DNA of 64,000 bases. Origin: Flaccisagitta enflata. Its lineage: Eukaryota. Both the position numbers and the translations under genes were made by a program. Where the stretch lies: assembly GCA_965153355.1 (NCBI GenBank), contig OZ231126.1, positions 35,774,001 through 35,838,000 of the forward strand, in the 5' to 3' direction. Of this stretch, positions 1 through 64,000 are shown piece after piece (the stretch's first letter is position 1; each line of letters begins with the position of its first letter). The notes below the pieces were generated by a model, which was given only the letters and a program-made list of their open reading frames with translations, was not told the origin of the DNA and did not search any database.

Positions 1-26
1 TCAATTGGAACTCTCATTGACGTACA

Positions 27-11164
<11,138 letters not shown>

Positions 11165-11276
11165 ATCACTATTGAGTATTATTTCCCAACTCAAGTTTGA
11201 CCGCTTTTAAAAGTCTCAAGCAATTTAGCTCATCAGGTCAATACCCTGCCTGACCGTATCGTGTGACATTTGATTA

Positions 11277-12268
11277 CAGGGTGTTTCACGCGTTTTGAGG
11301 TTTAAAGAATCGACATAGCTTTTCACCTAGAAAAGTTATTCCAATTCTGAAAAAAGGTCTGAATAGATCTTGAAGTGCAGTTTTTTTATGTCACCAATTT
11401 TTTATATCTGCGCTTTTAAATATGGCCACTATGTAAGTTTGAAGAAAACAACCATATCCAGCATGCATCTTTAATCCGGATAATTATGGCAAAAAATGGA
11501 AACTACTTGTTTGTTAGCGTTTCACATCCAAGCAATAAGGAAAACATAGCAAAATCCATGACCATCTTGAAGCTCTGTGAAAGATCTTTCCAATGAGACC
11601 TTGCTGGTTGTCATATCTCTATCCGTTTAGAAATGGCAGAAGAATGAAGACAGGTGGTCAAAAATTTGGAAAGTCAGTAACACCTGATTTTCATGGGCTA
11701 TCTTTATTATAATATAGAAATTGAACAAATTGAGTTGGAAATTTGTTCTTGGCTCCATTTTATAGAAAATTCATGGCTCTTTAGTTTGCTCATGGATATC
11801 GAGTAGCTAAGACAATCCTGAGTTTGTAATTGACAAAAACGAAAAGAGTAAAATTTCTCGATGGAAAAAAAATTGAAAGGAGCATTTCTTTCAATTTGTG
11901 ATTTTTTTCTTCTATCTTTTGCCATTTCTAAATGAATGAAGCTACAATGTCCTGCAACGTCGCGTTTTGAAGATTTTTTGCGGAGCTTTTAAACAGTCAT
12001 GGATTTTTTGTAGTTCAGGCCAATAGTTGACCAGAAACTAGTAAAAGAAGTTGTCCATTTTTTTCTTTACCATGGTTAGTTACCTGGATTATGTTGTTTA
12101 CTTTAAACTCCCGTAGCTCCCAAGCTAAAAAACGCAAATACAAAAAATTGGTGACATAAAAAAACTGCACTTCAAGATCTATTCAAACCTTTTTTCAGAA
12201 TTGGAATAGCTTTTCTAGGAGAAAAGCTATGTTGATTCTTTAAACCTCAAAACGCGTGAAACACCCTG
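11277..12268. mobile_element. Tc1/mariner-type MITE just 3' of the TAT stop codon
   Basis: TIRs over 120 bp beginning CAGGGTGTTTCACGCG, flanked by TA on both sides. Confidence 0.9.
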
Positions 12269-13330
12269 TAGATCTTTACTTTCCAGTTTCCACACTTCTT
12301 CCACTCCTGAATAATGCGTCAACCTCGTCAATATGTGAACATCTTGCGTCCATTTTTGTCTTTGTTTTAATGTGGTACGACTTGTATCAAGGCTTTGACA
12401 TCGATAGGTTCCGGTTATGTTCTTTTTTTATTGTCGGCTGAGATTTTAAGGGGGTTCGCGAAATGCCCAAGAGAACAAGTTGAACTGAAGGCTTTCCATG
12501 AAAACTTTTTTAACCTGTCACGTAAGTCATCTTTCTGCCTCAATACAGCATTTCTTTTTACCACAATATTGTTTTTTGGGCAATTGTTGAACCCCCCATT
12601 TGGCTTTTTCACTGACCTGTACCACAATCTGTGAATTTTCGATTCTAGTCATTGCTAATCGTGATGTATGACTCAATTGAGATTGACCAAGACGCGTGCA
12701 TCCTTTTTTTAAAAGTGTGCATCACGTCTCATGAAATTACCCCACCACAAATTGTATGAAGTTAAGTTTCGCTTTTTCTTTGTCTCGCGCGAGTGTTATG
12801 ATTTTTAAAGCATGAAGATATCACCACCACGTCCATGGGATCATTCTATGTATCTACCAAAAAAGAATATATTCTCTCCTTTTTTGTTCTATTTTCTGTT
12901 TTTGACTCAAGTTTTATTTTAGAAGATATCTTGTTGTATTTTTCTCACAATGAAAATAAGACTTGTTCGAAGAGGTTCTCCAAACCACCATGGCGTTGAA
13001 TCATTTTGTGAATTTGTGTTCTTCAATGGAAAGCTTTGGGCGTTATCGAGTAAGATGGCGCCGCTGTCTTGGTCACCTCATGTGGCACCTCGTTGTAAGA
13101 TCCAGGTCCTAGTTCCAGTAGTTAGAATCATGAATAAAACGCTCACTGAGAACAACATGATGATAGGCTTTGTGACACATCAAATCTGATTACATTTCAC
13201 TTCCAATGCCAAGGTGACTGGTTTCAAATATTTGATTTTTTCCTTGAAGTAGTAATTTTAGCAAGTCTGCTTCAGTGAAGTCAAATCAAGGCTGCTGAAG
13301 ACAGCAAATCCTACCTTATTGATTTATTTA

Positions 13331-13816
13331 TTTTGGGGTTAAACTCGGAATGGATGTTTGCAAGTTAGTTTTGCTAAATGGAAAACTAGGAGTGATGCGT
13401 GTAGTAACTAGTCAGTGAGGGCTCACAAGGCCCTCTTCCATATATTTTTCAGTTTGGGTATAGTGAGGGATATTGTTCCACCTGTCATACTACTCAGTAC
13501 CTTGGATAAGAATGTCCGGCGGTCGCATTAAGCTTGACCTCGATTCTATCCTTCAAGGGTATGGTTTCTTAACAATGTTACCCTCGGGTGATTTGTTGAA
13601 TTTTGGTCATAAAGGTAACAATCATTAGCCCTTATCTATTTGGTAAGCATTAGTGTTTTGGGGTTAAACTCGGAATGGATGTTTGCAAGTTAGTTTTGCT
13701 AAATGGAAAACTAGGAGTGATGCGTGTAGTAACTAGTCAGTGAGGGCTCACAAGGCCCTCTTCCATATATTTTTCAGTTTGGGTATAGTTAGGGATATTG
13801 TTCCACCTGTCATACT
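13331..13816 (+). mobile_element. Structured non-coding partial-tandem element, 325-bp-unit subfamily
   Basis: 13331-13492 repeated at 13656-13817; ends in ...cctgTCATA; homologous to the 565-bp subfamily; 3' fragments at about 34923-34990, 55057-55130 and 63800-63835 (-). Confidence 0.7.
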
Positions 13817-14122
13817 AAATATCCAGCAGATCCAAAAAGAGAAAAGTAGCAATAACCTGGATTTTTGTCTGTGTTGAAGACTTTGTGCTTGACACCCAGT
13901 TTGACTCCAGGGCAGTTTCGGCTGGAAGACAGGAAGTGAAATCCGCCAAATCGTTCGTCCGTCGAGTAGAAATTAGGACCAGGATTCTCGTTGTACTTTT
14001 GATTCAAATTTCGATAACCCAAAGAATAAGACGGAGGATTGTGAAAGCCTTGGTGGGGAAAGAAGTATCCAACATACTAAAATGTACATCAGACAAACTA
14101 TATTCTTTTATATGTATTCCAT

Positions 14123-14638
14123 TTGGGTGTGTCAAAAAATAAAACGTATCTTTGATCAGATCATCAACATCAGGCAGCATTAACAAAAGAATTTTAAGAT
14201 TTTTAGCGTTTTTATTTTTTCAAATTTCAGTCGTCTTCCGTTTTTTTAGCGCAGGAAAAGATTGTCAAAAATATATGTACTTTCAAAGTCTCCACCTAGT
14301 TTTGTTGAAAATAAGACCAAAAAGTTCAAGAAAAAATATCAAGTTTTATTTCTTTTTATGATTTTTGGGGTAAAAAAACAACTTTTATCTAGCCCCAATT
14401 AGAAATCAAACCAAAATATTTAAATAGCTACTTTGATATATTTATAAACAATAATTCTGATATAAAATCAATAACACAGCAATATACAAATTAGCAGCTA
14501 AAAAGGGGTTTTGGAAAAAACGGAAGATAGATGAAATTTAAAAAAATAAAAACGCTAAAGATCTTAAAATTCTTTTGTTTACACACCCTGATGTTGATGA
14601 TCTGATCAAAGATGATTTTTATTTTTTGACATACCCGA
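14123..14638. mobile_element. Mutator-like MITE inserted in a ~200-bp direct repeat
   Basis: About 140-bp TIRs; perfect 9-bp TSD GTATTCCAT (14114-14122, 14639-14647). Confidence 0.85.
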
Positions 14639-17063
14639 GTATTCCATCCCGATGAGTTTAATCCAAACTAAATTGTTTGTCCGTCGAGTAGAAATTGGGA
14701 CCAGGATTTTCATTGTACTTTTGATTCAAATTTGATAACCCAAGAATAAGACGGAGGATTGTGAAAGCCTTGATCGGGGAGAAATATTCATCAAACTAAA
14801 ATTTACATCAGACAAACTATATTCTTTAATACATATTACATCCTGATAAGTTTAATCCAATCAAGTGACGAGGGTCACAAAATCGTTGCGGGCGGGTGGG
14901 CAGGGGCATGCAAGTATGCAACCCCCATCCATACCCTTCCCCACCCCATGACTCACACATATAAACAATCACAACTGCAGCATCCAAAATGCACGTTTTT
15001 AGTCGAGTGCACATGGCTCTATAACCCGCTTTGTTGGTTGGTTGGTCGGTCGGTCGCCGTTAGCTTTTTTTGGCGTTTACGGCGGTTCATCATTACTGCT
15101 CCTGCCAAAACGCTTAGGTTAGCCTCTTTATATCACTGCCCCTGCCCATGTGCACGCGATTGCGTATCCTTGTTAGCCTTGTTACACTTTTTGACGGACC
15201 GACGGACAAAGCCTCTTGTAGAGTTGCTTGTCCGCAACAAAAAACTGCTCGGTCAGCTTGAGGTCATCAATCATTCTTTAGCTTGCAGTTATAGGTGCTA
15301 CAATGCGACCTGTTTTTTTTTAGGGGGGGGGGGTGACGGGGCAGCAAAAATTTTTCCCTGCTTATGTCAGCTGGGTAACAATAAAGTCACTAACTTCAGA
15401 ACAGGGTGTTCTGAAGTTAACAACTTTACTGATTTCAAAGCTCACTTTTTAAGCAGGTAGTGTCAGGATGTGTTGACATTTTTTTCTGTTTTCCCATACT
15501 AAAAAATCTTCACTCTTCTTGGTTTTTGATAGCAAAAACGCTGCAGATGCTAGAAAAACCATTGCCAAAATTTTTTTATCGATTACCTCTTCAAAAAATG
15601 ACAAAATTGCGGTGGAAGTGGCTCGGAAAAAAATAGGGCCAAAACACTTTTTCATTTTTTTCTCAAAATACGTCATCTTCAAATTTCACCATTTTCTCGG
15701 CAAAGTTGCCCCTGTAGGTGATGTTGATAACAGCAAAAAAAAATCGGATACTACTCCTTTCAAAATGGGACTAAATGACAAAAAAAAGTTTTGAGCGTTA
15801 AAGTCGTTATTTTCAGCGATTTTACTGATCTCAGTAATTTCACTGATTTTAACGATTTTAGTCCCCTTTTGCGCAATACCATTCTAAAGGTTCCGAAGTT
15901 GCTGATTTTAACGACTCTGTTATGTCCTGAAGTCACTGAATTTAGTGACTTGTCCCACTTTTAATCCTCAATTTACAAGATGTGCAACAAGACTTACAGT
16001 AAACTGAGAGGACGATGAGACAACAACTCCCCAGCAAATAACAAAAACCACTACAACAAAAATACTTAGTTATGACTTAGATTAACGATAAAAAATATTT
16101 TGTGTTGAATAATATCTTATGTATTCTATTTGCACGCTACTGAACTTATGAGACATGCTATTTGTTGGTTGGTTGATCACAATAAGCTATTTCTAGGTTG
16201 AAATACCTACCACAACCATGGACGTGGTGGACGGGGCGTCCCCTAAATCCATGGTGAAGGGTGAGGCAAGGTCAGAGCGCCCGTTGGCAAACTCATATTG
16301 AAGAACTCAATAAACAGAATCCTACGTTAATAAAACCCAAAGTTATATCAAAAGAGAAATGGAGGTGTTACAATGTGCTACATTTTAAAATTTTGATAAT
16401 CTTTCTTTCTCAAAGGGTTGACAACTCTTAACTCCAACCACAAAACATGTAATATGGAAGCAATGTGTACCCATCTGAGAGTTTATCCGTTTGAAAATGG
16501 GAAGTTTTTGAAAGAAAAAACTTTTACATTGCCAAAGGGAGAATTACTGGATGTTGATCTTTCATGTATCAAGGAGGTTCACAAATCTTATCAGTATCTT
16601 GTTCTCATTCATAGCTTTTTCATTTTGCACGTTGACTTTGCTTAATAGATGATTAATTGATTGCAAGCAAAATGAATTGTAAGATAGTTTGGAAAATCAC
16701 CTTTGCGTCCTACTGGACATCGGCCCTTTTGGGCCGCGGCCCTGCTCTCACTTCAATCCTTCAACTGATCTCTCGAAGCAGGGCATTTGGTACTGCGGAC
16801 CATGTGCAATCCTTGGATGACTGGTTACTTTTAGAAGATAGAATCATCAGAAATCAGAATCAGATATCATAAATCAGAATAGATTAATTGAAATTGCCAC
16901 ATTGCATCTTTTTCTATCAAGGTTGGAATTGAAAACCAAAGAATACTGTATGAACACTATCTCCTAACTGGAAAATTTGCTGACCACTTACTCAAAAAAA
17001 TCTGTATTGGAAATGAAACCAGGTAGCGGCAATTAATCTTATCCACTTTTCGCTTTCCGGAGG

Positions 17064-17397
17064 TTTTTAGTCGCGGACACGCGACTCTACACCTTGCCGT
17101 GTCGGTTGGTCGGTCGGTTGGTAGGTCGGTAGGTTGGTCCATCCGTCACATTTTTAGTCGCGGACACACGACTCTACACTTTGCTGTGTTGGTCGGTATG
17201 TCGGTAGGTCGGTCCGTCGGTCGGTCCGTTGGTCCGTCACATTTTTGAATTCCGGGCGGTTTTCGCATTACTGCTCCTGCCCAACTGTCCGCGACTGTCT
17301 TGCCGTGTATCCGGCCTTGTTGAATTCCGAGCGGTTTTTGCATTACCGCTCCTGCCCAACCGTCCGCGACTGGATTGCCGTGTATCCGGCCTTGTTA
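17064..17397 (+). mobile_element. Two DINE-1/HINE-like elements, one nested in the other (inner 17151-17321)
   Basis: Each: Tn-agtcgcgNNNNcgcgact palindrome, (GTCG/GTCC)n microsatellite, 3' cgcgact, gccgtgtatccggc hairpin, cttgTT end. Confidence 0.85.
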
Positions 17398-17405
17398 CGA
17401 GTCCT

Positions 17406-18355
17406 GGGTGGTTTCATGACAGATCACCCAAACTGAAAACTAAAAAACAGAATTTGCTCTTTTTGGTGTAGAGCAAGATATCCAAGGTGACCATTTTTCG
17501 GTTGGGTTTAGTTTTGAGTACCCCCAGAAGTTTAAATAGGGATATCTCAGCCATTTTTTATAGTAAAAGGACAATCTTGGTGTCAATCTTCATGCATTAA
17601 CCCAAACAATCTATTAGGAAAAAAGCTTGAACCAAATAGAATCATTTTGGGGGTTTTTACCCCTAGGGGTAGTACCCCGGGGTACCCCAGGGTACCTAGT
17701 ACGTAGAAATTTAAAAAAAAAAAGTTGAAAAAATATTCTTCTATGTTTGTGCTTTCATATTCAAGAATAAAATATATGGGACCTCAACTGCTTAGTACCC
17801 ATATAAAGGGCCAGAAATGGGAGGTAAGGCCACTTTTAACAATTTTGACCAAAAATACCAAAATCCTCCATAATTGGCTCTACCACCCATTTTTGGCCCT
17901 TTATATGGGCACTAAGGAGTTGAGGTCCCATATTTTTTATTCTTGAATATGAAACAACAAACAGAGAAGAATATTTTTCAAACTTTTTTTTTCAAAATTT
18001 TTACGTACTAGGTACCCTGGGGTACCCCGGGTACTACCCCTAGGGGTAAAAACCCCCAAAATGATTTTTTTTGGTTCAAATTTTTTCCCAATAAGATTCT
18101 TTGGGTTAATACAAGAAGATTGACACCAAGATTGTCCTTTTACTTTAAAAAATAGCTGAGATATAGCTATTCAAAGTTCTGGGGGTACCCGGGGGGCCCA
18201 AAATTTCAAGCCCCGCTAAAACCCAAAATATGGGTCCGAGAGCAAAAATCTTCGGGATTCTTGAATATCTCCCCAAGGGCTACCTTTACACCAAAAAAGA
18301 GCAAATTCTATTTTTTTAGGGTTTTCAGTTTGGGTGATCTGTCATGAAACCACCC
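17406..18355. mobile_element. Near-palindromic MITE, Sola2-like
   Basis: Termini GGGTGGTTTCATGACAGATCACCC / inverse; 4-bp TSD TCCT. Confidence 0.8.
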
Positions 18356-21235
18356 TCCTTCCACAAGCAACAACGGGTGATCTTGGTTTGGTTTGATGGT
18401 TGATTATTCCTTTAGGGTCCATCAATAAGATATTGAGTTGTAATTTTCTGCACTAAAAACATCCCTTTTTACAGACAAACAACAACAACAACAACAAAAA
18501 CAACAACAACAACAGCAAAAGTCAAGCTGCTCAATTTGATGAAAAACTGTGGTTGAGGCGGTTGAAAGGAAATTGAGGACCCATTTAAAGTTGCTGACCA
18601 GTTTCACAATTTTCTTTTGGTTTTATTTGGTATCTTGTGCCATTTGGTTTTTAAAATTCATCTGTCTGTCAATGTTTGGTTGTGGGTTTGTTTGATGAGG
18701 CAGCAACATATCAATAATCAAAAGGGTAATAATGTGAATAACCGCTTGCCTAGTTGTAATAAATCATCACTGTGCGGGCTCGCGTGAGCAAGCACTGTTC
18801 ATTTGTTTAAAGACCTTACTTTGCCTCTAAAACTTACCCTTTTAGCAACGCCCTCTATTAGTAGTTATCCGCTTCGAATCGAACGGAAACTGAGCTAGAA
18901 TTTATGATACATGCCGAGAGAATTTCCTTAAAAGAGCGTTTACCTGCTGTTAAGTCCATTCACTCATCTTTATTCCTTTGCTTTAATCATTTATTCATGA
19001 TTAAGGAGTAAATAAGCCTACTAATGTTACTCTTTTTCCATCCTTTGCAGATTAATGATGAATTGATTAGCATTACTTACCCTCCGGTTCCCTGAATGCT
19101 GAAATGAGTTGAAGTTTCAGGTACTAAGCCTTCTAAAGATGTAAATTGATGTGCTAACAATTGCCGTTAATTATTACTGCTCATTGCCTTAGTTGTTAAT
19201 GATTACTAATGATTGCTAATAAATTATTTCAGACCGTTAATTGCGCCGTCACTACTACTCCGGTTAGTAAGAAAGGGAGCGAGCGGGCACAATCACCATT
19301 TTAAAACATCTTTCTTCTTTCTCTCTACACATGCAGAAGTGGGGAAAAATTTGCTTGTCTACTACATTAATACGGATTTTCAAACAAGAAACTAAAAATG
19401 GGAGAGAGAGTCTTCAATCTCTTGCAACAACTTAACAGAAATAAACTTGAGATTCATTGTCATAACGAAACTGAATTCATCAGTAAACAAGGCTAAATAA
19501 ACAACTGTGGACAACAGTGATGTATTGGTCCCTTCAGGTACTTTGATAGAAGCAGCCATGCAAAATCTTATGCAGCATCATGGGGAAGAATTACTTTCCA
19601 TTTGTTCCAGAATATTTCAAGGCTTCAGCAAACAATGTCCTCTCAGGTCTTTTACCAAAATGATCTCATAGCCCATTCTCACCCGCTCATTTATCGCCTA
19701 TGATGAATCTTAACGTGATTACAAATGTGAAAGATTAACAGATGATTTTCTTCCTAAGCAGGAATTTGTTCAGTCTATTGAAATGATAAATTCTACTCAA
19801 TTCATTTCATTTTCAGATGAAGTGCGTCAATAGTCCTTTTGGTTTGATGAATCTTTTCTTCATTTGCTTTCCAATTTACAGCTCTTCGCTCCTGGTGGTG
19901 GTTCATTCCCTTGCTCGTCTCGGTCACGATCACAAACTTTCAGTTCTCTCTACAATTCCTGTAAAGAGTCCTCTCGTGGAAGACATCCAGTCTTGTTCAT
20001 GGAAGACATGTCATTCTGTTTTGTTTCATTTAATATCTTTTTGAATATATTGAATTCATTTGAGATTTTGATATGAAAAACACTCCTAAGGAATTCTCCA
20101 ATATAACCATTCAGTCGTGTAGCACACATTGTAAATTGAGGATTAAAAGTGGGACAAGTCACTAAATTCAGTGACTTCAGGACATAACAGAGTCGTTAAA
20201 ATCAGCAACTTCGGAACCTTTAGAATGGTATTGCGCAAAAGGGGACTAAAATCGTTAAAATCAGTGAAATAACTGAAATCAGTAAAATCACTGAAATTAA
20301 CGACTTTAACGCTCAAAACTTTTTTTTGTCATTTAGTCCCATTTTGAGAGGAGTAGTATCCGATTTTTTTTTGCTGTTATCAACATCACCTACAGGGGCA
20401 ACTTTGCCAAGGAAATGGTGAAATTTGAAGATGACGTATTTTGAGTAAAAAATGAAAAAGTGTTTTGGCCCTATTTTTTTCCGAGCCACTTCTACCGCCA
20501 TTTTGTCATTTTTTGAAGAGGTAATTGATAAAAAAATTTTGCCAATGGTTTTTCAAGCATCTGCAGCATTTTTGCAAACAAAAACCAGGAAGAGTGAAGA
20601 TTTTTTAGTACGGGAAAACAGAAAAAAACATCAACACATCCTGACACAACCTGCTTAAAAAGTGAGCTTTGAAATCAGTAAAGTTGTTAACTTCAGAACA
20701 CCCTGTTCTGAAGTTAGTGACTTCATTGTTACCCAGCTGTATGTAGCTTCTTCATCACTGCCTTTCCGAACCAGCTTGAGAAAAAAAAATCTGTTAAGGA
20801 GCAGGTCTCTACAACTTTTATGATGTATAAAATGAGGTTCACCTTAAGTGAAATTCGGCGCTAATCTAGCAATGTTTCAATGTAGAAACGAAGATAAAGA
20901 GACTGCACTTGCTAAAGACTTCAAATTCTAAGCTGATTGAAAATGAAAGAAACGCTATATACGAAAATGAAGAAAAAAAAATCAGTTTTTCTGCTGAAAA
21001 TGTTGAGAAAAACGACCAAAATATGAAAAATTGTGAACGATGAGATTAAGTGTAACAAAACTAGTCCGTCCGCGTAACATGATGCGTCATCAGCGTGATA
21101 TTAACAGACGGACCTTCCTTTAATGATGAGATGACGCATCTACAAAAGTGAATTTGCAGGAATGATTAAATAGCAAACAAGTACAAAGGGACGGCATTAA
21201 ACAGAGGTAAAATTCCTTAGTGAGTTCAGTGCTTA

Positions 21236-26216
<4,981 letters not shown>

Positions 26217-26331
26217 CAAGACGAACGGAAGTCAAACTGTTCGTTTGTTACTCATCAAACCTTGTATAGAACAGCGCTACGTCGAAGAACAGAGAATGCA
26301 AAAAAGCCCGAAGAAAAGAGCAATAGACGTT

Positions 26332-27645
<1,314 letters not shown>

Positions 27646-27737
27646 TCATTTTTTGTTATTGTTATCGCGTCTTCGTTACTAATTACCATTCATGCCCCTT
27701 GCCCGATTTTCAATCTTCATACATGCTGATGACTTAC

Positions 27738-27835
27738 GCCTCCATTTCAAAGTCATCTTTTAAAAGTGAAAACTCAATAGCAGACGTTGCCTCTGTGGCT
27801 CGTAACAAAACTAGTGGCGTTCGCCATTTTGTGTT
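27738..27835 (-). other. Probable 5' non-coding exon / start region of the zinc-finger gene
   Basis: AAAATGGCG (YY1-like) motif near 27830 and a perfect GTAAGT donor at 27737-27732; candidate acceptor near 26277. Confidence 0.4.
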
Positions 27836-27927
27836 CCACGAAAACTTGATTTGGCGGGAAAAAGAAAGGCAATAATTCATAACACAAATCTTATAATAAT
27901 GACCAGACAAATCTGTGTTGTAGACAA

Positions 27928-28112
27928 TGGCCGCCTGTGGGCGGCCTAATTACCATCCATGGGCGGCCTCACTGCCACCTATGGGTGGCTTCACTTCCGC
28001 CTGTGGGCGGTCCCACTGCCGCCTGTGGGCGGCCCCACTGCCGCCAGTGGGCGGTCCCACTGCCAGCTGTGGGTGGTCCCACTGCCGCCTGTGGGCAGTC
28101 CCACTGCCGCCT
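27928..28112. repeat. 22-bp GC-rich minisatellite
   Basis: Unit ccactgccgcctgtgggcggtc, about 8 copies. Confidence 0.85.
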
Positions 28113-28159
28113 GTGTGTGTGTGTGTGTGTGCATATGTGAGTATATGTTTGTGGAGAAA

Positions 28160-30275
28160 GCAGGGTTGTGTGACATACATTGGAAAATACAGGGCTGTGT
28201 GACATACAATGGAACAAACTAGGTGGTGTGATATACATCAAAGAATACAGGGCTGTGTGACATACAATGAAGAAAAACTGGGTGGTGTGACATACATAGG
28301 AGAATTCTGGACTGTGCATACTGGAATTCATAAGCTGCCGCTTTTTTTCTATTTGATTTTACCATCATAACAGTCTCTTATGCTTAATTATAAGGAAACT
28401 ACATGCTTAAACATTGAAAATTAGTGAGAAATTGAGGAAGGGAGTTGTTGTCTCTTGGTTTTTGCCTTTCCGCTTAAGCTTTAGAAAAAACAAGGCCAGA
28501 TACAAGGCTACCAAAATCGCGTGCGAGTGGGCAGGGGCCATATTTGAGGTCACCAGACCATTTGGGCAGGAGCAGTGAGGTCAAAGAAATAAAATCATAA
28601 AAAAAAGTAGTGTGACCAACCGACCGACCAACCAACTGACCGACCAACCGGCGGACAAAGCGGGTTGTAGAGTCGCGTGCACGCGACTAAAAGTTCAAAA
28701 GTTTTATTTTTTTCAAAATTATTGAAAGGTGTAGGGTAATACCCCTTTTTAGGCTTTGGCAGCGGCACTCTTCTTTATACATGTGACATACATTGGAAAA
28801 AACTGGGTGGTGTGACATACTAATAATGCTAAGATAGTGACATACTAATAATGCTAAGATAGACTTAGTTATTTTGACTACTAGGGATAGTTGTGATGGG
28901 TCCGAATTAAACACCAGTGAGAGCTTCAAAGGCTCTCATCCTTAAGTAAAGTGGGGTTGAGTAGTAATGTTGTCCAACTTTCATATATTTCAGTACCATG
29001 GTATAGAATGCCGGCGATCCCATATGGTTGATTCTCGATTCTTGCCTGTAATGGTATGGTTTTTAACAACATTGCCTTTGATATCTAGATTATCCTTGGA
29101 TAGCTACATCATCATTGGGTAATTTGTTTGCTATAAATAATAGGGATATGTTGGCTACTGTGCGTCTTTTTATTTTGGGTTTACATGGAATGTTTGAGGG
29201 AATGGTCTCATTCAGTCGAAAGGGTTTTGATTTTAAGTTGTGGGTTGCATGAACCTTTTACAATGGGAAGATCAGATGGATGTGAGGGACTACGCGCCCA
29301 CAGTTCAGCACAATCATCTGGTACTCTTTCTTGTCACTGGTACTTGTAGCAAACAGGTTAAAATTATGGATCTTTTCTTTCTGGTTAGATTGTTGTCTTA
29401 AATTATTTCATGATAATGCTAAGATAGACTTAGTTATTTTGACTACTAGGGATAGTTGTGATGGGTCCGGATTAAACACCAGTGAGAGCTTCAAAGGCTC
29501 TCATCCTTAAGTAAAGTGGGGTTGAGTAGTAATGTTGTCCAACTTTCATACATCGGAGAATTCTGGGCTGTGTGACATACATCGGAAAAAACTTAGTGGT
29601 GTGACATACATTGGAGAATTCTGGACTGTGTGACGTATATCGGAAAAAACTGGGTGGTGTGACATTCATCAGAAAATTCTGGGCTATGTGACATACATCG
29701 GAAAAAACTAGGTGGTGTAACATAAATCACAGAATTCTGGGCTGTGTGGATAATTGGATAAAACTGGGTGGTGTGACATACATCGGAGAATTCTGGGCTG
29801 TGTGACATACATTGGAGAATTCTGGGCTCTGTGACATACATAGGAAAAAACTGGGTGGTGTGACATACATTGTAGAATTCTGGGCTGTGTGACATACATC
29901 GGAGAAAATTAGGTGGTGTGACATACATTGGAGAAAACTAGGTAGTGTGACATACATTGGAAAATTCTGGCTTGTGTGACATACATTGGAGATAACTGGG
30001 TGGTGTGACATACACTGGAGAATTCTGGGCTGTGTGACATACATTGGAGTTAACTAGGTGGTGTGACATTCATCGGAGAATTTTGGGCTGTGTGACATAC
30101 ATTGGAGTTAACTAGGTGGTGTGACATTCATCGGAGAATTTTGGGCTGTGTGACATACATCGGAGAAAACTGGGTAGTGTGACATACACTGGAGAATCCC
30201 GGGCTGTGTGACATACATCGGAGAAAACTGGGTGGTGTGACATACATCGGAGAATTCTGAGCTGTGTGACATACA
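28160..30275. repeat. 29-bp minisatellite with alternating variants, interrupted by insertions
   Basis: tgtgacatacatcggagaattctgggctg alternating with tgtgacatacattggaaaaaactgggtgg; main block 29547-30275. Confidence 0.9.
28848..29550 (+). mobile_element. Structured non-coding partial-tandem element, 565-bp-unit subfamily
   Basis: Period 565 (28861 vs 29426); ends ...aacttTCATA; inserted into the 29-bp minisatellite. Confidence 0.75.
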
Positions 30276-30427
30276 CATTTTGTTAGGGAGAAAACTCTGG
30301 AACTTTGGTGTTCCACTATCGTGGAACACAATAAGGCCCTGTCAAGCCAAGCCATCATATCACATGGGAGGCTGTATCCAGCCATTTGATGCTGTCCCCA
30401 ACCCTACCGAGTTATGACATGCCATGC

Positions 30428-30548
30428 CTGTAACGTTCTGCGTTCTCTCGACAGAGTATCTTCCGGGGCCAGGAGATCCAACGCCATCTTTCGTGGGATG
30501 TCTAGAAGTCATGGAAAAACCTTTTTTGTTCCTATCTCTGAAGCTCAT
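30428..30548 (-). CDS. Possible exon with a sperm-tail PG-rich (STPG/ODF3-type) repeat
   Basis: Translation KGFSMTSRHPTKDGVGSPGPGRYSVE resembles the FS(M/I)..R...PGPGxY repeat; no other exons or clean splice sites found. Confidence 0.35.
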
Positions 30549-31007
30549 ATTTGTCCAATGATTCTTTTTCGAAAAAAATAAGAAAATGAATAAAATAGTA
30601 GAAAAAAGAGAATTGGAAAAGACAAATAGACCTTTGCTAGTAACACATGTAACAATGCTACTGATCTAAAGTTTACACAAAGCTCAGAAGCCTCAGATCA
30701 TAATCTAGAAGCTGCAATTTGTCAGAACTTTTGATATCTGTAGCTCTAACGTAAGCACTGAATTTCACCAAACTTTGGGTGATAAAAATCAAGAAGCTAA
30801 TCTAGATTCTAACTATCTTGAACCTCAGCCCCATTTTTAGGATCATCCTGAGATAAGCTTGTGTTCAGGAGTCAGCAAGGAAAAAATACCAAAGTGGCGT
30901 AGTCAAAATGACTGTATAATGGCGCAACTTGAAAATAGAGAAAACTATGAAGATGATTACTGACATACATGTAATATTAATACATGGACGGCCGGACGAG
31001 CCTATAT

Positions 31008-31756
31008 CAGCTGAGTTTCCTACGATTCTAAGAAACGTAGGAATCTGGGTTAGAAAGCTTAGGATTCTAAGTTTCCTAACCAACTTTACAATGGGAAATA
31101 GAGTTTTTCTCATTTTAATCCAGAAAGTGCCCCTTCAATTTTTCCCATTTTTTGGGTGGTTACTAACAACGGGAAGACATCCTGATGCCATAGAATAATA
31201 GCGTCGCCACTCTACTCTAAGTTGGTGGAAAAAGTGAAAGAAAAATTTTAACCTAGGTTTCTTACGTTTCTAGGTTTTCTAAGAAGATTTTGCATAGGTT
31301 TCTTAGAATTCTAGGTTTTCCAAGATAAACAATGTCAGCGAAAATGAAAATCTTTTCTAACAAAAAAGTGAATCAACCAATGAAAGGAGCAACAGCTGTA
31401 CAAGGAAGAAAAAATTTCTATTCTTGCCTTTATTGTAAATCCTTGGAAATCTAGAATTCTAAGAAACATAAGCAACATTTTCCTAGAAAACCTAGAAACC
31501 TAAGAAACGTAGGTAGGATTTTTTCATTCACATTTTTTATCTATTTGCAGCGGAGTGGCGATGCTATTTTTTTATGGCATCTGGATGTTGTGCCATCATG
31601 GACAATCACCCAAGAAAGGAGAAAAATCAAAGCAGCGCTTTTTTGGTTATAATGAAAAGACTCACTTTCCCTTTGTAAAATCAGCTAGGAAACCTAGAAA
31701 TGTAAGCTTTCTAACCCAGAATCCTAGGTTTCTTAGAATCGTAGGATACCCAGCTG
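31008..31756. mobile_element. Near-palindromic MITE with CAGCTG termini
   Basis: cagctgagtttcctacgattctaagaaac / gtttcttagaatcgtaggatacccagctg; flanks TATAT / TATAA. Confidence 0.8.
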
Positions 31757-31787
31757 TATATAAGAGATAACTTTCTACAGCCCACGT

Positions 31788-31876
<89 letters not shown>

Positions 31877-32831
31877 ACTCTAAAGCGTCATTTGATGAAA
31901 CCCCCTCTCTTCTCGTCTCTTACTTCTTATCTTCTTCTTCAGACTCAACACCATCCTCTTTGTTTTCCCCACAGCAATCATCACTTTCAATTTCTTCTTC
32001 TTCTTCTTCTTCTTCTTCTTCTTCTTCTTCTTCTTCTTCTTCTTCTTCTTCTTCTTCTTTTTCTTCTTCTTCTTCTTCTCTTCTTCTTCTTTTTCGTCGA
32101 CTTCGACTTCGTCTTCGTCTTCTTTTTCTTCTTCTTCTTTTTCTTTTTCTTTTTCTTTTTCTTTTTCTTTTTCTTCCTCCTACTCTTCTTTTTAATTTCT
32201 TCCTCTTCGTTTTCTTTTCCTCTTTCTTCTTCTTCTTTTTCTCTTTAATCTTCTCTTCTTTCTTCCTCTTCTCTTTCTTTTTGTTCTCCTTCTCCTCCTC
32301 CTTCTCCTTCCTCCCCTTCTTCTTCTTCTCTTCTCTCTCATGCACACGTGTCGAAGATCCCCCTGCCTCCGATCATCTTCACACTCGACCACGTTGAACG
32401 ATGATCTTCCTCAACTTTATTCGATCCGCTTCACCTTTCAATTACGACCAGTCATTTTCGTCCGGTTCAAGCTTTTCTCCGCTAAAACATAAATCATAAC
32501 CGGCAGTAATTTAAGATGCTTACTTTTGCCTTTATGTTGGTAAGTTCTTGTTACCGCCCTATTTCAGTAAACTGCTAATGCGAATTGCTATGATGTATAC
32601 TTTAGTCACTACCTCATCGTAGTAAACTACCATGATCGTTAACTTCTCAACTGAATGATGTTTGGCCATTTACTTGATGGAAATCAAGGTTGACAAAAGC
32701 TAATGCACCGTTTCTTCTTTGTTCATTTTCCGTTAGGTCCACGCGTTTTATCGGATCGCCATCGGTTAAGATATGTTCAACTTGTCAGCGTAGTTGCCGT
32801 TGTTATTACGGCCTGCGTCCTTCATTAGTTA

Positions 32832-33405
32832 CAGTAGATGTCGTCTAGACTTGGAAATACGGGGGAATTCATTACAGGAAGACAAATTTACTTAAGAGAC
32901 TGATATTTGAAATATAGACTAATAAAAGTATGCTTTGTTGCCCATGGGTGTTGGTTGCTATGGAAACACATTTTTATGTATACACGCTAAAGTATCAATA
33001 TTTTGAGAAATTTTCTTCGGGAACATTGTTTAAAATAAAATTTGCCACAACTTTCTCACAATATGTTCTGTAAGAATATTGCTCGTTTAGCCGTTGCTAG
33101 GGAGCGTAACTATGTGTGACAGCCCTGTGATGCTCCCTAGCAACCGCCAAACCAGCGATATTCTTACAGAACATACTGTGGGAAAGTTGTAGCAAATTCT
33201 ATTTTGAACAATGTTCCCTCAAAAAATTTCTCAAAAAATTGATACTTTAGCATAAATACATGGAAATATGTTTCCATGGCAACCAACACCCATGGGCAAT
33301 AAAGCATCCTTTTATTAGTTTATATTCCAAATGTCACTCTTTTAACTTTATTTGTCTTCCTGTAATGAATTCCCCCAGATTTCCAAGTCTAGACGACATC
33401 TACTG
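32832..33405. mobile_element. Fully palindromic Tc1/pogo-type MITE
   Basis: CAGTAGATGTCGTCTAGACTTGG termini, TA TSD, arms of about 280 bp. Confidence 0.9.
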
Positions 33406-33472
33406 TACATCCTAGCTCAATAGCGCTAGAAAGACCAAGTCATTTAGACCAACACACAGTAAGACAAACATA

Positions 33473-33628
<156 letters not shown>

Positions 33629-34492
33629 GCCCGCTGATCAATCAAACTTTGGTTATTTTGATTATAAATAGTACAGCACATAAATAGTGCAGAGAAAAGG
33701 TTTTGAGGGGACCTGTTATTTCTGTCTCTCATATGTCATATCCGAATGTATTGAATTAAACTTCCATTTCTGACAAAGATCGATATTTTGGCTATTTAAA
33801 GAATTTAAAGACATCAGACCTGTACATCCTGCTTTCCTTCCGGGTAGCAGATATTTTTCCTGAAAATCTTCCGACTAGTCTTGATAGGCTTTCCTATGCC
33901 TTCCATGCTTTACTACGTATTTCTGCGCTTAACTAAGCCTATTTATGAGAAAAAAAAAGATAAACAACCAGTCCTTTTCAGACACTTTCCAAGGACAAAA
34001 AACAATGGCAAACAAAGGCAAAGTTTCAGTTTCAGTCCCTCTTTATGACTACATTCATATCTATATTAAAACTTTTACACTATGTCCGTCAGTCCATCCG
34101 TTGGTTGGTCGCTCACATTTTTACTTTTATGCCGTTCTTGACCGTTTTGAACTCACTGCTTCTGCCCAAATGCCTAAATGACATTTTCTATCACTGCCCC
34201 TGCCCACCCACACACAATAAGGGTAGCTGTGTTTCAGGCCTTGTTTTAATAAAGTTAAGAGTTTTCTAGTTTATCATATAATTGCTAAAAGAAAACCTAC
34301 TATGATTAAGGCATTGCTTTGTTTAATTCATAACGACAAGAAATACTTAATGAAAATGATAGTTTCCTTAAAAATGGTAGTGCGAAAATTCAAGAGGAAA
34401 ATTCTAAGACTTAAACAAATTGCAAAGATTGGTATCTTTCCAGACCATCGGGTTTCAAACTGTTTCAAAATGTTCGGAACTTTTACAGTCAT

Positions 34493-34568
<76 letters not shown>

Positions 34569-35476
34569 TTTTTCTTTTTCTTACCCTTCGCCTTCTCTTC
34601 CTTCCTTCCTTCCTTCCTTCCTTCCTTCCTTCCTTCCTTTCTCTTTCTTCCTTCCAAACCTCCCGAGAGGCATCCAGCTCTTCCGAGTAGCGGCGCTACT
34701 CGCTACTACAAGATGTACAGGTCTGAAAGACATACCAGCCTTAAAAAAATTGTAGGTTGGTGTACCTACCTTATGTCATATTGTCATGCAATACTTTTTG
34801 TCCGCATTTACTGCTTGGCTTTTGCTAGTTGTTGTCTCGGAACTTCGAAATATAATGAAAAGAAAACATATTGTTTTTACTCTTTTTTGAATTAACATTT
34901 GTTCGTTAGTACTAACGTTAGATTTCACAAGGCACTCTCCCATTTGTTTCAGTTTGGGTAAAGTGAGGGATACTGTTCCACTTGTCGTATGAACATGTAT
35001 GTATACTTTTTTTTTATATAAGAGACCAGTTTATAAGAGACATGAGCCTGAGATTTGCCGAAATTTTAAAAACAAAATAAGAGAATGCCCAGGCTGAGAT
35101 TCAGCTTCGGCCATTTTTGAAAACAATTTTATTTAAGTTTCTTATCTAAAAAATGAATTTGATTCAAATTTTTCACAAACATAGGTTGTTTATCTTTAAA
35201 AATAACTTCTTCTCTTAGTTTGCCTATGAAATCAGGCATTATATCAAAAAAAATATAACATTTATCAAGTTTAAGAAACAACTGCTATAAATAAGGTATT
35301 TTTATACAATCTAGACATTTATGAACATCAAACAAATTAAGAACACTTTAAGAGAAATTCAGGCTGAAAACAGACAAAAATTTAAGAACACCCAGGCTGA
35401 GTTCAAAAAAGCTGTCTCCTATAAAAAAAAAAGTGTAATGCATAATGGCACATTGCACGCACGTTCTTTCATTAAA

Positions 35477-35548
<72 letters not shown>

Positions 35549-35570
35549 GGTGTAGTTTTCATGGTTTTAG

Positions 35571-35623
<53 letters not shown>

Positions 35624-36034
35624 CTTGTCCTATTGTTATCGTTGTTGCTGTCGTTTTTGTTGCTACTTATATTGTTCTAATGTCTCTGTTACTGTTTTGT
35701 TGATACTATTTTTGTTGTTTTTTAAATTAGTTTTCCGCCTTAGAAGCGACGATATAACCCGCTACGTCGGTCGGTCGGCCGGTTGGTTGGTCCAACTGTC
35801 GTCCAGACCGTCACACTTTGCTTCTTTGATGTTCACGGGTTCGACACATTTATCTAATTTCGTCAAAAACATTGCTTTAAAACTTGTGTCAAGTTTAAGT
35901 TAAACTCGTGTCAAAAGTTAAAACGGGCAGTAGACATTGTTGTTCATTTGGATTTCCTGAAGTGCCAGAGCAAAGCGCCCTCTAATGATCAGGCCAATTT
36001 TCTTCATTCTTTGAAAAAAGATCATTAATCAATA

Positions 36035-36210
36035 CAGTCGGACCCCGCAATAACAGCCCCGCTTTTAAAGGTCCCCCATCAATAAAGGTCAACATTATAA
36101 GGTCCAAAATGACAGTTTCTAATGTGATTTCACCTCTCTTTAAAGGTGACCCTGAGATAAAGGTGTAAAAACTTCAGTCCCAATGGGACCGATGAGGCGG
36201 GGTCCTACTG
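36035..36210. mobile_element. 176-bp TA-flanked MITE (second copy inverted at 54877-55052)
   Basis: cagtMggaccccgc TIRs; the two copies are reverse complements. Confidence 0.85.
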
Positions 36211-36212
36211 TA

Positions 36213-37213
36213 CACTTTTTTTTTATGAGAACCATGTTTATAAGAACGTTAGGCTTAAAATCCTCATAAATTTAAGAATAAGCTAAGAACATTGGAAAGT
36301 TTCATTTTTTCAAAAATTTAAGAACTTTAGGCTTATAATACTCAATAATTTAAGAATTTGCTAAAAATATTAGAAAGTTTCAGTTCTTCAATAAAGATAG
36401 CCATTTTTGGTCTACGTTTATAAGAGGACCACACTTAGAAAACTACGGAATATCTTTTGCTTTTGACGCTGCTTGCTCCTACCGTCTATAATTTGACTCT
36501 TATTCTCGTTCATCTCTCGAGCCTTGAAATATTGATTTGATTGTTGATTTAGGGTTAGGGATTGGTAGGGGGTAGTTTAGGGGTAGGGGAAGGTGGGGAG
36601 TTAGGGGTAGGGTTGGGTTTAGGGTTAGGGGTCAGGTTAGATTTAAGGTAAGGGGTAGGGTTGGGTTTAGGGGTAGGGGAGATTTAGGGGTAAGAGGGGT
36701 TTAGGGATGGGGGTTGTTGGGGGATTAGGGGTAGGGGAAGGTGGGGAGATAGGGTTGGGTTTAGGGTTGGGTTTAGGGGAAATGTTGGGTTTAGGGGTAG
36801 GGGGGGTTTAGGGGTAGGGGTAGGAATGGTTGAATTTGTTGATTTTATTTCTTATATGTACCAGTGCACACTGTTTGGTGAAAAAAAACTGTTACAGACG
36901 CTAAAAAAAGTGTGGTCCTCTTGTAAACCTTTGCCTGATTTTTTTGTTGTTTTTATACAGCATGTTTCATTTTATTCTTATTATTTTTAACTTCACTTAA
37001 AACATTTACACCTGCTGCTTTGTCGTTATATTGATATCTTCCTTCATTTTCTCTCAGAAGACAAACTTAGATTAAGAACGTTCTTACTTAAAGGTTAAAA
37101 ACTGCTTTAGTATTAGGAACAATTTAAGAACGTTTAAGCTCTGAAACTGTTTAAAATTTAAGAATATTGAAGGCTTGCTCAAAAAGTGACGTTCTTTTAA
37201 GAAAAAAAAAGTG
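36213..37213. mobile_element. CACT(T)n-ended MITE family member (others 35004-35435, 40785-41099, 46181-46758)
   Basis: TA-cact(c)ttttt..ataag / cttat..aaaaa(g)agtg-TA termini in four related elements. Confidence 0.75.
36409..36935. mobile_element. Nested MITE with G-rich TTAGGG/GGTAGG core
   Basis: TIR gtttataagaggaccacac / gtgtggtcctcttgtaaac; telomere-like repeats at 36549-36825. Confidence 0.7.
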
Positions 37214-37491
37214 CATTTGCAAACATGAATGGCAGGCGGTTTTTTGCATCGCTGACCCAGCCCAACCGCACGCGGCAATGGGGATTGTCCTAGATTCCAT
37301 CACTGCCCCTGTCTCACCCATCACTTTCCGAGTATCTAGGGCTGTTTACCCGGCATTGGGCCATTGCTAATTCAATTTCATAACTTGAAGTCCACCATCT
37401 CACCATGCATGCGAAGTCTGGGCGTGTTCTTATGATACTCTCATTTTTGGCCAATTCATATCGAGAAAAAAGTCCAAGTTAGTTTTCAACC

Positions 37492-37904
37492 TTTTTAGTC
37501 GCGTGCACGCGACTCTACAACCCGCTTTGTCGGTCCGTCGGTCCGTCCGTCCGTCCGTCCGTCCGTCCGTCCGTCGGTCCATCCGTCGGTCCGTCCGTCA
37601 CACTTTACTTTTTTGTACTATAACGTCAACTCTTAGGTCATTTTAAGTCATTTTAAGTCATTTATAGTTATTCTAAGTCATTTTGAGTCAGTCTAAGTCA
37701 TTTTGAGTCATTTTGAGTCATTTTAAGTCATTTTAAGTCATTTTAAGTTATTTTAAGTTATTTTTGTTTTTTTGTTTTTTTAGTCATTTTAAGTCAATTT
37801 TGGTCATTTTAGGTCATTCTAAGTCATTGAAAGTCATTCTAAGTCATTCTAAGTCACTCTTTGTCTGTAAGTCTCGCACGCGACTTATAGGTGTTGGCCT
37901 TGTT
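37492..37904 (+). mobile_element. HINE-like element with short 10-bp (taagtcattt) array
   Basis: 5' tttttagtcgcgtgcacgcgact, 3' cgcacgcgacttataggtgttggccttgtt. Confidence 0.8.
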
Positions 37905-40900
37905 GATATAGTACAGAGAAACATGGTTTCCATTTTCTTATGTTTAAGTTGGGCAACTAAATCGACCAAGTGAGCCCTCAAACAAAATTGACCGGGTGGG
38001 TAAATTCAATAATTCTCTGTCATTTGGCGCCTAGCAGAATGCCCTACGACAAATATTTTTTTAGTTTTGATTTTTTTCAATCTTTTTTCACAAAACAAGG
38101 CCGGATACACGGCAATCCAGTCGCGGACGGTTGGGCAGGAGCAGAAATGCGAAAACCGCTCGGAATTCAAAAATGTTACGGACGGACCGACCGACACGGC
38201 AAGGTGTAGGGTCGCGTGTCCGCGACTAAAAATCTAGTTGATTTCTTTTTTAATTTTTCTCATTTGAAGTTGGATCTATAAAGGAGTACATTGATGTTTG
38301 TTTGAGCATCCAAATACAAGAATACATGTAAATGAGCATAGCTGCTCATCTGTGACGGTTCTTTTAAGTATTCTAGCTCATTTAGTTCAGTCTTTTTTCT
38401 GAATTTTAATGCGGTCAATAAAAAAATTGTTGATGCATGTCTGAACATGCAAATACAAGAACGCATGTGAATGAGAATAGCTAGTAGTTATCTATTTACC
38501 AGTAATGGCGGCTGTCGCCGTGAGGAAAAAAGTCGTAAAAATTGATCACTTTTTACGAAGTTTTTGTCTTCCATCCCCGCAAATTTTTTTAATTTGTTAG
38601 TTTTAATCAAGAGCAATTCATTTATCCCATAAAAAATGAAAAGACATCTATTCATTTATCCCATAGAAAATTAAAAGAAAAGACTGAGCTTAATGAGCTA
38701 AATGAGCTAAAATACTAAAAAACACCCACACAGATGCTCATAAACATGTTTTCTTGTATTTGCATGCTCAAACAAACGTTAATACACTTCTGTATTGATC
38801 CTATGTAAAATTCAAAAAACTCTTTAAAAATTCATGACTAAAAAAATTTTTGTCGAAGAGCATTCTGTTTGGCGTCAAATGAAAGAGAATTATCAAATTT
38901 ACTTTTCCAATCAATATCGTTCGAGGGTGCAAACAGTCGATCAAGATGCTCAACTTGATGATAAGAAAATGAAAACTATGTTTCTCTGGAATATGTCAAA
39001 AAGTCAAAGACTGACTTCGACTTTTTTCCCAACCAGTGAGAGTGATTTTGAGTATTTTAGCTTATCTAGCTTATCTAGCTCAGTTCATGTTTTAGTTGCA
39101 GACATGCAACTCTATAAGAGGCTTTGTCCATCCATCCATTGGTCCGTCAGTCCGTCCGTTAGCACGAGTCTAAAAGTGGGAAAACAAGCGTTTTAGAGGA
39201 TTTTTGTGTTTAAAGGGGGTTAGGTTAGGATGGGTTTTGGGTTAGGATGGGTTTTGGGTGTGGATGAGGGTTGACTGCCCCTGCCCACCCCTCCGCAACG
39301 ATATTGTGACTCCGCATCACTTGTTATCTGATCTTTTATGCAATCAATGTATACAATTGTAATCTGAAAATTTGATCTAAATAATAAAAAGATTTGCAGT
39401 GACTGAAGATAAAAACTTAATGCCCATGCTCACGACGACAGCCGCCATCACTAGTAAACATTGTTCTTAGACAAGATACGGAGTGTCGAGCGTTATACCA
39501 TGTACAGGATTAACAGGAAATGAAATTTTGGGTTTTCTCCCACTCTCGGTTTGTGGTCTCACAAACGGTTTTAGTTAGCCTCAAAAAAACAAGGCCAAGT
39601 GAAGGCCAATAAGTGCGCCTCGCTTGATTAAGATTTTGTGAATGAATGAATGAATGAATGAATGAATGAATGAATGAATGAATGAATGAATGAATGAATG
39701 AATGAATGTGGTGAGGCATGAAAGGTGATAGGAATGAAGAAATACGTCAAAATCAGCCGTTCTGCGCATTTCAAACGTTTGCGTGACCGACCGACCAACC
39801 GACCGACCGACCAACCGACGGACATGACCTCTTATAGAAGTGCGAGGACGCACTTAAAAATAACGCTCACCTAATGACATTTGATGACTTGTGATGACAA
39901 GTGAATCAACGAAAATGGGCATCAAAACTCATCCCCTGTGCTCCACAGGTCATCGAGCGCAAAGTAACTAGAAAACATAATTGCGCAATTTTGGTCTTTG
40001 AACATGATATTCTAGAAAGAATTGCGTCTATGTCAGTAAGCGAGGGCACCTTTGAAAGAAAAAGCAACGGAAAAGTAAGGACGAAAATAGAAAAATCCAT
40101 TTGTATTCCGAAAATGATACGGTAGCTCCTCCCCCTCCATCTCTTCTTTCTCCTCTTCTTCAAGAAACAAATGAAACATTCTTAAAAGCGTCACGGTCAG
40201 CGCCTCAGCAGTATCCGACGCCCCAATGTTCATTTTAGATTTTTTACCAATAGAAATCGTAGTGGGGGGGGGGTGTTATTCATCTATTGCCGGCCCCATT
40301 TGGCTTGTATAAAAATTGCTTTAAGAGGGCTTAAAAGGAGGTTGAATCAGGATCGTAAGGGCTTCAATTTAGGCTGAGTGATTCAGGGCTTTTAATTACT
40401 TTTTAGTCGCGGACACGCGACTCCACACCTTGCCGTGTCGGTCGGTCCGTTGGTCCGTCGGTCCGTCGGTCCGAAATATTTTTGAATCGAGATTGGTTTA
40501 CGCATTACTGCTCCTGCCCAACCATCCGCGACTGGATTGCCGTGTATCCAGCCTCGTTTTGTTTGAGGGTTGATTTAGGCTCTGAAATTAATGCTCAGGG
40601 ACTGAATTTAGGCCCAAGAATCTGGAGCCTGATGTGGTGGGAAGGGGGAATACAAAAAAGAAAAGATTGCCCCGTGTGAATTTCAGGATACCTTACCCTC
40701 CAGTGCACTGTGCTTTTTCGGCCCCTCCACGTAGTGTAATTCATCCACCTGTAACTGACCCTCTTATTCCACATAAATCACCTACACTCTTTTTGTTATA
40801 AGAACCTAGTTTGTGAGAACATCAAGGCTTTGAATAACCCCAAAATTAAGAACATCTTAAAAACATATGAAAGCTTCAAATCTTGAGAAAAAAATTCTGC

Positions 40901-41899
40901 TTATGATGATATTTAAAAAACATTAAGAAAACACTTAAATTTTAATGTGATTTTATAATTTCTAAGTAAATATCATGAAAATAGTTAATATAGTATTTGA
41001 AATTAATAACACTTTAAAAACGATGACGGTTTTTTTTGGCCTTGAAAATAAGAGCATGAAGCCCTTGAAAAAAAAAAGACGTTCTTAAAAAAAAGAGTGT
41101 ACACCGTGTTTTTTTATCCTCACAACGAATTGTATTCAATAGCCAGTCACTGGACTTCTAAATCCACCGAAACCACTCGAGGCACAGCGCTGGTGCCTAA
41201 AAAGGAAGTAGGGAACGGCGAGCGAGGCATAGAACACCGCGCCGAACAGCAATGAAAGGCGGACACCCCCCCCTCTGGATAGCCCCCCAAAGAAAAACCA
41301 AAAAACCCATTCTGGGGACCCCAAGAACTATCATCTAGGATGTCTTGGCTACACAAAACAACATCAGACTAAATCATTTGAAAGCAAAATTTGGGAAAAA
41401 GTCACTTTTTATGCAAAAATCAAGCATTTTTTGCCATATTTGGCACTTTCATGGTTCATACAGCTTCCAAAACTTTAGAAAATATCTAAAAAGTGTAAGA
41501 ATAGCTAATGTGTAACTGGTTTTACCTTTTCAAGCTAGTTTGGATGGATATTTCAAAGATTAGAGCAAAAAAAATCATTTTAAACCAGAAAATTGAGTTT
41601 TTTTCAGCATTCTTTTGCTTAAAATCATTCAAGCTACATCAATAAGCCTGTAAACTATAAAAAGTGTGTGGGAACAGTTGAAATACATATGGTTTTACCA
41701 TTTTAAGTTAGTTTGAAGAAATATCTAACTCTCAAAAGCTAAAAAATCTTTCATTAATTTATGAAATTAGATTTTTTTAATATTTCATAGATCTAATCTG
41801 ATTTCAAATATATTTAAAAATACAGAATATTGACATATATATAAGAATATATGTAATAGTGAAATGTATGTTTATGTACATTACTGTATGTAATTTATA

Positions 41900-42716
41900 T
41901 ATGAAAGTTGGACAACACTACTACTCAACCCTACTTTACTTAAGGATGAGAGCCTTTGGAGCTCTCACTGGTGTTTAATCCGGACCCATCACAACTATCC
42001 CTAGTATCCAAAATAACTAAGTCTATCTCAACATAATCATGAAATAATTCAAGACAACAATCCAACCAGGAACCAACCAGGAAAAAATCAATAATTCTAA
42101 CCTGTTTGCTACAAGTACCAGTGACAAGAAAGAGTACCAGACGATTGTGCTGTTTTGGACCACACATCCATCTGATCTTCCCATTGTAAAAGGTTCATGC
42201 AACCCACAACCTAAAATCAAAATCCTTTCCACTGATTGAAACCATTCCCTCAAACATTTCATGTCAACCCAAAATAAAAAGATGCAAAGTAGTCAGCACA
42301 TCCCTATTATTTATAGTGAACAAATAACCAAATGATGACGTAGCTATCCAAGGATAATCTAGATATCAAAGGCAATGTTGTTAAAAACCATACCATTAGA
42401 GGCAAGAATCGAGAATCAACCATATGGGATCGCCGGCATTCTATACCATGGCACTGAAATATATGAAAGTTGGACAACACTACTACTCAACCCTACTTTA
42501 CTTAAGGATGAGAGCCTTTGGAGCTCTCACTGGTGTTTAATCCGGACCCATCACAACTATCCCTAGTATTCAAAATAACTAAGTCTATCTCAACATAATC
42601 ATGAAATAATTCAAGACAACAATCCAACCAGGAACCAACCAGGAAAAAATCAATAATTCTAACCTGTTTGCTACAAGTACCAGTGACAAGAAAGAGTACC
42701 AGACAATTGTGCTGTT
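41900..42716 (-). mobile_element. Second copy of the about 565-bp-unit element (1.45 units)
   Basis: tatgaaagttggacaac at 41900 and 42462; reverse complement of the 28848-29550 element. Confidence 0.75.
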
Positions 42717-42892
42717 GTGCTATTTTTCTTGCATGAAATAGTTTTGAAGGATTGATAATATTTCAGCATGAATATACTTAAAAAGCTCAAATTTACTGTT
42801 TTTAAGTCATTTTTTTAGCTTTTAAGAGTTAAGTATTTCTTCAAACTTACTCAAGATGGTAAAACCATACAAATTTCAACTGTTCCCACACA

Positions 42893-43435
42893 CTTTTGGG
42901 CAGCGGCCCCGAAGGGGCCGATGACCTATGCTCTCACACATATGGGAGATTCCTCCTCTCCTCCTTCTCCTTTCTCTCCTTGTCCTCCTCGAGGCCCCTC
43001 CTCTGTTCTCTAATCCCAGCTGATGCTCCGCTCAAATCCCAGCCTGAGGCTCAAATCCCAGCCTGGAGGCTCAAATCCCAGCCTGGAGGCTCAAATCCCA
43101 GCCTGAGGCTCAAATCCCAGCCTCGAGGCTCAAATCCCAGCCTGGAGGCTCAAATCCCAGCCTGGAGGCTCAAATCCCAGCCTCGAGGCTCAAATCCCAG
43201 CCTCGAGGCCCAATTCCTGGTCCTGAGGCCCAAATCCTGGTCTCAAGGCCCAAATTCTGGTTTCGAGGCTCAAATCCCAGCCTCCAGGCCCTAATTCCAG
43301 CCTTGAAGCTAAAATAAAAACAGCATAGGTCATCGGCCCCTTCGGGGCCGCTGCCCCTCTTAGCACCACACACCCACATACACTCACATAGGGGCAACGG
43401 GTACCGCTGACCATCTGACGCTTTTGCGACTATTT
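42893..43435 (+). mobile_element. HINE-like family B element with internal 20/21-bp array
   Basis: gggcagcggccccgaagggg / inverse subterminal repeat; unit ggctcaaatcccagcctgga; interrupts the right TIR of the 41264-43830 element at a T run. Confidence 0.8.
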
Positions 43436-44425
43436 ATAGTTTACAGGCTTATTTATGTAGCTTGAATGATTTTAAGCAAAACAATGCTGAAAAAAACTTG
43501 ATTTTCTGGTTTTAAGTGATTTTTTTTGCTCTAATCTTTGCAATATCCATCCAAACTAGCTTGAAAAGGTAAAACTAGTTACACATTGGCTAATCTTACA
43601 CTTTTTAGAAATTTTCTAAAGTTTTGGAAGCTGTATGAACCATGAAAGTGCCAAATATGGCAAAAAATGCTTGATTTTTGCAAAAAAAAAGTGAGTTTTT
43701 CCCAAATTTTGCTTTCAAATGATTTAGTCTGATGTTGTTTTGTGTAGCCAAGACATCCTAGATGATAGTTCTTGGGGTCCCCGGAATGGGTTTTTTGGTT
43801 TTTCTTTGGGGGGCTATTCAGAGGGGGGTGCGGAACAATCTTTCATAGAACAAGTAGGCCAACGATGCGTCCTCTTTGAATAAATTCTTATGAATAAATA
43901 TTTTCCTGATGAATGAATGAATGAATGACATTTATGAATGAGTGAATGATATGATGATTAACTTATCCAATGAGTGCTACAAATACAGATTTTGTAGCAC
44001 TTTTCTTTTGGTAAAATTGTGGGTTTTGATGTTTTTGAGGTTAGCCTTACTGACAGACGAACAGACCAATAGACCAACAGACATAATCTCTTATAGAGAA
44101 TGCACTTCTTGTCGTTCCATCTCAACATTCTGATTCCGATTTTGATTCTATGGGGTTGAGAAAGGTGAGATTATTTTTAGGTGCGACAAAGCACCTCTTC
44201 TGGCTGTGTCCGTCAGTTGGTTGGTCGGTCGGTCTGTTGGTTGGTTGGTCGGTCGGGTACCGCATTCGTTCGACAATCTACACGTCGCACCTTATTGGCC
44301 TACTTGGCCTTGTTATTTTGGGAAAATGTTACAGTTTATGTCGTCTAAACTTGGAAATACGGGGGAGCTCATAACCTGAGCATCAGTACAATAAAAGGAC
44401 TGATATTTTGCTGGTGTAATGTTTT

Positions 44426-45262
44426 CTATGCCGAATTAACAAGTAGGCTTAAAAAGCTTAAGCTTAGGGCCCCGCGCCTCAGGGGGGCCCCGCGCCCCCT
44501 GTTGAAAAAAATTTGAAAAAAAGAACAAGAAAAAAAAATATGCAAAAGAAAAAATAGCAAAATATTAAAGCATGAAAATTTATTCTTGCAGAAGCAAATA
44601 GAAGTGACATTTTTCAACTAGTGTAATCTTTCAACAGGGAAATAGAATAATAGATTGAAAATCTAATAAAGATTTGTCATAGATATTTCAAAAACTTCCT
44701 TATAATATTTCAACAATCATATATTGTGATAGATCTGCTGACAGTCTAGTGTTAAAAGATACCAATAAAAAAGAGGGCGCAACTTTCTTGTGATCTCTAT
44801 TGCTGAAATAATCTTGAAACAACAAGCATGAAGTTCCTTAACTATTGAAATTTGAAAAAAAAATCTACTAGATAAGTATGATATGGTATAAGTGACTCCA
44901 ACAGTAAAGAATGAATCATTTTTTTTCATAAGAATGATAATTTCTTGCTTTCAGATAAAAATACCCCAAACTCTTTTAAAACTTTCACAAATATTTTTTT
45001 CATGAATGGATTTAATGATGCTCCATCATTTATTTATCTTTTCTGACTTTTTTTTGTATTGTTTTTTATTTCTTTAGATTTAATTTGAACTTTGAAATAG
45101 TCATTGTACATCACTGTTTCTATCTATGCTCTCTACTAATTTGTATTTCAAGCTAGAAACTTTGTTTCAAAACTATACCTAATAATGCAAAAAAATCACA
45201 CTGAGGGGGGCCCCGCGCCCCTAGCCAAGCTTAGGGCCCCGCGCCTTGTTGATCCGGCTTAG
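44426..45262. mobile_element. hAT-like MITE
   Basis: Imperfect TIR ctatgccgaattaacaag / cttgttgatccggcttag; 8-bp TSD AATGTTTT. Confidence 0.8.
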
Positions 45263-45278
45263 AATGTTTTGACTCTAA

Positions 45279-45579
45279 GGGGTTGACGATGGGGTATGGC
45301 ATCCCCCTATGACTTACTTTAAAAAAAAAATTTTTGATATAAAACATTTGATCAATCACTTTTATAGCAGAATTTCAGCTTCATCTATTTGCTTTAATTG
45401 CAAAACCAGCTTGGGATTCAAACCTGGAACCTTTAAAGAAATAATGATCACAATAAATCTTAAGTTAAGTGAGTTAACCACTAGACCAATTCTGACAGCT
45501 GTTCAAGTGGAGCTAATATGATTAAGTGTATTCAAAAGAATTTTCTATCCACAGAGTTGCCATACCCCATCGTCAACCC
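45279..45579. mobile_element. PIF/Harbinger-like MITE
   Basis: TIR gggttgacgatggggtatggca; TAA on both flanks. Confidence 0.7.
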
Positions 45580-45728
45580 TAAAGGACAAAAACATTATAC
45601 ACACACAGTTTCATTTCATTGACACAAATTGTAATTATGATATGAGGGCCCCCGTATTTCCAAGTATAGACGATATCTACTGTACCATCATTTATTTTTG
45701 AACATTTGGTATTGAAGACGGGACAGTT

Positions 45729-45928
<200 letters not shown>

Positions 45929-47395
45929 TTACAAATATCTTGGGGTCATAATAAGCAACAAAGGAAAAAAACATAATACTGTTTATATATGTTGAATGGC
46001 GCATTATTGAGCACTCAATCAATCAATCAATCAATCTCTATCTGTCTTTTTCTTTTCCTCACTTTTTAGAGGCGTCCGTCAGGATACACCTCTATGAAAG
46101 GCCAGAGAGGGTCCATATGTTCGTCCGCCCTTCCCTCCGTCAGTCCGTCGGACAATCTATCCGTCTGTCCATTTCGCCTACACTCTTTTTTTTTTATAAG
46201 CACCTCGTTTATAAGCACGCCCAGCCTCAGATATTGGGAAAATTTAAGCACATAGCTAAGCACGGTCCAGGCTGAGATTTCTAATTTGAAAAAAAAAATT
46301 TGGTAAATTTTGAAAAATATGCCATTTTTTTTAGATTTTTGATTAAAATTTCACAAAAACCAACAGCAACTTTGATAGAAATTGTAATCATTTATAACAT
46401 CAATCTATCAGTACATTCAGGATTTTGATACTGATAGAAATAATTTGTTTTCTAATAATATTTAAAAATACTATTAATATATGAAAGTAAGACAACGTCA
46501 GTGAATGATACTATATACTTTTTTATGCAAAATACATTCATTACTGTATTTTATACTATACTTAATTCTATACTATACAACACTGTATTGATGTTTTCTT
46601 TACCCTACTGCGTACTTTGTTCTTGACTGAATAGGATAATTACTTACTGATAAATGATAAGCACGCATTTAAGCACATTTCAGCCTCGAAAATGAGATTT
46701 TGCTAAGCACGCTCAGCCTCAGCCGAAAAATTAGCGTGCTTATAAAAAAAAAAGAGTGTATTCTAAAAATGCATTTCTCGACACCTTTCGAGCGTTGCAA
46801 GGCCCCAGACCGGATCAAACAACGATAAACGACGTTTATTAAAGGTGTTCTTAAGAGTTGGTCGGTGCGTCCAACTCCCCCCCAATATCGCACATCGTAG
46901 TTCAATCCAAACAATGACACTTTTTAGTTGCGGATATGTACGCAACTCTGTGAAAGACTTTGTCTGTCCATCTGTCCGTTGGTCAATCAGTCCATCCATC
47001 TGTCCGTTGGTCAATCAGTCCATCCGCCCGTCCGTCCCTCAGAATCGTGTTGAAAAGTGTAAAAACGCGCAATTGAGTCTCTGTATGTGTGAGTGTCTGA
47101 GTGAGCATGGGGTGGGGAAGGTTATGCATCGGGATTTTATACCCCTGCCCACACGTCCGCAACGATACTGTCACCCCGCGTCACTTGTTTCGTTGTTGTT
47201 TTCTTTTGCGTTCCATTCCCGACTCGGCTTCTTTCTTTCCGTTCAAAAGAAAAAGAGAGATTGATGAATAATCAAGAAAGGCGGATGTGGGGTTTCCCCG
47301 TCTTCTCTCCTGGCATGCCAAGGAAGGAGGAACGTTGTAAATGTTTAAGACGGAGACGAAAGATCTGTCAAGTTGAAATGTTTGAAAAGAAAGCG

Positions 47396-47428
<33 letters not shown>

Positions 47429-47692
47429 CAGTGAGCGCCGTAGAGAGAAGGAAAGAATGAATGAATGATTGAATGAATGAATGAATAAATGAATGAATGA
47501 ATGAATGAATGAATGAATGAATGAATGGACGAATGAATGAATGAATGAATGGATGAATAAATGAATGAATGAATGAATGAATAAATTAATGAATTAATGA
47601 ATTAATGAATGAATGAATGAATGAAAGCAAGAAACGAAGGAAGAAATAAAGATAGAAAGAAAGACAGAAAGAAAGACAGAAAGGAAGAAACC

Positions 47693-50600
47693 AGACCCAG
47701 ATCAGACCCAGCTAAAGAAAATTCCCATACCCAGCCTCTAACCCCCCAGCCACCACCCCAAAAGGCTCAAACCGCCTTCACCGTGACCCAGATAAGATCC
47801 AGCTAAAGAAAATTCCCATACCCAGCCTCTAACCACCCAGCCACCACCCCAAAAGGCTCAAACCGCCTTCACCGTGACCCAGATCAGACCCAGCTAATAA
47901 AAATTCCCATACCCAGCCTCTAACCACCCAGCCACCACCCCAAAAGGCTCAAACCGCCTTCACCGTGACCCAGATCAGACCCAGCTAAAGAAAATTCCCA
48001 TACCCAGCCTCTAACCACCCAGCCACCACCCCAAAAGGCTCAAACCGCCTTCACCGTGACCCAGATCAGACCCAGCTAAAGAAAATTCCCATACCCAGCC
48101 TCTAACCACCCAGCCACCACCCCAAAAGGCTCAAACCGCCTTCACCGTGACCCAGATCAGACCCAGCTAAAGAAAATTCCCATATCCAGCCTCTAACCAC
48201 CCAGCCACCACCCCAAAAGGCTCAAACCGCCTTCACTGTGACCCAGATCAGACCCAGCTAAAGAAAATTCCCATACCCAGCCTCTAACCATCCAGCCACC
48301 ACCCCAAAAGGCTCAAAACGCCTTCACCGTGACCCAGATCAGACCCAGCTAAAGAAAATTCCCATACCCAGCCTCTAACCACCCAGCCACCACCCCAACA
48401 GGTCGCCCAAGGGCAATATGTGGTCAGCGATACCCGTTGCCCTGCTTTGCATGGTCGTAAATCAGAATGAGAGGCAGGGCAGCGGCCCCGAAGGAGACGA
48501 AGTCCTGTAGAACACAGGGAACTTTCGTTCGTTTGTCCGTCTGTTTGTCCGCCCGTCCGTCCGTCCCTCCCGGCCCTCTCAGGCCAGAAATCTGCCATCT
48601 CAGGCCTAAAATCTGTCCTCTCAGGCCTTGAATCTGAGAGGGCAGATTTCAGGCCTGAGAGGGCAGATTTAAAGCCTGACAGGCAGGTTTCAGGTCTGAA
48701 AGGGCAAATTTCAGGCCTGAGAGGAGAGATTCAAGGCCTGAGAGGGCAGATTTCAGGCCTGAGAGGGCAGATTTTAGGCCTTAGAGGGCAGATTTCAGGC
48801 CTGAGAGGGCCGGGGGGGACGAACGAACGAACGGACAAACGAACGAAAGTCCCCTGTGTTCTACAGGACTTTGTCCCCTTCGGGGCCGCTGCCCAAAAGG
48901 CTCAAACCGCCTTCACCGTGTCCCAGATCAGACCCAGCTAAAGAAAATTCCCATACCCAGCCTCTAACCACCCAGCCACCACCCCAAAAGGCTCAAACCG
49001 CCTTCACCGTGACCCAGATCAGACCCAGCTAAAGAAAATTCCCATACCCAGCCTCTAACCACCCAGCCACCACCCCAAAAGGCTCAAACCGCCTTCACCG
49101 TGACCCAGATCAGACCCAGCAAATGAAAATTCCCATACCCAGCCTCTAACCACCCAGCCACCACCCCAAAAGGCTCAAACTGCCTTCACCGTGACCCAGA
49201 TCAGACCCAGCTAAAGAAAATTCCCATACCCAGCCTCTAACCACCCAGCCACCACCCCAAAAGGCTCAAACCGCCTTCACCGTGACCCAGATCAGACCCA
49301 GCTAAAGAAAATTCCCATACCCAGCCTCTAACCACCCAGCCACCACCCCAAAAGGCTCAAACCGCCTTCACCGTGACCCAGATCAGACCCAGCTAAAGAA
49401 AATTCCCATACCCAGCCTCTAACCACCCAGCCACCACCCCAAAAGGCTCAAACCGCCTTCACCGTGACCCAGATCAGACCCAGCTAAAGAAAATTCCCAT
49501 ACCCAGCCTCTAACCACCAGCCCACCCCAAAAGGCTCAAACCGCCTTCACTGTGACCCAGATCAGACCCAGCTAAGAAAATTCCCATACCCAGCCTCTAA
49601 CCACCCAGCCACTTCCCCAAAAGGCTCAAACCGCCTTCACCGTGACCCAGATCAGACCCAGCTAAAGAAAATTCCCATACCCAGCCTCTAACCACCCAGC
49701 CACCACCCCAAAAGGCTCGAACCGCCTTCACCGTGACCCAGATCAGACCCAGCTAAAGAAAATTCCCATACCCAGTCTCTAACCACCCAGCCACCACCCC
49801 AAAAGGCTCAAAACGCCTTCACCGTGACCCAGATCAGACCCAGCTAAAGAAAATTCCCATACCCAGCCTCTAACCACCCAGCCACCACCCCAAAAGGCTC
49901 AAACCGCCTTCACCGTGACCCAGATCAGACCCAGCTAAAGAAAATTCCCATACCCAGCCTCTAACCACCCAGCCACCACCCCAAAAGGCTCAAACCGCCT
50001 TCACCGTGACCCAGATCAGACCCAGCTAAGGAAAATTCCCATACCCAGCCTCTAACCACCCAGCCACCACCCCAAAAGGCTAAAACCGCCTTCACCGTGA
50101 CCCTGATCAGACCCAGCTAAAGAAAATTCCCATACCCAGCCTCTAACCACCCAGCCACCACCCCAAAAGGCTCAAACCGCCTTCACTGTGACCCAGATCA
50201 GACCCAGCTAATAAAAATTCCCATACCCAGCCTCTAACCACCCAGCCACCACCCCAAAAGGCTCAAACCGCCTTCACCGTGACCCAGATCAGACCCAGCT
50301 AAAGAAAATTCCCATACCCAGCCTCTAACCACCCAGCCACCACCCCAAAAGGCTCAAACCGCCTTCACCGTGACCCAGATCAGACCCAGCTAAAGAAAAT
50401 TCCCGTAACCAGCCTCTAACCACCCAGCCACCACCCCAAAAGGCTCAAACCGCCTTCACCGTGACCCAGATCAGACCCAGCTAAAGAAAATTCCCATACC
50501 CAGCCTCTAACCACCCAGCCACCACCCCAAAAGGCTCAAACCGCCTTCACCGTGACCCAGATCAGACCCAGCTAAAGAAAATTCCCATACCCAGCCTCTA

Positions 50601-51273
50601 ACCACCCAGCCACCACCCCAAAAGGCTAAAACCGCCTTCACCGTGACCCAGATCAGACCCAGCTAAAGAAAATTCCCATACCCAGCCTCTAACCACCCAG
50701 CCACTTCCCCAAAAGGCTCAAACCGCCTTCACCGTGACCCAGATCAGACCCAGCTAAAAAAAATTCCCATACCCAGCCTCTAACCACCCAGCCACCACCC
50801 CAAAAGGCTCAAACCGCCTTCACCGTGATCCAGATCAGACCCAGCTAAAGATAATTCCCATACCCAGCCTCTAACCACCCAGCCACCACCCCAAAAAGCT
50901 CAAAACGCCTTCACCGTGACCCAGATCAGACCCGGCTAAAAAAAATTCCCATACCCAGCCTCTAACCACCCAGTCACCACCCCAAAAGGCTCAAACCGCC
51001 TTAACCGTGACCCAGATCAGACCCAGCTAAAGAAAATTCCCATACCCAGCCTCTAACCACCCAGCCACCACCCCTAAAGGCTCAAACCGCCTTCACTGTG
51101 ACCCAGATCAGACCCAGCTAAAGAAAATTCCCATACCCAGCCTCTAACCACCCAGCCACCACCCCAAAAGGCTCAAACCACCTTCACCGTGACCCAGATC
51201 AGACCCAGCTAAAGAAAATTCCCATACCCAGCCTCTAACCACCCAGCAACCACCCCAAAAGGCTCAAACCGCC
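47693..51273. repeat. 91-bp tandem satellite, about 34 near-identical units, interrupted at 48399-48894
   Basis: Unit cccagatcagacccagctaaagaaaattcccatacccagcctctaaccacccagccaccaccccaaaaggctcaaaccgccttcaccgtga; period 91 (e.g. 47881 to 47972). Confidence 0.97.
48399..48894 (-). mobile_element. HINE-like family B element with 21-bp array, inserted in the 91-bp satellite
   Basis: Same subterminal repeats; unit aggcctgagagggcagatttc; satellite resumes in register on both sides. Confidence 0.85.
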
Positions 51274-52290
51274 TGGGCCTGCTGCGGGACAACTTGGATG
51301 GGAGGGGGCAGTATGTGGTGTATGGGGGCTTTGAGTCAGAAAGGGATCAGGTGAGATGTGGAGTCCCTCAAGGCTCAGTTCTTGGCCCACTGTTCTTCCT
51401 GTTGTATGTCAACGACATGGTGAGGGCGTGTCAGGGCCTTGATCATGTCCTTTTTGCAGACGACACTAACATATTTGCTGAGGGTAGGGACCCCAGCTGA
51501 GCTCTTTGGGAGGGTAAACAGGGGTCTGGGGGAGCTCAGTCGGTATGTCTATTTTGGCGGACCTGGGGGGAGGGAGCCACCAGAAGGGGGGTTAGAGATA
51601 GGGGGTGAGCAGGTCAGGAGAGTGGAGGTTCTTTGGGATGTTGGTGGACGGGGGGGGGGTTGAGGTGGACTGGGCACATTGAGCAGTTCAGGGGGATGGT
51701 GGGGCGCCTTCTGGGGGTATTGGGAAGGGCGGGGGCTGTCCTTGATGGGCGACGTCTCCTTTCACTCTATAATGGGCTGGTTCTCCCGCACTTGCAGTAT
51801 TGCCTGATGGTGTGGGGAGACCTAAAGGAGGGGCGGAACCTGACACTGGGGGGGGGGCCTGGGCAGGTACCAGAAAAGGTTTGCTGGCAAGAAGGGGCGG
51901 TACCATGCAGACCCGCTTCTGGCCCAGCTATATAGGCAGCAGCTTAGGGTTCACGCCTGGCAGTTCTGGAATGGACGGCTTCCAGAGAACCAGGCAACTA
52001 TGCTGGGGAGAATTGATGGGGTCCCTGGGTATGGGACTAGGGCGGCAAGGGCGGGGCTTTTCCTGTCAACGAGGGACCACAGGTCGGTGGGGTATAGGGT
52101 GCCCAAGGAGTGGGCGGCGATTCCAGAGGGGCAGAGGGGGGTTGGGTCTCTTGGGGCGTTTAAATGGAGGTCGAGGGCTGGGTTTCTGTCTTCATATGCT
52201 GGGTTTAGGTGTTCGGGGGGCTGTGGCATCTGTCCTTGAGTTGAGGGTGACATGGGCACGTGTCTCGGTGGTGTGGTTCAATTGGTCTTG
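51274..52290 (+). pseudogene. Decayed, 5'-truncated GC-rich LINE fragment (RT C-terminal half and start of 3' UTR)
   Basis: GVPQGSVLGPLFFLLYVNDM, LFADDT, LYNGLVLPHLQYCLMVWG spread over frameshifted ORFs. Confidence 0.88.
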
Positions 52291-53677
52291 GAAAATTATC
52301 GTGTTGTTGGTTGGTTGGCTTCCATTATTTTTCTGCATATCGTGGATTTTGATTCTGATTCGCTTGTGATACTTACTCGCACTGACGCTCGACATGAATT
52401 TACTTGTTCCGTGAATTCTCTCCTCAACATGTGATATTTTACATTCTTCGCCATTGTATCGAAACTTTGAATCATTGATTATTGAAATTGTTGCTAGAGG
52501 CCATGCCTATGCAAATTGACCATGTTCTACCTTTTCATTTGCAGAAGAGAAAAGTTTTATACATATATTTGCGCATTTTATGTCATGGTAGGGGACGAGC
52601 TACAACTTGATATTTCTAAGGCTGAGAGCGCATCTTGTTTTGAAAAAAACTCGCCCCCTGAAGTGTTGAGAGTCATTGAAGGCGCAAATCACTACTGATC
52701 TAGGTGTTCTTGGTTTTGTTCGACGGTGATTCGATTTCTCTCGCCGTCAGCTTTAACTACATCATTATTTTCTTCTTAGGGGCCCTGAAGGGCCCCCAAA
52801 AAAACCCTTATTGAGATTTTTTTTTTGAAAAAGTGGGGTGCAATCTGAGTAGGAAATTGTATGATTTGCCTAGATCCAAAATCTTATATTTTCACTTTTT
52901 TCAAAAAATTTAGAAAATTTTTGTGTTGCGCGTCAGGGACATGGAAAAAAAAATCACAAAATATTTTTTTGAAAAATGGTTTTCAAAAGTGGAGTACAAT
53001 TGATAAGAAATTGTTTAATGCGCCTAAATCCAAAATCCTATAACCTTACTTTTTCAAAAAATTTTAAGAATTTGATTGGGGTCGAGTTAAAAGAGAGAAC
53101 GGAAAAAAAGAACATCGATTTTCTCTTTTACTTTTTAAGTATGAAAAAGGCCGTAACTTCTAAACTATTGATGCGATTGTCCTGAAATTTGAAATACTAG
53201 CTGACGTCATGGTTCTCGACGTACGAGCCAAAAATCTCGGTTGTGAACCGTCGTAGAGTTTAACACACTTCTTTGCCTAGTCATGGATTTGACTCATAAG
53301 AATAAGCATTATTACTTGGAAAAAAATAGACGTACCTACTTATCAATTGAAAAAAAAAACAGATGCAAAAAAAGACTTTTTTAAAGATTTTCAAAAAAAG
53401 ATATCATTCAAATTTCAATCCAAACCCATCCTAGGTCAGAACTTCAAACGGTTTAGAGGCAAAGAGAAACACAAATTTCATGTCACGGCATGGGTAGTAA
53501 ACATACCCTGAAAAGCTTTTTATACCAAATAGTCGAAGCAATGTTGAGAAATAACGTGAAATGTTTATTTTGTAAATACCAAATCTATGAAAGGGATACA
53601 AACTTGTAAAAACTTGGCATTTTTTAAAACATGCCACTTTAGATGTACTAATTTTCAAGAGTCGCATGTTTTTGCTA

Positions 53678-54385
53678 TTTGGGCAGCGGCCCCAAAGGGG
53701 CGATGTCCTGTAGGACACAGGGGTGAACTGTTACGTCTGTCTGACAATACCCCCCCAAAGCTTCTCAAGCCTCAAATTCCCATCAAACATCAAACAACCA
53801 AACAACATCAGACAACATGGGAAATTAACAAAAAGCAAACTTCCCATTGAATAACAGGTCTCACAAAATTAGGCGGAAAGAGATGACAGCTGGTTGAAAA
53901 GAGCGTTTAAAATGGAGATATAATCAATCTAAGCGATATATATTACCAATTCATGTTCACTTTATCAATATGATGCAAAAAATACCCAAAAAAGTTAATG
54001 TCTATCCCCAAATGAACGTAAATATGCTGATAAGTGAAAGTACACCAAATTCGGGATTGACACACTCTTCTTATTGTTGATGCTCGACTTCCCCTTCAAT
54101 TCCTCAGCTATTGTCAACTTAGGTGGCTTTCTTTCTGCGTGACTGACTCTCCTGCATGCACCAACTGCATTTCACAATAAATGAAAAATTCCCATTGAAC
54201 ATCATGGAACATTGCCACTAAGGCCTCATATATGCCCTCTCAGAACATATTGAAATTCCCCCTGTGTCCTTCAGGACGTTGGCCTTTTGGGGCCGCTGCC
54301 CTGCTCTCACTCTACTTCTTCAGCTAATAACTCCAAGCAGGGCATCAGGTACCGCTGACCATGTGCGATCCTTGGACGACTTGTT
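53678..54385 (+). mobile_element. HINE-like family B element without an expanded array
   Basis: tttgggcagcggcccc 5' end, ggggccgctgccc and gatccttggacgacttgtt 3' end. Confidence 0.75.
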
Positions 54386-55154
54386 GTATTTATTGATTCT
54401 CTATGCAAATTTGTCATTTATAGTAGATACTAGTCAGGTGATAAAACGTGAAAATTTTGATTTCAATACCTTCATCTTTGGAAAGAATGTTAAGTTGTTT
54501 TGAGAGCCGATAAAGACATATCAATTTTTCTGATGGCTATATCAAAAGAAACGCTTTTAGTTGCAAATCGATATTCAGTAGGTTTTTGTTGGATAATAAA
54601 GTTAGATTATTTTCAAACAACAGCTAAAACATTAAAAATTGGAAAATAATCTGATAAATGGTGAATTCTAAAAAATTGACGGCAATTGAACCATCAAATA
54701 TGCAAAATATGTCTCAACCCAAGGTGTAACAACACTTTTACTACAAATATTCAGACAAAATTATCAATAATGAAAAAATTCTCAATTATGCATGGAAGAG
54801 GAATTCCTGCTTAATTTATACCGTGTCTTATGCCATTTCTAGACGAAAAAATATAACAATCCCAGATTTGCACGTACAGTAGGACCCCGCCTCATCGGTC
54901 CCATTGGGACTGAAGATTTTTCACCTTTATCTCAGGTTCACCTTTAGAGAGAGGTGAAATCACATTAGAAACTGTCATTTGGGACCTTAAAGTATTGACC
55001 TTTATTGATGGAGAACCTTTAAAAGCGGGGCTGTTATTGCGGGGTCCCATTGTATTAACTAGCCAGTGAGGGTTCACAAGGCCTCCTTCCATTTATCTCA
55101 ATTTGGGTAAAGTGAGGGATAATGTTTCACGTCCCATTGTTTCATCCGCAAGGT

Positions 55155-56885
55155 TTACAGATCATCTGGTTTTGCAAATTTGAAAAACACTAGGTCGCAA
55201 CCCCTTCCCATACTTTGAACGCAGCCGAAGTTCGCGAACCAACGCTTCACCGGTGCCAAAATATCGGGAAGATATCGCCAATTGTCAAAGAAGAAACGAC
55301 TTTGAACATCATCCAGCTCGGGCTCAAGCTCATTCCGTGCCTTCGTTTCCATTGCTTCGATTTCGATTTCGATCTCATCTTCCTCTGCCTGCTCTGTCAT
55401 CTGCCTCCTCGTTTCCATCTCTCTCTGCTCCCTACCCGTCTCAGTCTTCGTCTCCGTCTCCGTCTTTTTCATCTCGATTTCCTCCCCTACCTCGTCGTTC
55501 TCTCTTTTCACCTCCGTTTGCTCCTCATCCTGTTCTTTCTCAATTGTCGGCCGTACGTTGTGCGAGGCGCCTCGACGAAGCCTTTGAACCGTGGTGTCGA
55601 CCGCCGCTTTCAGCCTTCCGACAATCCCGCCGTTGTTGTCGTTGTCGTCGTCGTCATTCTCGACCACTTCCGGAAAGTACATTTCCTCCCATTCTTTCCA
55701 TTTGGATTTGAGGACGCCGGTGAAGACGACAAACACCACGCTGCCTAAAGTAACATAAAGTCACAACTGGCCCACGATGTCGGTCACGCAACGCTTTTTG
55801 TAGTAGAAACTGAGAGCGTTGGCTTCGTTGTTGGCGGAGACGTCGCATTTGTTGGTCGACATATGTTTGTAGGCGTCGCTATTTTCTCCTGTTGAGCCGT
55901 CCACGAAGCCTTGTTCTTTTGCCCTAGCCAGCCAATCGGCGCCAACGATGGCCGACACGAGCCCCGGTACCGGCGTAGTTAGAAAAGGAACTTTCATTGT
56001 AAACCATATAAAACTGAAGAACACGAGAGCGATGCAGACAATTGCCACGCTGTAGAAGACAGCCACGCGTCGCATGTTTTGATTTGAAGTGGGGAAGAGT
56101 AAACATTTACCCGTCGACACGCCCAGTAGGTAGCCAAAAATAACGAACATGACCAACATGCCGTACGGTGCGACTTGCGAATTGCTGTACGGATCATCAT
56201 AAGATGCCCTAGCGATTAGCTCCGCGACTGGTGCCATAAATGGTAGCGTTGTGAGGGAAAACAGTAAGAAAGTCCAGGGAAGCCAAATCAGGTAGAACCG
56301 GACCGTCCTTCCGGTTGTAGTGGTGAAACGAGGTCGTTCGACTTCTTGGAGGAGGAGGTTGGCCATGTAGCCGCCGGCGTAAGTCATGCAGATAGACCGG
56401 AAGGAGGAGAAAATAGAGACGAGAGCTTGAACGCTGTATTCGTTGGTGCGAAACATCTTGTAGAGCTGCAACGAGATTTGTGGCCAGGCTTCTAAAAACG
56501 CTTCTATGAGAAGGAAGTAGTAAAGAATCTTGCCGAGTTTTCGTAAAACCAACTTAGCTTCCTGACCTTTCTTCGGCAATTGGCTTTGAATCAATCTCAT
56601 GGCGATGAAGGGGACGCCGAAAAGAGCGAAGAAGGGAAAGAATCTTGTGATTCGAGGCGCCGCTTTTCGAATTTCTTCGTCGAAAGAGAAGAAACAGGAA
56701 ACGAGGAAAGTGAGTCCCCACGGAAACGCCACGAAAAACGTCGTTAAACTCGCCCAAACGGGGTGACCTTCGCGGAAGTAAGTCGCCGCTAAATCGATGT
56801 CCGAAATGACGTCGAAGAGGTTGGGCAGAGAAAAGACGATCGCGAGAATGATATCTCGAATGAAGCGAGAGTGTTGTTTGGACAT
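55155..56885 (-). CDS. XK-related (Xkr, lipid-scramblase family) multi-pass membrane protein with one in-frame TGA at 55763-55761
   Basis: Motifs FDVISDIDLAATYF..GHPVWASLT and EAFLEAWPQISLQLY are typical of XK-family proteins. ORFs 55761-56945 and 55155-55739 are in the same frame, separated only by a TGA and seven sense codons. Confidence 0.8.
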
Positions 56886-57799
56886 GATCGTTATCTTTTC
56901 TTTGATGTCTTTCCTTTTAAAGTCTTTGGTATTTTTTTTTATCACTATCTAGGAAATATGTTTGGAAGCACCCTTAAAAAGGAATATCTCAACCTCCCGT
57001 TGAGATAAATAAAAAAAAATTATGAGCATTTCGCGTCAAAAAATCTACCATCTGAGTGCAATCTCGTCCCTGTGCATCAAACCGTTTAGAAATGCCATCA
57101 GTTTGTAGTTGATCATGCACTTTCCAAAATTGCAAAACAAGGAGGATTTCTTTTTTCTCCTACCCTTTAATGTTTGAATTGCTCTCAAATTTTGCCCAAA
57201 AATGATGAAAACATGCGGATTGCACCACTGGTTAGCTCTTGAGCTCTAGTTTCATAATCTCATGGATTTCAAGTCAGATTTTGAAAGGGAAGTAGCCCAA
57301 TTTTGCAGCCAAAATGACCAATATATACCATTTTTACCACAACCACCTCTTAATGTGATAAACAAACTAAACTTGCGGTTACTTAATCGGATTGAAGATT
57401 GTTTTTCTCTTTTGGCGAATGTCACAATCTCTTTTCGACGAGAGAACCCGACTCACCACCACGTTAACAGTGTTACCGCAATGTATATTGCATTGTGACA
57501 AGTTTTTATAGTTGGATGACCTTCCTAACTACCTGGATTACCTTGCCATACCATTTTTTGTGACTACCCCTACCCCTAGGGGTAATAAAAATTAAGTCAA
57601 ATTGGCCACATTGGCATGTCCGGATTTTGTCCGGACAAGCAAATAACAAGCAAAACCTATCAAAAATAGATTATCTGATCATTTCTCAGCTTAAAATCAG
57701 TTATCATCATTCCGATGTGATGTACAAAAAATTTCATCTTACTGCGCAAATGCTAAGTTGTTCAAATATTGTATTATCATCAAATTTTGATTCTTCTAA

Positions 57800-59584
57800 T
57801 TTTTTTAGTCGCATGCACGCGACTCTACAACCCGCTTTGTCCGTCGGTTGGTCGGTTGGTCGGTTGTTCGGTCGGTCGGTCGGTCACACTTTACTTTTTT
57901 TATCAATATTATTTCTTTAAGTCATTTTTAGTCATTTTTAGTCATTCTAAGTCATTCTAAGTCATTTTAAGTCATTCTAAGTCATTCTAAGTCATTCTAA
58001 GTCATTTTAAGTCATTATTGTCATTTTAGTCAATATAGTCCTTTTCATTATTCTAAGTCATTCTGTGTCATTTTAAGTTATTTTAAGTCATTTCAAGAGA
58101 TTTTAAGTCATTTCAAGTGATTTTAAGGCATTTTAAGTCATTCCAAGTCATTTTAAGTCATTATTGTCATTTTAGTCAACATAATCCTTTTCATCATTTT
58201 AAGTCATTTTAGGTCATTCGAAGTCATTTTATGTCATTATAAGTCATTATACATCATTTCAAGTCATTTTTAGTCATTCTAAGTCATTCTCAGTCATTCT
58301 AGTCATTTTAGTCAATATAGTCATTTCACTTTTTATTTACATAATTATAGGTAATTATAGGTCATTATGCAATTTTGGGTAATCATAGGTAATTATAGGT
58401 CATTAAAGGTCACTATGCAATTACAGGTAATTTAGGTCATTATAGGTAATCATAGGTCATTGTAGATAATTATAGGTAATTATAGGTCATTATGTAATTA
58501 TAGGTAATTATAGGTCATTATAGGTAATTATAGGTTATTATGCAATTATTGGTAATCATAGGTCAGTATGTAATCATAGGTAATTATAGGTAATTATATG
58601 TGATTATAAGTAATTAAAAGTAATTATAGGTCATTATATAATTATAGGTCATTATCGGTCATTATAAGGTCATTATAGTTCATTATAGGTCATTATAGGT
58701 CATTATTGGTAATTATAGGTCATTATGTAATAATAGATAATCATAGGTAATTAAAGGTAATTATAGATCATTATTGGTAATAGTAGGTCATTATGTAACA
58801 ATAGGTAATTATAGGTTATTTTAGATAATTATAGGTAATCATAGGTCATTATGAAGTTATGGGTAATCATAGGTAATCAAAGGTCATTAAAGGTAATTAT
58901 AGGTCATTATGTAATAATAGGTAAATATAGGTAATCATAGGTCATTATAGTTAATTTTATGTAAATAGACAATTGTAGGTAATTATAGGTCAATGTTCAA
59001 TTTTAGGTAATTATAGCTAATCAGAGGTAATTATAGGTAATTATAGGTCATTATGCAATTACAGTTAATTATAGGTAATCATAGGTCATTAAAGGTCATT
59101 ATGTTATTAAAGGTACTTATGGGTAGTTATGGGTAATCATAGGTCATAATAGGTAATTATTGGTCCATATGTAATTATAGGTAACCATAGGTCTTTATAG
59201 GTACTTATAAGTCATTAATTAATTATGGGTAATTATAGGTAATTATAGGTAACTATAGGTTATCATAGGTCATTATAGGTAATTATAGATCATTATGTTA
59301 TTATAGGTTATTGTGGGTAATTTTGGGTTATCATACCTTATTATAGGTAATTATTGGTCCGTATGTAATGATAGGTTATTACAGGTCTTTATAGGTACTT
59401 ATAGGTCATTATTTGATTATGGGTAATTATAGGTAATCATAGGTAATTATAGGTATTCATAGGTCATTATAGGCAATTATAGGTCAATAGGTAATTATAG
59501 TCATTATCATCATTACAGGAAATAACATACTTAAATAATTAGGCCATTAAGTCTCGCATGCGACTTATAGGTGTTGGCCTTGTT
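57800..59584 (+). mobile_element. Same HINE-like element with a 1.6-kb 10-bp array
   Basis: Termini match 37492-37904; array taagtcattt then taggtaatta. Confidence 0.85.
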
Positions 59585-60498
59585 GCTATTTCATGGCAAA
59601 ATCTGAGTATGCCGATTATCATTTTTTCAAACACTATAAATTCTCAAAGTTAATCACTTTTCAGGTTTCTATCTAATAGAGGACTACTTGAAGGACATAC
59701 GCTCCAAATTTCATGCCACTGTGACACCCCAATCCCGCGTAATGACACTTTTCTTCAAGCATGATTATTCTGCACACCCCCCCAGCTCTTCTGTCACGCT
59801 CATGTCACGCTTTAAGTCTGTCACTGTCACGCCATTGTGAAACTGATGATGGAAATTTGGATAACACGATGAGAAAGAGAAATTTTGCATATACACTGAA
59901 AATTTCAGGTCTTAACTCCCGGGCATTCAGCCATAATGAAATTTTCAATGTGATTGGTCAGTAAATTGTTGCAGAATAATCACGCTTCAAGATGAATCTT
60001 CGTAGTTAATTCTTTGTTATTGGCGCATGTATGCACTTACAGCAAAATGGTAAACAAAAAAAAATCAGGAAATGCCCATATCTTGGAAACCCTTTGAGAG
60101 AGATAAAAGATTTTTTGCATAGATCAATACTGTACTGAAATTATTACGAACAAAACATTTGGTGCATCTGGGACACATCTAACCAACCCAACCAGCCCAA
60201 CCAGCTTACCACCCAAAAATTTAAAAAAATGGCATAACTTCTAAAATATTTGTCCAATTTGGCTGAAATTTTGCACAGTGGTTCTTTCAGAGAATGCCTA
60301 CTTAAATTAATCGTTGCCGAAAGATTCAGTAAATTTTTGCCAACTGGCCCAACCAGCCAAAAAAGCTGCTTATAGAGAATTTTCAAAAAAAATTGAAATC
60401 TCAATTTTTTTCAGCAGAATCAGGTCTTATTGAATTTTTGAACTGTGATTTTGTAAAATATTCCCATTTTTTTGGTTTTGCAGACTTAAACAACTCAA

Positions 60499-61972
60499 TT
60501 TTTGCTTATTTTCGATCATTATTTGTTGCATTTCAGCCTAATTTACATGAAAATCAAGGATCAGTAACAAAATTCAGTTTTTGAACCAAGTTCATATTGA
60601 CATGAGCTATCTGATTATGAATGTTTTTGACAAATTTTCTCAATTTTGAAATTGACCTATTTGGCCATCTCTCAAAAAGGAGATTATAGAAACAGCCTTT
60701 TGTACTAGTTAATATGAATACAACAAGGCCGGATACACGGCAATCCAGTCGCGGACGGTTGGGCAGGGGCAGCAATGCAAAAACCACTCGCAATTCAGAA
60801 ATGTGACGGACGGACCGACCGACATGGCAAGGTGTAGAGTCGCGTGTCCGCGACTAAAAATAGCCAAAAACAATCAGGTGTATAAGTTTGGAGTGCATAG
60901 GAGGGCAAACATACTACAAACCCAAAGTGCTTCCAAACTTTTTTCCTAGATACTACCTTTTGTTTTGTCCTTTGTTTTCTTTTTTTTTTTTTTTGCTTTT
61001 GTTACTTCGCTTTTATTTCATTTTATGTGTCTACTTTTTTTGCTTTTGTTCCTTGGGTTTCGTTTGCCGTCTTTTTTTTTTTTTTTGAGTTGTGTAGTGT
61101 TTATCTTTTTTTTTCTACTTTATTCGTATTGGGGTGTGCTTCAAGTATCTTCTAAATATATTCTTCTAAATAAATTCTTCTAAATAAATTTCTAAAGTAT
61201 CTTCTAAAATGAGAGTTTGTCATGCCTTCCTTGTTAACGACATATTGGACATTTGACCAGTATTTAAAGAATAAGCATTGCTATCATTAATATACGTTAG
61301 AAGTTTTTGCTTATTTTCGATCATTATTTGTTGCATTTCAGCCTAATTTACATGAAAATCAAGGATCAGTAACAAAATTCAGTTTTTGAACCAAGTTCAT
61401 ATTGACACGAGCTATCTGATTATGAATGTTTTTGACAAATTTTCTCAATTTTGAAATTGACCTATTTGGCCATCTCTCAAAAAGGAGATTATAGAAACAG
61501 CCTTTTGTACTAGTTAATATGAATACAAAAATAGCCAAAAACAATCAGGTGTATAAGTTTGGAGTGCATAGGAGGGCAAACATACTACAAACCCAAAGTG
61601 CTTCCAAACTTTTTTCCTAGATACTACCTTTTGTTTTGTCCTTTGTTTTCTTTTTTTTTTTTTTGCTTTTGTTACTTCGCTTTTATTTCATTTTATGTGT
61701 CTACTTTTTTTGCTTTTGTTCCTTGGGTTTCGTTTGCCGTCTTTTTTTTTTTTTTGAGTTGTGTAGTGTTTATCTTTTTTTTTCTACTTTATTCGTATTG
61801 GGGTGTGCTTCAAGTATCTTCTAAATATATTCTTCTAAATAAATTCTTCTAAATAAATTTCTAAAGTATCTTCTAAAATGAGAGTTTGTCATGCCTTCCT
61901 TGTTAACGACATATTGGACATTCGACCAGTATTTAAAGAATAAGCATTGCTATCATTAATATACGTTAGAAG
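60499..61972. repeat. Recent tandem duplication of about 670 bp; first copy carries an extra 134-bp element
   Basis: 60499-61303 vs 61304-61972 nearly identical apart from 60722-60855. Confidence 0.92.
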
Positions 61973-61983
61973 ATTCGAGGCCA

Positions 61984-62074
<91 letters not shown>

Positions 62075-62466
62075 GCCGCAACGATGAGGGCACTGTCATG
62101 ATATTAGGAGCATTGAGGGCTTGAACAAACAGGATGAGATCACTGTTATTAGTGTTAATAAAAGGAAGTCTCCTTTTAGTCGTGTGCCCGAGATTAGAAA
62201 TTGTTGGTGAGTCGGTTCATCGATCCACCGGTTACTCAGTGCGTTGTTTGGTCGGTCTGTAACATTGTTGAATTCTAACCATTTTTAACATTTAATCATC
62301 CTATGATGTTTTTTGTATTTTTGTAAGTAATGAAATGCGCAACAAAAAGTAACTTAAAAAAAACGTTGAGAACACTGCACTGGACAGTTAAAAGAAAACA
62401 GAACATTCAAAAGTATTCATCTATCCAATGTTAGGGACGACCTAATTTTGTGTGTTTTGTGTGTGT

Positions 62467-62751
<285 letters not shown>

Positions 62752-62756
62752 CGTGT

Positions 62757-62857
<101 letters not shown>

Positions 62858-63191
62858 TGTGTGTGTGTGAATATTTGTGCGTATTTGTGAGTCTAATGTA
62901 ACTATTTATCTGTTTGTTAAGCTAAAGATAACTCGGAGTACGTTACTGTTTCCGTATATGAGCGTGCTGGACCTTTTTGGTCGCGGACACGCGACTCTAG
63001 AACTTGCCGTGTCGGTCTGTTGGTTGTTGTTGTTGTTAACCGGGGGAGTCTACCCGGGCGAGATGAGCATGAATGCGGCATCTGATTTTCAGAGAGGCCA
63101 TGCAATCCACCACATTGGGCCATGCTATTGGATCTTTTTGTGTAAGACTCCTGTCAACGTCGTGTCAAATTGTTGTCTGCTTCAACCGTAA

Positions 63192-63325
63192 GGGGAGCTT
63201 TATTTCAATCATAAACACACGCTACGCTAGCAATGCTACGTCTGAGCGGGGAACGCAGACGGGGATCGATCCCGCGACCTTCGAAATCGAAGGCAAGAGC
63301 CGTAACCACTCGGCCACCACGCGCC
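63192..63325 (-). mobile_element. tRNA-derived SINE (Arg-TCG-like head)
   Basis: Minus strand: A box TGGCCGAGTGG, loop CTTCGAT, B-box-like GGATCGATCCC, non-tRNA tail ending AATAAA; second copy nearby. Confidence 0.75.
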
Positions 63326-64000
63326 CGCCGGTCTGTTGGTCGGTTGGTCTGTCGGTCGGTTACGTCATATTTCTGTTTTCTGCTCCTGCCCACCTGACTG
63401 CGACCGGGGGAGAGTGTATACGACCTTGTTCCGAATGGGCGAGGTTCCCGACAGAATTTCGCGGAAAAGGATACACGATCCCATATCAAAGATCTAGAAA
63501 GTATAAATCGAATTCAAGAAACTTGACCGAGAAATAGGGGATAGGCGTGGAAATCATGTTTTGGTGACGCCGTCAATTCGCGTTGCTTGTTTCCCTCAAT
63601 CGATTGCCTCTCCTCTCCTTGGTCTTGCACTGAGCTCATTGCACGGCACTGAGGGACAAAACGAAACAGACGTGATCTCACGCTACTCGGTCCAAGATCT
63701 CATTCGCATTCACTGCAAATTCTAAAGGTCATGTTCAAAATACATTAAACTGGCGCGAGTCAGCTATTGACTGGATCTCTTTTTTCCTCTTTGCGATAAC
63801 TGTGTGACAGGTGGTAACTATCCTTCAAAATAGCAGAAAAGGGTATAATCGAACAATATTACGGACCAATGGACACACTGATGGACCGACCCACTGACTG
63901 ACAGATAGACCGACCAGCACATATAGCAATGTGTCAAGTCGCGTGCAAATAACTAAAGGAGTCAGAACTGAGGTACTTGTAGGCCTGATAATTGTATTCC

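Follow-up and report, generated by a model that had tools for sequence, protein, structure and literature searches.

Partial tandem copies and conserved boundary hairpins in a candidate superfamily of short non-coding retroposons from Flaccisagitta enflata

Copies of Penelope-like elements (PLEs) are described as 5'-truncated partial tandems, formed by a mechanism that, according to the same account, is still not known (Craig et al. 2021, PMC8557442). In that account, Naiad and Chlamys PLEs are without the canonical hammerhead and prefer microsatellite targets, and non-autonomous Chlamys elements form pseudo-LTRs and head-to-tail multicopies. Animal non-LTR retrozymes are given as low-GC, non-coding and highly repeated, with lengths of 150–450 bp, and their mobilisation is attributed to PLE enzymes (Cervera & de la Pena 2020, PMC7229834; Li et al. 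2026, bioRxiv 10.64898/2026.07.22.740005). Structured RNA at retrotransposon ends is further described as HDV-like ribozymes in R2, RTE and L1Tc and as twister variants at the 5' end of Perere-3 (PMC8501958, PMC7761336); in the bacterial DRT2 system, programmed template jumping on a structured non-coding RNA is described as giving head-to-tail repeat DNA (PMC12039810).

The DNA analysed here (the window) is a stretch of 64,000 nucleotides. It is rich in satellites and tandem duplications. An initial annotation had proposed that two elements of different unit length, here e325 and e565, are retrozyme-like and share a structured unit boundary. We consider it somewhat better than an even bet that the two belong to one very abundant superfamily of short non-coding retroposons with no known ribozyme; the superfamily may already be catalogued in Dfam or Repbase.

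Copies, unit architecture and abundance

Element e325 (13333–13817, + strand) repeats a 325-bp non-coding unit head to tail 1.49 times, a full unit (13490–13814/13817) coming after a 5'-truncated one (13333–13489); 13331–13492 and 13656–13817 are 99.4% identical. Element e565a (28848–29550, + strand) holds 1.24 copies of a 565-bp unit, with TCATA at the internal boundary (28981–28985) and at the terminus (29546–29550) and 98.6% identity between 28848–28988 and 29413–29553; it lies within a 29/58-bp minisatellite, the same on either side, and a 25-bp duplicated flank/element junction is found at 28812–28862. Element e565b (41900–42716, − strand) holds 1.44 copies of a ~565-bp unit (41897–42157 vs 42459–42719, 98.9% identity), is 90% identical to e565a and has a different 5' truncation point. 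The partial tandems claimed in the initial annotation are therefore confirmed, at spacings of 325, 565 and 562; since identity within a copy is 98.6–99.4% and that between e565a and e565b 90%, the duplication dates from insertion.

Three further copies are shorter. In e7527 (7527–7890, − strand), only the last 101 nt are common to e565 (3' module with hairpin 1 and TCATA, 92%); it lies inside an (ATTC)n microsatellite, with microsatellites at 7419–7517 and 7890–7959. Two 5'-truncated copies of the e325-type 3' module are found on the + strand at 34922–34989 (83.6% over 67 nt, ending in TCGTA) and 55053–55130 (82.9% over 82 nt, flanked by a 10-bp direct repeat, the shared 10-mer lying directly at both edges). 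A clear target-site duplication is present in one of the six copies. The copies are dispersed over both strands of the window.

The similarity of e325 and e565 is confined to the unit boundary, over ~190 nt by MAFFT and ~83 nt by BLAST (78%); the alignment of about 190 nt described earlier thus holds for these two families, and does not extend to 7527–7890 with its 101 shared nucleotides. The 5' module (~110 nt, containing hairpin B) and the 3' module (hairpin 1 and, ~50 nt further on, the terminus TCATA) are conserved across both, and the middle of the unit is family-specific. Every copy ends in TC[A/G]TA, with 0–3 nt of variation (TCATA to TCATA+3), and six different 5' boundaries stand against this one 3' end; each of the three copies long enough to include the 5' module is a partial tandem. 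No ORF longer than 84 aa is present in the elements, the longest stop-to-stop frame being 84 aa, and the e325 interior has no ORF of at least 50 aa except one 53-aa stop-to-stop frame. No inverted e325/e565 sequence adjoins the three tandem copies in a self-BLAST of the window, no clear 30–40-bp tail is seen at the copies, and the elements have no A-rich or simple-repeat tail of their own, the copies stopping at TCATA.

In the host DNA run X2, word depth over the element is ~10^3–10^4.5 times that of the flanks (flanks ~100–200; last 45 nt 3.8–4.1 million; 5' module ~2.0–2.25 million). The 5' module has about half the depth of the 3' end, the ratio expected if the 3' module is present twice and the 5' module once in most copies; the parts flanking the boundary are both the most abundant and the most conserved. 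DNA-run contigs on the element number 15,729. Among the X2 contigs, 355 break into unlike AT-rich sequence, 204 after 13489 and 151 after 13490, and the flank consensus beyond these positions is AT/TA-rich in X2 and X7. Together with TCATA in five window copies, these breaks bear out the fixed end proposed in the initial annotation, and its description as a non-autonomous retroelement is supported by fixed 3' and variable 5' ends, the absence of ORFs longer than 84 aa, the very high copy number with AT-rich flanks, and + strand structure.

No reads over 13448–13690 and no read pile-ups marking RNA ends were found in the poly(A) RNA run X23 (~6% of the run; the library would miss circles). All 324 X23 reads lie only partly on 13382–13447 and 13712–13777 and run into other sequence; they are read as another transcript with a decayed hairpin-1 fragment and are therefore uninformative on e325 expression. 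Metatranscriptome contigs extend over the element and, in X8 record 19 (13410–13507), over the boundary; DNA carry-over is possible in these data, and contigs cannot show ends or circles.

RNA structure at the unit boundary and searches for relatives

Hairpin 1 of the 3' module (13417–13435, + strand; second copy 13742–13760) has 6 bp and a 7-nt loop in e325; in the alignment its 7 pairs are 100% paired, and the change from GAGGGC/GCCCTC to GAGAGC/GCTCTC noted earlier is one compensatory pair (G-C in e325, A-U in e565). Across the boundary lies a single-stranded stretch (13483–13496) that includes the fixed 3' terminus TCATA (13485–13489) and the start of the following unit. It is followed by hairpin B of the 5' module (13497–13562), an imperfect hairpin of ~66–67 nt and 25 pairs with invariant AGAATG, CCGGCG and CTCGATTCT. 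This inner hairpin of the initial annotation proved strongly supported: 99 of 99 cells are paired and five pairs are changed on both sides (e325, e565a, e565b and the metagenome contig L009; three lineages), against 31–50% paired and no compensatory pair when partners are slid by 1–3 columns. For all structures, the boundary-spanning stem included, derivation and counting used one and the same small set of sequences, effectively two to three lineages. Apart from small bulges, the helix of hairpin B is nearly regular; because its invariant bases lie mostly inside helices, it would suit the role of a protein-binding site more than that of a catalytic core.

The + strand orientation claimed for the RNA stands: G.U pairs make up 16 of the 99 cells in hairpin B, and the consensus folds at -40.6 kcal/mol on the + strand (-20.2±3.4 in 300 column shuffles, 0/300 as low) and at -22.6 kcal/mol as the reverse complement. 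Nine common X2 variants (≥14% of depth) are among those listed for 13417–13585, four in stems and five in loops or bulges, and each of the four listed stem variants leaves the + strand paired through G.U. At 13422, C>T (37% of depth) retains U.G with G13430 in hairpin 1, and 13585 C>T (14%) retains G.U with G13465. On these sequence comparisons, the two hairpins are well supported as predicted structures of plus-strand RNA.

The boundary-spanning stems are proposed to join 5' strands at 13465–13482 with 3' strands at 13563–13585 (13467–13476 with 13572–13581; 13479–13482 with 13563–13566, + strand). As described earlier, the strands of this long-range stem are complementary in both families, its 14 pairs being 95% paired (36–58% when slid); covariation is limited to one compensatory pair, reached by 167 of 500 shuffles and not significant alone. 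The minimum free energy (MFE) fold of e565 does form the stem, and that of e325 leaves it unused, its 3' strand going into a local hairpin instead. The stem across the boundary is thus a weakly supported prediction, and the earlier view that the full fold forms only in a multimer or circle depends on this weakest helix. A panhandle in a linear monomer is unsupported: the 3' region of a single e325 unit finds another, internal partner in its MFE fold.

A covariance model (R1) scores 112–119 bits on e325, e565a, e565b and L009 and at most 18.7 bits elsewhere; its matches include 28981–29080 (113 bits, e565a) and 42367–42466 (− strand, 112 bits, e565b), and no further copies are found over the window (best extra match 18.7 bits, 46361–46443). 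The conserved core pattern has three matches in the window and none in 100 shuffles. It was found at 13 loci of the metagenome collection (one homologous, L009; 12 chance), at 118 loci of the prokaryote genomes (none homologous) and at none in the viral contigs. The homologue L009, an unrelated marine metagenome contig, has compensatory changes of its own, and in it the homologous boundary is the exact point at which the 5' module meets a different 307-bp-unit element. A nested insertion at this site was considered and rejected, the sequence upstream of the 307-bp element being unlike the 3' module (196–243 of 300 shuffles score as well).

The comparison with Rfam, proposed as a check in the initial annotation, returned no known family, with 0 matches at gathering thresholds over the whole window. 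At E ≤ 10, 13250–13900 and 28800–29600 gave noise only (STnc340, UnaL2, snoR64a, PK-SPCSV; the UnaL2 model at 16.5 bits vs a gathering score of 55), with no hammerhead, no tRNA, 5S or 7SL and no match to HDV-like, twister, twister-sister, pistol, hatchet or hairpin ribozymes; ARAGORN found 0 tRNA-like genes in the window. The core motif of the type I hammerhead is CUGANGA ... GAAA with helices I–III. A pattern search for CUGANGA...GAAA gave eight window matches, none inside the elements, in agreement with the initial annotation; the match at 54910–54959, beside the 55053 copy, was judged to be chance because five unpaired U lie between the core and helix II. An HDV-like reading was tried by eye: a 7-bp helix initiated by G.U can be drawn from GTACC, and the rest misfits the double-pseudoknot order. 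A likeness to twister was likewise set aside, CGGUCCC being common to the element and published twister variants (as given in PMC8501958) and Rfam giving no twister match.

The only reverse transcriptase gene in the window belongs to a LINE (1676–5257, − strand) with APE and RT domains; it shares no sequence with the elements, and its 3' end is unrelated to theirs. No autonomous partner element was found within the 64-kb window, and no HUH/helicase gene among the eight window ORFs tested.

Insertion model and alternative readings

Our main reading, to which we give a probability of about 0.55, is that target-primed reverse transcription (TPRT) inserts a superfamily of non-autonomous retroposons as Penelope-like partial tandems, and that the hairpins act in cis as signals to a reverse transcriptase provided in trans. 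The + strand RNA would be copied by this enzyme, with a nicked target priming DNA synthesis at TCATA or within 3 nt of it and synthesis proceeding towards the 5' end; beyond the unit start, synthesis would continue on a second template unit, by a jump to another unit RNA or along a multimeric or circular template, and stop at a variable point, giving a truncated copy followed by a full copy, the pseudo-LTR layout of PLEs. The two hairpins would be the signals that the enzyme requires at both unit ends. Its source is most likely a PLE of a hammerhead-less clade (Naiad-like), of which none was seen. The position of e7527 in (ATTC)n and of e565a in a minisatellite, and the AT-rich flanks in X2 and X7, point to an insertion bias and are not proof.

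An ordinary LINE-dependent SINE, its 5' module a diverged pol III head, its 3' module a LINE tail and its tandems made by template switching, is unlikely, and the least so of the alternatives. In its favour are the small size, non-coding nature, great abundance and 5' truncation of the elements, a 3' tail common to several families, an APE/RT LINE in the window, and strings like box A and box B that by eye lie roughly as far apart within the 5' module as they should; against these stand the ARAGORN result, the lack of tRNA, 5S and 7SL at E ≤ 10, the missing A-rich or simple-repeat tail, the window LINE with its unshared 3' sequence, and partial tandems in 3/3 copies reaching the 5' module, which are unusual for SINEs. 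Distinctly unlikely is a retrozyme-like circular-RNA element, whose new boundary motif, self-cleaving or processed by the host, would cut multimers at or near TCATA; the unit RNAs would be ligated into circles and reverse transcribed by rolling circle into copies of more than one unit. It is held equally improbable that such a motif is formed by the boundary core (3' module, TCATA stretch, hairpin B) and replaces the hammerhead in a hammerhead-less lineage of Penelope-dependent 'retrozymes', and just as doubtful that such a motif gives unit-length RNAs, circularised or used for end-to-end template jumping. The term 'retrozyme-like' fits in architecture, the short, low-GC, non-coding head-to-tail units being laid out as described for animal non-LTR retrozymes (PMC7229834), and fails in the defining hammerhead, which is absent. 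The abundance and conservation of the boundary-flanking parts, a terminus in a single-stranded stretch between conserved helices, and the junction of the 307-bp unit in L009 at the homologous boundary, which would fit RNAs with ends there, favour the circular-RNA reading; it is weakened by the absence of any Rfam ribozyme even at E ≤ 10, by the near-regular helix of hairpin B with its invariant bases mostly in helices, by the weakly supported boundary-spanning stem, by 3' ends varying by 0–3 nt, and by poly(A) RNA without boundary reads or RNA-end pile-ups (from a library that would miss circles).

One-ended rolling-circle transposition can yield products with one fixed and one variable end. 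In Helitrons and Helentrons both ends are fixed (5' TC; 3' CTRR or equivalent), with a hairpin 10–20 nt from the 3' end. A DNA-level rolling-circle element of this kind, or a reinserted circular DNA, with the fixed end as origin and the variable end from failed termination, would account for the two kinds of ends, the copies of more than one unit and the AT-rich targets, and is very improbable: the transferred strand with a fixed 5' end would be the − strand, whereas pairing is kept on the + strand, with G.U pairs that turn into A.C mismatches on the −; the 5'-TC and 3'-CTRR ends are missing, the 5' ends being variable and the terminus TCATA; the hairpin lies 54 nt from the end; and the eight ORFs tested include no HUH/helicase. 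That the elements are not mobile, being local duplications or satellite fragments alike by chance, would suit a window rich in satellites and tandem duplications; it is already refuted and carries next to no weight, given the dispersed copies on both strands, the 15,729 DNA-run contigs, the homologue in an unrelated metagenome contig and the three core-pattern matches vs 0/100 in shuffles.

Naiad and Chlamys PLEs are described as spreading well without the hammerhead that other clades carry (PMC8557442). Under the retroposon reading, the superfamily, small, extremely abundant and hammerhead-less with the tandem layout kept, may be a compact model for partial-tandem formation; the well-defined conserved hairpins at both unit ends are candidate cis-signals for reverse transcriptase, and the fixed end would be a defined site for RNA ends, circles or template jumps. 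Were the partner a LINE, the superfamily would stand out among SINEs for its regular insertion as more than one unit.

Comparison with described elements

The UnaL2 3' stem-loop (Rfam RF00436) represents recognition of the stringent type, in which the SINE tail is common to the partner LINE. Like such tail-sharing SINEs, e325 and e565 have a conserved 3' hairpin upstream of a fixed end, different bodies and 5'-truncated copies; unlike them, they have no detected pol III head, no repeat tail and regular partial tandems. With retrozymes, as these are described, they share short, non-coding, highly repeated head-to-tail units; by definition retrozymes carry a type I hammerhead per unit, which e325 and e565 lack, and they are described as dimers up to long arrays, against 1.24–1.49 units with a fixed 3' end. 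Expression of retrozymes is as linear and circular RNA of unit length. As in the accounts of ribozymes at retrotransposon ends, the presumed RNA start is followed directly by a conserved structured RNA; unlike HDV-like and twister ribozymes, this RNA forms one long hairpin, neither a nested double pseudoknot nor a twister fold. The likeness to DRT2, described as a bacterial defence system, is conceptual only, and no homology is claimed.

Autonomous PLEs encode an RT together with a GIY-YIG endonuclease, and a non-autonomous PLE would have its 3' end in common with one of them. Unlike PLEs, the elements have no adjoining inverted copy and no clear 30–40-bp tail, both frequent in PLEs and not obligatory; their units are only 325–565 bp, with a conserved structured 5' module, for which the portion of the PLE description available to us (PMC8557442) offers no counterpart. 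The likeness to Naiad and Chlamys PLEs as described in the same source lies in a 5'-truncated copy directly upstream of a full copy, a fixed 3' end and variable 5' end with target-site duplications that are hard to see, and microsatellite or AT-rich targets without a canonical hammerhead; with the non-autonomous PLE derivatives described there, the elements share their head-to-tail multicopies.

Anatomy, abundance and end behaviour of the elements

In each tandem element a 5'-truncated copy immediately precedes a complete one; the 3' end is constant, and target duplications are unclear. The coordinates in the initial annotation proved accurate when the repeat pairs were re-derived: in e325 (325-bp unit, + strand), 13331-13492 matches 13656-13817 (99.4% identity, spacing 325, 1.49 head-to-tail copies); in e565a, 28848-28988 matches 29413-29553 (98.6%, spacing 565, 1.24 copies); in e565b, on the opposite strand (-), 41897-42157 matches 42459-42719 (98.9%, spacing 562, 1.44 copies). 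Since e565a and e565b are 90% identical to each other and the repeated stretches within each copy are about 99% identical, each duplication arose at insertion and not through later events. Only the part upstream of the unit boundary is present in e7527 (7527-7890, - strand; last 101 nt 92% identical to e565) and in short copies at 34922-34989 and 55053-55130. Sequence alignment bore out that the likeness of the 325- and 565-bp families is confined to the surroundings of the boundary, and an ORF search of the window found no ORF longer than 84 aa inside any of the six copies.

The proposal that TCATA is a fixed end is upheld by two sets of data. Five of the copies in the window end in TC[A/G]TA or at most 3 nt beyond it, the 5' boundary being different in every one of the six; in X2, a host DNA run, contigs leave the element after 13489 (204) and 13490 (151). 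The X2 consensus beyond these positions is AT-rich with low agreement (0.35), which indicates many different AT-rich flanks. In total, 15,729 X2 contigs fall on 13250-13900. Summed word depth, which does not equal copy number, is about 100-200 in the flanks. It is 3.8-4.1 million in the 45 nt that lead up to the boundary, about 2.0-2.25 million in the 110 nt that follow, and 0.15-0.39 million in the middle part specific to the 325-bp unit. The element exceeds its flanks 10^3- to 10^4.5-fold, which marks a very abundant repeat, and a 5' module at half the depth of the 3' module is expected if a copy holds the 3' module twice and the 5' module once.

Insertion was into simple or AT-rich repeats, among them an (ATTC)n microsatellite (e7527) and a minisatellite (e565a). 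A clear target-site duplication accompanies one of the six copies (10 bp, 55053 fragment); at e565a, a 5-bp CATAC could equally belong to the end of the element. The 55053 fragment is immediately preceded by what was apparently its target, an element of about 180 bp with GC-rich terminal inverted repeats (54874-55056; inverted 93% copy at 36031-36213). The AT-rich target of e565b is enclosed by long inverted repeats (41268-41746 / 42811-43828; 400 bp at 95.5%, 87 bp at 89.7%) that look like a foldback-like structure. At 28812-28862, a perfect 25-bp duplication spans the junction at which the minisatellite flank meets the initial 16 nt of e565a; joining of the 5' end may have produced it as a side effect. 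By eye, a short block (T-run, GGG, then TT[G/A/T]A[C/A]) is common to all four families, in e325 (13654-13690), e565 (29170-29200), e7527 (7878-7890, - strand) and the marine metagenome contig L009 (about 120-145, - strand); e325 (13333) and e7527 (7890) have their 5' boundaries exactly at this block, where copying may preferentially stop or start.

Strand-specific pairing around the unit boundary

RNAalifold on e325, e565a and e565b gave a consensus of 47 pairs, seven of them changed on both sides; counted explicitly, 95.7% of cells are paired, against 38-49% with partners slid by 1-3 columns. The consensus energy is -40.6 kcal/mol, compared with -20.2+-3.4 in column shuffles (0/300 as low), and seven compensatory pairs were reached in 13/300; this control overstates significance. 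The contrast between strands is robust: the reverse complement folds at only -22.6 kcal/mol, which, with the 16 G.U cells of hairpin B, agrees with the initial assignment of the RNA to the + strand.

Hairpin B, in the 5' module (13497-13562), has 25 pairs across e325, e565a, e565b and L009, with 99/99 cells paired; five pairs are changed on both sides when L009 serves as third lineage, and sliding the partners leaves 31-50% pairing and no compensatory pairs. L009 (1037 bp) was the one true homologue among 13 loci in a pattern scan of metagenome contigs, the other 12 being chance matches. A covariance model of hairpin B scores the four known copies at 112-119 bits and the rest of the window at 18.7 bits or less. 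Covariation in hairpin 1, in the 3' module (13417-13435), was confirmed with one compensatory pair. At least nine common X2 variants (at least 14% of depth) fall within 13417-13585 among those listed; the four listed in predicted stems (13422 C>T, 13482 C>T, 13509 A>G, 13585 C>T) all keep G.U pairing on the + strand, and those listed in loops or bulges are at 13442, 13484, 13508, 13553 and 13554.

The long-range stem proposed across the boundary stood as to complementarity, which each family shows (14 pairs, 95% paired), and fared less well as to covariation, its one compensatory pair being reached by 167/500 shuffles. It is formed in the minimum free energy (MFE) fold of e565; in those of e325 its 3' strand sits in a local hairpin. 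L009 has upstream sequence of another family and imperfect pairing by eye, and its MFE fold does not contain the stem. The stem is the weak point of the structure model, and it is the two hairpins flanking the terminus that are solid; the proposal that the fold forms only in a multimer or circle would depend on this stem.

Transcripts and neighbouring features

In about 6% of the host poly(A) RNA run X23, 324 reads matched, all only partly, over the hairpin-1 region before continuing into unrelated sequence, and they therefore derive from another transcript; none covered 13448-13690, and no read-end pile-ups were reported in this portion. At 13382-13447 these reads carry a 30-60-nt hairpin-1-like fragment of another locus inside an unrelated transcript, with 13420 G>A and 13430 G>A in 40-50% of them; at least 13430 G>A would break hairpin 1, as every one of these reads keeps the original base at the pairing position, 13422. 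Metatranscriptome contigs (X7, X8) extend over the element and span its boundary (X8 record 19, 13410-13507); DNA carry-over is possible, and such contigs give no information on strand, RNA ends or circularity. The downstream flank of e325 (13844-14080) has metatranscriptome contig depth 5-11, DNA depth 10^3-10^4.5 times below that of the element and an 88-aa frame (13810-14076, - strand), and is probably an expressed exon.

The window is eukaryotic and repeat-rich, with many micro- and minisatellites, C2H2 zinc-finger ORFs and an XK-related ORF. Other repeats include a very long, imperfect (GTT)n tract with some 440 repeats (26329-27644); a 91-bp satellite (47694-51274; about 39 copies, 96-97% identical, GC 55%) interrupted by a 21-bp repeat block (48573-48810); and a unit of about 671 bp in two full head-to-tail copies (60499-61975; 99%) ending beside a (CT)n run, the first copy interrupted by an insertion of about 134 bp (60727-60860) with an (ACGG)-type microsatellite.

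Origin and relation to known elements

No Rfam family reached threshold anywhere in the window, and the two element regions gave only noise at E<=10, with no ribozyme class; a core pattern search agreed with the earlier statement that the hammerhead core is absent from the elements. Movement as SINEs, with a LINE as partner, seems improbable. A LINE is at hand (1676-5257, - strand; a 1193-aa stop-to-stop frame with an APE (endonuclease/exonuclease/phosphatase) domain, an RVT_1 domain and a weak match to PHD); its 3' end, which bears a short (ATTC)n tail near 1390-1412, has no relation to the elements, and no tRNA-like gene was found in the window. A Helitron-type element is very unlikely: the fixed end would have to be 5' on the transferred strand, here the - strand, whereas pairing is conserved on the + strand.

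We favour, with a probability of roughly 0.55, a hammerhead-less superfamily of non-autonomous retroposons in the style of Penelope-like elements (PLEs), with e325 and e565 among its members. A reverse transcriptase provided in trans would recognise the conserved hairpins of the 5' and 3' modules as RNA signals. The data show the anatomy, abundance, end behaviour and strand-specific pairing of the elements; the partner's identity is inferred, and target-primed reverse transcription would start at TCATA and then continue onto a second unit. One boundary, in L009, is of mixed family: a different element with a 307-bp unit (318-852, read on the - strand; 1.74 head-to-tail copies, 209/227 positions matching between them) ends in a TGTCAT motif joined directly to an e565-like 5' module at the homologous boundary. 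Such a junction would be expected if reverse transcriptase, having reached the 5' end of one unit RNA, switches to a different one at its 3' end. Nested insertion as its origin was unsupported.

Our full-text literature search turned up no account of tandem units that lack a hammerhead and have structured ends of this kind, although the family may already be catalogued; only a boundary core that turned out to cleave itself or to direct processing would give the family high significance. The PLE-style reading draws on the pseudo-LTR layout (a truncated copy, then a full copy) and on two precedents. According to PMC8557442, Naiad and Chlamys PLEs are without canonical hammerheads and prefer microsatellite targets, and non-autonomous Chlamys elements have pseudo-LTRs and head-to-tail multicopies, with 3' ends common to autonomous elements. 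Animal retrozymes, which are hammerhead-bearing tandem elements, are argued in bioRxiv 10.64898/2026.07.22.740005, PMC7229834 and PMC7761336 to be non-autonomous PLE derivatives. The e325 and e565 copies differ from animal retrozymes in lacking the hammerhead core, and share with PLEs the same pseudo-LTR arrangement.
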